From NCBI GenBank assembly GCA_965198225.1, contig CBDAOY010000008.1, positions 320,001 through 384,000 of the forward strand: a stretch of DNA of 64,000 bases, read 5' to 3'. The translations under genes were made by a program, and so were the position numbers. This stretch comes from Terriglobia bacterium. Its GTDB lineage: Bacteria > Acidobacteriota > Terriglobia > 20CM-2-55-15. A model generated the notes under the pieces. That model did no database searches and was not told the origin of the DNA. It saw nothing but the letters and a program-made list of their open reading frames with translations. Below, one piece after another: positions 1 through 64,000 of this stretch (position 1 is its first letter; every line of letters starts with the position of its first letter).

Positions 1-1448
1 CGGTTGGTAAAGACCGGCAGCGCTACCCCACTGATGATGTTCAAACCGGCAGTGGCCTGGACCTGGACCAGGACGGTCATGGAGATCTCCCGATTCAGCA
101 GGACCCTTGGGGTGATGTCGAGGTTGACACCGACATCGATGTACTGGAACTGAACGACGGGCGTTCCGGTCGCACCGACGAACGCGGGCTGGAAACTGCC
201 GGAAGCGACCGGCACGCGGGAGCCGATCCGGATCTGGGCAAGCTTGCCGTCTGTCGCGCGGACGCTGGGATTCTGGACCAGTCGCGTCCTGGAGTCGCTT
301 TCCAGAAAACGCGCGACGGTGTCCGGGATTACGATGTTGAAGCTTCCAGAGTTGATCGTATCGAGGTCTCTCAAGCTGATCTGACTAGAACCGCCCCCGC
401 CTCCAGCGCCATCTCCGGTCGGGGCCCCGGAATCAAAGCCGAGCGTCGTTCCCTGGGGTGGAAGCACGCCGAGTTCCCGGAGCCGGTTCCGGTCAACTTC
501 CAGAATCGTGGCTTCGACCAAAACCTCCGGTTTGATCATGTCGATGTCGGCGATGATTTTTTCTGCGATGGCGACCTTATCGGGCGTATCGCGCAGGATG
601 ATCGCGTTCATGGATGTGCTCTGGGCGATGAAACGCATGTTCAGGAGAGTCCGGATCGCCGTGATCGCTTCGGTGATGTCGGTCGGGTTGACGCTGTGGG
701 TCAAGTAGATCGTTTTCAGGATGTGTTGTTCGTATTCCCGGCGCTTTTGCTGGTTTTCGGGCGCAACGATTAGCGTTCTCTGGTTGATAGGCTTCCAGAA
801 GGTTCGAGTCTGGAGCGCCAGGATGTCCAATGCCTCATAGACGCTGAGGTTGTCGAGCTCGACGGAAATGCGAGTCGACCGGAAATCCGGATCGAAAATG
901 ATGTTGAGCCCGGCCAACTCGGCGATCGTCTCGAATATCGACTGGGCTTCTTGGGTAATCCGGAGCGAAATCGGTCCCTCGACGGTTGGTTGGAGCTGAC
1001 TCTCGATGCTGGCGTCGGTGCGGGCGAGTTCTTTGCGGACTTCGAACACCGTCTTCTCCTCCGGCTGCCCCACATTGCCGTTACGGATCAGCTCTTCGGC
1101 TCGAGCCAGTTCCGTTTCGGCCATGGAGTGGGTCCGGTCGAGCTGGAGAGCTCTCGTAAACTCCACCCGAGCGAGGGCCGGCTCGCCCGCCTCCATCGCG
1201 CGCCGTCCGCGTTCGTAGTGCTCGAAAGCCGCTGCGAACCGGGCCTGCTCGACCTTGAGGCGGTACTCGATATCGCCCGGCTTTTCCGCGAGGGCTTCTT
1301 GGTAGTGTGTCAGGGCCAGATCGTAGTCCCGGGAAAGCTCGGCTTCGAGACCGCGGTCATATGCCGCCCGGTGTGACGCACACCCCGTCAGGTGGATGAT
1401 CGCGAGCATCAGAGAGAGCAGAAGTTTTAGTCCTGAAGGTCTGTTCAT
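1..1448 (-). CDS. Secretin (GspD/PilQ-like) lipoprotein with N-terminal TPRs; 3' end runs off the window
   Basis: Manual translation of the minus strand: MNRPSGLKLLLSLMLAIIHLTGC (lipobox), TPR-like helices, N-domain NIIFDPDF, KPEVLVEATILEV, NPSVRATDGKLAQIRIGSRVP, FQYIDVGVNLDITP. Not in the ORF track because there is no stop in the window. Alternative in-frame ATG at 1460. Confidence 0.88.
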   Translation of the reverse strand, partial: MNRPSGLKLLLSLMLAIIHLTGCASHRAAYDRGLEAELSRDYDLALTHYQEALAEKPGDIEYRLKVEQARFAAAFEHYERGRRAMEAGEPALARVEFTRALQLDRTHSMAETELARAEELIRNGNVGQPEEKTVFEVRKELARTDASIESQLQPTVEGPISLRITQEAQSIFETIAELAGLNIIFDPDFRSTRISVELDNLSVYEALDILALQTRTFWKPINQRTLIVAPENQQKRREYEQHILKTIYLTHSVNPTDITEAITAIRTLLNMRFIAQSTSMNAIILRDTPDKVAIAEKIIADIDMIKPEVLVEATILEVDRNRLRELGVLPPQGTTLGFDSGAPTGDGAGGGGGSSQISLRDLDTINSGSFNIVIPDTVARFLESDSRTRLVQNPSVRATDGKLAQIRIGSRVPVASGSFQPAFVGATGTPVVQFQYIDVGVNLDITPRVLLNREISMTVLVQVQATAGLNIISGVALPVFTN

Positions 1449-1555
1449 GGTAGCGTTCATTCTTGAATAGTTGATGGTGGATTGACCGCCCTCGACATTC
1501 CGTCGGGCCGGTTTCGGACCCGAATCCACGTCATGTCATTCCCAATCCGCTGCGT

Positions 1556-2911
1556 ATGATCCAGCAACGCAAGAGAGTTCTGGCGTTCAACCTGTTGTTG
1601 ATCGATCTGGCTCTGACCGCCGGCAGTTTCTTCCTGGCGTACGGCGTCCGCAACTCCTTCGAGCTCGAGGGGTATACCGTGATGCCGGTGGGTATATACC
1701 TGTGGTTGCTGGCGCTGATCCTGCCGATATGGGCGGTTCTGCTGCCCGCTTTCGGCGTGTATTCCGCCCGTTTCCTCTCCCTGCGGGATCAGGTGGTCCA
1801 GCTTTCCAAGGCCATCGGGCTTGCGTGGATCGTCGCTGCTGCCGTGCTCTTCTTCGTCGACCGGGAAGCGACCAGCCGCTTGATCGCGGTGTTCACTCTG
1901 GTGATCAACTACGGTCTTCTGGTTTGCTACCGAATCGTGCTCTTTGCCGTTCGTAGCCGAAGCCGCAGCCATACGAACGCGCGGCACGTGGCCGTCATCG
2001 GCGATTCTTCGTCGGCTGACGATTTCGCTCGTACCATCGAGGCCCACAGTGAGTGGGGTCTCGAGCCGATCGGCGTGTTTCCCGAAGAGGAGGCGCGCCA
2101 GGTGCTCGAACGGGGAGGCGTCGACGACATGATATTTGTCGTTGACCGTCAACGACTAGACTCCTGCGAGGAACTCTTCTTGTTGTGTGAGGAACTCGGT
2201 GTGACGGCGCGCGTGGTGCTCAATCTGTTTCCCCATTCTATTGCGCGCATGGAACTCCACGAACTGGATGGGTTCCCCCTCTTGACGTTCAGTACCATCC
2301 CTTCCGACGAATTCCTCCTGTTCGTCCGGCGAGCCATGGACGTCGTGCTTTCCGTATTCCTGCTCATCCTGGCCTCGCCGGTGATGCTGATTGCCGCCGC
2401 CGCAATCCGGATCACTTCGAAGGGGCCCGTGCTGTTTAAACAGCAGCGCTGTGGTCTCCACGGGCGCCCCTTCGTCATGCACAAGTTTCGATCCATGGTC
2501 GATGACGCTGAGCAGCGGCGGGTGGAGATGGAAGCCCTCAACGAGATGGACGGGCCCGTCTTCAAGTCGTCCACGGATCCCCGTATCACTGCCCTCGGAA
2601 GGGTTCTGCGCCGTTTCAGCATCGATGAACTTCCTCAGCTCTACAACGTACTCCGAGGCGACATGAGCCTCGTCGGTCCACGCCCGCCGCTTCCACAGGA
2701 GGTCGAAGGCTACGAGCGCTGGCAGCGCCGGCGGCTGAGCATGAAACCGGGTATTACCTGCCTGTGGCAGATCAGCGGCCGGAACCAGGTCGGCTTCGAC
2801 GAATGGATGAAGCTCGACCTGAGTTACATAGACAACTGGTCGCTGCTTTTGGATTTGAAGATTCTGATCAAGACGGTTCCTGTCGTTCTACTGGGCAAGG
2901 GCGCCCGGTAG
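1556..2911 (+). CDS. Polyprenyl-phosphate glycosylphosphotransferase (WcaJ/WbaP-like sugar transferase)
   Basis: N-terminal TM helices; C-terminal KFRSM, DPRIT, RRFSIDELPQL, GDMSLVGPRP, KPGITCLWQISGR, DLSYIDNWS. Confidence 0.93.
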   Translation: MIQQRKRVLAFNLLLIDLALTAGSFFLAYGVRNSFELEGYTVMPVGIYLWLLALILPIWAVLLPAFGVYSARFLSLRDQVVQLSKAIGLAWIVAAAVLFFVDREATSRLIAVFTLVINYGLLVCYRIVLFAVRSRSRSHTNARHVAVIGDSSSADDFARTIEAHSEWGLEPIGVFPEEEARQVLERGGVDDMIFVVDRQRLDSCEELFLLCEELGVTARVVLNLFPHSIARMELHELDGFPLLTFSTIPSDEFLLFVRRAMDVVLSVFLLILASPVMLIAAAAIRITSKGPVLFKQQRCGLHGRPFVMHKFRSMVDDAEQRRVEMEALNEMDGPVFKSSTDPRITALGRVLRRFSIDELPQLYNVLRGDMSLVGPRPPLPQEVEGYERWQRRRLSMKPGITCLWQISGRNQVGFDEWMKLDLSYIDNWSLLLDLKILIKTVPVVLLGKGAR

Positions 2912-3019
2912 GCGCGTGATCCTCAGGTTTGAGAATTTGCTCCCAGATTGTGGGGGATCAAGCGTGCTGTCCGCCCCTCGGCGTTCAGCCTCTGGAGACG
3001 GGACGACAGTCGCATCCGA

Positions 3020-3100
3020 TTGACACGGATCGAGCGGATTGGATGGATTCAACGGATTAATCTGGCGTAATGGAATCTGTCAAATCCGATGAATCCGCGG
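3020..3100. repeat. Degenerate 9-nt-period repeat arms (CGGAT... / ...AATCCG) in inverted orientation
   Basis: cacggatcgagcggattggatggattcaacggatt followed by aatctgtcaaatccgatgaatccg. Confidence 0.55.
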
Positions 3101-3259
3101 CACGCCGATTGCACTGCTAGCTCACGGCTGATGGCTGACCGCCGCCGCCCAAGGGCCGACTTCGGCTAAGGGCCGACCTTCGGTCGGTTAGGGGCTGCCG
3201 GCAGGTCGCGCTGAACGATCCGTGTGGTAGGATTGTCTTACTCACTAGGAGCCCTTGCC

Positions 3260-4084
3260 ATGAATCTGATTGTCGCCCTGGCCATAGCCGCGCTGATGCC
3301 CCTCAGTGCAGGTGCGGCCGACCGGAAACCTCTGGAAATCAAGGTGGTTGACGATCACGTGTCGATCCACGCCGAAGCCGTTCCCCTCGGGCGATTGCTC
3401 GCGTTGCTGGACCGTACGGCGGGGACGACTTCCACTGTCCCCCCGGAGTTGGCGAACCGCAACGTCAGCACCCAGTTCGCCGGACTTCCTCTCGACCAGG
3501 CGGTGAAGAAAGTCTTCGAGGGCCTGCCGCTGGACTACGTTGTACTGGAAGGCACCCGGATTGTCGTCACGGCGGTGTCGCAGAGTCTTACCGGACAGGC
3601 TCAAGCGGCGGCACCTGCCAGCGGGTCGAATCCTCAGCCTTTTGTCAGCCCGAATAGAGCTCCGACCCCGGCGCCCCAGAATCCGTTCCAGGCTCAAGGA
3701 AATCCGAACCCCGCTGTAGGGGGGAGTCGGAATGCGGGCAACGCTCCGGCGCAGCCTGCTGTGATCCAGACTCCGTTTGGACCTCTCGTGAATCCGCGAG
3801 CGAACCAGAACCAGCAACAGCAGCCGGGGATGCCGATGACGATGCCTGGACAGGCGGGTTTCCCCTTCGGTGCGCGCGGCGCTTCTCCGACAGGCTTGCC
3901 GACCTCGCCCGGCGGAGCGATGTCTCCGAGTGACTACATGAGGCTGCAACAGCGTGCTCCAGGCGCGACACCCAGTACGCCGGGTGGGCAACCCGGTCCG
4001 CAGCCGAACGTCTTCGGGAACACGTCGCCGACGATCCTGGATCTGAACAAGAAGCCCCCCAACCCCCCACAGCCAGAGCTGTGA
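3260..4084 (+). CDS. Secreted hypothetical protein: STN/secretin-N-like domain plus Pro/Gln/Gly-rich disordered tail
   Basis: AGGAG RBS before ATG 3260; signal peptide ending ASAGA-A; VSIHAEAVPLGRLL...LPLDQAVKKVF resembles an N0/STN fold; low-complexity C-terminal half. Confidence 0.7.
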   Translation: MNLIVALAIAALMPLSAGAADRKPLEIKVVDDHVSIHAEAVPLGRLLALLDRTAGTTSTVPPELANRNVSTQFAGLPLDQAVKKVFEGLPLDYVVLEGTRIVVTAVSQSLTGQAQAAAPASGSNPQPFVSPNRAPTPAPQNPFQAQGNPNPAVGGSRNAGNAPAQPAVIQTPFGPLVNPRANQNQQQQPGMPMTMPGQAGFPFGARGASPTGLPTSPGGAMSPSDYMRLQQRAPGATPSTPGGQPGPQPNVFGNTSPTILDLNKKPPNPPQPEL

Positions 4085-4134
4085 TCGCCCCTCCGGTTGA
4101 CGATCGTTCCCCTTTTTTGCACTAAACGTCACCG

Positions 4135-4590
4135 ATGGGAACCGAGAATCCTGTGCTGGGAGTCAACCGGAAAGCTTTCCACAACTACCAAATCCTGGAA
4201 AAATTCGAGGCGGGCCTCGTGTTGACCGGTACCGAAGTCAAGTCGGCCAAAGAGGGCCGCGTCAGCATGAAGGAAGCTTACGGGGTGGTCAAGGCGGGCG
4301 AAGTCTGGCTCCTGAACTGTCACATCAGTCCTTTTTCACACGGCAACATTGCCAATCACGATCCCCTGCGGACCCGAAAGCTCCTGTTGAAGAAGTCAGA
4401 GATCCGTCGCCTCATCGGTCGCACCACGGAACGCGGTCTGACTCTGGTGCCCCTGCGGATGTACTTGAAGAAGGGACGAATCAAGTGCGAAATCGCCCTG
4501 GCCAAAGGCAAGAAAGTTCACGACAAGCGCGAGACGGAACGGCGGAAAACGATCGAGCGAGAGACGCGGCAAGCGGTGCGGGAGCGGTGA
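4135..4590 (+). CDS. smpB: SsrA-binding protein SmpB
   Basis: NRKAFHNY, EAGLVLTGTEVKS, NHDPLRTRKLLL, GKKVHDKRE. Confidence 0.98.
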   Translation: MGTENPVLGVNRKAFHNYQILEKFEAGLVLTGTEVKSAKEGRVSMKEAYGVVKAGEVWLLNCHISPFSHGNIANHDPLRTRKLLLKKSEIRRLIGRTTERGLTLVPLRMYLKKGRIKCEIALAKGKKVHDKRETERRKTIERETRQAVRER

Positions 4591-4594
4591 GGGG

Positions 4595-4790
4595 CGTAGG
4601 CCGTTGCCCGTAGGCCGTTGGGCGGCACGTGGTTGCGATGACGTAGGCCGTTGTGCGTAGGCCGTTAGGTGGCACGTTGTTCGTAACTTGTAAGGGGTTA
4701 CACTGTTTTAACAGGGTGCGGTCTCCGGATAACCGACAACGGACAACGGCTTACGGATAACGAACAACGGCCAACGGATAACGGCCTACG
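4595..4790. repeat. Heptamer-armed palindrome, family A (CGTAGGC/CGTTGNN ... GGAYAAC/GGCCTAC)
   Basis: Left: cgtaggc cgttgcc cgtaggc cgttggg; right: ggataac cgacaac ggacaac ggcttac ggataac gaacaac ggccaac ggataac ggcctac. Confidence 0.85.
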
Positions 4791-4795
4791 ATCAT

Positions 4796-5413
4796 ATGGA
4801 CGAACTTCCCATCTACTCCGACGCCATACGGCGGGGACCCGATCCCTTCGCCGATCTGAAGAATCTCGAGGGCGCGGACCTGACGACGTGCTGGGAGCGG
4901 TTTGATCGCTTGATTGACTTTGCCGAGTCGGCGTCCGACATTAACCACGCCAGGGAGTTGTCGACGGCGCCGACGAAAGAAGTGCTGCTGAAAATGCACA
5001 AAGTGATGTTTTCCGGCAGGGACAGTGCGGGTGCCTTGAGACACTCCGTTACGACTGCGATGTTTCGCGGGCAGGATTGTCCGGAGCCTGAATTCGTGGA
5101 TCGTTCACTGGACAACTTCGAGCGATGGCTGACGGCGGACAGCTTCATGGAAATCCACGCGGTTGAGAAGGCGGCGCTGGTGCTGACCCGCCTGATTGAC
5201 ATCTGGCCTTTCGAATTCGGCAATCGCACGACGGCCGTCGTGTTCTCGAATCACTTTCTGGCCGAAGCCCGGCTGCCGCCGTTCTTCATTCTTGCAGAGA
5301 AAATCGAGGAGTTCGACCGAGTGCTTGAACAGGCGATCACCATGCAAACGCAACCCCTCGTGACAGCCATGTATGAATCCATGCGGCGGGAGCTGAACCT
5401 TGTCGGACGGTGA
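4796..5413 (+). CDS. Fic/Doc-fold protein with degenerate active-site motif
   Basis: LLKMHKVMF...AGALR, and IWPFEFGNRTTA in place of HPFxDGNGRxxR. Confidence 0.8.
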   Translation: MDELPIYSDAIRRGPDPFADLKNLEGADLTTCWERFDRLIDFAESASDINHARELSTAPTKEVLLKMHKVMFSGRDSAGALRHSVTTAMFRGQDCPEPEFVDRSLDNFERWLTADSFMEIHAVEKAALVLTRLIDIWPFEFGNRTTAVVFSNHFLAEARLPPFFILAEKIEEFDRVLEQAITMQTQPLVTAMYESMRRELNLVGR

Positions 5414-6422
5414 CCGTTACTCCCGTCAGGTGCGCTTCGACGGGATCGGCGAAGCGGGGCAGAAGCGCCTGGAGGCGGCAAGCGTCGTTCTGGTCGGCCT
5501 CGGCGCGCTGGGCTCGGTGGCGGCAGATCAGCTGGTTCGCTCCGGCGTGGGTCGATTGCGTTTGATCGACCGCGACCTCGTCGAACTAACGAACCTCCAG
5601 CGACAGACCCTCTACGACGAAGAGGACGTCCGCCGGGGTCTTCCAAAGGCGGTGGCCGCCCGAGCGAGGCTCGAACGCACCAACTCCACCGTCAAGTTGG
5701 AGGCTATCGTCGACGACCTGAATCCCTCGAACGTCGAGGAGTTCATCCAAGATGCTGACCTCGTCCTGGATGCTGTCGACAACTTCGAAACCCGGTTCGT
5801 CCTCAACGACGCCTGCCGAAAATCCCAGCGTGCGTGGATCTACGCTGCGGCCGTCGGGAGCTACGGTGTGATGATGCCGGTCCTTCCCGACGGCGCCTGC
5901 CTCCGTTGCGTCATCGAGAGCCTGCCCGCACCCGGCTCTTCGCCCACCTGCGACACGGCGGGCGTCATCGCTCCGATCACGAACGCCATCGCCTCGATGC
6001 AGGTTTCCGAGGCCTTCCGTTTTCTGACGGGTCAACTCAGGGCAGAGGATGTCCGCCTCATTTCTTTCGATGTTTGGTCCGGCCGTTTTCACTCGATGAG
6101 AATCCCGGCCGAAGCCCGGAGCCACTGCCCGCTGTGTGCGGAGGGTCGGCTGGAGTACCTGGACGCCGCACCTCTGAGGACCATCAGCCTTTGCGGGCGC
6201 AACGCCGTGCAACTGATCCCGGCCGTGCGGGGAGAACTGGACATGTCCGAGGTCGGGAAGTCCCTCGAGGCGTTCGGTATTGTCCAGTCCAATGAGTTCC
6301 TGCTCAAGTGCTACAACCCTCCCTATGAGCTGACCTTGTTCCGTGATGGTCGTGCCATCGTGAAGGGAACCGAAGAGGCCTCGGTCGCCAGATCCGTATA
6401 TTCAAGAATGGTGGGGCTCTAG
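5400..6422 (+). CDS. ThiF/MoeB family adenylyltransferase
   Basis: RYSRQ, VGLGALGS, DRDLVELTNLQRQ, DNFETR, CLRC, TCDTAGV, CPLC; TTG start overlaps the Fic gene. Confidence 0.93.
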   Translation: MSDGDRYSRQVRFDGIGEAGQKRLEAASVVLVGLGALGSVAADQLVRSGVGRLRLIDRDLVELTNLQRQTLYDEEDVRRGLPKAVAARARLERTNSTVKLEAIVDDLNPSNVEEFIQDADLVLDAVDNFETRFVLNDACRKSQRAWIYAAAVGSYGVMMPVLPDGACLRCVIESLPAPGSSPTCDTAGVIAPITNAIASMQVSEAFRFLTGQLRAEDVRLISFDVWSGRFHSMRIPAEARSHCPLCAEGRLEYLDAAPLRTISLCGRNAVQLIPAVRGELDMSEVGKSLEAFGIVQSNEFLLKCYNPPYELTLFRDGRAIVKGTEEASVARSVYSRMVGL

Positions 6423-6477
6423 TCCGCATTTCTCATCGAAATACGCAGGACTACCATCGAAGCGCTTGAATTCGGTG

Positions 6478-6560
6478 AATTCGGGGACGGAGACCGAATT
6501 ACCCGGACTATCAAACCGTTGGTTTTCGGTTCCCAACAACTCGGTCTCCGTCCCCGAATT
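6478..6560. repeat. REP-like palindrome, family D (GGGGACGGAGACCGA...TCGGTCTCCGTCCCC)
   Basis: Inverted arms around a spacer that recurs inverted at 62590-62635. Confidence 0.85.
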
Positions 6561-6679
6561 CCCCGACAGCTGGGCTTGAGCGTCGGTGAGAAATGTGGGT
6601 ACCGAACATTAGTGAGAAGTTCGGGCTGACGGATTTTTGGTAGACGCTGCCGCGGAACGTGTGGTACACCCTCACGGCC

Positions 6680-8179
6680 ATGGAAGCTTCCCCACAAGGC
6701 GAGACGAAGGTTCGCCAGCTAGTTAGTGAAGGCGAATCCCGCTTCGACGAACTGCGACGAAAAGCCGGCTTCATACTGGCACCGGGCCTGCTGCTCCTGA
6801 TTCTCTGGCTGCCCTTGCCGGGTCTGTCGACTGAGGCGCACCGTCTCGCTGGAATCATGGCGCTGGTCGTCACATTGTGGGTGACCGAGGCCATCCCGCT
6901 TCCGGTGACCGCCCTGCTCGGCCCTACCCTGGCCGTGATTTTCGGAATCGCCCCGGCCCGGGAGGCCTTTGCCGCGTTTTCCGATCCACTGATCTTTCTC
7001 TTCATCGGGAGCTTCATCGTCGCCCAGGCGATTTTCGTCCATAGGCTCAACGAACGGATCGCGTACGGCGTGATGTCGTGGAAGGTCATCGGTGCGCGCC
7101 CTGCTCGAATCCTTGTTGCCTATTGCGGCATCGCGGCGGTGCTCTCGGCCTTTATGAGCAACACCGCGACGGCGGCGATGCTGTTGCCCCTCGGGATGTC
7201 TCTGCTGGCATTCATGGACTCGGAAGGAGGCGTCACCAAGAAGTACGGAACAGTCCTGATGCTCTCGACCGCCTACGGTTGCTCGCTGGGCGGGATCATG
7301 ACCGTGGTGGGGACGCCGCCTAACGTTGTTGCCGTCAGCATGATCGATCAGCTTGTGGATAGGCAGATCAGCTTTGTCGACTGGATGGTCTTTGCCGTCC
7401 CGATCTCGATCGTGATGCTCGCGTTCCTGTTCATCTACCTCAACTGGGCTGGAGGAGCGGCTGGAGAGATCCCCGGCGCGGATCTGATCATCAGGGAGCG
7501 CAAGGCAGCTCTGGGGCCCTGGAAACGCGGTGAGCGAAATGTCCTGATAGCGTTCGCTGTCACGGTGACGCTCTGGGTCGTTCCCGGGACGCTACCGAGG
7601 ATTATCGATCATCCCATCGCAAGTCAGATCGCGGCTTCGGTCCCGATCTCCGTTGCAGCCATTGTCGGGGCATCGTTGCTGTTTCTGCTGCCGATCAGCC
7701 GGAGCGAGAGATCGACCATCACATGGAAACAGGCGGCGCAGATCGACTGGGGAACGATTCTGCTCTTCGGCGGAGGGCTTGCGCTGGGTAGTTTGGCGTT
7801 CTCGACTGGTCTGGCCGAGGCGTTCGGGAGGGGCATCACCAGCTTGGTTCCGGTGTCGTCGGTTGTGACGCTCACGTTTGCCGCGGCCGTGTTCGGCGTC
7901 GTCCTGTCTGAGGCGATGTCGAACACAGCCGCCGCCACGATAGCCATACCCATCATCATTTCAATCGCCCAGGCAGCAGGTACCGACCCGATTCCGCCGG
8001 CCATCGCGGCCAGTCTCGCGGCCTCGGTCGCCGTGGTCCTGCCGGTATCGACGCCTCCCAACGCCATCGTGTATTCCTCCGGCAAGGTTCCGATCACCCA
8101 GATGATCAAATACGGGCTACTGCTCGACGCGGTTGCCGTCATCGTGATTCCAACCGCGGTGCTGTTGTTCCTCGCCTGA
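6680..8179 (+). CDS. DASS/SLC13 family sodium-coupled anion (dicarboxylate/sulfate) symporter
   Basis: WVTEAIPLPVT, SAFMSNTAT, GTPPN, IDWGTILLFGGG, SNTAAA, PVSTPPNAIVY. Confidence 0.93.
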   Translation: MEASPQGETKVRQLVSEGESRFDELRRKAGFILAPGLLLLILWLPLPGLSTEAHRLAGIMALVVTLWVTEAIPLPVTALLGPTLAVIFGIAPAREAFAAFSDPLIFLFIGSFIVAQAIFVHRLNERIAYGVMSWKVIGARPARILVAYCGIAAVLSAFMSNTATAAMLLPLGMSLLAFMDSEGGVTKKYGTVLMLSTAYGCSLGGIMTVVGTPPNVVAVSMIDQLVDRQISFVDWMVFAVPISIVMLAFLFIYLNWAGGAAGEIPGADLIIRERKAALGPWKRGERNVLIAFAVTVTLWVVPGTLPRIIDHPIASQIAASVPISVAAIVGASLLFLLPISRSERSTITWKQAAQIDWGTILLFGGGLALGSLAFSTGLAEAFGRGITSLVPVSSVVTLTFAAAVFGVVLSEAMSNTAAATIAIPIIISIAQAAGTDPIPPAIAASLAASVAVVLPVSTPPNAIVYSSGKVPITQMIKYGLLLDAVAVIVIPTAVLLFLA

Positions 8180-8358
8180 GGAATTCCCGCTCCGCTGCCA
8201 GATCGACGCTGTTGTCGAGGTGCATCTGTGCCCTATATCACCTTCTGTAAGTGACGGTTACGCCACCTTTCCGTTTCGGCGAAAGTGTTGACACTCCTCC
8301 CGGCGGAGTGTAAAAGGTAAGGCGATCTTTCCATGAGGGAAGCCTGAAGGAGGATGAT

Positions 8359-10038
8359 ATGCCACCAGTGTTGGCAGCCGCGTTGTGCTTCGTCACCTAC
8401 GTCCTGTTCTATCGGTTTTACGCCCACCATTTGGGAGGTCGGATCTTCAAGCTGGATCCGGATGCGATTACCCCCGCGCATGCGATGACGGACGGAGTGG
8501 ACTACGTCCCCTGCCGGAAGAGCGTGCTCTTCGGACATCACTATGCTTCGATTGCCGGATTGGCGCCGATGCTCGGCCCCGCCATCGCCGTGATCTGGGG
8601 ATGGTTGCCGGGCATGCTGTGGGTCGTCCTCGGAACCCTGCTGATCGGGGCGGTGCATGACTTCAGCGCGCTCGTCGTTTCGATGCGCCACAAGGGGTTG
8701 AGCATTGGAAAGGTTGCTGAGAACTTGATCGGAGCCCGGGCGAAGGCGCTTTTCCTCCTGATCATCCTCTTTCTGATCTGCCTCGTGATGGGCGTGTTCG
8801 TCGGTGTTGTCGCCGACCTGTTCACGACGAGCTTCTACCCGGAATCGGTCTTCCCGACGTTCTTCCTGATGGGGGTTGCAATCGTGATCGGCTGGATGGT
8901 CTACAAGCGCTCGGCCGGTATCGGAAAGAGTACGGCCATCGGCTTTGCGTTGATGCTGGGATCGATCGTCGTGGCCCTGAACATCACCCAGCCGGACCTC
9001 GGACGAGGATCCTGGATCCTGATCCTCCTGGTGTACGCCTTTGCCGCGTCCGTCCTGCCGGTCTGGCTCTTACTCCAACCGCGGGATTACCTGAACTCGC
9101 TGCTGTTATACCTGGGCCTCGGGGTTGCATACATCGGTTTCTTCCTGCTGCGTCCGGAGTTCGCCGCCCCGGCGCTCGACACCGCGCCGGCAGGAGCCCC
9201 ACCGATCTTCCCGTTCGTCTTCATCGTGATCGCGTGCGGGGCCGCCTCCGGCTTCCACGGGCTGGTCTCGTCGGGCACGACATCCAAGCAGATCGACAAA
9301 GAACCCGATGCCGTCGCGATCGGCTACGGAGGCATGGTCGGCGAATCCCTCCTGGGGCTGATGGCGGTCCTGGCCACGACGGCTGGATTCCGTTCGTTGG
9401 AGGCCTGGAGCGAACACTACTCCAGTTGGTCGGTCGCCGAAGGGCTGGCTCCAAAGATGAGCGCGTTCATCGACGGCACGGCTCTGTTCGTGACCCAGCT
9501 CGGTGTGTCGATGCCGCTCGCTCAAGCGTTCATCGCTCTTGTCGCGGTTTCGTTCGCCCTGACCTCGCTCGATTCCGGGACGCGTCTTTTGCGTTATAAC
9601 ATCGGCGAAATCGCGGATTCCATCGGTGCGCCCCAGCTCGCCAACCGGTACGTCGCCTCCGGTATCGCTGTCGCTCTGATCGCGTTCTTCGCGTTCTACG
9701 AGATCAACGGGCAGTCGGCGGGCCTGGCTCTCTGGGCGTTGTTCGGGAGCACGAACCAGGTGCTGGCCGGGCTGACACTGCTGACCGTCACCGTCTATCT
9801 CCGACAGAAGGGATGGAACTACTGGTACACCTTCGTGCCAATGGTATTCATGCTGGGAGTGACCATCACCGCCATGGTCTACAACCTCTGGGTCTACTAC
9901 AGCGGCGGCCAGTTCCTTCTGACGTTTGTCGCGAGCAGCGTTTTCGTCCTGAGCATCTGGCTGGTAGTCGAAGCCATCCTGCGCTTCCGAAAGGACAGCG
10001 TAATGGTTTCTGTTCCGGAGGCGGCCGGGGGCGATTAG
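8359..10038 (+). CDS. cstA: Carbon starvation protein A family peptide/pyruvate transporter
   Basis: TPAH..DGVDYVP, LFGHHYASIAG, LPVWLLLQPRDY, IACGAASGFH, GYGGMVGES; strong AAGGAGG RBS. Confidence 0.95.
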   Translation: MPPVLAAALCFVTYVLFYRFYAHHLGGRIFKLDPDAITPAHAMTDGVDYVPCRKSVLFGHHYASIAGLAPMLGPAIAVIWGWLPGMLWVVLGTLLIGAVHDFSALVVSMRHKGLSIGKVAENLIGARAKALFLLIILFLICLVMGVFVGVVADLFTTSFYPESVFPTFFLMGVAIVIGWMVYKRSAGIGKSTAIGFALMLGSIVVALNITQPDLGRGSWILILLVYAFAASVLPVWLLLQPRDYLNSLLLYLGLGVAYIGFFLLRPEFAAPALDTAPAGAPPIFPFVFIVIACGAASGFHGLVSSGTTSKQIDKEPDAVAIGYGGMVGESLLGLMAVLATTAGFRSLEAWSEHYSSWSVAEGLAPKMSAFIDGTALFVTQLGVSMPLAQAFIALVAVSFALTSLDSGTRLLRYNIGEIADSIGAPQLANRYVASGIAVALIAFFAFYEINGQSAGLALWALFGSTNQVLAGLTLLTVTVYLRQKGWNYWYTFVPMVFMLGVTITAMVYNLWVYYSGGQFLLTFVASSVFVLSIWLVVEAILRFRKDSVMVSVPEAAGGD

Positions 10039-10067
10039 GTCGCTTTTCGGAGTTGGACACCGTTGAG

Positions 10068-10094
10068 AAAGGGGTGGCGAAAGCCACCCTTTTT
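10068..10094. terminator. Probable bidirectional intrinsic terminator
   Basis: aaaGGGGTGGC-gaaa-GCCACCCttttt between convergent cstA and speB. Confidence 0.85.
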
Positions 10095-10108
10095 GATTTT
10101 TGGGAGAA

Positions 10109-10217
10109 GTAGGCCGTTATCCGTAGCCGTTAGGGGAGCGTCCCGCTTTTCCCGCGGCGCAGCCGCCAACGGCCTACGCCCTACGGCCTACGTCCCCAAG
10201 CCTACGGCCTACGTCCC
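10109..10217. repeat. Heptamer-armed palindrome, family A; overlaps the speB stop codon
   Basis: gtaggccgttatccgtagccgtt ... aacggcctacg; cctacggcctacgtccc at 10180-10196 and 10201-10217. Confidence 0.8.
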
Positions 10218-11083
10218 ATGAACACGTACCCGATGATCTTGTACGCCAGTTTCGCGCAGAGAAAGTCCGCCGAGTGGAGCCCCTCGATCGGTGAGAGCTC
10301 GACGATGTCGGCTCCGACGATCGTGCGGCGCTCGGCCACCTGACGGATCAGCTCGAGGGTTTCCGACCATCCCATCCCTCCCGGTTCCGGGGTGCCTGTT
10401 GCGGGCACGAGGGAAGGATCGAGACCATCGACGTCAATCGTAAGGTACACGTGTTCGCTCAAGCTGGCTACGGCGTCCGCGATCCAGGCCGTGTGACCGA
10501 CGATGTCCCGGGCGAAGAAAATCCGCGTAGGTAGCTCAGCCGCGGCCTCTTTTTCTTCTTTGGATATGGATCGGATTCCAACCTGGACCAACGGGCAGAT
10601 TTCCACGACACGGCGCATCACGCAAGCGTGGCTGTGCGGAGTCCCGTCGTAAGAGTCCCGGAGGTCGGCATGGGCGTCGATCTGGAGAACGGTCAGGTCG
10701 GAGTACTTGTCTTTCACGGCCCGGATGATCGGTGTCGAAAGCGTATGTTCGCCCCCGAGAGTCAGGACGAACTTGTCGTCCAGGCAGTATCGGGCGGCGT
10801 TGGCGCCGATTCGTTCCAGGGCCTCAGATTCGGTGAGGTCCGCAACGTCGGTCTCCGGCAAGGTGTGGATGCCGATCCTGTAAGGTTCCCAGTCGAGTTC
10901 ATCGTCGTAGTACTCGACGTAGCCGGAAGCGTTGAGGATGGCGCGCGGCCCCCCGATGGTTCCATGTCCCCAGCTCGTGGTCCGTTCGTAGGGTACGGGC
11001 CAAACGAGGACCCGGCTGTTGGTGTAGTCGCGGAATCCGTCCGGAATGTCCAGAAACCGGGAGGAGCCGGATTCGTCACTCAT
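10202..11083 (-). CDS. speB: Agmatinase
   Basis: GGEHT, QIDAHADLRD, SHAC, TIDVDGLDPS, TGTPEPGG. Confidence 0.95.
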   Translation of the reverse strand: MSDESGSSRFLDIPDGFRDYTNSRVLVWPVPYERTTSWGHGTIGGPRAILNASGYVEYYDDELDWEPYRIGIHTLPETDVADLTESEALERIGANAARYCLDDKFVLTLGGEHTLSTPIIRAVKDKYSDLTVLQIDAHADLRDSYDGTPHSHACVMRRVVEICPLVQVGIRSISKEEKEAAAELPTRIFFARDIVGHTAWIADAVASLSEHVYLTIDVDGLDPSLVPATGTPEPGGMGWSETLELIRQVAERRTIVGADIVELSPIEGLHSADFLCAKLAYKIIGYVFMGRRP

Positions 11084-11646
11084 TTTGGGACGTAGACAGG
11101 TTCTGGAATGAAGATCGCTCCGGCGACGACAGTCGTCCAGAGTCCGTTCTTGTTGCCAACTGCCGATTTCGTAACACTCGTGCTCTTGACGATCTTGTTG
11201 GAGATGCGCCAGATTTCTCTTTTCTCATCCCAGCTCCGATCCGGATCGAACTCCACTCCCTGGGTGGTCGCCAGCATTTCTGCGGCGAGATCTTCCGCGT
11301 AGTCTCCCGCCACGTCTTCCCGCTCGCCGAAGGAGTGGTGTTCGGACAGGTATCCGAAGGAGTGGGGATCTGCCGGTATCGCGACGCCGATCGAGGCGGC
11401 CAGCAACCGGTGAGGTTCGTTCGTTGCGTTCGAGCTGATTACAGAGAAAACGATCTGGCCCGGATACAGGAACTTCAGCCCCTGAGTTCTCGGGATCAAC
11501 TTGCATCGTGGAGGGAAGATGCTGGAGACGTGGACGAGGTTAAACGGCGCAAGCCCGGCGTCGCGCAGGGCCATTTCGTAGCTGGGCAGTTTTTCTCGAT
11601 GCCGACCGACGCCCTTGGTCAGGAAGATCTTCTTGGCTACAAACAC
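11080..11646 (-). CDS. pdaD: Pyruvoyl-dependent arginine decarboxylase
   Basis: SYEMALRDAG..FNLVHVSSIFP (Ser-Ser self-cleavage site), GYLSEHH; 4-nt overlap with speB. Confidence 0.92.
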   Translation of the reverse strand: MFVAKKIFLTKGVGRHREKLPSYEMALRDAGLAPFNLVHVSSIFPPRCKLIPRTQGLKFLYPGQIVFSVISSNATNEPHRLLAASIGVAIPADPHSFGYLSEHHSFGEREDVAGDYAEDLAAEMLATTQGVEFDPDRSWDEKREIWRISNKIVKSTSVTKSAVGNKNGLWTTVVAGAIFIPEPVYVPK

Positions 11647-11726
11647 CCGGCATGAACCTCCGCCTGCCGATGGCCGATCGTGTGGAGTCCGGAATCAAAA
11701 GATCGAGCTTGTCCGGCAGGTTCCGG

Positions 11727-11784
11727 ACGTTAGCAGAACCGCTTTGGGGTGTCAATTGACATCCATCGGGGCGCATGTTAGGTT
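11727..11784. promoter_or_regulatory. Back-to-back divergent sigma70-type promoters (pdaD-speB / icd-mdh)
   Basis: Palindrome TGTCAATTGACA (11750-11761) gives TTGACA on both strands; -10 candidates 17 nt away: TAGGTT (+, 11779) and TGcTAACGT (-, 11727-11735). Confidence 0.6.
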
Positions 11785-11818
11785 CGGCCTTCCGTTCGGC
11801 ACGAGCGGCCCCGCCCTC

Positions 11819-12090
11819 AGCAGCCCGTGGCAGAAGTCTGATGGCTCGCGTTACGGCGACGTCGCGCCAGCTGCTAGGCGCCGCGCCGACCGGCCCGCGG
11901 TCCGGAGAAATGTTGCGCGGCAACAACGCCCGCGTGTGACGCCGCCGTAACCCTCCGGGCGCACGGGGGTTGCGGTCGGATACTTTGTTGCTCGTCGTCA
12001 TGATGAAACAGCATCAGTTCCTCCTCGCGCCTAGTCTCCGCCTCGCAAGACCCGTGCGCGCGAACCATCAGCCTTCTGCCACGGGCTGCT
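11819..12090. mobile_element. MITE-like element with ~30-bp imperfect terminal inverted repeats
   Basis: AGCAGCCCGTGGCAGAAGtctgatggctcgcg ... cgcgaaccatcagcCTTCTGCCACGGGCTGCT (18-nt perfect outer match); no transposase ORF. Confidence 0.75.
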
Positions 12091-12120
12091 AAGCCATCGA
12101 ATTATTCTGGAGGTCTAATT

Positions 12121-14288
<2,168 letters not shown>

Positions 14289-14449
14289 CGTTTCGTACGT
14301 ATTGCGTGGGGGTACGTTGCGCCTTTCCTGGTAATGCCCGGACTCATCAGCCAGACAATAGCCGGCGCCTCGACTGTCGGACATCTGCGGGCGATTCGCC
14401 CCGACGATCCGGAGGAGAGTACGCAGTGATCAACCGAGGATCAAACACA

Positions 14450-16528
14450 ATGAGCAGATTCAAGAAAACCACGTTCTGGACTTTGGCCGTTCTGAGCGCC
14501 CTTCTTCTTGCGAGCGTCCCAGCAACGGCTCAGGAGCCGGAAGAGGCAGCGGAGCCGTCGATCGTCGATAGCGCCGCGACCGTCGAGGTGACGCCCGCTT
14601 CTTTGACACTCGACGTCGGCGAGAAGGCCAAACTGGAGGCGGTCGTCAAGGACGCCGAGGGTAACGTCATACAGGCTCCGGTCATCTTCATCTCACGTGC
14701 ACGCCGGAACCTGGGCGTTCAAGCCTCGGGAGACGTCGAGGCCTACCGTCCGGGTGAATACACGATCGTCGCGATCGTGCCCCAGGGTGAGGATTTCAAC
14801 CCGAGGAACCCGAACCAGGAAGGCGTGCGTGCCGAGATCGCCGTGACGATCCCCCAGCCGCCACTGGACCGGATCATCATGAGCGGCCTCTCCGCCACGA
14901 TGTTTGAGGGCACGACGCTGCGGACCAAGGCCGATGTCTATGACACGACCGACGTCATCCGGCGCGACCTGACGCCGACGCTCGCGACCAGCGATTCTTC
15001 GGTGGCCACCGTCGACCGCTTTGGTCAGGTGAAGGCGAACCGGACGGGGACGTTCAAACTGATTGCCTCGATCGAGTCCGTGACGGAGGAGATGACGGTC
15101 GATGTCGTGACGAATCCCATCCGCTCGCTCGAACTCGACCCGTCCGAGACCGAAGCGCGAACGGGAGACGTCATCCTGATGGGAGGCGTGGCCAAAGATG
15201 CTTCGGGCAACCCGATAGAAGGTTACCCGATCCGCTACGCCGTCCAGGCGCACGAAGTCGATGCGAACCCGGGGGCCGCTGCGCGGGCCCAGATCCTGGA
15301 CGACGGTCGTTTCGTAGCCGAGGAGCCCGGCCTGTACACCGTGATGGCGCTTGCCGGTGACCTTTCGGCGACCACGACGGTTGAAATCACGCCGCGCGAA
15401 GTGCGGAGAACAGTGGAAGTCCTCGGCCGTGGCCCCGTGATCGACCGCCATACCTCGGACCTCTGGGTCTGGGAAGGCGTCGACGGTCGGGACTACGCGA
15501 TCACCGGAACCTGGGGGGCTGCCGGACACGCCTACTTCTGGGACGTCACCGATCCTGAGAACATCAAGCTGATCGACACGATCAACGTCGACGCGAGGAC
15601 CGTCAACGACGTCAAGGTGTCCGAAGACGGAACGATCGCGGTGATCAGCCGGGAGGGTGCATCGAACCGGCGCAATGGAATCGTGTTGCTCGACGTCAGC
15701 AATCCGGGAGAGGTCAAGACGATCTCGACGTACGATGAGGAATTGACAGGCGGTGTGCACAACGTTTTCATCCACGACAACCACGTGTACGCGTTGAGCA
15801 ACGGACGGCGATACGACATCATCAATATCGCTGAGCCGAAGCTGCCGTTCCGGGTCGGCCGATTCGAACTGGACACTCCCGGACACTCGATTCATGACGT
15901 TTGGGTCGAGGATGGCATTGCGTATTCGTCGAACTGGAGGGACGGCGTCGTGATGGTCGATGTCGGTAACGGGATCAAAGGGGGCAGCCCGGAGAAGCCC
16001 GTCGAGATCGGCCGCTATGCCGACCCGAAGGGAGCCAACCATGCCGCCTTCCCGTTCCGCAGCCAGTCGACGGGCAAGTTCTACGTGATCATGGGCGACG
16101 AGATCATGGGCGGCCGGCTCTTCCCGTATCGTGACAACATGAGCGAAGGCGATCCGGAGATGGCCGCCGGCTACATGCACTTCGTCGATTTCACCGATCC
16201 GGACAATCCCGTCGAGGTGGCGCGTTACGAGGTACCGGAGGCGGGGACGCACAACCTCTGGGTGGACGGTGACACACTTTACATCGGTTACTACAACGGC
16301 GGGTTGCGGGTCGTGGACATCTCGGGCGATCTTGTCGGCGATCTGTACCGTCAAGATCGGGAGATAGCCTGGTTCACGCCCTACGACAATAACGGTTTCG
16401 TACGCAATGCGCCCATGGTGTGGGGCGCCCAGGCTTACAAGGGCATGATCTACCTGGCCGACTTCAACAGCGGCCTGTGGGCCGTGAGGCTGAAATCCGA
16501 CGAAGAGGAGCAGACGACACCGCAATGA
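14450..16528 (+). CDS. Secreted protein with Ig-like (Big_2-type) repeats and C-terminal LVIVD beta-propeller
   Basis: Signal peptide; VEVTPASLTL/TSDSSVATVD Ig-like segments; IVLLDVSNP, MHFVDFTDP, GGLRVVDIS repeats. Confidence 0.85.
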   Translation: MSRFKKTTFWTLAVLSALLLASVPATAQEPEEAAEPSIVDSAATVEVTPASLTLDVGEKAKLEAVVKDAEGNVIQAPVIFISRARRNLGVQASGDVEAYRPGEYTIVAIVPQGEDFNPRNPNQEGVRAEIAVTIPQPPLDRIIMSGLSATMFEGTTLRTKADVYDTTDVIRRDLTPTLATSDSSVATVDRFGQVKANRTGTFKLIASIESVTEEMTVDVVTNPIRSLELDPSETEARTGDVILMGGVAKDASGNPIEGYPIRYAVQAHEVDANPGAAARAQILDDGRFVAEEPGLYTVMALAGDLSATTTVEITPREVRRTVEVLGRGPVIDRHTSDLWVWEGVDGRDYAITGTWGAAGHAYFWDVTDPENIKLIDTINVDARTVNDVKVSEDGTIAVISREGASNRRNGIVLLDVSNPGEVKTISTYDEELTGGVHNVFIHDNHVYALSNGRRYDIINIAEPKLPFRVGRFELDTPGHSIHDVWVEDGIAYSSNWRDGVVMVDVGNGIKGGSPEKPVEIGRYADPKGANHAAFPFRSQSTGKFYVIMGDEIMGGRLFPYRDNMSEGDPEMAAGYMHFVDFTDPDNPVEVARYEVPEAGTHNLWVDGDTLYIGYYNGGLRVVDISGDLVGDLYRQDREIAWFTPYDNNGFVRNAPMVWGAQAYKGMIYLADFNSGLWAVRLKSDEEEQTTPQ

Positions 16529-17715
16529 GACGGACGTTGATCCTATCGCTTCTGGCGTTCACGGCCCTTTCGGGGGCCGTGAACGCCCAGGGTCCGACGC
16601 GCAACTACTGGGTCTACGTGGCATCGGAGTCGGAGGACGAGGTTTCTCTCATCCGGTACGGCCCCGGGGGCCTGGAGGTGCAGAAGCGGATAGGAGTCGG
16701 AATCTGGCCGACCGAAATCGAGGGTCCGCACGGAATCCGGGTGTCTCCTGACGGCCGGCACTGGTACATGTCGCTGGCCCACGGAAACCCTTTCGGGTCG
16801 ATCTACAAGTACCGTACCGGGACCGACGAGCTGGTGGAGACCGTCGAGGTCGGCATGTTTCCCGCGACGCTGGACATCGCACGGAGCACCGGGCTGTTGT
16901 ATGTGGTGAATTTCGATCTGCACGGTGAGATGAAACCCAGCACGATTTCCGTCGTCGAGACTCGAAGCATGCTGGAAGTCGCCGAGATCGAAGTCGGTAT
17001 CATGCCGCATAGCGCCCGGTTGAACCGTGCCGGCGACCGCCAGTACTCGGTCATGATGATGACGGACGAGCTGGTAGAGCTGGATGCGTTCAAGTTCCAG
17101 GTCAGCCGCCGCCTGCCGCTGTCCGACATTGCCCGCCGGAGGGCCGGGGGGATGTCCGACGGCATGCGCATGAGCCATGACATGTCCGACATGCCCGAAG
17201 CCCCCGAGCGTGACGAAATGCCGGGCGAACCGATCGAGGGCATGGCGGGCACGGGTGGCATGGACATGACCGTCATGGCCACCGCCAAACCGACATGGTC
17301 CCAGCCGCACCCGAATGGCAAGTTCGTTTACGTGGCGGCCAACGGCAGCGACGAAGTCATTGAAGTAGATCTGGAGAAGTGGGAAATCGCCCGAACCTTC
17401 GAGACCGCCGCCGGACCCTACAATATCGACGTCACTCCCGACGGCAAGCTTCTCGTCGTCAGCTATAAAAGCGCCGGTTCCACAGGTGTCTGGGACCTCG
17501 AGGACGGCGAGGAAATCGCCCGCGTCGAAAACTCGCGAAGCGTGACTCACGGTGTCGTGATCAGCCCGGATTCCCGATACGCTTTCATCTCGGTGGAAGG
17601 CGTTGGCGGCGAACCCGGGGCTCTCGATGTGATCGACCTTGAAACGCTGAAGTTGTCCGACAGTGTGGATATCGGGAAGCAGGCGTCGGGGATTTCCTTC
17701 TGGAAAATGCAATAA
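16525..17715 (+). CDS. Secreted YncE/YVTN-like beta-propeller protein with Met-rich insertion
   Basis: ATGA overlap with upstream gene; signal peptide; GPHGIRVSPDG, VYVAANGSDEV, PYNIDVTPDGK, HGVVISPDS blades. Confidence 0.85.
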   Translation: MRRTLILSLLAFTALSGAVNAQGPTRNYWVYVASESEDEVSLIRYGPGGLEVQKRIGVGIWPTEIEGPHGIRVSPDGRHWYMSLAHGNPFGSIYKYRTGTDELVETVEVGMFPATLDIARSTGLLYVVNFDLHGEMKPSTISVVETRSMLEVAEIEVGIMPHSARLNRAGDRQYSVMMMTDELVELDAFKFQVSRRLPLSDIARRRAGGMSDGMRMSHDMSDMPEAPERDEMPGEPIEGMAGTGGMDMTVMATAKPTWSQPHPNGKFVYVAANGSDEVIEVDLEKWEIARTFETAAGPYNIDVTPDGKLLVVSYKSAGSTGVWDLEDGEEIARVENSRSVTHGVVISPDSRYAFISVEGVGGEPGALDVIDLETLKLSDSVDIGKQASGISFWKMQ

Positions 17716-17797
17716 GAAATGACGAGTGAAGAGTGACGAGTCGGAGGCAGGCGTTTTTCGCTTTGTTTCGAGACGATCCGCGAGAGAGTCACTGTGA

Positions 17798-18028
17798 GGG
17801 GGACTGGGGCCTGGCCCTGTCCCCGGGTGTTGGCTACAGAGACACGTCCGCGAAGGACACTGCCTGCGTTTCGGGGCAGGCGGTAGTGTGTGGGATTCGA
17901 GCCGACTGCCCTCCTTGACGAACCACCCGACCGGCAGCAGGGCTGCCGGCAGGCGCAGACGGGGAGGTTGGATTCCTGATCAACACCACCCCGGCGCTTC
18001 GCGCCACCCCTCCTCATCTGAGGAGGGG
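17798..18028. repeat. Cluster of GC-rich palindromes
   Basis: ggggactggggcctggccctgtcccc; ccggcagcagggctgccgg; cccctcctcatctgaggagggg. Confidence 0.6.
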
Positions 18029-18071
18029 TGTCTGGCGTGTTGCATACCCAGACTATTCGCCATTGGAGATT

Positions 18072-18107
18072 GAAAAAGGGCGTGGCCGCGGGGCCACGCC
18101 CTTTTTC
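18072..18107. terminator. Bidirectional intrinsic terminator
   Basis: gAAAAAGGGCGTGGCC-gcgg-GGCCACGCCCTTTTTc. Confidence 0.9.
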
Positions 18108-18126
18108 GGAGTTGACGTTCGGGAAT

Positions 18127-20063
18127 CTAGCCGATCGTTTGTGCCAGTTGTTGGCCAGTTGTTGGAGGATCTGGTCGTTGATGACGATGTCGCCGTCGCG
18201 TTCCATGCGCTCCCGAACCTCCTTGTTGTATGCGTCGAACAACTGATTGCGTTTCGTGACGAGGAGCTCCGACTGCAGTTCGTCGAAACCGGCCCGCAGT
18301 TGTTCAGTGTCGACCTCTTCCTTTTCCGTGACGACGAAAGCGATCGTCTTACCGGCCACCGTCACCGGCTCGCCGGGGGTTTCAAGCTCCAGGCTGAACA
18401 ACTGATCGTCCAGTTCCGACGTCGAACCGAATTCCTGTATGAAACCATTGCGCGTCAGCATCTCGCTCGCCTGGATCTCCAGTCCGACGGCCCTGCCGGT
18501 CGCTTCGAGGCTGCGCCCGGCTTTCAGGAGTTGTTCGACTTCGATCGCCTTCTCGCCCGCCAGTTCGCGCGCGCTCTCAGCACGTAAATCCCCCTCGACT
18601 TGATCGGCGGCTTCCTCGAAAGTGGCAGCGTGGGCTTCCTGGATTTCGGTGACCATCGGAATGACGAAGCCGTCCTTGACGGGAACAGCGGTGCCGATCT
18701 CGTTTAAGGCCATCGAAAAAATGGGGCTTTCCAATTCAGACGTTTCTTCGAGACCAGGGAAGCCCTCGCCACGGCCGACGAGGCCCGTCTCACGCAACTC
18801 GCCACCGCTCGCTTGCGCGACGGCCTCGAAGTCCGGGTCTCCGAGGAGGTCTACCGCGACGGACTGGGCTGTCGCCGCTGCCAAATCCGCTGCCAGGCGA
18901 AACTTCACGATCGACTCGATCGCCGGCCGAACCTCTTCGAACGGGCGAATCCGCGCTTCTTCCTTTTCGTTCACCCGGATGATATGGATACCGAATTCCG
19001 TCTCGACCAGGTCGCTCGTTCCGCCCTCGCCAAGGTTGAACGCCACGCGCTCGAATTCGGGCACCATCTGTCCCGGACCGAAGAAACCGAGGTCTCCCCC
19101 GAGCGAAGCCGATGTGTCCTCGGAATACTCCCGTGCTAGTTCCGAGAAGTCTTCGTCGTCCTTCGCCCGTCGGAGAACGTCGGTTGCTCGCTCTCGGATT
19201 TGTTCGATCTCTGCCGGTGTCTTGTCCTGGGTTCTCCAGAGAATATGCTGTGCGCGGACGCGCGCTTGAAGCTGGTACTCCTGCTCGTGGTCCCGGAAGT
19301 AAGCAAGGAGCTCGTCCTCACTCACTTCCATCTCGGTCCGGATCTTGATCGTGTCGATAAACACGTAGCGTGCCTGTCTCTTCTCCGGGATGTTGTAACG
19401 CGCGAGGTTCTTCTCGAAGTACTCGCGCTGTTCGTCTGCGGCCAACTGGACATCGTCTTCAAATTTCGGGCCGTCGATAATGAAGTAATCGAGCTTTACC
19501 TTCTCGTTCCGGTCGCGATATTCGGTTTCGACATCCTCATCGGAGACAGTCGCTGCTGCGGTCAGGAAGCTGTGCAGTTTGCCCACGAGGATCTGGTTGC
19601 GGATGCTGGACTCGAACTCCGCGACCGTGAGGTTGTTTTGCGCCAGGATGCTCTCATATAGCGCCAGCCCGATGAACGCACCGCTCTCCTGAAAGACCGG
19701 GTTTTCGAGAATCGTCCGTTCGATCTCGGCTGCCGACACGTCCAGCCCAAGTCGTTTGGCTTCGGCGACCATCACATACTGGTCGACCAGAGCGTTGACG
19801 ATCTGCGTCTCAAAGCGGAATGCCCGCATCATCTCCGGCGTCATCTGAGACCGCATCTGGTCTACGTAGTTGCGGTAGGCCGTCTGGAACTCACGAGCCG
19901 TCACCGCCTCGCCGCCGACCGCGGCCACGTCGTTTGTCAGAGTTACACTGCCGAGGTCACTGACCGGGATGTAGAGAGTGACCAGCGTTACACTGAAAAT
20001 GAGAATTACGAGAATCCAGACCCACTTCAGGCGTGATCGCTGACGCCGAAAGAAATTCAGCAT
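18127..20063 (-). CDS. ppiD: PpiD/SurA-type periplasmic peptidyl-prolyl isomerase; terminal frameshift from an 11-nt duplication
   Basis: N-terminal TM, SurA-N domain, rotamase RAQHIL...FSELAREYSED..GGDLGFF..MVPEF; the natural stop TAG at 18127-18129 is restored if one GCCAGTTGTTG copy is removed. Confidence 0.88.
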
Positions 20064-20316
20064 GAAACCTCCGTTTAATGAACTTTTATGCTACCTGAAA
20101 GAAGTGGTCAGTGGCCAGTGGTCTGTGCGGAAGTGATAAGTGACGAGCGGGAAGAAGAAGTGGTCGGTCGTGCGTGACGTCGACGCTAACCCTCTCCGCT
20201 TACCTAGTGGCCTGTAACAGAGATAGTGATAGCATCTCCGATGGGCCTTGCGGGTCCTCCCCGGTGTCTTCGCTAAGCTGAAAAATCTGTAAAGACGTCA
20301 CTGAACACTGACCACT

Positions 20317-20542
20317 GACGTCTTCCCAAGACTCACAAACTGCCGGCCCTGCCTACGCTCTCGACCCCGATCTGGGTCTTCAAACTGTGGTCCAACCCCG
20401 AATTCTTACCTCTGCCGACCTAAACGGGCTGGCAATTCGACGTCTTCCCAAGACTGCCTACGCTCTCGACCCCGATCTGGGTCTTCAAACTGTGGTCCAA
20501 CCCCGAATTCTTACCTCTGCCGACCTAAACGGGCTGGCAATT
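20317..20542. repeat. Direct tandem duplication (89-nt exact core, period 105)
   Basis: 20349-20437 is identical to 20454-20542; both copies are preceded by gacgtcttcccaaga. Confidence 0.95.
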
Positions 20543-20676
20543 ACTGGTTCATTTTCACTATGATAGGTTTACTTCTCGGTTTGGGCGGCCATCGTTGTGG
20601 CCGTGAAGTCCTTATTTTCAATTGTCTGACTTTCGTGACGCAATAGGTGCGCGTCTGAGGAGCCGAAGAGAAATCG

Positions 20677-21702
20677 ATGAATTTCCGTCCGTGGTTGAGC
20701 ATGTTCTCGAGCGATCTGGCGATCGATTTGGGCACCGCAAACACACTCGTTTACGCCAAAGGGCGGGGTATCGTCGTGAACGAGCCGTCGATTGTGGCCA
20801 TCAACAAGGTGACCAATCAGGTTGAAGCCGTGGGTAAAGAAGCCAAGGACATGTTGGGACGCACGCCGGGCAACATCATTGCGATTCGTCCCATGAAGGA
20901 CGGCGTCATCGCCGACTTTACGATCACCGAAAAGATGCTGACCTACTTCATCCAGAAGGCCCACGGGCGGAAAGTTCTGGTGCACCCGAGAATCGTCATC
21001 GGTGTGCCCGCCGGGATCACCCAGGTGGAGAAGCGCGCGGTCCAGGACTCCGCGTACCGCGCCAAGGCGAGCGAGGTCCATCTTGTGGAGCAGGCAATGG
21101 CGGCCGCAATCGGTTCAGGGTTGCCGGTGACCGAGCCTTCCGGAAACATGATCGTCGACATCGGTGGCGGCACGACCGAGATCGCGGTCATCTCTCTCTC
21201 CGGTATCGTGCACAGCCGATCCGACAAGGTTGCCGGTAACGAAATGGACGAGGCCATCACGCAGTACATCAAGCGTAAGTACAACCTCCTGATCGGGGAA
21301 AGGAGTGCGGAATCGGTGAAGATGGAGATCGGGTCCGCACATCCTTTGGACGAACACCGGAACATGGACATCAAGGGTCGCGACCTGATGGAGGGCGTGC
21401 CCAAGAGCATAACGGTGTCGGACGAGGAAATCCGCGAGGCGCTGGACGAGTGCATGAACGTCCTCGTGAATTCGATCCGGATCGTGCTCGAGCGCACCCC
21501 TCCGGAATTGTCTGCCGACATTGCCGACCGAGGGATCGTCCTGGCCGGTGGCGGAGGACTCATTCGTAACCTCGACCGAAGAATACGAGAGGAAACCGGA
21601 CTTCCCGTGACGCTGGCGGAGAACCCGCTGTCTTGCGTGGTCATGGGGACGTCGAAAATGCTCAGTGATTTTGTCTTGTTGCGCAAGATCGCGCTCAACT
21701 AA
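20677..21702 (+). CDS. mreB: Rod shape-determining protein MreB
   Basis: DLAIDLGTANTL, RPMKDGVIADF, DIGGGTTE, LERTPPEL. Confidence 0.98.
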   Translation: MNFRPWLSMFSSDLAIDLGTANTLVYAKGRGIVVNEPSIVAINKVTNQVEAVGKEAKDMLGRTPGNIIAIRPMKDGVIADFTITEKMLTYFIQKAHGRKVLVHPRIVIGVPAGITQVEKRAVQDSAYRAKASEVHLVEQAMAAAIGSGLPVTEPSGNMIVDIGGGTTEIAVISLSGIVHSRSDKVAGNEMDEAITQYIKRKYNLLIGERSAESVKMEIGSAHPLDEHRNMDIKGRDLMEGVPKSITVSDEEIREALDECMNVLVNSIRIVLERTPPELSADIADRGIVLAGGGGLIRNLDRRIREETGLPVTLAENPLSCVVMGTSKMLSDFVLLRKIALN

Positions 21703-21773
21703 GCACCGCGTTTGGAGACTGCGCCGCTAACGAGCGTAGTGTCGCCGTATCCGGGCGCCAATCAGGAGCCTTC

Positions 21774-22628
21774 ATGGCCGGCGAATCTAACAAGACGGTA
21801 TGGATCGTGCTGGCTACCGTCCTGCTTGCCCACGTCATGCTTGCTGCGCTGCCCCCCGGTGACCCTCCCCGGACCGGTCTGGTTCGAACCTTGATCCTTG
21901 ATGGCCTGACCCCAATCGAGAAGATGTTCGACTTCACGGTTAACGGAGTCGCCACTGTCTGGAACAACTATTTGGCACTGCTGGATACCCGCAGCGAGAA
22001 CCAGCGCTTGCAGCGGGAGAACGCTGATCTTCGTATGGAGATCGAGCGCAATCGGGAGGAGGTCCGCCAGGCCGAACGATTACAGCGTCTTCTGGACGCC
22101 CTCCCCTCCGATACCGGCCGCCGCGTCGTCGCACGAGTGATCGGGAGCGACCCAACGCCCGGCCGAAAGACTGTCACTATCGATAAAGGGAGACTTCACG
22201 GACTCTTCATCGACGCTCCGGTTATGACGCCGGACGGCATTGTGGGCAGGGTGATCCACACTGGACATTTCGCCGCGATCGTTCAGCTGATCTCCGATCC
22301 GGAGAGCGGCGTCGGTATCCTGGTCCGATCAAGCCGGGTGCAGGGAATCGTCCGGGGTGATGGTCGGGTGTTGGAACTGGACCTGATAGTCGACGACACG
22401 GAGCTTGGGGTCGGGGATGAGCTTCTGACTTCCGGCACTGATCGAATCTATCCCAAGGGGCTGAAGGTCGGCGTCATCGAGTCGATCGGACCTACTGAAG
22501 ACCTGATGAAAACCGCTCGAATTCGACCGGCCGCGGATCTGGCCAGGCTTGAGGAAGTACTGTGTCTTATCGATCGTCCTGACACGAGCGAACTGGTGGA
22601 TGACCCATTGAACCGCCCACCCGCGTAG
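21774..22628 (+). CDS. mreC: Rod shape-determining protein MreC
   Basis: TM, coiled coil ENQRLQREN, TIDKG, GIVGRV, TSGTDRIYPKG; synteny. Confidence 0.95.
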   Translation: MAGESNKTVWIVLATVLLAHVMLAALPPGDPPRTGLVRTLILDGLTPIEKMFDFTVNGVATVWNNYLALLDTRSENQRLQRENADLRMEIERNREEVRQAERLQRLLDALPSDTGRRVVARVIGSDPTPGRKTVTIDKGRLHGLFIDAPVMTPDGIVGRVIHTGHFAAIVQLISDPESGVGILVRSSRVQGIVRGDGRVLELDLIVDDTELGVGDELLTSGTDRIYPKGLKVGVIESIGPTEDLMKTARIRPAADLARLEEVLCLIDRPDTSELVDDPLNRPPA

Positions 22629-22636
22629 CCATGCCG

Positions 22637-22818
22637 CTAGCCCGGATTATTCATGAATTGTCTGCTGCAGCGGCGGATACACTCGCAGATACGGCGTTGC
22701 GCTCGGTCGGCCTCCTCGACGTATTGTCATATACGCCTGCGGGGGCCTCGGTCGCGCGCCTTGTCTCTGCGGCGTCTCCACCGCTTCGCGACGACAACCA
22801 CGAATAATCCGGGCTTAG
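22637..22818. mobile_element. ~180-bp MITE-like palindromic element between mreC and mreD
   Basis: Terminal inverted repeats AGCCCGGATTATTC / GAATAATCCGGGCT with internal self-complementarity. Confidence 0.8.
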
Positions 22819-22837
22819 GAGGAGGCAGCATCCGACT

Positions 22838-23353
22838 ATGGACGACCCTATGAAACGTCAGGGCGCCTTCGGCACCCTCGCAAAATTTGCGCTTATCCTG
22901 GTTGCCGTTGTCGTGGCACAGGGCATTCTTTCGCTCAAATTTGAAGTTTTCGCCTACTTTGATTTGCCCCTAATCTACACGATATATTATGGTTTCACCC
23001 TGGCAAGCCCAACCGGATCCATCGCCGTAGGTAGCGCCCTGGGTCTGATGCAGGACAGTTTGTCCGGCGCAATTCTGGGTCTGAACGGATTCAGCAAGAC
23101 GCTGATCGGCTTTCTGGCCGCTTCTGCGGGGTCGAGATTCGACGTCGATCAACCCATTGCCCGAGCGTTGGCTTTGGTGCTGTTCACCTTTGCCGATGGG
23201 ATCCTGAGGATTCTGCTGGGTGCCCTGGTGGACCCGGGCGCTGAGAGTTTTGTTCCTGGCCCCGGCGCATGGGTTCTGTCGGCCGCGTTCAATACTTTGT
23301 TCGGCATGATCTTGTTCGGATACAGGAGCCGATTCGCTGATGCGACAACGTGA
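22838..23353 (+). CDS. mreD: Rod shape-determining protein MreD
   Basis: Hydrophobic; DLPLI, GLMQDSLSG..LGLNGFSKTLIGF; synteny. Confidence 0.92.
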   Translation: MDDPMKRQGAFGTLAKFALILVAVVVAQGILSLKFEVFAYFDLPLIYTIYYGFTLASPTGSIAVGSALGLMQDSLSGAILGLNGFSKTLIGFLAASAGSRFDVDQPIARALALVLFTFADGILRILLGALVDPGAESFVPGPGAWVLSAAFNTLFGMILFGYRSRFADATT

Positions 23354-25181
23354 GGAACTCGAACTTCTCAAGCGACGGATAGCCGCGATATTTGCGTTGA
23401 TCCTTCTGGCTTTCGGAGTCCTCGTTTTTGGTTTCTGGAATCATCAGATTGCGCAGTCGCCCCGTTACCGTCAGCTCGCGGAGCGGAACAGGATTCGCGA
23501 CATCCCTCTGGCGGCGCCTCGCGGAAGCATCCTCGACCGCGAGTTCCGTGTCATAGCAGACAGTCGTTCTTCCTACAATCTCATGCTCACGCGGGAAAAC
23601 AGTCCTCGTCACCCGGAAGAGACCATCGCGATCCTGGCTTCCGGGATCGAAGCCTCGGAGCGGGAGCTGCTGCGGTGGTTCGAGCCGCATCGGGACGAAC
23701 CCGAGTATAAGGCGATCCCTCTGAAGGAAGACCTGTCGCTTGCCGACATCGCCTACGTCAAGGCTCACAGGTACGAACTTCCAGAGATCAGCCTCGAATT
23801 CGAACCGCGTAGACGCTACGAGCGCGGCGAACTGGCAGCCCTTCTGCTGGGCTATCTCGGTGAGATCAGTCAGGACGAGTTGGGCACGGATGAGTTCCCC
23901 GGGCGCCGGGCCGGTGACCTTGTAGGGAAGTCGGGTCTCGAGCGGCAATACGACGCGCTCTTGCAGGGCAAAGACGGCCTGCGCCGAGTCATCGTCAACA
24001 ACTACGGCAGGGAAATGGGCACGCTCGCGGAGGTCAAGCCTGTTCCCGGTCAGGACCTGGTGACGACGCTGGACCTGGACCTTCAGTTGGCAGCCGAGCA
24101 GGCAATGGCGGAACGAACCGGCGTCGCGGTCGCGATCGATCCGCTTACCGGAGAAGTACTGGCGCTGGTCAGCCGGCCGGCGTTCGACCCGACGGTGTTC
24201 GCCAGAGGAATCCGGCTGGACGAATGGGAGGCACTGGTTTCCGATCCGCGCAAGCCGCTCCGGAATCGGGCAATTCAGAATCGCTATTCACCAGGCTCGG
24301 TGTTCAAGATCTTCATGACGGCCGCCGGACTCGAGGAGCTAGCGATCGTTCCGGACGATGTCCTCTTCTGTCCAGGTGCCGCGGTTTTCTACGGTAACAG
24401 GTTCGACTGCTGGAAGGGCGGTGGGCACGGGCGCATCGCGCTGCACGACGCGCTGGTCCATTCCTGCAATGTGTTCTTCTACAACGTCGGGTACAGGCTG
24501 GGAATCGACGCGATCTCGTCGCACGCCATCACGATGGGCTTGGGGCGCAAGACCGGCATCGATCTGCCGAGCGAAGACGCCGGCATCATGCCGTCTGAGG
24601 AATGGCGGCAGCGCGTCTCGAATACCCAGTGGTACCCCGGCGAGACGATATCGGTCAGCATCGGTCAGGGGCCGGTGAATGTGACACCTCTACAGTTGAC
24701 CTGGGCTGTCGGCGGCCTCGTTACTGGCGGCCAGCTCCACCAGCCGCATCTGGTCGATCCGGGGTTCCTTCGCGGGCTCGGTGTCGAGGTCCCGGACCTG
24801 AGATACGAGCGATACCCGGTGCAGGAATCGACCGTACAGATCGTGCGTCAAGCCCTCTGGGGGGGCGTCAACGAACTCGGCACGGGAACAAGAGCGCGCG
24901 TGCGGGGCTTCGACGTCGCCGGCAAGACCGGAACCGCACAGGTTGTCCGTAAAGAAATCTATGACCGCGTCGGCGAAGAGTTTGAAGACCATGCCTGGTT
25001 CGTCGGCTTCGCACCGTTCGACGACCCGCAGATCGCAGTTGGCGTCTTCGTCGAAAACGGCGGTCACGGTGGGGCGGCTGCTGCCCCGGTGGCGCAGGCC
25101 GTCATGCAGGTCTATTTCGACAAGAAGGAAGACGGCGTTACCGACAACCGGGGCGGTGAGCTTGACCGGTTGGGCCAGTAG
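23340..25181 (+). CDS. mrdA: Penicillin-binding protein 2
   Basis: APRGSILDR, PGSVFK (SxxK), SCN (SxN), KTGTAQ. Confidence 0.97.
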   Translation: MRQREELELLKRRIAAIFALILLAFGVLVFGFWNHQIAQSPRYRQLAERNRIRDIPLAAPRGSILDREFRVIADSRSSYNLMLTRENSPRHPEETIAILASGIEASERELLRWFEPHRDEPEYKAIPLKEDLSLADIAYVKAHRYELPEISLEFEPRRRYERGELAALLLGYLGEISQDELGTDEFPGRRAGDLVGKSGLERQYDALLQGKDGLRRVIVNNYGREMGTLAEVKPVPGQDLVTTLDLDLQLAAEQAMAERTGVAVAIDPLTGEVLALVSRPAFDPTVFARGIRLDEWEALVSDPRKPLRNRAIQNRYSPGSVFKIFMTAAGLEELAIVPDDVLFCPGAAVFYGNRFDCWKGGGHGRIALHDALVHSCNVFFYNVGYRLGIDAISSHAITMGLGRKTGIDLPSEDAGIMPSEEWRQRVSNTQWYPGETISVSIGQGPVNVTPLQLTWAVGGLVTGGQLHQPHLVDPGFLRGLGVEVPDLRYERYPVQESTVQIVRQALWGGVNELGTGTRARVRGFDVAGKTGTAQVVRKEIYDRVGEEFEDHAWFVGFAPFDDPQIAVGVFVENGGHGGAAAAPVAQAVMQVYFDKKEDGVTDNRGGELDRLGQ

Positions 25182-25226
25182 TTCAGGACGAGACGCGAAC
25201 AACACGAAGGATGGGGAAGATGCAAC

Positions 25227-25280
25227 CACGGAGGCACGGAGGCGCAGAGCGGCAAATGGTCTCTTCACCGTGCCTCCGTG
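25227..25280. repeat. Nonamer-armed palindrome between mrdA and rodA
   Basis: cacggaggc acggaggcg cagag ... ccgtgcctccgtg. Confidence 0.7.
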
Positions 25281-25300
25281 TTTAAAAGCTCTTCGTTACT

Positions 25301-26398
25301 ATGATCGAATTACTCCGCAGCCCGCGATTCTGGAGGGATTTTGACTGGGCCCTGTTCGTGGTCGCGCTGATGTTGTGTGCGATTGGTCTTGTCGAGATCT
25401 ACAGTTCGACGCTCAACATGGAATCGGACTTCTTTCTCCGCCAACTCGTCTGGGTAGGCGTGGGCATTCTCCTGCTGTTCGTCGTTGCCGCGATCGATTA
25501 CCACGCCTTCGCGGAGAATGCTCCGTTGCTTTACATGGGCGCAGTCCTGCTTCTGGCCTACGTCCTGTTCTTCGGCCACACGGTCTCCGGATCCAGATCC
25601 TGGTTCGGTGTGGGTTCGCTGGGCCTGCAGCCTTCCGAGATCACCAAGATGGTAGTCGTCATTGCCCTGGCACGCTATCTGGCAGGGCTCAAGCAGCGAT
25701 ACATGAGCTTCTCCCAGATCGTCACAGCCGTCGCAATCTGTGCCCTACCGGTATTGCTGGTCGCCCTGCAGCCCGACCTGGGAACAGCGATCACCTTTGT
25801 TCCAATCGTGGCGTTCGGGCTTTTCGTACGAGGGGTAAGACCGGCGGTTCTGGTGTCCGGGCTTCTCATCTTGATCCTCCTGCTCCCGTTGACGTGGCTC
25901 GTACTGAAGGACTATCAGAAGGATCGAATCATCACATTTCTTCAGCCCGAAACGGACCCGCTGGGTAGCGGGTATCAGGTCATCCAGTCGAAGATTGCGA
26001 TCGGGGCCGGCGGACTCTGGGGTAACGGACTGTTCCAGGGAAGCCAGAACCAGCTTGGATTCCTCCCAACCCGGCATACCGATTTCATTTTTTCCGTCGT
26101 GGCGGAAGAACTGGGCTTCGTCGGCGTTTCGCTCACGCTCGGCTTGCTTCTCGCTTTGCTCCTGCGCGCTCTGGCCGGTGCCCTCATGCCGCGAGACACG
26201 CTGGGACTGTTCATCGTGGTCGGAGTCGTCGGCATGTTTGTGTTCCACATCCTGGTAAATGTAGGGATGGTGATCGGTTTCATGCCGATCACTGGAATAC
26301 CGCTTCCGTTTGTCAGCTACGGCGGATCCTCGGTGCTGACGGCTTTCATCGGACTGGGGCTGGTGATCAGCGTAAGACGTTGTCGTTACGTGAATTGA
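25301..26398 (+). CDS. rodA: Rod shape-determining SEDS protein RodA
   Basis: QPSE, QPDLGT, YQKDRI, GYQVIQSKIAIG, HTDFIF, LPFVSYGGSS. Confidence 0.97.
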   Translation: MIELLRSPRFWRDFDWALFVVALMLCAIGLVEIYSSTLNMESDFFLRQLVWVGVGILLLFVVAAIDYHAFAENAPLLYMGAVLLLAYVLFFGHTVSGSRSWFGVGSLGLQPSEITKMVVVIALARYLAGLKQRYMSFSQIVTAVAICALPVLLVALQPDLGTAITFVPIVAFGLFVRGVRPAVLVSGLLILILLLPLTWLVLKDYQKDRIITFLQPETDPLGSGYQVIQSKIAIGAGGLWGNGLFQGSQNQLGFLPTRHTDFIFSVVAEELGFVGVSLTLGLLLALLLRALAGALMPRDTLGLFIVVGVVGMFVFHILVNVGMVIGFMPITGIPLPFVSYGGSSVLTAFIGLGLVISVRRCRYVN

Positions 26399-27355
26399 AT
26401 TCGTGATATAGTTTTTCTGTCGCCCGCGAGGAGGGCAGGAGAGCAGAGCCCGTTTCGACCGCAAGGCCCACATTATTAATGGCTTACGTGGGTCGGACGA
26501 AAATTTTTCGCCTCGGGGTCGTTTAGTGCACTTGTAAGAGTTTTCTTGATCGCCCAGTGTGCGATCGGCCGGCTGGGTTCGCAGGGTCGGTTGCTTGTCT
26601 TGTTGACGGGGCTTCCGGTTGGGAGCCATCCCCGGACGGGCAACCCATGATCCTCGAGTCGACCACAGCGCCGGCGCGAGACTTAAGGTCTCATCCCAGG
26701 CTCCGCGGCTGCCGGAATTGCCCCAGCCGGAGCCCGTCGAAGAAAGCTTCGACGCCGTTCGGAGGGAACCCTTCGAACATACCGTGGTCTCGATCGCTGT
26801 TACCTACTTCTTGCGCAAGTGAAAGGCGCAGGATTCGAGGGGACGGAAGCCGAGTCGAAACCTGACGGTTCTAAGAATTTCAGCGCGAAGCCTTGCCATG
26901 TGAAGGCGGGCCTCGATCGCTCAGGATTAAAGATTTGCCCGTAACGCTGCGGCGTAAGAGTCGAGCTTCAACTCGCGGTTGAACCTGCGACGCCCGATAT
27001 CGGCGGTCTAAGAGATCGGTGCTGGACGGAATCCCGTGGGGTTCCTCGAGCCGATCGAGTCTGGACTGCGACATTAGAGGTCCTGCTGGTGACGTTTCAG
27101 AGGAAACGAACCGGTGGGGCTTTATTTGAGCAGTTCGTCAGACAAGCCGCTCGGGTCGTTCGCGACAATCCGAGACCGGCTCCTCCGGGCCAGGAGTTTC
27201 CATGACAGCATGTGGAGTTTGCGCTCGCGCAATCGCGTCGAGGAGTACACCTGTGCGCCGCCCCAGTCGGGCCTACCCTCTGTTCTAGACAGGATCAGAA
27301 GCGGCGACGCCGCCTGAAGGTCCGGTCTGGGTGGAACAGCGGCACAGGAGTCTCG

Positions 27356-29761
27356 ATGCGGAAAGAATTAATCATCTCTACGATCCCGCAGGAAACACGG
27401 GTCGCGGTTCTCGAGAACGATGAACTGGTGGAGTTCCTGATCGAACGCCACCGGACTCAGAACATCGCAGGCAACATCTACAAGGGACGCGTTACGAAGG
27501 TCCTTCCCGGAATGCAGTCTGCGTTCGTGAACATCGGCCTCGACCGGGACGCGTTCCTATACGTTTCCGATTTCTTCGAAGATACAGACGAATACGAGAG
27601 AGTTGTCGCTTCGGCAGAGGAGGACGCCATTGCTGAAAGCGAGAAGCCTCGATCGGTCGGTCGGGGTAAGACCCCGCGACCGGAGAAGCCTGTCGAGAAG
27701 ACCGAACGACCCGAGAGCGAGCCCTCAGAGTCCGTCAAGAGCTCGGATCGTCCCAGCCCCCGGCGTCGTGGCGAGAAGCGTGAGCGTAAGCCACGCATCC
27801 CGTCACTCGAGTCGCGCGAAGCTGAATCCGACTCCAGAGAGACCCGACCTCCCAGGGAGACGCGGGAAGCGCGAAGTCCCAGGGGGCCCCGAGACGAGGA
27901 GCGTCGTCAGGGCAGCATTCAACTGTTGCCTGGAGAGTCCCTCGCCAAGTACGCCGACGAGGTTGTTTCCGACCCCAACGAGGTTGCGGAATCCGAACTG
28001 GAACAGGTCATCGGCGAGACCGAGGAGCAGCACCTGCTCGAGCAGTTTCCGCGGGAAGCTCGGATGCCCGTCGCCGATCAGGACGCCGGCCTGTACACCA
28101 CTGAAAACGGGCAGCCGGACACCACTGAAAAGGAGCCGGTTGAAGAGGAGACAGCCTCCAACGATCGGCCTGGATCCAAAACGGATCCGGTCGTCACTGA
28201 AGAGACATCCCCATCCGACGGTGCCTCGGGCGAGGCTTCGAGCGTCCCGGAAGTCCAGGAAGAGGTGAACGAGGAAAAACCGATCGCGACCCCGGAGCCT
28301 GCTGACGCGAGCACGGCTGAAGCGTCCGCCGCTGGTGTCGACGACACGAGCGAAACCAAGATCGACGAGGGTCCCGCTCTCGCGGAATCGGACTCCCCGG
28401 CGGAAGAAAGCGATTCGGGTGAGGAGGGCGAGTCCCGGACCGCACGGATCGCGGATCGTCGAGACAAGCGAACGTTCTCGCGGCGCCCGCCGGCCAGGAG
28501 GCCGAGGCGCCGTTCCCCAGCGAAGTCCGAATCGAGCCGTGCGGGATCGGGCTCGAGAGGTCCGACAATTTCCGACCTTCTGCAGGAGGGTCAGGAGATC
28601 CTGGTCCAGGTGTCGAAGGAACCCCTGGGCAAGAAAGGGGCGCGGATCACATCGCACATCGCCCTGCCGGGCCGGTACATCGTTTACATGCCCACCGTAG
28701 ATCACATCGGAGTGTCTCGGAAGATCAGTTCTGAGGACGAACGCGCTCGTCTGAGGCGAATTATCAACGAGAATCGAGAGGACCTTCCGGGCGGTTTCAT
28801 CGTTAGGACGGCCGGCGAGGGCAAGGATGAGAAGGAGCTGATCCAGGATCTTCGCTTCCTCGGAAGTCTGTGGGGCGAGATTCGTAGCGGCAACGAGCGA
28901 AACTCGGCGCCGGCCCTGATTCACAGCGATTTGAATCTGGTGCAGCGGGTTTTGCGAGATCAGCTTTCCGAAGAGTTCAAGGCTATCCGCCTGGATAGCG
29001 AGACCGAGTACGAGAAGGTGTTGGAATTCGTCAACCGGTTCCAACCCGACCTGGTCAATCGGGTCCGATTGCACCTGAAAGATAACTCGATCTTCGAAGA
29101 ATACGGGCTCCAGCAGGAAATCGACAAGGCGTTGCGCTCGAAGGTCTGGCTCAAGTCCGGCGGCTACATCGTTGTCAACCAGACCGAGGCCCTCGTGGCG
29201 ATCGACGTCAACACGGGAAAATTCGTCGGCAAGTCGAACCGACTGGAGGACACGATCGTTCGGACCAACATGGATGCGGTTCACGAGATCGTCCGGCAGA
29301 TACGCCTTCGAAACCTCGGCGGCATCATCGTCGTGGATTTCATCGACATGGAGGAAAGGAAGAATCGGCAGCGTGTGATGCTGGCGCTCGAGGAGGAACT
29401 CCGTAAGGACCGGTCGCCTTCGAAGATTCTTCAGTTTAACGACTTCGGTCTGGTCGCGATCACTCGCAAGCGCACCCAGCCGTCGCTGGAACGTGTTCTC
29501 GGCTCACCGTGCCCTCGTTGCGCGGGATCGGGCTTCGTCAAAGCGGTCGAGACCGTTTGCTACGAAATCCTGCAAGAGGTCAAGAAGATGCTCTCGGAGA
29601 TCGACGGGCCCGAGCTCACGGTTCGCGTCAGTCCGGATGTCGCAAAGGCTCTGAAGAGCGGGGACTACATCGATCTGACAGAGATGGAGGACGAGACGAA
29701 GACCGACATCCGGATCCAGAGTGACCCTCTACTGCACGCCGAGCACTTTGACATTTTCTGA
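27356..29761 (+). CDS. rne: Ribonuclease E/G with long disordered insertion in the S1 domain
   Basis: AGGAG RBS; GNIYKGRVTKVLPGMQSAFV; VQVSKEPLGKKGAR; AIDVNTG; GGIIVVDFIDM; CPRC. Confidence 0.93.
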   Translation: MRKELIISTIPQETRVAVLENDELVEFLIERHRTQNIAGNIYKGRVTKVLPGMQSAFVNIGLDRDAFLYVSDFFEDTDEYERVVASAEEDAIAESEKPRSVGRGKTPRPEKPVEKTERPESEPSESVKSSDRPSPRRRGEKRERKPRIPSLESREAESDSRETRPPRETREARSPRGPRDEERRQGSIQLLPGESLAKYADEVVSDPNEVAESELEQVIGETEEQHLLEQFPREARMPVADQDAGLYTTENGQPDTTEKEPVEEETASNDRPGSKTDPVVTEETSPSDGASGEASSVPEVQEEVNEEKPIATPEPADASTAEASAAGVDDTSETKIDEGPALAESDSPAEESDSGEEGESRTARIADRRDKRTFSRRPPARRPRRRSPAKSESSRAGSGSRGPTISDLLQEGQEILVQVSKEPLGKKGARITSHIALPGRYIVYMPTVDHIGVSRKISSEDERARLRRIINENREDLPGGFIVRTAGEGKDEKELIQDLRFLGSLWGEIRSGNERNSAPALIHSDLNLVQRVLRDQLSEEFKAIRLDSETEYEKVLEFVNRFQPDLVNRVRLHLKDNSIFEEYGLQQEIDKALRSKVWLKSGGYIVVNQTEALVAIDVNTGKFVGKSNRLEDTIVRTNMDAVHEIVRQIRLRNLGGIIVVDFIDMEERKNRQRVMLALEEELRKDRSPSKILQFNDFGLVAITRKRTQPSLERVLGSPCPRCAGSGFVKAVETVCYEILQEVKKMLSEIDGPELTVRVSPDVAKALKSGDYIDLTEMEDETKTDIRIQSDPLLHAEHFDIF

Positions 29762-29778
29762 TCCAAGGTAGGCACGCT

Positions 29779-31226
29779 GTGGCAGAGCAGAAGCTTTTCG
29801 ACGTCGCGATAATGGGAGCCGGACCCGGGGGCTATGTCGCGGCGATCCGCGCGGCACAGTTGGGCTTGTCTGTAGCGATCATCGAGAAGGACACCCGGCT
29901 CGGGGGGACCTGTCTGCTCCGCGGCTGCATCCCGACCAAGGTGCTGCTCCACGACGCCGGGCTTCTTCAGAAGATACGGCGCGCAGCGAGGTACGGTTTC
30001 AACACAAGCGACGCTGACGTCGACTTTTCGAAGATACAGAAGCGTAAGAATGACATCGTCGCCAAGCTGACCAAGGGCGTCGAATACCTGATGAAGAAAA
30101 ACAAGGTTTCGAGCTTCAAGGGCACGGCGTCAGTCGACGGTCCGGGACGGATATCCGTCAAGGGCGGTGGCGCGGGGGTCGAGGTTCGGGCGAAGAACAT
30201 CATCGTAGCGACCGGTTCGGAACCCAAATCCCTGCCCGGCTACGACATCGACGGTCAATTCGTAATCACCAACAACGAGGCATTGGACCTGGACGCGATC
30301 CCGAAGTCGATGGTTATCGTCGGCGCCGGAGCGGTCGGTGTAGAGTTCGCCTCTATTTACGCGAGTTTTGGAGCGAAGGTCACTCTGCTCGAGGCCCTGC
30401 CCCACATCGTTCCGCTCGAAGACGAAGATGTCTCCAAGGAACTCGCACGCTGGATGAAGAAGCAGGGTGTCGATGTGTTTCCGGGCGCAAGGCTCGAAAG
30501 CGCGAAGACCGTGAAGGGTGGGGTCGAAGTTACTTTCCGCACGGCGAAGGACGAAGACAAGCGGGTCAAGGTCCAAAAGCTGCTCATGGCGACTGGAAGG
30601 GCCCCGAACACTTCAGGAATCGGGCTCGACAAGGTCGGAGTGCAGGTCGACGCACGTGGCTTTGTCCAGGTCAATGAGTTCATGCAAACCGGTGCCCGGA
30701 ACGTTTACGCCATCGGCGACATCGTGCCGACACCCTGGCTCGCCCACGTCGCGTCCGCCGAAGGGATCGTCGCGGTCGAGCATATCGCGGGGAAAAATCC
30801 CGTACCCCTCCGTTACAACCAGATTCCGAGTTGCACCTACTGCGAACCCCAGGTCGCCAGCGTCGGCCTGACCGAGAAAGCCGCTGGTGAGGCGGGCCAC
30901 GCTGTGAAGGTTGGCAAGTCGGCGTACCGATCCGACAGATTTAGGACCTCCCGGTCCTAAAGTTTCCATTTGCAGCGTTGGGCAACATGATCGAGGACGC
31001 GACTGAGGGGTTCGTGAAGGTGGTCGCGGACGAGAAATACGGCGAAGTCCTGGGCGTCCACATGGTCGGTAACGGTGTTACCGAGTTGATCTCAGAAGGC
31101 GTCGCTGCCATGGGGCTGGAAGCTACTGCCGAGGACCTCATCCATACAGTGCATCCTCATCCGACTCTTTCCGAAGCAGTTCATGAGGCCGTGGAGGGAA
31201 TCTACGGCGTACCGATCCACCTTTAG
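29779..31226 (+). pseudogene. lpdA: Dihydrolipoyl dehydrogenase split by a 44-nt insertion (30920-30963)
   Basis: GAGPGGY, GGTCLLRGCIP, GAGAVG in 29779-30960; C-terminal HPHPTLSE in another frame (30978-31226); removing the insert gives continuous KVGKFPFAALG. Confidence 0.9.
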
Positions 31227-31228
31227 GA

Positions 31229-31320
31229 CGTTGCCCGTTATCCGTAGGCCGTAGGCCGTTGTCGCGCGCCCGAGCCGACGGGGTGGTTCTTCTGACTACT
31301 GACCACCGACAACTGACTAC
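31229..31320. repeat. Heptamer arrays (families A and B) between lpdA and lipA
   Basis: cgttgcc cgttatc cgtaggc cgtaggc cgttgtc; ctgacta ctgacca ccgacaa ctgacta. Confidence 0.8.
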
Positions 31321-31335
31321 TTGTATACTATCCAC

Positions 31336-32205
31336 ATGAACCGTCGGCCCGAATGGCTCAAGGTGCGGCTCCCCGGCGGCGAGGACTATGCCGACGTGCG
31401 TCGCATCCTGAGGACGCACAAGCTGAACACCGTGTGCGAAGACGCGATGTGTCCGAACGTCGCCGAGTGCTGGGGTAAACATCGCACGGCCACGTTCATG
31501 ATCCTCGGAGACACGTGCACGCGCGCCTGTGCCTACTGTGCGGTCAGCTCGGGCCAGCCCACCGAACTCGACCTGCTGGAGCCTGCGCGGGTCGCGGCGG
31601 CGATCGGGGACCTCAAGCTGAAGCATGCCGTGATCACCTCTGTCGACCGCGACGATCTTTCGGACGGCGGCGCGATGATATTTTCCGAGACCGTCCGTGA
31701 GATCCGGAGGCTTGACCCGAGGGTCAAAGTCGAGCTGCTGACGCCGGACTTTCAGGGATCGGTGGACTCCCTCCGTACAGTCCTCGATTCACGGCCAGAC
31801 ATCTTCTCTCACAACATCGAAACCGTACGACGCCTGTATCCGACGGTCCGGTTCCGGTCCGACTACGACGTGTCGTTCGGTTTATTGCGAGCCGCCCGTC
31901 GGACGAGTGCGGGACTGTTTACGAAGACCGGAATCATGGTCGGTCTCGGAGAGGAGTGGGACGAAGTGTTGGAGTTGATGAGGGACGCCGCCGCGGCGGG
32001 CGTCGACATCTTCACGATCGGCCAGTACCTTCGTCCGACGCCCAAGCATGCGGAAATCGATCGATACTACACGCCGGGCGAGTTCGACGAACTGGGCAGG
32101 ATCGGGCGCGGTCTCGGCATCCGCTGGGTGTTTTCGGGCCCGCTGGTGAGGAGCTCCTACCATGCCGAAGACGTCTTCGATCAGATGATGGCCACCGCCG
32201 GTTGA
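31336..32205 (+). CDS. lipA: Lipoyl synthase
   Basis: CEDAMCPNVAEC auxiliary-cluster motif, CTRACAYC radical SAM motif, VRSSYHA. Confidence 0.97.
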   Translation: MNRRPEWLKVRLPGGEDYADVRRILRTHKLNTVCEDAMCPNVAECWGKHRTATFMILGDTCTRACAYCAVSSGQPTELDLLEPARVAAAIGDLKLKHAVITSVDRDDLSDGGAMIFSETVREIRRLDPRVKVELLTPDFQGSVDSLRTVLDSRPDIFSHNIETVRRLYPTVRFRSDYDVSFGLLRAARRTSAGLFTKTGIMVGLGEEWDEVLELMRDAAAAGVDIFTIGQYLRPTPKHAEIDRYYTPGEFDELGRIGRGLGIRWVFSGPLVRSSYHAEDVFDQMMATAG

Positions 32206-32213
32206 CCACGAAC

Positions 32214-32507
32214 ATGGGGCTACTTTCCAGGATCCTGGGTGTCGACACCGACGAGCCGGACCGGCCCGAGAAGCCCGATGCGAGCGAGTTGAGGAGCCGC
32301 ATCGAAGCTGTTCTTGACGATGTCCGACCCGCCTTGCATTCCGACGGTGGGGATGTCGAACTCCTCGAAGTCGTCGGCAACTCGGCCAAAGTCCGCCTGA
32401 CGGGGGCTTGTAACGGCTGTCCCAGCGCCGCCTTCACCCTTCGTTACGGTATCGAGAAGCGTCTGAAGGACGAGATTCCGGAGTTTGAAGATTTAATTCC
32501 GGTGTAG
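32214..32507 (+). CDS. NifU-C/NfuA-type Fe-S carrier
   Basis: VRPALHSDGGDVEL, GACNGCPSA. Confidence 0.92.
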   Translation: MGLLSRILGVDTDEPDRPEKPDASELRSRIEAVLDDVRPALHSDGGDVELLEVVGNSAKVRLTGACNGCPSAAFTLRYGIEKRLKDEIPEFEDLIPV

Positions 32508-32510
32508 GGA

Positions 32511-32604
32511 CGTAGGCCGTTATTCGTAGGCCGTTGTCCGTTGCGAAGAAGTGACAAGTGGCAAGTGACAAGCAAGAAATACACACCAACGGATAACGGC
32601 CTAC
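32511..32604. repeat. Heptamer-armed palindrome (family A with nested family B)
   Basis: cgtaggc cgttatt cgtaggc cgttgtc ... gtgacaa gtggcaa gtgacaa ... aacggat aacggcc tacg. Confidence 0.8.
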
Positions 32605-32609
32605 GTGCC

Positions 32610-33209
32610 TCACAACTCCCGCCTGCCCTCCAATGCGTGCGTCATCGTTACTGAATCCGCGTAATCCAGATCGCTTCCCACCGGAAGGCCCATCGCGATG
32701 CGCGTCACGCGGACACCCAGCGGCTTAATCAGCTTTGACAGGTAGAGCGCCGTCGTCTCCCCCTCCACGTTGGGGTTTGTCGCAATGATGATCTCTTCGA
32801 CGGTTCCGGACTGGAGCCGTTCGATCAACGACGACACCGCCAGCTGGTCGGGTCCGATACCTTTCAAAGGTGAGATCGCACCCAGCAGTATGTGGTAGCG
32901 CCCGTTGAACTCATGTGTGCTTTCGATCGGGATTATGTTGTGGGATTCTTCGACGATGCAGAGAACTCGATCGTTCCGGTTGGGATGGGTGCAGAAATGG
33001 CAGGGATCGATGTCGGTGAGGTTGTTACATGTCGAGCACCGGCGGATCTTCTCTTTGACGTCCCGGATGGACTCGGCGAACTGCTCGGCCTCAGGTGTTT
33101 CCATCTTGAGGATGTGGAACGCCATCCTCTGAGCGGACTTGGTGCCGATCCCGGGCAGCTTCTTGAAGTTTTCGATCAGCCGCGTAACGGGCTCGGCCAC
33201 ATCTCCCAT
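32610..33209 (-). CDS. recR: Recombination mediator RecR
   Basis: LPGIGTKSAQR, C4 zinc finger, ATNPNVEGETTA, GLPVGSDLDYAD. Confidence 0.98.
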   Translation of the reverse strand: MGDVAEPVTRLIENFKKLPGIGTKSAQRMAFHILKMETPEAEQFAESIRDVKEKIRRCSTCNNLTDIDPCHFCTHPNRNDRVLCIVEESHNIIPIESTHEFNGRYHILLGAISPLKGIGPDQLAVSSLIERLQSGTVEEIIIATNPNVEGETTALYLSKLIKPLGVRVTRIAMGLPVGSDLDYADSVTMTHALEGRREL

Positions 33210-33511
33210 CAGAAAAGACCAGGGATCTTTAGACCGGACGCCAGACTGCCGAGTTGGGTGTTCATCGCCTCATCGACGCGACGGGCCGCTTCGTTCACGG
33301 CCGCGACGATAAGATCCTGCAGCATCTCGCGGTCGTCGCCGGCGAGGACTTCCGGGTCGATGTCGATCGAGAGGAGCTGCTTGTTCCCGTTCATTTTGAC
33401 CGACACCATCTCGCCGCCCGCGCTGGCCTCGACTACTGTCTGCTCGAGTTGTTTCTGCAGCTGCTCCTGCATCTTCTGAGCCTGCTGCATCATCTGCTGC
33501 ATATTCTTCAT
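33209..33511 (-). CDS. ybaB: YbaB/EbfC nucleoid-associated protein
   Basis: MMQQAQKMQ, EASAGG, EMLQDLIVAAVNEA; between dnaX and recR. Confidence 0.96.
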   Translation of the reverse strand: MKNMQQMMQQAQKMQEQLQKQLEQTVVEASAGGEMVSVKMNGNKQLLSIDIDPEVLAGDDREMLQDLIVAAVNEAARRVDEAMNTQLGSLASGLKIPGLF

Positions 33512-33524
33512 TCGAGTCTGCTCC

Positions 33525-35252
33525 CTATTCTTCCGAAGGATCCTTCGCGCTCTTGACCTGGGCAATCTCGCCCCGGAACACGTCCAGGAAGCTTTGCACC
33601 AGGGTTTCGCTTTCAGCGGAGCTGCGAAGCGCGGCGTCGGCGCTCGTTTCTTCTGCGTGATTGGAAACCTGCTCCATTATAAGAGATACCGAAATGGCTT
33701 TACCAAGCAGTTCGCCGGCAGCGCGCTCGAGGACCTGCCTGCGTTCCTTGGTCTCGAGAGCCTTCTTGACCGTTTGGGTCGAGACCTTGATCTCCAGTCG
33801 AGGGCCGGCTTGATGGATCGACTTGACGCGCTCGAGGTACAGCGAAGTCTTTTCCGATTCTTCCCGAACCTTGTTCCGAAAGCGTGCTTCAAATCCGACA
33901 TCGTGCTCTTCGGTGCGTTTTTCCTCCGACGGTGACAGAGCCGGACCCGTGCTTGGTTTCTCAGGGGAGGCGCCAGGGGGCGGGCTGGCCGGCGGCTCTT
34001 CTCTTCCGGCCGCCGGTCCCGGTGTCTGCAGGCTCAGCCTGGCAGGTTCGCTCTCGGTGTTCACCGGTCTTGCAGGTCGGGAAGGTTTCGGCTTGCTGAC
34101 AGGCGGCGGATCCGCGCCGGCTTCGGGGCCGGATTTCAATTCGCGGATGACCTCTTCGATATCGCGCAGGTGGCCGACCTTTGCAAGCTTGATACAGCCC
34201 ACTTCCAGATGAAATCTGGGCTCCGAGGCCCAGCGAAGGTCGTTCTCGAGGCGCAGCAGCATGTCGAAGAAGCGCACCAGATCCTGTTCCGAGAAACTCT
34301 CGGCCTGGGTCACGATCCGGCTTCGTTCGTCGGGAGCCGCCAGAATCTTTTCGGTGATGTTCAGCTTTGCGAGCAACAGATCGCGAACCCTGGCCAGGAA
34401 CTCCCGGACGAACTGCTGAAGGTTGAGCCCCTGATCGACCACGATTTCCACGACATCCAGGAGCGTCTTCGAGTCACGGGCGATCAACGCTTCGGTGGTG
34501 CGGTCGAGAATGTCGGCCGGGATAAAGCCCAGAACGTCCCGAACATCGTCGTCGGCGATCTCCTGACCCCCGAATGCGATGATTTGATCCAGCAGCGACT
34601 GCGCGTCACGCATGCTGCCCTCGGCTGCCTTGACCACATACTCGAGCGCGCCTTCGCCGACCTCGATGCTTTCCCGTTGGGCGATCTTCTTCAGGTGCTC
34701 GAGGATTTCGCTGGGAGGGATTGTCCTGAAGACGAATTGCTGGCAGCGTGACAGGATCGTCGCTGGCAGCTTGTGCCGTTCGGTCGTCGCCATGATGAAG
34801 GCGACGTGCGGCGGCGGCTCCTCGAGGATCTTCAGCAGGGCGTTGAACGCGGATGTCGACAGCATATGGACTTCATCGACGATGAAAATCTTGTTGCGAT
34901 CACGGGACGGCGCGTAGCGCGCGTTTTCTCGTAGCTCTCGGATGGAATCTACTCCCGTGTTCGAGGCCGCATCGATCTCGAGGACGTCAATCGAGCGGCC
35001 GGCCGAGATCTCCTGACAGGAAGGGCACTTATTGCATGGTTCAGCAGTCGGTCCCTCAACACAATTCAGAGCTTTGGCGAGCAGGCGTGCTGTCGTTGTC
35101 TTGCCGACACCGCGCGGACCGCAGAACAGGTAGGCATGGCCGATCCGGTCCATGTGGATCGCGTTGCGCAGCGTCTGTACGATGGGACCCTGCCCCACCA
35201 CGTCCTCGAAGACCTGCGGTCGAAACTTGCGCGCGATGACCTGGTATTTCAT
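33525..35252 (-). CDS. dnaX: DNA polymerase III subunit gamma/tau
   Basis: ARKFRPQ, GPRGVGKTT, EIDAASN, DEVHMLS, TILSRCQ. Confidence 0.98.
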   Translation of the reverse strand: MKYQVIARKFRPQVFEDVVGQGPIVQTLRNAIHMDRIGHAYLFCGPRGVGKTTTARLLAKALNCVEGPTAEPCNKCPSCQEISAGRSIDVLEIDAASNTGVDSIRELRENARYAPSRDRNKIFIVDEVHMLSTSAFNALLKILEEPPPHVAFIMATTERHKLPATILSRCQQFVFRTIPPSEILEHLKKIAQRESIEVGEGALEYVVKAAEGSMRDAQSLLDQIIAFGGQEIADDDVRDVLGFIPADILDRTTEALIARDSKTLLDVVEIVVDQGLNLQQFVREFLARVRDLLLAKLNITEKILAAPDERSRIVTQAESFSEQDLVRFFDMLLRLENDLRWASEPRFHLEVGCIKLAKVGHLRDIEEVIRELKSGPEAGADPPPVSKPKPSRPARPVNTESEPARLSLQTPGPAAGREEPPASPPPGASPEKPSTGPALSPSEEKRTEEHDVGFEARFRNKVREESEKTSLYLERVKSIHQAGPRLEIKVSTQTVKKALETKERRQVLERAAGELLGKAISVSLIMEQVSNHAEETSADAALRSSAESETLVQSFLDVFRGEIAQVKSAKDPSEE

Positions 35253-35308
35253 CGGGTTGGATTGATCCTTGCTTCGAGAGCGGCCGAGCGAAAATCGTGC
35301 GAGGAGGT

Positions 35309-35413
35309 CAGGCCCGGGGGATACTGTGTCACATCGGGTAACCCACTACCGTTGCTTCCTTCCGGACCTGGCGGGGTTCGCGGGCGCCGATTGCACAGCC
35401 CCCCTAAAGCCTG
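35309..35413 (-). ncRNA. ffs: Signal recognition particle RNA (small, 4.5S)
   Basis: Minus strand has CCAGGTCCGGAAGGAAGCAACGG domain IV motif within a long hairpin; upstream of dnaX. Confidence 0.95.
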
Positions 35414-35452
35414 ATAACCCTTTCTCGTGATTCGGTTTCCGAATCCAGAAAG

Positions 35453-35539
35453 CGGAGAGAGTGGGATTCGAACCCACGGTGAGGTTACCCCCACACACGC
35501 TTTCCAAGCGTGCTCCTTCGACCACTCGGACATCTCTCC
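35453..35539 (-). tRNA. tRNA-Ser(GGA); CCA not encoded
   Basis: GGAGAGATGTCCGAGTGGTCGAAGGAGCACGCTTGGAAAGCGTG...long variable arm...GGTTCGAATCCCACTCTCTCCG. Confidence 0.97.
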
Positions 35540-35745
35540 GGAGCCGCTCGAGACGGTCGCATCGATTGTAAGCCGCGGATCGGTGGACCGCAACCCTGCC
35601 GGGCAGCCCACATGGACGTCAGACCGCGCCACTGTTTGCCGTTTTCAGCTCGAACACATCGCGGACCCCAGCCACCGGACGGGCAGATGCGCGGCCAGAG
35701 CCCCTGGGCAGCTGACTATTGCCTACTGACTGCGGACTACTTCCC

Positions 35746-38700
35746 TCAGTATTTCTTCAGTTTCGGCTTCTTCGGACTCTTCCTGAGAATCTTCCGAATC
35801 TCTGCCAACGCCCGTTCCATCTGGCGATCGTGCCCGGCCGCATGATCCTGCGGCCGGCTGTCGATCTCGATGTCCGGGTCGGTTCCGTAGTTCTCGACAC
35901 CGTAGCCCACGTCTTCAAACCAGTAGGCATATTCCGGCTGCGTCGTGATAGTCCCGTCGACCAGGCCCGCCTGCGGCCAGATCCCGACGACGCCTCCCCA
36001 TGTTCTCTTGCCGATCAGGGGACCCAGTCCGAACAGCTTGAAGGCGTGGCAGAAGATATCGCCGTCCGACCCCGCGTACTCGTTCGTCAACGCCACCATC
36101 GGGCCCATCGGCGAGGCCTCTGGATAGGGTGTCGGCTCCGCCCAACGGCTGACGTCGTAACCGATGCGGCGCCGCAAGAGCTTCTCCAGGAGGAGTTGCG
36201 AGACGTGTCCCCCGCGGTTGAAGCGGACGTCGATGATCAGGCCGTCGCGAACCGATTCCTGACCGTAATACCGATGGAATTCCGAGTAGCCAACGGGTCC
36301 CATGTCCGGGATGTGGACATAACCGACGCGGCCATCGGTTTCGGCGTGGACGTGGCCGCGATTGCTCTCCACCCAATCCCGGTAGCGGAGCGATGTTTCC
36401 TCGACAAGCGTTTTGACCGTCACCGTGCGGGCGTCGGACGATGTCGCCCGGCTACCGCGCGATGTCGCCCGGCGGCCGCGATTGCGCACCGTCAGTTGGA
36501 CTGCCTTGCCCGCCAGATGGACCAGGCGCTCGTAGGGCGACGTGTCCGACCCCACGTCTGCGCCGCCGACGGCGACAATCTCGTCGCCGGCGTGCAGACT
36601 GAGTCCGGGCGCCGCCAGCGGAGATGCATACTGGCTGTCCCAGGAATCGCCTCGAGGTATCCTTCCGATGCGCCACCGCTTCGTCCGCCTGTTGTATTCG
36701 AGATCGGCGCCGAGAAAGCCCTGGCTCCAGTTGGGTCTCGGACGGTAGTCTCCTCCCATTTCGTAACAGTGGGAGGTTCCCAGTTCGCCCTGCAGTTCCC
36801 ACAGCAGGTCGGAGAACTCGGCCCGGCTACCGACGCGTCCCAGCACGGGAAGGTAACGTTCATAGACTTCCTCCCAGTCGACGCCGGACATGTCGGCTCT
36901 CCAGAACTGCTCGCGCTGCAGACGCCACGCCTCTCCGTACATCTGCCTCCACTCATCGGTCGGGATCACCTCTGCGCGAATGCGATCCAGGTCCACCCAA
37001 CCGGTCTCACGGGTGTATTCGTCCTTGTTCTTTTCGGGATCCTCCTTGTAGGCGGCCGGCAACGCCCGCAGGTTGGTCCCTGACCGGACGCCCATGACCT
37101 TGCGGTCCAGCGACAGGGAAAAGCTCGTCACCTTGTCCGATACCCGTCCGGACTTGTTTGCCTCGAAGTCCCAGAACTCCAGGATGCCGCTTGCGACCGG
37201 TTCGCTGTCGTCTTCCTCATGGAGGCTCCCTTCGGACGGGTACCTGCAAAAGAGAACTCGTCCGAAGGCTCCGAGGACTCCGCCGTAGCGTGACTCCGGT
37301 ACCGGAAACGCGACGACACGGTCCTCGATCCCTTCCAAATCGATCCGAAAAGAGGGTTGTTCGTCCGAACCGTTCCCACCTTTGTCCGCATCTCCGGGCG
37401 GTCCTCCCGGTGGTTTCGGTTTCCGTGTGGCCATCGAGAACGGAGACACGATGTCGTTACCGAGGGTGAGCAGGTAAGGACGAGAGCCTTTGGGGAACCC
37501 GAGGTCGAAGTAGTGGCTATCGTAGACTGGGTTGAAGACTCTCCACGAGATGAAATAGAGGTATTTGCCGTCGGGGTCGAAGCTCGGTCCGACATCGAAG
37601 AAGTCCGGTCCCGTGAGCGTCGTGATCTTGCCCGACTCTATCTCGTACAGGCGAATGCTGCTGGATCGTTCAGAGGCCGAGTGCCCGAAAGCGATCCAGC
37701 GGGAATCGGGCGACCAATCGACTCCAGCGATCCTGTGGTGCGGGCTTCTGTCGACAACGTTCGAGTCGCCCTTCGTCAGGTTGACAAGGATGAGCTCGTG
37801 ACGGTTGTTGGTCAGCACGACCAGGTCGGGTGCAGCCTTCTGCTTTTTCTTGGATTTCTTCTTGTCCTTCTTCTTGCCGTCTGCTGCGGAGTCGTCCGAA
37901 TCCGGCTTCTCCAGCGCGTTGCCCGGGGCGACGTACAGTCCGGAGACGCGGCCGAAGTCTCCACGGATCCGCTTCGGCTCGCCGGCCGAACCTCGAGAAA
38001 AGACGATCAGGTGTTCATCCCTGCCCTCATCGGTCACAGCGACGATTCGATCGCCGTCGGGCAGCCACCTCCCCAGGCGATACCGCACGCTCGACACTTT
38101 CCCGAGCCTCAGCGGGGCTTCCTCCCAGAGCCCCATCGCGAACAATCCGCCACGATGAACGGATGCCACGGTGTGACCGTTCGGATGCAGGTCGAACGAT
38201 TCGAGGTAGCGGGACGCGGAGACGAATTTGCGGTTCCGTTGGCTGCGACTGCTGTGAATTCGGACTTCGATCTTTCTGGCCGCATCATACTGGGGGTCGA
38301 AAACATAGATGTCCGCCCCGGAGTGATAGACGATTCGTCTTCCGTCGGTCGACGGAAAGCGGACGTAGAAGTCGGCATGATGGGTGTGCTGTTTTAGACC
38401 CCGTCCGGTCGGTGTGCACGAATACAGGTTGCCGTGGCCCTCATGATCCGAGAGAAAATAGATGCGGGACCCGATCCACATCGGGCTGGCAAGATTCCCT
38501 TCCACTCGGATGAGCGGAGAAAACCGTCCGGCGCCGGCGCGGTCGATCCACAGCGTGCCAGCCGTTCCTCCCCGGTAGCGCTTCCAGCGGGCAGGATCTC
38601 CAGAGTTTCTCCCGATTACCAGGCCTTCCGAACCCGGGGCGAAAGACGCAGCTCGCGCCGGACCGCAGGGCAGGGACTCAGGGGGTGTCCCCGTCTCGGA

Positions 38701-39060
38701 GACCGAGATCAGGTGCATGTTCCCGGCGAAGGGCTGACGCCAGTCCGTGGACGCCATGATCCGGCCCCCTGGCGCCCAGCCGACGACCTGTGTGTGTGAG
38801 CCGAGCCATGTCAGGCGCCTCGGACTACCACCGTCTGCGGCCATGACATAGACCTCGGTCGGTCCATCGTCTCTTCCGGTAAAGGCTACGGATTCGCCAT
38901 CCGGGGAGAACGCGGGAAAAGAGGCAACGCCCGGATTCGCCGTCAGGCGTCGAGCGGTGCCGCCGTCGGCGGACACTCTCCAGAGATCGTCTTCGCAGAC
39001 GAAGACGACGTCGTCGCCCGCGATCGTTGGGTGCCGATAGTAGCCGAGTTCCGAAGACAT
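35746..39060 (-). CDS. Tricorn protease (S41B)
   Basis: N-terminal propellers (FVCEDDLW, WKRYRGGTAG), PDZ domain, GYVHIPDM, DVRFNRGG, AGSDGD catalytic Ser, GKRTWGG; no signal peptide. Confidence 0.95.
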   Translation of the reverse strand: MSSELGYYRHPTIAGDDVVFVCEDDLWRVSADGGTARRLTANPGVASFPAFSPDGESVAFTGRDDGPTEVYVMAADGGSPRRLTWLGSHTQVVGWAPGGRIMASTDWRQPFAGNMHLISVSETGTPPESLPCGPARAASFAPGSEGLVIGRNSGDPARWKRYRGGTAGTLWIDRAGAGRFSPLIRVEGNLASPMWIGSRIYFLSDHEGHGNLYSCTPTGRGLKQHTHHADFYVRFPSTDGRRIVYHSGADIYVFDPQYDAARKIEVRIHSSRSQRNRKFVSASRYLESFDLHPNGHTVASVHRGGLFAMGLWEEAPLRLGKVSSVRYRLGRWLPDGDRIVAVTDEGRDEHLIVFSRGSAGEPKRIRGDFGRVSGLYVAPGNALEKPDSDDSAADGKKKDKKKSKKKQKAAPDLVVLTNNRHELILVNLTKGDSNVVDRSPHHRIAGVDWSPDSRWIAFGHSASERSSSIRLYEIESGKITTLTGPDFFDVGPSFDPDGKYLYFISWRVFNPVYDSHYFDLGFPKGSRPYLLTLGNDIVSPFSMATRKPKPPGGPPGDADKGGNGSDEQPSFRIDLEGIEDRVVAFPVPESRYGGVLGAFGRVLFCRYPSEGSLHEEDDSEPVASGILEFWDFEANKSGRVSDKVTSFSLSLDRKVMGVRSGTNLRALPAAYKEDPEKNKDEYTRETGWVDLDRIRAEVIPTDEWRQMYGEAWRLQREQFWRADMSGVDWEEVYERYLPVLGRVGSRAEFSDLLWELQGELGTSHCYEMGGDYRPRPNWSQGFLGADLEYNRRTKRWRIGRIPRGDSWDSQYASPLAAPGLSLHAGDEIVAVGGADVGSDTSPYERLVHLAGKAVQLTVRNRGRRATSRGSRATSSDARTVTVKTLVEETSLRYRDWVESNRGHVHAETDGRVGYVHIPDMGPVGYSEFHRYYGQESVRDGLIIDVRFNRGGHVSQLLLEKLLRRRIGYDVSRWAEPTPYPEASPMGPMVALTNEYAGSDGDIFCHAFKLFGLGPLIGKRTWGGVVGIWPQAGLVDGTITTQPEYAYWFEDVGYGVENYGTDPDIEIDSRPQDHAAGHDRQMERALAEIRKILRKSPKKPKLKKY

Positions 39061-39208
39061 GAATATCCCCTTGTCGTTTTGCCTCGATCCGGTTTATTGG
39101 CCGCTATCTCGCGGTAAAGGACGGTCCCGCGAGCGCTCAAGCGGCTCAGAGGAAACCGTTATGATAACGCTAGAGCCGGGCGGCTGACTAGAGGCTCTCC
39201 ACGGGCTG

Positions 39209-39574
39209 CTATACCCGCCTGATGGCTGGCGGCCCCGAGGTCCGGTCGGCGAGGATGCTGCGCAGTTGGGAGACCAGGTCCCGTAGATCGATGCCGCGAG
39301 ACGACGTGCCGTAGGGTTCGAGCTTCGCAAGTGCCTTGCGGAGTTGGGAATATCCCCCGCGGGAATTCCCCTTTTCGAGGTGGTGGAGGCCGACGGCGGC
39401 GTGGATCAGCCCCTGGTAGAGAAGGCGGCTCTCATCGGCGGTGTCTCGCCAGAGATCTTCCCAGGCCTCGTGGGCTTCGAAGTAGTGTCCGGAATTAAAT
39501 GCCCCTTCGCGGGACAACTTGATTCCTGGAAAAACAGGCCTTCCGTGTGCAGGCCGGGCCGATGGATCAAGCAT
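39209..39574 (-). CDS. DUF309 family protein; start uncertain
   Basis: FNSGHYFEAHEAWEDLW, YQGLIHAAVGLHH..GN..G. Confidence 0.8.
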   Translation of the reverse strand: MLDPSARPAHGRPVFPGIKLSREGAFNSGHYFEAHEAWEDLWRDTADESRLLYQGLIHAAVGLHHLEKGNSRGGYSQLRKALAKLEPYGTSSRGIDLRDLVSQLRSILADRTSGPPAIRRV

Positions 39575-39601
39575 GCTCACCGAATCCGTCACCACGCTTG
39601 G

Positions 39602-39748
39602 CAAGAAGTCGAAGCCGACACTAAAGGCGCTGGAAGAACTCCCAGGACCACTTGGACGAGCCGCAGGCGATACTGGCCGATAACGGTTACCAAAGTCCGG
39701 GCCTGCGAGGCGGCGGGCGTGACGCCGTACATAGCGATGGGACGCGAG
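39602..39748 (+). pseudogene. Frameshifted transposase remnant, probably IS1182 family
   Basis: Across small frameshifts reads QEVE/PTLKALEELPGPLGR/PQAILADNGY/KVRACEAAGVTPYIAMGRE (ADxGY DDE motif). Confidence 0.65.
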
Positions 39749-40210
39749 CCATCATCTGACGGGTGGAACCTCGCCTGGGGCGCCCGATGCGGGTTCGATG
39801 GCGCAGTCGAGTGGCCGGGTCCCAAACGCAAGTCCGTCGAACGACGTGGTATTCGGCTTCCAAGTGTTGGGAAGTTTACCTCCGGGGACTTTTCGACGGG
39901 GTCCGGAGATGGACGCTTCAGCATGGCCTGGAAAAAAAATATTCCCTGTTCGAGGAGGTCGTCCATGCCGATCAGCTCGTGTAACGTCCATTCTAAAGGG
40001 CCTAGGATACGAATTTGTTCGAAGGACAAACCTTACATCATAGCGGTCCTGACAAACCGGAAACAAGGCTTTTCGGCCAGCTCCTCTCCATGCAATTTCT
40101 TCGCTTGAAAAACCTGTGCCCAGTACCCAATCTTAGAGTATCGAGGTCTGCGCCTTGTCAGGGATCGTTTCCCGACCGGGCCTACTTTTTTGTATTCCCA
40201 GGGAGGGATC

Positions 40211-40891
40211 ATGAGACCAATAGCATTTTGCGACCGGTGTCGCGGGATCGAGGTCGGCTGGAACAGGAAGTACCTGACGCATGGCTTGGTTTGTGGCGGT
40301 GGACTTTCCAAGTCATTGAGAATACTGATATATACAGCAGCTACTGCATTATTCATCTCCACATTTCCGACCTCCACCGCCGTCGTTCATTCCGATCAGA
40401 CAGACGCCAACATCGAACAGCCGATCGTGTCCGTCGCAGGTAGCGACTTCGTTGCCATTTCCGACCCAGCGGTGGAGGCGATCGAAGAACACCTCCGCCG
40501 GCACGCCCGTGTCAGTCAGACCGAGAGATCCCGGATCGCGCAGGCCGTGGTGACCAGCGCCAGAAAACACGACGTCGATCCTTTTCTTGTTGCGAGCGTC
40601 CTGGTGGTTGAGAGCAGCGCCAACCCGTTTGCCATATCGGGCAAAGACGCCGTAGGCATCATGCAGATACACGTCCCCACGTGGGGCACTCTCGTCGAGT
40701 CGGAGCAGATCAACCTGTTCCGAGTCGAGGACAACGTCGATCTGGGTACCCGTATCCTGAAGGATTACATTTCCCGCCATGGACTGTGGACCGGGTTGAC
40801 GCGTTACCTGGGAGCCTCCGGACCGACCGAAGAAGCTCAGGACTACATCGGGCGGATCCAGCGTCTGTACAGCGATAGGCAGGCGGATTGA
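40211..40891 (+). CDS. Lytic transglycosylase (SLT domain) protein
   Basis: GGAGG RBS; TM segment; VDPFLVASVLVVESS, AVGIMQI, NVDLGTRIL. Confidence 0.88.
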   Translation: MRPIAFCDRCRGIEVGWNRKYLTHGLVCGGGLSKSLRILIYTAATALFISTFPTSTAVVHSDQTDANIEQPIVSVAGSDFVAISDPAVEAIEEHLRRHARVSQTERSRIAQAVVTSARKHDVDPFLVASVLVVESSANPFAISGKDAVGIMQIHVPTWGTLVESEQINLFRVEDNVDLGTRILKDYISRHGLWTGLTRYLGASGPTEEAQDYIGRIQRLYSDRQAD

Positions 40892-40893
40892 GA

Positions 40894-41096
40894 GAGTAGT
40901 CAGTTGCCAGTAGTCAGTTAAGGGGAGCGATCCGAAGTACTTACGCCTCATTCGCCACACCGTCACCGCGTGGTGAAGGACCGGCTCGGGGCCACGGAGT
41001 CCCTGCTCACCACAGACCGCTTCCGACTCGTCACTTGTCAGTCGTCACTTCTTCAAAGGGTTTCCGACAACTGACAAACTGACTACTGACTACTAT
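40894..41096. repeat. Heptamer-armed palindrome, family B (AGTAGTC ... GACTACT)
   Basis: agtagtc agttgcc agtagtc agtt ... aactgac tactgac tact. Confidence 0.8.
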
Positions 41097-41174
41097 CCTT
41101 CCCCCCATCCCCCTCCCAAATCAAACGTTTAGCCCTACTGTACGTCCAAGTTTACATGCTTACTATCAGAATCA

Positions 41175-41204
41175 TTTGACATTGATTGACTCAGATTCTA
41201 TACT
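41175..41204 (+). promoter_or_regulatory. dnaK sigma70 promoter overlapped by a HAIR-like (HspR) site
   Basis: TTGACA(41176)-17 nt-TATACT(41199); TTTGACA-N7-ACTCAGA versus consensus CTTGAGT-N7-ACTCAAG. Confidence 0.72.
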
Positions 41205-41276
41205 TCGCCTGTCATCATTGGGATCGGTTTCTTTGATCCGTGCAGTTTCTTGAGACGAGTAGAGAGGAGTTTTTAG

Positions 41277-43193
41277 ATGAGCAAAATTGTTGGAATCGAC
41301 CTCGGGACCACGAACTCCGTCGTCGCCGTGATGGAAGGCGGGGAGCCCGTCGTAATCGCCAACCAGGAAGGCGGTCGGACCACGCCGTCGGTCGTCGCGT
41401 TTGCCAAGGACGAACGTCTCGTCGGCCAGGTGGCAAAGCGCCAGGCAGTGACGAACGCCGACAACACTATTTATTCAATAAAGCGGTTCATGGGCAGGCG
41501 TCGTGACGAAGTCAACGAAGAGATGACGATGGTTCCGTACCAAGTCGTCGACGCGAAGACTGACGTCCGGATCGAAGCCGGAGGAAAGCAGTATTCACCG
41601 CCGGAGATCGCGGCCATGATCCTGCAGAAACTGAAGTCCGCTGCCGAGGATTACCTCGGACAGAGTGTGGCTCAAGCGGTGATCACGGTACCCGCCTACT
41701 TCAACGATTCCCAGCGCCAGGCGACGAAAGACGCGGGCAAGATCGCCGGTTTGGAAGTGCTGCGCATCATCAACGAGCCAACGGCAGCTGCGCTGGCATA
41801 CGGGCTGGACAAGAAGAGCGATGAGACGATCGCTGTTTATGACTTCGGTGGCGGCACGTTTGACATATCAATCCTCGAAGTCGGTGAGGGAGTCGTCGAA
41901 GTCAAGGCGACCAACGGTGACACCCATCTGGGAGGCGATAACATCGACCAGGTCATCATCGACTGGCTGATCGTGGAGTTCAAGAAGGACCAGGGAATCG
42001 ACCTCTCGGCCGACAAGATGGCCCTGCAGCGACTCAAGGAGGCCGCCGAGAAAGCCAAGTGCGAGCTGTCGACCACGCAGGAGACTGAGATCACGCTGCC
42101 GTTCGTCACCGCCGACGCGGCAGGTCCGAAGCACTTAAACCAGAAGCTGTCCCGCGCGAAGCTCGAGTCCCTGATCGAAGATCTGCTCCAGCGCACCGTC
42201 ACTCCGTGCAAGCAGGCCTTGAAGGATGCCGGACTCAACCCGAGCGACATCGACGAGGTCGTTCTGGTCGGAGGCTCGACGCGGATTCCACGGGTTCAGA
42301 GCATCGTCAGCGAGCTCTTCGGCCGCGAGCCCCACAAGGGCGTGAACCCCGATGAAGTCGTCTCGGTCGGCGCCGCGATCCAGGCGGGCGTGCTGGGCGG
42401 CGAAGTCAAAGACGTGCTGCTCCTCGACGTGACGCCGCTGTCGCTGGGAATCGAAACGCTTGGTGGTGTCTTTACGAAGCTGATTGAGCGCAATACGACC
42501 ATCCCGACACGGAAGAGCGAGATCTTTTCAACCGCGGCAGACAGCCAGACCTCCGTCGAGATCCACGTCCTTCAGGGCGAGCGACCGATGGCCAAGGACA
42601 ACCGAACGCTGGGCCGGTTCCATCTGGTAGGAATCCCACCGGCTCCCCGGGGGGTGCCTCAGATCGAAGTGACTTTCGATATCGATGCCAACGGAATCGT
42701 GAACGTCTCTGCCAAGGACATGGGGACCGGAAAGGAGCAGAAGATCACGATCACCTCCTCGAGCGGTCTGGGCCAGGACGATATCGACAAAATGGTCAAG
42801 GAAGCCGAAGCCCACGCTGAGGACGACAAGCAGAAGAGCCAGGAGATCGAAACCCGGAACCGGGCCGATTCTCTCGTCTACCAGACCGAGAAGTTGATCT
42901 CGGAGAACAAGGACAAGCTGGCCGAAAGTGACGTGAAGACCGTGGAAGCGGCGATCGCCGACTGCAAGAAGGCGTTGGAGGAAGGGGATACCGCGCGCAT
43001 CGCCAGTGCGACCGACGCCCTGACACAAGCCTCACACAAGATCGCCGAGGCACTGTACGGTCAGGCCAGCGCCGCGTCCGCCGACGGTGCCTCGGGCGGC
43101 GACGCCGGGCCCGGCGGGGGCGGCGAGAAGGCCGACGACGACGTGATCGATGCCGAATACGTCGACGTCGACGATCAGAAGAAGGAGCAATAA
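41277..43193 (+). CDS. dnaK: Chaperone DnaK
   Basis: [36 protein letters not shown]. Confidence 0.99.
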
Positions 43194-43200
43194 GCCGGGG

Positions 43201-44307
43201 ATGGCCAGCAACCTCTATCTCATTCTCGGAGTCGGGAACGGCGCCACCGTCGCGGACATCAAGAAAGCATACCGGAAGCTTGCCCGCCGGTGCCATCCCG
43301 ACATCAACCCGGGGGACCGAGCGGCCGAGGATTTGTTCAAGCGAATCTCCGAGGCCTATGAGGTTTTGAGCGATCCCGACAAACGTGGTTTCTACGACCA
43401 GAACGGTTATTACACCGAGGGTGTGCTGGAGCCCGCAACCGGATCACAGTGGGATTTCAGGTTTGATGGTTTTGCATCCGCCGCTTCCGAGGGAGGGGGT
43501 TTCGGCGACCTCTTCGGGCAGTTCCTGAATCGGGCGCCGGCTTCGTCCGACGACGGAGCCGGCGGGGACCTGGAATGCCAGGTGTCGCTCACTTTTGAAG
43601 AGTCCATGAATGGCGTCGAGACATGGGTCAGCGTTTACAGGAAGAAGTCCTGCGCGCGATGCGAAGGATCGGGCCGGGCGCTCGGGGAGAGTGAGGGGAC
43701 CTGCCGCAGCTGCCGCGGCTCCGGCGAACTGATCAAGGCGAAGGGTCGCCTCCGATTCTCGCTGACGTGTCCCTCCTGCCAGGGGCTGGGAAGAGTCGCG
43801 GTGGCCTGCTCGGCCTGTGGTGGAGACGGGCGTGTCGCCCGGAGCGAGCGTGTCTCGGTGAACATCTCTCCGGGAGTGAGCACGGGTTCGCGAGTGCGTT
43901 TTCCGGGCAAGGGACATGCCGGCAGAGCGATGCAACCCCCGGGCGATCTTTTCGTTGTCACCAACGTGGAGCATCATCCGTACTTCAATCGCGTGGGCGA
44001 CAACATTTGCTGCACGGTGCCTGTCACTCTCACCGAAGCCGCGCTCGGTGCGAAGATCGAAGTTCCAACGATCGACGGTCGGTCCGTGTTGAAGATTCCG
44101 CCCGGTACGCAGAGCGGCCAGACTCTTCGAATGCGCGGCAAGGGTGCCCCGTCGTTGCGGGGGAACGGCGTGCGAGGCGATCAATACGTCGAAGTGAGAC
44201 TCCGGACGCCGCGAATTGCCGACGAGCGTTCCAAGGAGATACTCCGGGAACTGGCTCGCCTGAACCCGGAAGATCTACGGAAAGATCTGGAAGTCTATGA
44301 CAGTTAG
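43201..44307 (+). CDS. dnaJ: Chaperone DnaJ
   Basis: J domain with HPD, four CxxCxGxG repeats, C-terminal EAALGAKIEVPT. Confidence 0.96.
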   Translation: MASNLYLILGVGNGATVADIKKAYRKLARRCHPDINPGDRAAEDLFKRISEAYEVLSDPDKRGFYDQNGYYTEGVLEPATGSQWDFRFDGFASAASEGGGFGDLFGQFLNRAPASSDDGAGGDLECQVSLTFEESMNGVETWVSVYRKKSCARCEGSGRALGESEGTCRSCRGSGELIKAKGRLRFSLTCPSCQGLGRVAVACSACGGDGRVARSERVSVNISPGVSTGSRVRFPGKGHAGRAMQPPGDLFVVTNVEHHPYFNRVGDNICCTVPVTLTEAALGAKIEVPTIDGRSVLKIPPGTQSGQTLRMRGKGAPSLRGNGVRGDQYVEVRLRTPRIADERSKEILRELARLNPEDLRKDLEVYDS

Positions 44308-44698
44308 GAAGAAGGCCAAAGCTGCCCACATGATCAGCGCAGTGGCCGAAACCTACGGCATCCATCCGCAGACGTTGCGGCTCTATGAGAGGGAAGGCCT
44401 GCTGAAGCCCTCCCGTTCGGAAGGCAACACCAGGCTCTACACCGCGGAAGATCTCGAGCGGCTCGAGCTGATTCTGAGTTTGACGCGGGACTTAGGCGTG
44501 AACCTGGCCGGTGTCGAGGTCGTCCTCAACATGCGGCAGCGGATCGAAGAAATGAAGACCGAGATGGCGGAGTTCGTAAAGTACGTCGAAGACGAGATCG
44601 TCAACCGATCTCCCGAGATGAACAGGAAAATACAGCATGCACTCGTACGCGTCCGACCGGCGCACGTCGTGCCGGTCAAAGACGGGAAGGAATCATGA
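44297..44698 (+). CDS. hspR: HspR (MerR-family heat-shock repressor)
   Basis: ISAVAETYGIHPQTLRLYEREGLLKPSRSEGNTRLY, DLGVNLAGV; directly after dnaJ. Confidence 0.92.
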   Translation: MTVRKKAKAAHMISAVAETYGIHPQTLRLYEREGLLKPSRSEGNTRLYTAEDLERLELILSLTRDLGVNLAGVEVVLNMRQRIEEMKTEMAEFVKYVEDEIVNRSPEMNRKIQHALVRVRPAHVVPVKDGKES

Positions 44699-45549
44699 AT
44701 CGCCTGGACAACGAACGAGCTACTCGACACGACAACCTTCGGGCGTACTTGCGTGACATTGCCAGGTTTCCTCAGCTGAGTCCCGTAGAGGAGAAGGACG
44801 TCGCCCTGAAGGTCCGGGCCGGCGATGAGGAGGCCTTCCGAATGCTGATCGAGGCCAACCTGCGATTCGTCGTGTCGATGGCGAAGAAATACGCGCGGTC
44901 GGGCTATCCCATGCACGAGTTGATCAACGAAGGCAATCTCGGTTTAATCGAGGCCGCCCGCCGCTTCGATCCGGACCGGGACGTTCGGTTCATCACCTAT
45001 GCCAGCTGGTGGGTCCGACAGGCGATTCTGGCGGCGATTGCCCACTACGGTCAGGCGTTCAGCATTCCACCGAAGCTGAAACACGAGGTTTATAGGTTCG
45101 AGACAAAGGTCGGGCGCCTCACCCAGGAGCTGGGACACCGCCCGACGCTCGAGGAGATTGCAGAAAACCTCGACATCGAAGAAGCCGAAGCGGAGGCTCT
45201 GATGGGCGCCATTCCGAAGGAAGTGTCCTTGAACGCCCCGATCGGCCACGACAGCGGGATCGAGCTGGAAGACCTGATCAAAGACTCGTCGATCGCGCCG
45301 ATCGACACGGCACTGATCGCCCAATCCTTCGAGCGAGAACTCTACGAACTGTTGGACCATCTCGATCGGAAAGAGCGGTTCATCGTGGAACGACGCTTCG
45401 GGCTGTACGATCGGAGGCCACAGACTTTAGCCGAAGTCGGCGAGGAGTTGAATCTGTCCCGGGAACGAATCCGCCAGCTCGAGCAGCGCGCCCTGGCCAA
45501 ACTCCGCCGCTCCCAGCGCGCCAAACAGCTGATGGGCTACCTGAACTAG
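44695..45549 (+). CDS. Alternative sigma70-family factor (regions 1.2-4, no region 1.1)
   Basis: YLRDI, ANLRFVV, EGNLGLIEAARRFDP, YASWWVRQAI, TLAEVG..LSRERIRQLE. Confidence 0.95.
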   Translation: MNRLDNERATRHDNLRAYLRDIARFPQLSPVEEKDVALKVRAGDEEAFRMLIEANLRFVVSMAKKYARSGYPMHELINEGNLGLIEAARRFDPDRDVRFITYASWWVRQAILAAIAHYGQAFSIPPKLKHEVYRFETKVGRLTQELGHRPTLEEIAENLDIEEAEAEALMGAIPKEVSLNAPIGHDSGIELEDLIKDSSIAPIDTALIAQSFERELYELLDHLDRKERFIVERRFGLYDRRPQTLAEVGEELNLSRERIRQLEQRALAKLRRSQRAKQLMGYLN

Positions 45550-45570
45550 AACTGCCGGTCGCTCGTATCG

Positions 45571-45747
45571 AATAACAAATCTAACAATCTGCAATCTCCA
45601 ATTTCCAATGCGGATTTGTCCATTGAGCAATTTGCGATGGGTTCCTTCTTTTTTCGCCCCACCAAAGAAAGTCGGGTCCTATCGCAGATTGCGTTATCTG
45701 AGCAATCCGCATTGCAAGTTGCTCATTGGAAGTTGCTTCATTTCAAA
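45571..45747 (+). repeat. ~177-bp AT-rich palindromic element, family C, copy 1
   Basis: aataacaaat...aatctgc aatctcc aatttcc aatgcggatttgtccattga...atcgca...ttgctcattgga; recurs at 50788 and 54804. Confidence 0.9.
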
Positions 45748-45835
45748 CACACGTCGGCTCTCTCACGGACCCACTTGCTTTACGGGGTGTTTGCTCAAGC
45801 AGAAGAGTTCCGGAACGAAATGTTAGAATCGACTG

Positions 45836-46576
45836 ATGACCCAAGCGGTGTGTCCGGAGTGTCAGGGGACGGGCTGGAGACCGGTCGAAAAGGACAGGGT
45901 TTCCGGTGTCGAACGGTGTGACTGCACCAAGCGGGTTCGGGCGGATCGTTTGCTTGAAAGCGCCCTGATTCCGCTGCGGTACGCGCATTGTGAGCTGGAC
46001 AATTTCGAGCTCATCCGGTCGAACCAGAAGATCGCGGCGGCCAAGGTCGTGGCCGAGAAGTTCGTCCAGGAATATCCGATGTCGCCTCCGTTCGGCTTGC
46101 TGTTCATGGGGCCGCAGGGAGTGGGCAAGACCCATCTGGCTGTCGGTATACTGAAGCGCCTCATCCGCGAGAAGTCGGTCGCCGGGCTCTTCCGGGCGTT
46201 TCCGGAACTCCTGAAGGATATCCAGAATTCCTGGAATCCGATCTCGCAAGCCTCCGAACTGTCCCTGTTGGCGGCTGTCCTGGAAACCGAGGTCCTTGTT
46301 CTCGACGAACTGGGAGCCCAGAATCCTACGTCATGGGTGAGGGACACGCTGGCCTACGTTCTCAATCATCGTTACAACGAGAACCGCGTGACTCTGCTGA
46401 CCACCAACTATTTCGATGAGCGCGATCGTTCCGAGCCGCGGCGCGGTGTCGCCGACAGCCTCGTCGATCGTATTGGAGCTCCCCTGAGGTCAAGACTCTT
46501 TGAGATGTGCAAGACACAGGAAATGACGGGCAAGGACTTTCGTAGAGAAGTGAAGCAGGCGGAGCATCACTTTTGA
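45836..46576 (+). CDS. DnaC/IstB-like AAA+ ATPase with N-terminal Zn site
   Basis: CPECQG...RCDC, GPQGVGKTHLA, LVLDELG, TTN, RSRLFEMC. Confidence 0.9.
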   Translation: MTQAVCPECQGTGWRPVEKDRVSGVERCDCTKRVRADRLLESALIPLRYAHCELDNFELIRSNQKIAAAKVVAEKFVQEYPMSPPFGLLFMGPQGVGKTHLAVGILKRLIREKSVAGLFRAFPELLKDIQNSWNPISQASELSLLAAVLETEVLVLDELGAQNPTSWVRDTLAYVLNHRYNENRVTLLTTNYFDERDRSEPRRGVADSLVDRIGAPLRSRLFEMCKTQEMTGKDFRREVKQAEHHF

Positions 46577-46599
46577 GTCGCACCGGCTTCGATTCCAGG

Positions 46600-48204
46600 A
46601 TGAAGATTCGCTCACGGTTGCGCGCTGCGACGGCGCTCCTGGTTTTTGGGGGACTCGCGAGCAGCCTCCCGGGTCAGTCGCCAGCCACAGGACTGGCTTC
46701 GATCCGGGCGGATGAGATCCGGTCCAAACTGTCCTACCTGGCCTCGGACAATTTTCGAGGACGTGGCAACGGCACCTCCGAACTGGACGCCGCCGCCCGC
46801 TACATCGCCGGGATCTTCGAGGAGAACGGCCTGGTCCCTGCCGAAGGCGCGGATTACTTCCAGGAATTCATCGTCGAACGCCTGAGTCTTGGCGAAGGCA
46901 ATACGCTGGTCACATCGGATGGACCGTTCAGGGTGGGCCGGGACTTTGTGCCCTACTCGGGTTCCGCTGACGGGAGGGTCCGGGCTCCGATCGTGTTCGC
47001 CGGTTACGGCGTCCAGGCCCCCGAGATCGGGTATGACGATCTGGCAGCGCCCGACGTGTCCGGGCACATCGTCGTCGCTCTCGACGGGTATCCCCGCGCT
47101 GGACGGTCCGACAGCCCGTTCCACGAACTCTCCCCAACCGACTTCACGAGCATTCGAACCAAGGCGCTCAACGTGGAACGCGGCGGAGGTGTGGGGCTGA
47201 TCATCGTGCAGGGCCCACTGAGCCGCAACGTCCTGCCCGTGGGCTACATGGCCGACGGTCTGAAGCCGGATCTTTCACCTCGACGCAGCATCATGGAGCT
47301 TGCCGTAGGGAGTGATGATCCCAAGATTCCGATCGTGATCGTTTCCCAGCACGTGGCGCCGCGGATCGTGCCCGGATTGCGCCCGATTCAACAGTCGATC
47401 GACGAGAGCCTCGAGTCACGATTCATGAGGCTTTCCGGCCCGGCAACGCTCGCGGTTGATCTCCGACGGGAGGCGTACACCGCGCGGAACGTCATCGGTC
47501 TGATCGAGGGATCCGACCCCGAGTTCCAGGACGAGATCCTGGTGGCTGCTGCTCACTATGACCACGACGGCGCCGAGGCCGGGCGGATCTGGAACGGGGC
47601 CGACGACGATGGTTCCGGCACGACGGCGCTTCTGGAACTGGCAGAGGCCTTCGGTAAGGGCGGCGCTCGGCCGGCGCGAAGCGTGTTGCTCGCGGCGTGG
47701 GCGGCCGAGGAGAAAGGGTTGCTGGGGAGCCGCTATTACGTCAGCGACCCACCCGTGCCGCTGGCCGACACCCTCGCGGTATTCCAGATGGACATGATCG
47801 GCCGGAACGAGGACCACGGTGCCGACAGCGACAACGGTGAAGTTCGGGAGCGGGCGACGGAGAACGAGAACACCCTGAACTTGATCGGGAGCGTTTTCAG
47901 CCCGGACCTGGCAGAGCGCGTCGCGCGGGCCAACTCTGAGGTAGGGTTGGAGCTTCGCTTTCGTTACGATTACCGCGACGACGATCTGATCAAACGCAGC
48001 GACAGCTGGTCGTTCCTTTCCAGGAGAGTTCCGGCACTGTTTCTTTTTGCCGGATTCCATCCGGACTACCACCGGACCAGTGATACCGCCGACAAGATCA
48101 ACTATCCTAAGCTCGAGAAGGTCGTGAAGCTCGTCTACCTGGCGATCACCGACTTGGGGAACGCCCGAGGGCGGCCCCGGTTTGCGGATCCTTCCCGACA
48201 GTGA
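46600..48204 (+). CDS. Secreted M28 family peptidase with PA domain
   Basis: Signal peptide; FAGYG (PA), AHYDH, NGADDDGSG, AEEKG, DMIGR, DYHRTSD. Confidence 0.93.
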   Translation: MKIRSRLRAATALLVFGGLASSLPGQSPATGLASIRADEIRSKLSYLASDNFRGRGNGTSELDAAARYIAGIFEENGLVPAEGADYFQEFIVERLSLGEGNTLVTSDGPFRVGRDFVPYSGSADGRVRAPIVFAGYGVQAPEIGYDDLAAPDVSGHIVVALDGYPRAGRSDSPFHELSPTDFTSIRTKALNVERGGGVGLIIVQGPLSRNVLPVGYMADGLKPDLSPRRSIMELAVGSDDPKIPIVIVSQHVAPRIVPGLRPIQQSIDESLESRFMRLSGPATLAVDLRREAYTARNVIGLIEGSDPEFQDEILVAAAHYDHDGAEAGRIWNGADDDGSGTTALLELAEAFGKGGARPARSVLLAAWAAEEKGLLGSRYYVSDPPVPLADTLAVFQMDMIGRNEDHGADSDNGEVRERATENENTLNLIGSVFSPDLAERVARANSEVGLELRFRYDYRDDDLIKRSDSWSFLSRRVPALFLFAGFHPDYHRTSDTADKINYPKLEKVVKLVYLAITDLGNARGRPRFADPSRQ

Positions 48205-48216
48205 GGTCCCAACCCT

Positions 48217-48528
48217 ATGAGTATGCGAGACGAAATGCGCCAACTCGGCTACAGCAAGGAAGATGAGTATTTCTTCAAGAAGGATCAGGAACTGCTCGAG
48301 CAGATGCGGGAGCGGGCCGTCGAACGGAAGAGGGAACTTGCCGAGAAGCATAAAGGAAAGGCTTACTGGATGACGTGCCCAAAATGCGGGTCGGAATTGC
48401 AGGAAGAGCGCTACCACGACCTTGTCAACATCGATCGCTGCACGGGATGTTCCGGGCTTTATCTGGACCACGGTGAGCTGGCAATCGTCCTCAAGGCGCA
48501 GCTGAACCGATTCCTTGGCGAAGATTGA
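48217..48528 (+). CDS. Small zinc-ribbon (zf-TFIIB-like) protein
   Basis: KEDEYF charged helix, then CPKCG...IDRCTGCSGLYLDHGEL. Confidence 0.88.
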   Translation: MSMRDEMRQLGYSKEDEYFFKKDQELLEQMRERAVERKRELAEKHKGKAYWMTCPKCGSELQEERYHDLVNIDRCTGCSGLYLDHGELAIVLKAQLNRFLGED

Positions 48529-48633
48529 GCCCGCCGCCAGTCACCAGCCCGGTCCTTCGCTCCCCGGTCCCATGCTGCCTGACTGCTTACCGGTTTGTTT
48601 TCAGCCGCCTGTCTCCAGTTTTCCGGCCGGCTA

Positions 48634-48689
48634 TTGACACCGGGAAACAGCATCCCCTATTATTAGCACTCGACCCTAGTGAGTGCTAA
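48634..48689 (+). promoter_or_regulatory. groESL promoter with perfect CIRCE (HrcA operator)
   Basis: TTGACA 48634, TATTAT 48658; TTAGCACTC-gaccctagt-GAGTGCTAA at 48663-48689. Confidence 0.95.
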
Positions 48690-48731
48690 TTCGCAGACGC
48701 AATCTTCTTAAAATCGAGGAGAATAGACAAC

Positions 48732-50698
<1,967 letters not shown>

Positions 50699-50723
50699 GT
50701 CGGACTCGATTCGACTGACGAGC

Positions 50724-50763
50724 AAAAAAAGGCTCCCTTCCCACGAGGAAGGGAGCCTTTTTT
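50724..50763. terminator. Bidirectional intrinsic terminator after groEL
   Basis: AAAAAAAGGCTCCCTTCC-cacga-GGAAGGGAGCCTTTTTT. Confidence 0.93.
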
Positions 50764-50787
50764 AATAGGATTCCGCGGTCTTGCAAA

Positions 50788-50962
50788 TTTGAAATGAAGC
50801 AATTTCCAATGAGCAACTTGCGATGCGGATTATTCAAATATCGCAATTTGCAATAGGCAGGAGGGTTGTCTGTCGGCAGGACGAGACCCATCTATCGCAA
50901 ATTGGTTATCGAACGAATCCGCATTGGAGGTTTGGAGATTGCAAATTGCTCGATTTCTTATT
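50788..50962 (-). repeat. Family C element, copy 2 (inverted)
   Basis: tttgaaatgaagcaatttccaatgagcaacttg is near-exact reverse complement of 45716-45747. Confidence 0.85.
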
Positions 50963-51008
50963 GGCTGGAATCTTCGAGCAGTTCTGATGGGCAGCTCACA
51001 GCTCTTCT

Positions 51009-52028
51009 TTACGGTAGGTCCTCGGTCAAACCTTCCGCATAGGCGAACAGAGCGGGAACCCCGCCGGTATGAACGAAGACGACCGTGTCTTCTCCAGTGA
51101 GTTGTCCCTCGCGTGCGTGAGCGATCATCCCCGCCGCGGCCTTTCCCGTGTAGACCGGATCGAGCAGGATGCCTTCTGTTCTCGCCACCACCAGGATGGC
51201 TTCGCGGCACGCGTCGGTCATCACACCGTATCCGTCGCCCACGAATCGGCCGTCCATCTCGAAACGCCCCTGATGCTGGGTTTCCAGCAGATCGGCCGTT
51301 TCCCGAATCCACTGCCGGGCCATCTCCACCGCAGGCGGTCCGGTTCTGTTCACGTTGATTCCGACCGTTCGGATCGACCGCCCGACCAGGGCCATCCCCA
51401 GCGCCAGCGCCGCAAGATTTCCTCCTGTGCCGGACGTTACGTAAATCGCGGTGGGATCGACGCCGGCCTCTTCGAACTGCTGATCCAGCTCCAGCGCGCA
51501 GCGGATGTACCCCAGGCAGGCCAGAGTCGTCGTTCCGCTCAGGGGAATCAGGTATGGTTTGCGTCCTTCTCCGCGGAGGCGATCGCACTCGGCTTCCATC
51601 AGGGGCGTCAGTAGCCAGTGGTCGTTGTCGGCCACCGTCTTGAAATGGATTTCGGCCCCGAACAACCGACTAAGGAGGAGGTTGCCGGTGTTCTGCTGAT
51701 GCTCGTCGGCGGTGCAGAGAGCCACCGGATGGAGTCCGAGCTTGTTCGACGCTGCTGCGGTCAGGCGGACGTGGTTCGATTGCGAGCTGCCACCCGTAAC
51801 GATCGTGTCCGCTCCGGAGCGGATGGCATCGGCGAGCAGGTACTCGAGCTTGCGGGGCTTGTCGCCTCCCAAGGCCAATCCGGTCAGATCGTCACGCTTG
51901 ATGTAGATCCTGGGTCCGTCGAGCTTGCGGCTCAGGTTGCCGGCAAATTCAAGCGGCGTGGGCAACGCCGCGAGTGCCTCGCGTGGGAATCGGTCGTCGA
52001 GATACGTCAGCCAATCTTGTCGAGTCAT
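51009..52028 (-). CDS. D-cysteine desulfhydrase family PLP enzyme
   Basis: IKRDDLTG, GGDKPRKLEY (PLP Lys), QSNH, LDPVYTGKA, HTGG. Confidence 0.88.
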   Translation of the reverse strand: MTRQDWLTYLDDRFPREALAALPTPLEFAGNLSRKLDGPRIYIKRDDLTGLALGGDKPRKLEYLLADAIRSGADTIVTGGSSQSNHVRLTAAASNKLGLHPVALCTADEHQQNTGNLLLSRLFGAEIHFKTVADNDHWLLTPLMEAECDRLRGEGRKPYLIPLSGTTTLACLGYIRCALELDQQFEEAGVDPTAIYVTSGTGGNLAALALGMALVGRSIRTVGINVNRTGPPAVEMARQWIRETADLLETQHQGRFEMDGRFVGDGYGVMTDACREAILVVARTEGILLDPVYTGKAAAGMIAHAREGQLTGEDTVVFVHTGGVPALFAYAEGLTEDLP

Positions 52029-52042
52029 AAGACCGCCAAAAA

Positions 52043-52222
52043 GTAGGTGCGATCTATGACCGGAACCATCCATTAGCGTCGGGCCCACCGTCCCCCTCGC
52101 AACGATGGTTTGAGCGTTCAAACACCAATCGCCGTGCGTGGATTTGCTGAGAAAGACAGCTGGTCCGGTCCCCCCACGCCTTCCTTGAACCGAAACAGTG
52201 TGCGGTCATGGACCGCACCTAC
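52043..52222. repeat. GTAG-type REPIN-like element, family E, copy 1
   Basis: GTAGGTGCG.TCTATGACCG ... TGCGGTCAT.GACCGCACCTAC; spacer conserved with 63732-63912. Confidence 0.9.
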
Positions 52223-52351
52223 ACCTCGTTCATGGACACGCCCGTCGAAGGGGCTGTCCCCCCCTAGAAAGGCTGTCTTGGAGAAGGATGGTCATGAAAA
52301 GCACCTACGCGGGGAACATGATAAACGGGCGGAGTGTCGGTATCGGTCCGT

Positions 52352-53257
52352 TCAGGCGGCCTTGAAAAACTTGTCGAAGATCTTTCGGAAAAGGCTCTGC
52401 GGGCCCTGGTTGGGTTTTTCCTCGCCGAACGCAGCGTACTCGGCCACCTTCTTCTCGGCCGTAGCTGCAGGCTTCGGTGCGACAGGCTCCGGGTCAACGG
52501 CCTTCTTGTCGAGATCTGTGGGTTTGGTTGACAGGGGTTCCGCTGCGGTTGGAGGTGGGGGCGGAGGCAGCCGTCTGGGGACGAGCTCCAGGGCTTCACG
52601 GTAGCATTCGCTGACGTCGCGGAAGGTGGCTTCCACCCGTTTCTTGAGAACGGCGTCGGGCGTGTTGTGCCAGCGATCCGGATGGAATTGCCGCGCTTTC
52701 TTCCTGTAGGCCCGCTTGATTTCCGTCGCTGTCGCCGTCCGAGTGACGCCGAGGACCTGCCAATAATCTCCCCGTTCGGTCGCGCTGCGTATTTCGGCGA
52801 TTTCCTCCTCGACTGTTTTCGGAGCAGGAGGTTCCAGGGTGACGACGCCCGACACGGCGAATCGCATCAAACGTCTGAGACGTCCCTCACCTTTGTCTCG
52901 ATGGTCCTGAACCACGGTGTTGTGAATGTCGGGGTCCTGGGGGAACAGAATCGTCCACTCTTGGTAGGGCTTCCATACCTTCTGCAGGGATTCGGCGTCG
53001 ATTGATTCCATCGCTTCGATCAGGAGCGCGGCACCACTCTGGTGCTCGTCAGGGGCCGGCACGGTCATCGTGCGGAAACTGAAGTCGAGGGATTCTTCCT
53101 TGAAGCATGGAAAGAAGATCTGATCCGAAGTCACGATAGTGCCATCGGAGAAGTCAACGGAGGTCAAATGATCCGGGAACGTGATGTCCAACCGGCCTGT
53201 GGAGCGGTCGACGATCAGTTGACGGACCTCGCGGGCCAGTTCCAGGACAGTTGCCAT
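52352..53257 (-). CDS. J-domain protein with uncharacterised N-terminal domain and Pro-rich tail
   Basis: DYWQVLGV...EIKRAYRKKARQFHPDR. Confidence 0.88.
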   Translation of the reverse strand: MATVLELAREVRQLIVDRSTGRLDITFPDHLTSVDFSDGTIVTSDQIFFPCFKEESLDFSFRTMTVPAPDEHQSGAALLIEAMESIDAESLQKVWKPYQEWTILFPQDPDIHNTVVQDHRDKGEGRLRRLMRFAVSGVVTLEPPAPKTVEEEIAEIRSATERGDYWQVLGVTRTATATEIKRAYRKKARQFHPDRWHNTPDAVLKKRVEATFRDVSECYREALELVPRRLPPPPPPTAAEPLSTKPTDLDKKAVDPEPVAPKPAATAEKKVAEYAAFGEEKPNQGPQSLFRKIFDKFFKAA

Positions 53258-53375
53258 ACCTTCCTATCGGCTGCAAAGCGCTGTAACGACAGCCCTAGAT
53301 GCGAGTTTTGCGGGGTTTGGCGGGGTCGGGACGAGTCTCGCGAATCGGCAGTCGGGCGACGGTTTGTGGAACCCC

Positions 53376-54356
53376 TCAGTCGCCGTAAACGCCTTCTAGT
53401 GCTGACTTTCCGTCGGGCTCCGGGCTCGACAGCGCTATCTCCAGCTCTTTGGCGAGGATCACGCGGACCCGATCTTCGGTCTCGACCCGATCCGCGTCGG
53501 TCAGAAGGCCGGCAGCTTCGAGCCGGCTCTCGTACCGCAGAATGGGGTCGCGCTTTTCCCAGCTCTCGATCTCACCTTCGGGGACGTACCAGCTGCTGTC
53601 CGCGTCGGAGTGGCCTCCTACTCGCATGGTCCTCGCCTCGATGATCGAGGGACCATCTCCCCGCCGTGCGCGCTCCAGGGCCTCCCGGGTGCGCGAGTAC
53701 ACGGCGAGCAAATCGTTGCCATCGACCTGGGACCCCGGTATGCCGTAGCAGCGGGCTTTCAACGAGAGATCGTCGATCGCAGCCTGCCGAGATACAGGTG
53801 TGGAGTAGGCGTAACCGTTGTTCTCGATGATCAACACCATCGGTAGCTTGAGCACCGAGACCATGTTCATACCTTCGTGAAAGTCGCCGGTGCTGACCGC
53901 TCCATCACCAAGGTAGGTCAGTGCGACCGCGTCCCTTCCCATCGAACGGTTCGCCAGGGCGACCCCGGCCATTACGGGAATCATGTCCCCCAGGATGCTC
54001 AAGGATGCGACAAGTCCCTTGCTGAGGTCGCCGAAGTAGTGGATCCGCTCCTTGCCGCCTGTGGGGCTCGTGGCCTTTCCCATGTATTGAGTGAAAACAT
54101 CCCGCGGCGGTATTCCCCGAACCAGCATCGTCCCGAGGTTGCGCGTGATCGGACTGACCACGTCTCTCGGACCCAGGGCGTATGCGCTGCCGACCGAGAT
54201 CGCTTCCTGTCCCCGGCTCGTGAAAACGGTCGCGGTGATCGTTCCCTGTTTGTACAGGGCGGTCAGCCTTTCTTCGAGACCCCGGTTCAGCTTCAGAAAG
54301 TAATAGAGGCGCCGAAGGTCTTTCTCTTTCAGCGGTTCTGGGATTTCCATCGTCAT
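53376..54356 (-). CDS. TPP-dependent 2-oxoacid dehydrogenase E1 alpha subunit
   Basis: GQEA, GDGAVSTGDFHEGMN...ENN, GHS, DPILR; the 54608 start of the ORF track overlaps a divergent gene. Confidence 0.92.
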   Translation of the reverse strand: MTMEIPEPLKEKDLRRLYYFLKLNRGLEERLTALYKQGTITATVFTSRGQEAISVGSAYALGPRDVVSPITRNLGTMLVRGIPPRDVFTQYMGKATSPTGGKERIHYFGDLSKGLVASLSILGDMIPVMAGVALANRSMGRDAVALTYLGDGAVSTGDFHEGMNMVSVLKLPMVLIIENNGYAYSTPVSRQAAIDDLSLKARCYGIPGSQVDGNDLLAVYSRTREALERARRGDGPSIIEARTMRVGGHSDADSSWYVPEGEIESWEKRDPILRYESRLEAAGLLTDADRVETEDRVRVILAKELEIALSSPEPDGKSALEGVYGD

Positions 54357-54422
54357 TTTCTCGTGGGCAGACATCGGTCGAATGGACCGGATCTGTCCAG
54401 TCCGCATCCGAGGATATTTTAG

Positions 54423-54746
54423 ATGGCTAAGAGCGACACGCAAATGCGTTCTCTGTTTGAGTCCGTCGAACCGCATGCCGGGACCGACGCGCCCCGCCCC
54501 TCGAGCAGTTCGAAGCTCGCGCGTAGTTTCGTCCGGTGGTGCTGCAGTTTCGGCGAGGAGTTCCGAAACAGCCCCGACGAGGGGAACCTGCGTGCCTGGG
54601 CGGGGCAAGAAGGCTTTCGCTGCAAGTCGGACCAGGAAAAACAGATCCTGACATCCGCCAGAGAGCTTTATCTCAAGCGCATCGTGTCGACGCTCAGCAA
54701 GACCCGGGGTGAGGACGTCGCCCCCGAGCCTCCGCTCGCGAACTGA
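54423..54746 (+). CDS. Hypothetical protein (107 aa)
   Basis: GAGGA upstream of ATG; fills the gap divergent from E1 alpha; protein-like helical composition; no recognised motif. Confidence 0.6.
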   Translation: MAKSDTQMRSLFESVEPHAGTDAPRPSSSSKLARSFVRWCCSFGEEFRNSPDEGNLRAWAGQEGFRCKSDQEKQILTSARELYLKRIVSTLSKTRGEDVAPEPPLAN

Positions 54747-54803
54747 TCAATTCCTCGGCCGTGCCGGCTCTTCTGTTCAGCGGATCCCCGCGGAGCTCCT
54801 ACA

Positions 54804-54974
54804 AATAACAAATCCAGCAATCTGCAATTTCCAACCTCCGAATGCGGATTTGTCCATTGACCAATTTGCGATAGATTCCTTCTTTTCCACCCACTAAAGC
54901 GGACCAGGTCCCATCGCAAATCGCGACATCTGAACAATCCACAATGCAAATTGCTCATTGGAGATTGCTTCATT
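54804..54974 (+). repeat. Family C element, copy 3
   Basis: aataacaaatcc.gcaatctgcaatttcc...aatgcggatttgtccattga...ttgctcattggagattgcttcatt. Confidence 0.9.
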
Positions 54975-55040
54975 GGACTCCGATTCGTTACTTCTTCAGC
55001 GTTTGACTTCACGTTTTCCACAGGCTAACCTCCACAACCC

Positions 55041-56606
55041 ATGGAGTTGTCAACCGTCGGACGGCTGATTACCGACCTCGCTGCAGCCGACCCGGACCGC
55101 ACGGCGTTGATCTTTCCTGAACTGGGCGTCGACTACTCTTTCGCCGACCTGGACCGGATTTCCACGAATATCGCGTCAAATCTCCACGAGATGGGTTTCC
55201 GCAAAGGGGATCGGTTTGCCGTTTGGGCCAACAACGTCCCCGAGTGGGTGATGCTTCAGTTCGGAACGGCGAAAATTGGTGTCGTCCTGCTGACTGTCAA
55301 CACCGGTCTCCGACGGAAAGAACTGCACTATGTCCTGTCTCAATCGGGGGCCAAAGGGTTGGCGATGGTCGCCGAGTTCCGGGACGTGAACTTCTCCGAG
55401 GAGTTCGCCGCCGTCCAGGACGACCTCCCGTCGTTGGAGCATGTGTTCGTGCTACCCGAAGACTCCCCCAGGCTGCTGGAGGAACCATCCCGCCTGCTTC
55501 CAGAGATCGCGCTCGGGACCGAAGATTGTATCAACATGCAGTACACCTCGGGCACGACCGGTTTCCCGAAAGGAGTGATGCTGAGCCACCACAACATCCT
55601 CCGGAACGCCCAGGATATCGGGGACCGGTTGACGATGTCGTCGGACGATGTTCTCTGTTTGACAGTGCCGCTGTTCCACTGTTTCGGGTGTGTCATCGGT
55701 GTACTGGGCGCGTACACGCACAGTGCATCGATGGTGGTTCTCGGGGAGTTTCGTCCCCTACCCGTACTCCAGGCGATTCAAAATCATGGATGTACGGTTC
55801 TCTACGGAGTTCCGTCAATGTTCATCGCCGAGCTGAACCATCCGCAGTTCGAGGAGTTCGATCTCAGTACATTGCGCACCGGCATCATGGCTGGATCCCC
55901 ATGCCCACGGGAGGTGATGAAAGACGTCATCGACAAGATGGGCGCCCGCGAGGTGACGATCGCCTACGGGCTGACCGAGGCCTCGCCGGTAGTGACGATG
56001 ACGTTCCCCGACGATCCATTCGATCTGAGAGTCGGGACCGTCGGTCGTCCTCTACCCGACGTCGACGTTAAGATAGTCGATCCCGCCAGCGGGCAGGAAC
56101 GCGCGAGCGGGGAAGAAGGTGAGCTCATTACCCGTGGGTACCACGTCATGTTGGGCTATTACGGAATGCCGGAAGAGACCGAACAAACCATCCGTGACGG
56201 CTGGCTCCACAGCGGGGATCTCGGCACGATCGACGAGGACGGATACGTCCGGATCACCGGCCGCAGCAAAGACCTGATCATCCGTGGCGGCGAGAACATT
56301 TCACCACGCGAAATCGAGGAAATCCTGCTTACCAATCCGGCTGTCCAGGAAGCCTACGTCTACGGCGTACCGGACGACTTCTTCATCCAAAAAGTAGCCG
56401 TCGCCGTTCGACTCAAAGATGGAGAGTCCCTGGACCTGGAGCAGCTGCGGCAATTTTGCGCGGGTCGGCTCGCCCGGTTCAAAGTTCCCGAATATGTGGA
56501 TTTTGTCGACGACTTTCCGACGACACCTAGCGGCAAAGTGCAGAAATACAAGCTGACCGAGATGTGGATCGATCGGTACTCCGACCAGGCGGCGGCCGGC
56601 AGTTGA
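55041..56606 (+). CDS. Acyl-CoA synthetase (AMP-binding)
   Basis: YTSGTTGFPKG, AYGLTEASP, GWLHSGDLG, RGGENI, SGKVQK. Confidence 0.95.
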   Translation: MELSTVGRLITDLAAADPDRTALIFPELGVDYSFADLDRISTNIASNLHEMGFRKGDRFAVWANNVPEWVMLQFGTAKIGVVLLTVNTGLRRKELHYVLSQSGAKGLAMVAEFRDVNFSEEFAAVQDDLPSLEHVFVLPEDSPRLLEEPSRLLPEIALGTEDCINMQYTSGTTGFPKGVMLSHHNILRNAQDIGDRLTMSSDDVLCLTVPLFHCFGCVIGVLGAYTHSASMVVLGEFRPLPVLQAIQNHGCTVLYGVPSMFIAELNHPQFEEFDLSTLRTGIMAGSPCPREVMKDVIDKMGAREVTIAYGLTEASPVVTMTFPDDPFDLRVGTVGRPLPDVDVKIVDPASGQERASGEEGELITRGYHVMLGYYGMPEETEQTIRDGWLHSGDLGTIDEDGYVRITGRSKDLIIRGGENISPREIEEILLTNPAVQEAYVYGVPDDFFIQKVAVAVRLKDGESLDLEQLRQFCAGRLARFKVPEYVDFVDDFPTTPSGKVQKYKLTEMWIDRYSDQAAAGS

Positions 56607-56655
56607 CCCCCGAACTAGCCTAGACCTCGAATGGCCGCGCTACACGGTAGAGTAG

Positions 56656-58650
<1,995 letters not shown>

Positions 58651-58699
58651 TATTCACCTCTAACATCAGTCTATCGGAAAGCCGTTTGTCGAGGGCTCT

Positions 58700-59644
58700 A
58701 TGAAGAGAATCACGGTTCTTGCGATCACCAGTATGCTGCTGTGGCTCCCCACGGCCGCGGCCCAGCAGGCGCCCGCTCCGGGCGAGCCGGATCAAACGAT
58801 CACGATCGATGTCGACCTGGTCAACGTCCTGTTCACGGTAAGCGACAAGAGGGGCAGGCTGTATACCGATCTCACGAAAGACGATTTGCGCGTCTTCGAG
58901 GACGGCGAGCTCCAGACGATCACCAACTTCAGCTCTGAAACCGACCTTCCGTTAACCGTCGCCCTGCTCGTGGACACGAGCGGGAGCATCCGGGACAAGC
59001 TGCGCTTCGAACAGGAAGCCGCCATCGAGTTCTTCTATTCGACCCTTCGCAGGAGAACCGATCAGGCAATGCTCGTGGCGTTCGATTCCGGCGTCGATCT
59101 CCTTCAGGACTTCACCGACAATCCCGAGACGCTCGCCGACGCTGTCCGGGATATCCGGGCCGGAGGCGGCACCTCGCTTTACGACGCTATCTATCTTGCG
59201 ATAGACGAGAAGATGGCCGGCCAGCCGGGACGCAAGGTGCTCATCGTCATCAGTGATGGGGACGACAACGCCAGCCGGACCTCCATGACAGAGACGATGG
59301 AGATGGCCCAGAAGAACGATGTGGCGGTGTACACGATCAGCACGAATGCGACGGCGCACTTCGGCACGAAGGACCAGCATCGCGGCGACCGGACTCTCCG
59401 GACTTTCGCTGAAGACACCGGGGGCCGGGCATTCTTCCCGTTCAAACTGGAGGAACTGGCCGTGAGCTTCGAGGACATCAGCGAGGAACTCCGCTCGCAG
59501 TACACGCTGGCGTATAATCCAACGAACCGTGTCCGCGACGGAAGCTACCGCGAGATCAAGGTCGAGGCCAGGAACAGGGACTACCGCGTCAAGGCGAGAA
59601 AGGGCTACTACGCACCCCGGGAGTCGTCGCAGAATAACCAGTAA
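58700..59644 (+). CDS. Secreted VWA domain protein (Acidobacterial VWFA-related type)
   Basis: Signal peptide; VDLVNV..TVSDK, DTSGS MIDAS, SDGDDNAS, ELRSQY, ARKGYY. Confidence 0.92.
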   Translation: MKRITVLAITSMLLWLPTAAAQQAPAPGEPDQTITIDVDLVNVLFTVSDKRGRLYTDLTKDDLRVFEDGELQTITNFSSETDLPLTVALLVDTSGSIRDKLRFEQEAAIEFFYSTLRRRTDQAMLVAFDSGVDLLQDFTDNPETLADAVRDIRAGGGTSLYDAIYLAIDEKMAGQPGRKVLIVISDGDDNASRTSMTETMEMAQKNDVAVYTISTNATAHFGTKDQHRGDRTLRTFAEDTGGRAFFPFKLEELAVSFEDISEELRSQYTLAYNPTNRVRDGSYREIKVEARNRDYRVKARKGYYAPRESSQNNQ

Positions 59645-59666
59645 GAACTCTCAAATTCAGATCGAC

Positions 59667-59694
59667 AAAGGGCGCTCCCCCGAGCGCCCTTTTC
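59667..59694. terminator. Intrinsic terminator
   Basis: AAAGGGCGCTC-cccc-GAGCGCCCTTTT. Confidence 0.85.
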
Positions 59695-59768
59695 TGTTTG
59701 GCTCCTTTCACGGTCCAGAGTAGCTCCCGAGATGGGACGTTCCGGTGTGCCTGTTGTCCGCATGACGT

Positions 59769-59911
59769 GTAGGTGCGGTCTATGACCGCACATTCGTCGC
59801 GCCGAAACGATGTGCGCTCATAGAGCGCACCTACACCCGATCCTGAGGTTTCGTCCCCCGCACCCGAAACCTCTTCACAGGCTGGCCGGCGGGCCCATAG
59901 AGCGCACCTAC
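59769..59911. repeat. Family E REP doublet plus an extra half-unit
   Basis: gtaggtgcggtctatgaccgcac...gtgcgctcatagagcgcacctac; catagagcgcacctacacccgat repeated at ~59896. Confidence 0.85.
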
Positions 59912-59976
59912 ACCCGATTCTCGAGTGCCCCTGTCCCCCTCACATTGGCTCTCTCTCGGACTTTCCGCTCGAATGG

Positions 59977-60975
59977 CTACTCCACTTTCAGCTTTCGAGT
60001 CAGGATGCCGGCTTCTTCGAACAGGCCGAACGCGCTCTCGTTCAAGGGGTAGTCCATGTTGTAGACCACCTCCGCGATGCCGGAGTTGATGATCATCTTT
60101 GCGCAGAGCAGACATGGGGCGAACGTCGTGTAGATGGTGGCGTTGTGGAGCTGGACCCCGTGATAGGCGGCCTGGACGATAGCGTTTTCTTCACCGTGAG
60201 AGCAGAAGCACTCCCCAAGGTTCGTTCCCGACGGTGCCAGGCTGTTGCATCGGGGGCACCCGCCTTCATTGCAGTTTCGGGTTCCGCGTGGCGTACCGTT
60301 GTAGCCGGTCGAGATGATCCGTTTGTCCCGGACGATGATTGCCGCCACCTTGCGCTTAATGCAATTCGATCTCGAGGCTGCGACCCTGGCGATGTCCATG
60401 AAGTACTGGTCCCAGCTTGGACGGGGGACCTCCTGCAGAAGCTGGATCAGCAGCGTATCGACATCGTCGTGTAGTTCCTCGATGGTGCCGTTGTTCTCCA
60501 GCGTGTGATCGGCCAGCGTTTCCACAGCTATCAGGTTCTGGGAGTTGGCATCGCCGGCGGCTTCCCGCTCTTCCAGGACCAGAAAATCATCGTAGTTTTC
60601 GGGGTCGCTTTCTCGATTTCGCTGCTGAATCCGCTCGAAACGCACCTGCGGGTCGGCTTCCACGTTTAGTAGCCGAAAATGCCCTCCGCTCCGAAGCGCT
60701 TCGACTTCCGCCGGATTCCGGATGGAGTCGATCACGTAGTGGCCGTTGTCCCCCGTTCTGGCCAGAATCCTCTGGGCCAGTATGGACGCACCGAACCGCC
60801 CTCGCAGCTCGTTGCCCGTGCGAATCAGGTTCTCGCGTGTCAATTCGTCCCCGCGGGACTGAAGCTCGTCGCGGATGATGTCGGAAAGGGAGTAATAGGA
60901 GAAACTTTTCTCTTTCAGGTGTTCGGCGACCGCGCCTTTACCCGCCGCGTTCCGTCCTGTCAGACCGATCAACAT
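59977..60975 (-). CDS. P-loop nucleotide-kinase-like / dCMP deaminase fusion
   Basis: IGLTGRNAAGKG, IDSIRN; then RPSWDQYFM, STGYNGTP, HGEENA, PCLLC. Confidence 0.93.
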   Translation of the reverse strand: MLIGLTGRNAAGKGAVAEHLKEKSFSYYSLSDIIRDELQSRGDELTRENLIRTGNELRGRFGASILAQRILARTGDNGHYVIDSIRNPAEVEALRSGGHFRLLNVEADPQVRFERIQQRNRESDPENYDDFLVLEEREAAGDANSQNLIAVETLADHTLENNGTIEELHDDVDTLLIQLLQEVPRPSWDQYFMDIARVAASRSNCIKRKVAAIIVRDKRIISTGYNGTPRGTRNCNEGGCPRCNSLAPSGTNLGECFCSHGEENAIVQAAYHGVQLHNATIYTTFAPCLLCAKMIINSGIAEVVYNMDYPLNESAFGLFEEAGILTRKLKVE

Positions 60976-61055
60976 CGAAAACTCGGCGGACCTCCTTCGC
61001 GCTTCTCGAGAACCCTACGATACTATGATTCCCGGATCGGGGACTGAAGGTTTCT

Positions 61056-62564
61056 GTGCGGCACAAGTCACTACATATCGCCATGATCGCTGTCGAATGC
61101 TTTCCCTACGTCAAGGTGGGGGGGCTGTCCGACGTCGTGACGGCCCTGTCGGACGAGCTGGTCCAACGAGGGGAGAGAGTGGACGTCTTCATACCCGCGT
61201 TTTCCGGGATCGACCGTGATGTCCATGGCTTCCAGCGACTCGATGTCGGGTCCGAGCTGGCTGTCCAGGTCGGTCGGCACGGTATCGAAGTCGCCGCCTA
61301 CTGCTCGAGGGCTGATCATTCCGAGCGGCGTGTCTTCCTTGTCGGTGGTGGCGATTACTTCGATCGAGACGGGGTTTATGTCGATTCCGAGACGGGAAGC
61401 GACTACCCGGATCAGTTCGAGCGATGGGTCTTCTTCCAGCGGGCTGTCCTGGCCCTACTGGCCACGACAGCACCAGGTGTGGATGTGATTCACTGCCACG
61501 ATCATCAGGCCGGCCTGATCCCGCGCTATGTCGAGACGGAACATCGACCACGCGGGGTGTTTCGAGCCGCAGCGACAGTCCTGACCGTTCACAACCTTGC
61601 CTACCAGGGGCTGTTTGACGCGGAACTGTGGCCGGGGATCGGCCCTGAGGCGGGGCCCCTTCAGGAGGGAGATCCCTACGAGTTCTTCGGTCGGGTGAGT
61701 TTCATGAAAGGCGGTATCTTCCACGCCGATGCGCTCACGACCGTCAGTCCGACTTACGCCAGGGAGATACGGACTCCGGAGCACGGTTGCGGCCTGGAAG
61801 GGCTGCTTGAGAGCCGGCGAGACCGGCTCCATGGCATCCTCAACGGTATCGACAGCGAAGTCTGGAACCCCGAGACCGATCGCTTGATCCCGAAGAACTA
61901 CACTCTGGACGACCTGGCGGGCAAAGCGGTCTGCCGGGAGCAGCTGCTGTCCGACCTCGGGCTGAGCTCCAGCACGCACGACGGCCCTGTCCTGGCGATG
62001 ATTTCACGAATCGAAGACCAGAAAGGATTCGACCTGCTGCTGGCCATCCTCGACGAACTCCTCTCGGAACCTGTCTTCTTCATTCTCCTCGGAACGGGGG
62101 ATCGAACAAAGGAAGTAGCCATCGAAGACATTGTCGGACGACATTCGGACAGGGCGCGAGCGCGTATCGGGTTCTTTGACGAACGTTTGGCTCATCGGAT
62201 CGAAGCCGGAGCCGATGTTTTCCTGATGCCGTCCAGCTACGAACCGTGTGGGCTGAACCAGATGTACAGCCTCAGGTACGGCACTGTGCCGGTCGTTCGC
62301 CGAACGGGCGGCCTGGCCGACACGGTAGAGGAATTTGATGCGCTACGGGGCCGAGGCAACGGATTCGTCTTTACCGACCGGAAGCCGTCGGAGTTTCGCC
62401 GAGCGATCGATCGCGCATTGAGCCTTTGGAGTGACCGGGGGAGTTGGGCGCGCCTGCAGCGAAACGGGATGACGGCCGACTTCGGGTGGTCCGAGTCTGC
62501 TGAGCGCTACCTCGAGGTCTACAAGGCGGCTCTGAATTCAGGGACGGAGACCGAATTCGGGTGA
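61056..62564 (+). CDS. glgA: Glycogen synthase
   Basis: KVGGL, HCHDHQ, TVHNLAYQG, GILNGID, YEPCGLNQ, TGGLADTV. Confidence 0.96.
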   Translation: MRHKSLHIAMIAVECFPYVKVGGLSDVVTALSDELVQRGERVDVFIPAFSGIDRDVHGFQRLDVGSELAVQVGRHGIEVAAYCSRADHSERRVFLVGGGDYFDRDGVYVDSETGSDYPDQFERWVFFQRAVLALLATTAPGVDVIHCHDHQAGLIPRYVETEHRPRGVFRAAATVLTVHNLAYQGLFDAELWPGIGPEAGPLQEGDPYEFFGRVSFMKGGIFHADALTTVSPTYAREIRTPEHGCGLEGLLESRRDRLHGILNGIDSEVWNPETDRLIPKNYTLDDLAGKAVCREQLLSDLGLSSSTHDGPVLAMISRIEDQKGFDLLLAILDELLSEPVFFILLGTGDRTKEVAIEDIVGRHSDRARARIGFFDERLAHRIEAGADVFLMPSSYEPCGLNQMYSLRYGTVPVVRRTGGLADTVEEFDALRGRGNGFVFTDRKPSEFRRAIDRALSLWSDRGSWARLQRNGMTADFGWSESAERYLEVYKAALNSGTETEFG

Positions 62565-62690
62565 GGATCGAGATCGGGGACGGAGACCGAACTCCTGGGA
62601 ACCGGAAATCAACGGTTTAAAAGGCCGGGTAATTCGGTCTCCGTCCCCGATCTCCTCGATTTGGCGAATTCGGTCTCCGTCCCCGAATTC
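62534..62690. repeat. Family D element with doubled arms, overlapping the glgA 3' end
   Basis: gggacggagaccga x2 ... aattcggtctccgtccccga x2. Confidence 0.88.
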
Positions 62691-62764
62691 CCCGACGTTC
62701 GGCTATCGGGGAACCGGAGACGTCATCGAGTACAATGCCGTTTGGATAAACCAAACCCAGGATA

Positions 62765-63727
62765 ATGATCTCTGTGTTCAAGCTGTCCGCCGACTCGCCC
62801 GATGCGGTTGTGGAACTGCCATCCCTCGAGTCGCTGCCAGAGGAGGGTGATTGCGTTTGGGTCGACCTCGATAGTCCGACCGAGGCCGAGGCCGCCGTTC
62901 TCTCCGAAGTGTTCCAGTTCCACCCGCTGGCGATCGAAGACTGTTGGCAGGGTCCTCAGTCGCCGAAGGTCGACGACTACCGCGATTACGCGTTCATCGT
63001 CGTCCATGGAGTGCGCTACGAGCAGGAATCCGGGAACTTTGAAACCCACGAGCTCAACGTCTTCCTGGGACGAAATTATCTGGTTACGTTCCACGCCGAG
63101 CGCTCCTTGAGCATCGGAGCCGCCGTAGAGCATGTTCGGCACAGCCCGCAATTGATGAAACAGGGGACGGATTTTCTCCTGCACTTCATCGTCGACAGAC
63201 TGGTCGACAACTATTTTCCAAAGCTTGAGGTGATGGAGGACCGTATCGAAGAACTCGAAGCATCGGCGTTCCAGGATCCGAGCGAAGAAGTGCTCAACAA
63301 CATCTTTGAGACGCGCCGCCAGTTGACGCACCTGCGTCGCGTCGTCGGCCACGAACGCGAGGTACTGGTCGTCATCAGCCGGGGTGGCATCCGCTTTGTC
63401 GGCGACAAGGCGCGCCTCTACTTCCGTGATGTCTACGATCACATGCTGCGCATTACCGAAATGTCTGATGTGCTGCGCGACACCATCAATGTCATCCTTC
63501 AGGCCTATCTTTCGATGATCTCGAACCGGCTCAACAACACCATGAGGGTTCTGACCGTAATCGCGACGATCATGCTGCCGATGACCGTCATAACGGGCAT
63601 CTACGGCATGAACTTCCGCAACATGCCCGAACTCGGGTGGGATTATGGCTACTACGCCGTCCTGGGGGGCATGGCGCTCATCTCAGGAGGCATGTTGTGG
63701 ATCTTCAGAAAGCGAAAATGGTTATAG
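62765..63727 (+). CDS. corA: Magnesium/cobalt transporter CorA
   Basis: FHPLAIED, YFRDVYDH, YGMNF, MPEL. Confidence 0.96.
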   Translation: MISVFKLSADSPDAVVELPSLESLPEEGDCVWVDLDSPTEAEAAVLSEVFQFHPLAIEDCWQGPQSPKVDDYRDYAFIVVHGVRYEQESGNFETHELNVFLGRNYLVTFHAERSLSIGAAVEHVRHSPQLMKQGTDFLLHFIVDRLVDNYFPKLEVMEDRIEELEASAFQDPSEEVLNNIFETRRQLTHLRRVVGHEREVLVVISRGGIRFVGDKARLYFRDVYDHMLRITEMSDVLRDTINVILQAYLSMISNRLNNTMRVLTVIATIMLPMTVITGIYGMNFRNMPELGWDYGYYAVLGGMALISGGMLWIFRKRKWL

Positions 63728-63731
63728 GCGT

Positions 63732-63912
63732 GTAGGTGCGGTCTATGACCGGAACCATTTATCAGCGTCGGGGCCACCGTCCCCCTTCCGGACGAGAGCT
63801 TGAGCGTTCAAGTACCGATCACAGTGCGTGGATTTGCGGAGAAAGACAGCTGGTCCGGTCCCCCCACGCCGTCCTCGGACCGAAACGATGTGCGGTCATA
63901 GACCGCACCTAC
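63732..63912. repeat. Family E REPIN-like element, copy 2
   Basis: Same termini and spacer (gaaagacagctggtccggtccccccacgcc) as 52043-52222. Confidence 0.9.
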
Positions 63913-63914
63913 AC

Positions 63915-64000
63915 CTACTTCCTATAGACCACTGCGCCGCCTACGATCGTCATTATCGTCTCGGCCTCCAGAATTTCTTCCTCCGGAACCGTCATGATGT
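63915..64000 (-). CDS. C-terminal fragment of a probable amidohydrolase (YtcJ-like)
   Basis: Reads IMTVPEEEILEAETIMTIVGGAVVYRK-stop, a typical amidohydrolase terminal strand. Confidence 0.65.
   Translation of the reverse strand, partial: IMTVPEEEILEAETIMTIVGGAVVYRK

Follow-up and report, generated by a model that had tools for sequence, protein, structure and literature searches.

The 44 nt that split lpdA in this assembly do not belong to the working gene and do not signal recoding; they are a unique chimeric insert whose parts were copied in series from two templates, the 3′ end of lpdA itself and the left end of an IS4-family element present elsewhere in the genome. The gene is intact in the sequenced populations, and the reading we prefer, to which we give a probability of about 0.58, is that a real but non-representative DNA molecule entered the assembly consensus. 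A first-pass annotation of the 64-kb stretch analysed here (the window, to which all coordinates without a contig name refer) had left the choice between a templated repair insertion, an assembly chimera and an element bypassed by the ribosome. Of these, bypass is rejected: the insert arose either by a private templated insertion or through an assembly error.

The interrupted lpdA gene and its intact counterparts

The open frame that starts at 29779 (+ strand) encodes 380 residues of dihydrolipoyl dehydrogenase up to the AAG codon at 30916-30918, behind which it reads TCG GCG TAC CGA TCC GAC AGA TTT AGG ACC TCC CGG TCC and is ended by a TAA at 30958-30960, the in-frame stop inside the insert that had been annotated. 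The C-terminal 87 codons of the gene follow at 30963-31223 in the +2 frame, with their stop at 31224-31226 (Table 1). Pfam detects Pyr_redox_2 and positions 1-32 of 110 of Pyr_redox_dim in the 5′ part, and positions 34-109 of the same domain in the 3′ part; because these two portions abut, the break is clean, and both halves of the gene are intact, as they had appeared to be at first sight. AAGT is present at both 30916-30919 and 30960-30963, and owing to this repeat the placement of the insert is ambiguous by 4 nt, with 30916-30959 through 30920-30963 all fitting. When the 44 nt are excised, whether as 30919-30962 or as 30920-30963, the frame is rejoined in the manner proposed and reads ...VKVGK-FPFAALGN... 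in translation.

Table 1 Positions of lpdA, its insert, the donor sequences and comparable scars in the assembly.
Feature	Location	Strand	Evidence
lpdA 5′ part, 380 codons, FAD/NAD domains and start of dimerisation domain	29779..30918	+	TIGR01350, Pfam
lpdA 3′ part, 87 codons and stop, HPHPTLSE active-site region	30963..31226	+	Pfam; orthologous to 3′ ends in relatives
44-nt private insert	30919..30962	+	Absent in 4/4 aligned relatives and in contigs of 3/3 DNA runs
Segment 1 of insert, exact copy of lpdA 3′ end (31205-31218)	30920..30933	+	Two occurrences in window, two in genome
Donor of segment 1, native codons Y-G-V-P-I near lpdA stop	31205..31218	+	Alignment with relatives
Segment 2 of insert, positions 9-42 of IS4-family left end	30931..30964	+	BLAST of IS against genome, 34/34 identity
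Perfect hairpin UUUAGGACC-UCCC-GGUCCUAAA, inherited from IS end	30940..30961	+	Fold; 11 exact genome copies
Site of private 3-nt deletion (GGC)	30985..30986	+	Alignment to relatives; contigs of 3/3 DNA runs
IS4-family element, one full copy	G000 C3:122325-123643 (L006:1484-2802)		BLAST
SelR/MsrB gene split by 53-nt IS piece, Pfam 1-61 and 67-115 of 116	C4:330547-330599 (L034:548-600)		Translation and Pfam
Short-chain dehydrogenase (SDR) gene, last 22 codons in another frame behind 58-nt IS piece	C9:833430-833487 (L026:531-588)		Translation and Pfam
PrmC gene interrupted by 72-nt IS piece	C7:754319-754390 (L029:920-991)		Translation and Pfam
Protein kinase-PD40 gene frameshifted by 120-nt perfect repeat and 10-nt spacer (130-nt local duplication)	C6:161893-162142 (L031:1394-1643)		Translation and Pfam

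The 5′ part of lpdA alone scores 448-450 bits against the lipoamide_DH model TIGR01350 (450.1 bits in the genome-wide comparison, cut-off 408.8), and the split gene is the sole locus in the genome above this equivalog cut-off. A search for further lpdA copies, which the first-pass annotation had suggested, returned none above it, the three runners-up reaching 373.0, 372.4 and 357.8 bits. Rescue by a paralogue was rejected, as these three loci, named as FAD-containing oxidoreductases and 30-31% identical, all fall under the cut-off. Since lpdA is the only lipoamide_DH locus, lies directly upstream of lipA and serves a genome with a single E2 acyltransferase gene, its loss across the population would be costly, but with only one E2 perhaps non-lethal.

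The region was recovered from 23 of 30 related genomes (G000 included) in a DNA search. Eight loci of relatives were compared with the window by BLAST, and in every one the matched stretch was 41-44 nt shorter than in the window. Four relatives were aligned (G001, G002, G003 and G012, three congeneric and the fourth from the same family, at ~70% nucleotide identity), and every one of them is without exactly these 44 nt, reading GG, then AAAGTT, GAAGTT or CAAGTT, then CC at the insert site with nothing between. The insert is therefore exactly 44 nt long and private, and the excised form of the gene matches the lpdA of all four. The same alignment exposes a private 3-nt deletion, unmentioned in the first-pass annotation, 23 nt downstream of the insert, between 30985 and 30986, where the window lacks a GGC codon (GGCAA---CATG vs. 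GGCAAGGCCATG in the relatives) and encodes G-N-M in place of G-K-A-M. An exact search with the 28 nt left of the insert gave no records in metagenome and genome contig collections.

Public sequencing runs tell the same of the organism's own populations, in which lpdA is intact. Nineteen runs contain the stretch, with a top word share of 0.90 and none higher, and the share predicted for a sequence without the insert and with the GGC is 0.893. Four of the 23 runs listed were compared in detail, three of DNA (from three studies and under three host labels) and one of RNA. In each of the DNA runs one contig joins 30915 directly to 30960, skipping 44 nt with no other letters in the flanks, and the same junction contig has the GGC behind 30985 at full depth; the depths of these contigs (30.1, 6.95 and 8.3) equal the entire local flank depth. 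The flanks are identical over 1401 nt in all three, the insert and the GGC being the sole differences. Otherwise, all matches listed over 30931-30964 belong to IS copies, whose loose ends are CAGTAGTG before and AGAACTGACG... behind. Reads lacking the insert had been named in advance as the sign of an artefact, and at the level of contigs all three DNA runs are uninterrupted; these are Logan contigs and not raw reads, and as contigs drop rare variants, the evidence is for the presence and dominance of the intact form and does not extend to an absence of the insert form. The RNA run (X10) yielded a 264-nt contig identical to 30582-30845 together with an IS copy over 30931-30964, neither of which covers the junction. 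Parts of the stretch are contained in the sponge metatranscriptome runs X10-X12 and X15, which fits a sponge-associated organism.

Should none of the three DNA runs be the source sample of the assembly, the strain assembled could still carry the insert as a fixed allele. On this account lpdA would have been killed recently by a templated insertion in the assembled strain and the runs would represent intact sister strains, which is conceivable as they may derive from other samples than the assembly, and as the loss of E3 might be tolerated where only one E2 gene is present. We consider such a fixed pseudogene unlikely: sister strains would have to be identical in all three runs over the 1401 nt of flanks save for the insert and the GGC, none of the 19 runs containing the stretch has a word share near 1.0, and the gene struck is the only one to pass the lipoamide_DH cut-off.

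Templates of the inserted bases

Two exact donors, the 14-mer at 31205 and 34 nt of the IS, together cover 30920-30964. The 14-mer, CGGCGTACCGATCC, is found exactly at 30920 and at 31205, its donor thus being located 285 nt downstream of the insert copy; it occurs twice in the window against 0.04 expected (none of 100 shuffles reached two), and these are its only occurrences in the whole 6.4-Mb genome. At 31205-31218 it occupies the orthologous Y-G-V-x-I position and aligns with TACGGCGT...AT in the relatives, from which it follows that this copy is native and the insert copy derived. The second segment, taken from the IS, overlaps the first by TCC and native lpdA by AAGTT. Its hairpin 22-mer, TTTAGGACCTCCCGGTCCTAAA, has 11 exact copies in the genome (the reversed control has no matches), of which ten sit at positions 18-39 of IS left ends and the remaining one in lpdA.

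In a three-way alignment the sequence runs from lpdA (...GGCAAGT) to the 3′-end 14-mer, through a TCC crossover to the IS left end and through an AAGTT crossover back to lpdA. Microhomology is present at two of the three junctions (TCC, 3 nt, and AAGTT, 5 nt); at the left junction, where AAGT meets CGGCG, none is clear in this alignment. Judging from these junctions, the matched AAG codons on either side of the insert appear to be a by-product of the AAGTT microhomology between IS and lpdA. There is also a resemblance between the lpdA tail and the IS end (TCC.AC...TTTAGGAC), which may explain why they were joined.

These donors change the derivation given in the first-pass annotation, which had drawn the insert from the 3′ end of lpdA. 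That holds for the first 14 nt (identical to 31205-31218), and fails for the second hairpin, which is IS-derived at 34/34 positions; the proposal that the TTTAGGAC hairpin had been copied from 31222 is not borne out, the match being just 8 nt long and present three times in the window against 0.71 expected. Likewise, the templated insertion that it favoured had a local template for one segment, 285 nt downstream, whereas the larger segment, with the perfect hairpin, comes from the IS4-family element, a donor beyond the window and so out of reach of that annotation.

The element itself is 1319 bp long, with terminal repeats CAGTAGTGTCCGACA and 9-bp target duplications, and encodes a 386-residue transposase (Pfam DUF4372 and DDE_Tnp_1; 271.7 bits with the NCBIfam IS4-family model, cut-off 115). 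The genome contains it as nine complete copies (99.9-100% identity) and a tenth that breaks off at position 923, none of them within the 64-kb window, and the near-identity of the copies indicates that it was recently active. The insert was rejected as a product of transposition, as a MITE and as a solo IS end: it starts at IS position 9, the outer 8 nt being absent, it has no right end and no 9-bp duplication, and only the 4-nt AAGT repeat flanks it. Six of the ten IS copies sit in CTGACTACTGGCTAC-like intergenic repeats. Just downstream of lpdA, at 31290-31322, the window contains a CTGACTACTGACCACCGACAACTGACTAC repeat, the kind of sequence usually targeted by this IS, and one may speculate that a transient copy at this site would bring the IS left end near the lpdA tail. 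Short intergenic GTAGGCCGT/AACGGCCTACGG repeats occur at 31240-31262 and at many sites in the genome.

Two hairpins had been described in the insert. Both are indeed predicted, in a fold of −18.8 kcal/mol for which ViennaRNA prefers GUCGG/CCGAU in the first of them; the stability of the fold is only modestly above that of shuffled sequences (z = −2.46, with five of 200 shuffles equally stable). The fold bears on the proposal of a programmed translational bypass, in which ribosomes would take off from the AAG at 30916, land on the AAG at 30960 and make full-length LpdA while skipping 44 nt. Bypass of the T4 gene 60 type combines matched take-off and landing codons with a stop directly after the take-off codon and a nascent-peptide signal upstream. 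In Magnusiomyces mitochondria, byps are short inserts that are related to one another and interrupt several coding genes. As in both systems, matched codons flank a gap of ~50 nt with a hairpin in lpdA, and the two halves of the gene are intact. Unlike them, it has no stop behind the take-off codon, a point on which the first-pass annotation was right, the next codon being TCG and the first in-frame stop the TAA at 30958; the insert is unconserved, being found in none of the four aligned relatives, and is missing from the dominant allele of all three DNA runs; and the hairpin is an IS end next to a copy of the lpdA tail. Nor did a family of byp-like inserts emerge in the genome, where the 11 exact copies of the 22-nt hairpin comprise ten in the IS and the one in lpdA, and where the other short inserts differ in sequence. 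With lpdA normally whole, ribosome hopping is unneeded. The bypass reading, which we hold to be extremely improbable, fails because inheritance and presence in the population, to be expected of a bypass element, and a stop after the take-off codon, the mark of the gene 60 model, were each looked for and each found lacking.

Comparable scars elsewhere in the assembly

The genome bin is 97% complete in nine contigs, and the insert in lpdA is one of many scars in it. Short exact pieces of the 1319-bp IS occur elsewhere, with positions 1-35 at C7:419930, positions 88-130 at C7:554197 and positions 84-141 at C9:833430, while positions 135-258 recur at C5:186178 with 96.8% identity. Other IS families have likewise left short pieces in the genome, and genes for SelR/MsrB, a short-chain dehydrogenase and PrmC are broken by such pieces of 53-72 nt (Table 1). 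A deletion and frame-opening scan of 105 orphan short repeats was discarded as a count, as its top matches were mostly intergenic REP-like palindromes (GGTGTAGGTGCGGTCTATGACCGCACAT...), and only the cases then checked by translation and Pfam were retained from it. The same GGTGTAGGTGCGGTCTATGACCGCACAT palindromes are found at many sites across the genome. Two more sites contain pieces of the element: at C7:419615-420402 the 5′ region of a gene is duplicated over ~365 nt, and the joint is occupied by 35 nt left over from the IS left end (positions 1-35); at C7:554166-554300 (L033), upstream of a 324-codon open frame, is a scrambled set of pieces of the IS 5′ region, comprising AAGGTGTT, IS positions 88-130, CACCGATGCA and AACGATTTGATTTC.

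Local duplications form a second class. Among 72 unique two-copy repeats, 31 are local perfect direct duplications of 28-187 nt, 33-355 nt apart. Their unit length is divisible by three in 10 of the 31, and about one-third is expected without selection. For at least 10 of the 31, a longer frame is opened when one unit is taken out, the case confirmed by translation being that of the kinase gene at C6:161893, which Pfam identifies as a protein kinase with PD40 repeats and for which a TolB-like assignment was accordingly dropped. The window itself contains an 89-nt perfect direct duplication at 20349-20542 (C8:340349-340542), with a 16-nt spacer copied from the sequence just upstream, and has the look of two variant copies of a single stretch set in tandem. 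Contig C1 (17 kb) is an alternative version, at 99.6-99.9% identity and with structural differences, of part of C6 (143595-172113), from which we conclude that the bin contains more than one haplotype; the comparison of C1 with C6 as haplotypes gave structural differences and nothing decisive for the insert.

The scars weigh on both sides of the proposal that lpdA is a fixed pseudogene of the assembled strain. An IS-rich genome, in which the IS4-family element alone accounts for the near-identical copies described above, and which encodes Ku and LigD, could well suffer such an insertion, and several other genes are broken in it. The scars, however, fall with no sign of selection on their length, as the 10 of 31 units divisible by three indicate, and they strike conserved genes.

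They bear likewise on the view that the insert is purely computational, i.e. that consensus building or polishing stitched together pieces of misplaced reads and no such DNA molecule ever existed. Passages of a study of long-read metagenome assemblies (Trigodet et al. 2025, 10.1101/2025.04.22.649783) describe indels with minority read support or none, stretches of contig that one read alone supports, and sequence falsely duplicated, with read-unsupported indels and duplications in all the long-read assemblers tested. The present case is like those in that a frame-breaking indel in a contig differs from read-derived contigs and in that the assembly has many private duplications, 31 of them local and perfect, including the one at 20349-20542 with its two variant copies in a row. 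It is unlike the cases in those passages in that the inserted bases have exact donors and microhomology at their junctions. Overlaps of 0-5 nt at the junctions are far under any assembler word size, and native lpdA shares no long word with the IS by which IS reads could be recruited. Blunt, exact IS-internal pieces within unique genes, with none of the flanks lost, speak for DNA chemistry more than for software, and we rate a purely computational origin as rather improbable.

Formation of the insert and its significance

The anatomy of the insert, with two exact donors, crossovers of 3 and 5 nt and a small deletion adjacent to it, reads as the signature of serial template switching or filler repair. 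A broken or stalled DNA end at AAGT/TTCC may have been extended on the IS end and then on the lpdA 3′ end before being rejoined, which would amount to break repair with templated filler. The switching could have taken place either in the cell or during library preparation, and the resulting molecule would be a minority or single-molecule variant that the assembly then took into its consensus, in the way documented for long-read metagenome assemblies. It speaks against this reading that, if each of the roughly 40 scars derived from a rare molecule, the assembler must have favoured rare, longer alleles many times.

Serial template switching of the MMBIR/FoSTeS type is known chiefly from eukaryotes and, in E. 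coli, from quasipalindrome mutagenesis. The lpdA insert shares with it the short templated segments, the nearby and distant donors, the microhomologies of 3-5 nt and a small deletion close by; it differs in having been read from sequence alone.

End-joining enzymes are encoded in the genome, with Ku at 309.2 bits (TIGR02772, cut-off 150) and the polymerase domain of LigD at 248.8 bits (TIGR02778, cut-off 214.7). Dupuy, Sauviac & Bruand 2019 (PMC6379672) showed experimentally, in a Sinorhizobium system of an I-SceI cut and an electroporated cassette, that bacterial Ku/LigD end joining can capture DNA at double-strand breaks in the chromosome. As in that system, a non-homologous piece of DNA is inserted at a putative break here, and Ku and LigD are encoded; unlike in the system as described there, the pieces, of 14-146 nt, match DNA of the cell itself, and their origin in vivo is putative. 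It is a tentative and, in our estimation, doubtful proposal that in this acidobacterium breaks in the chromosome are patched with 14-146 nt of filler through Ku/LigD end joining. The companion proposal, that such filler would be copied or captured from multi-copy IS elements of the cell and from sequence at a distance of a few hundred bases, is held just as tentatively.

As a biological device the insert is not a real feature; its value, a modest one, is as a flag of genome quality and as a lead to filler-DNA repair. It illustrates cleanly, and in a way that can be checked, how a frame-breaking insertion in a high-quality bin would be turned by annotation into a false pseudogene, and dozens more such insertions are present in the same assembly.

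To our knowledge, filler-DNA capture in bacteria has so far been shown only with engineered breaks. The inserted bases in lpdA are not noise, and if raw reads contain such molecules they would be a record of filler-DNA break repair in an uncultured acidobacterium. If the scars did arise in the cell, they would together make up a genome-wide natural record of this process, comprising lpdA, the SelR, SDR, PrmC and kinase genes and about 30 local duplications.
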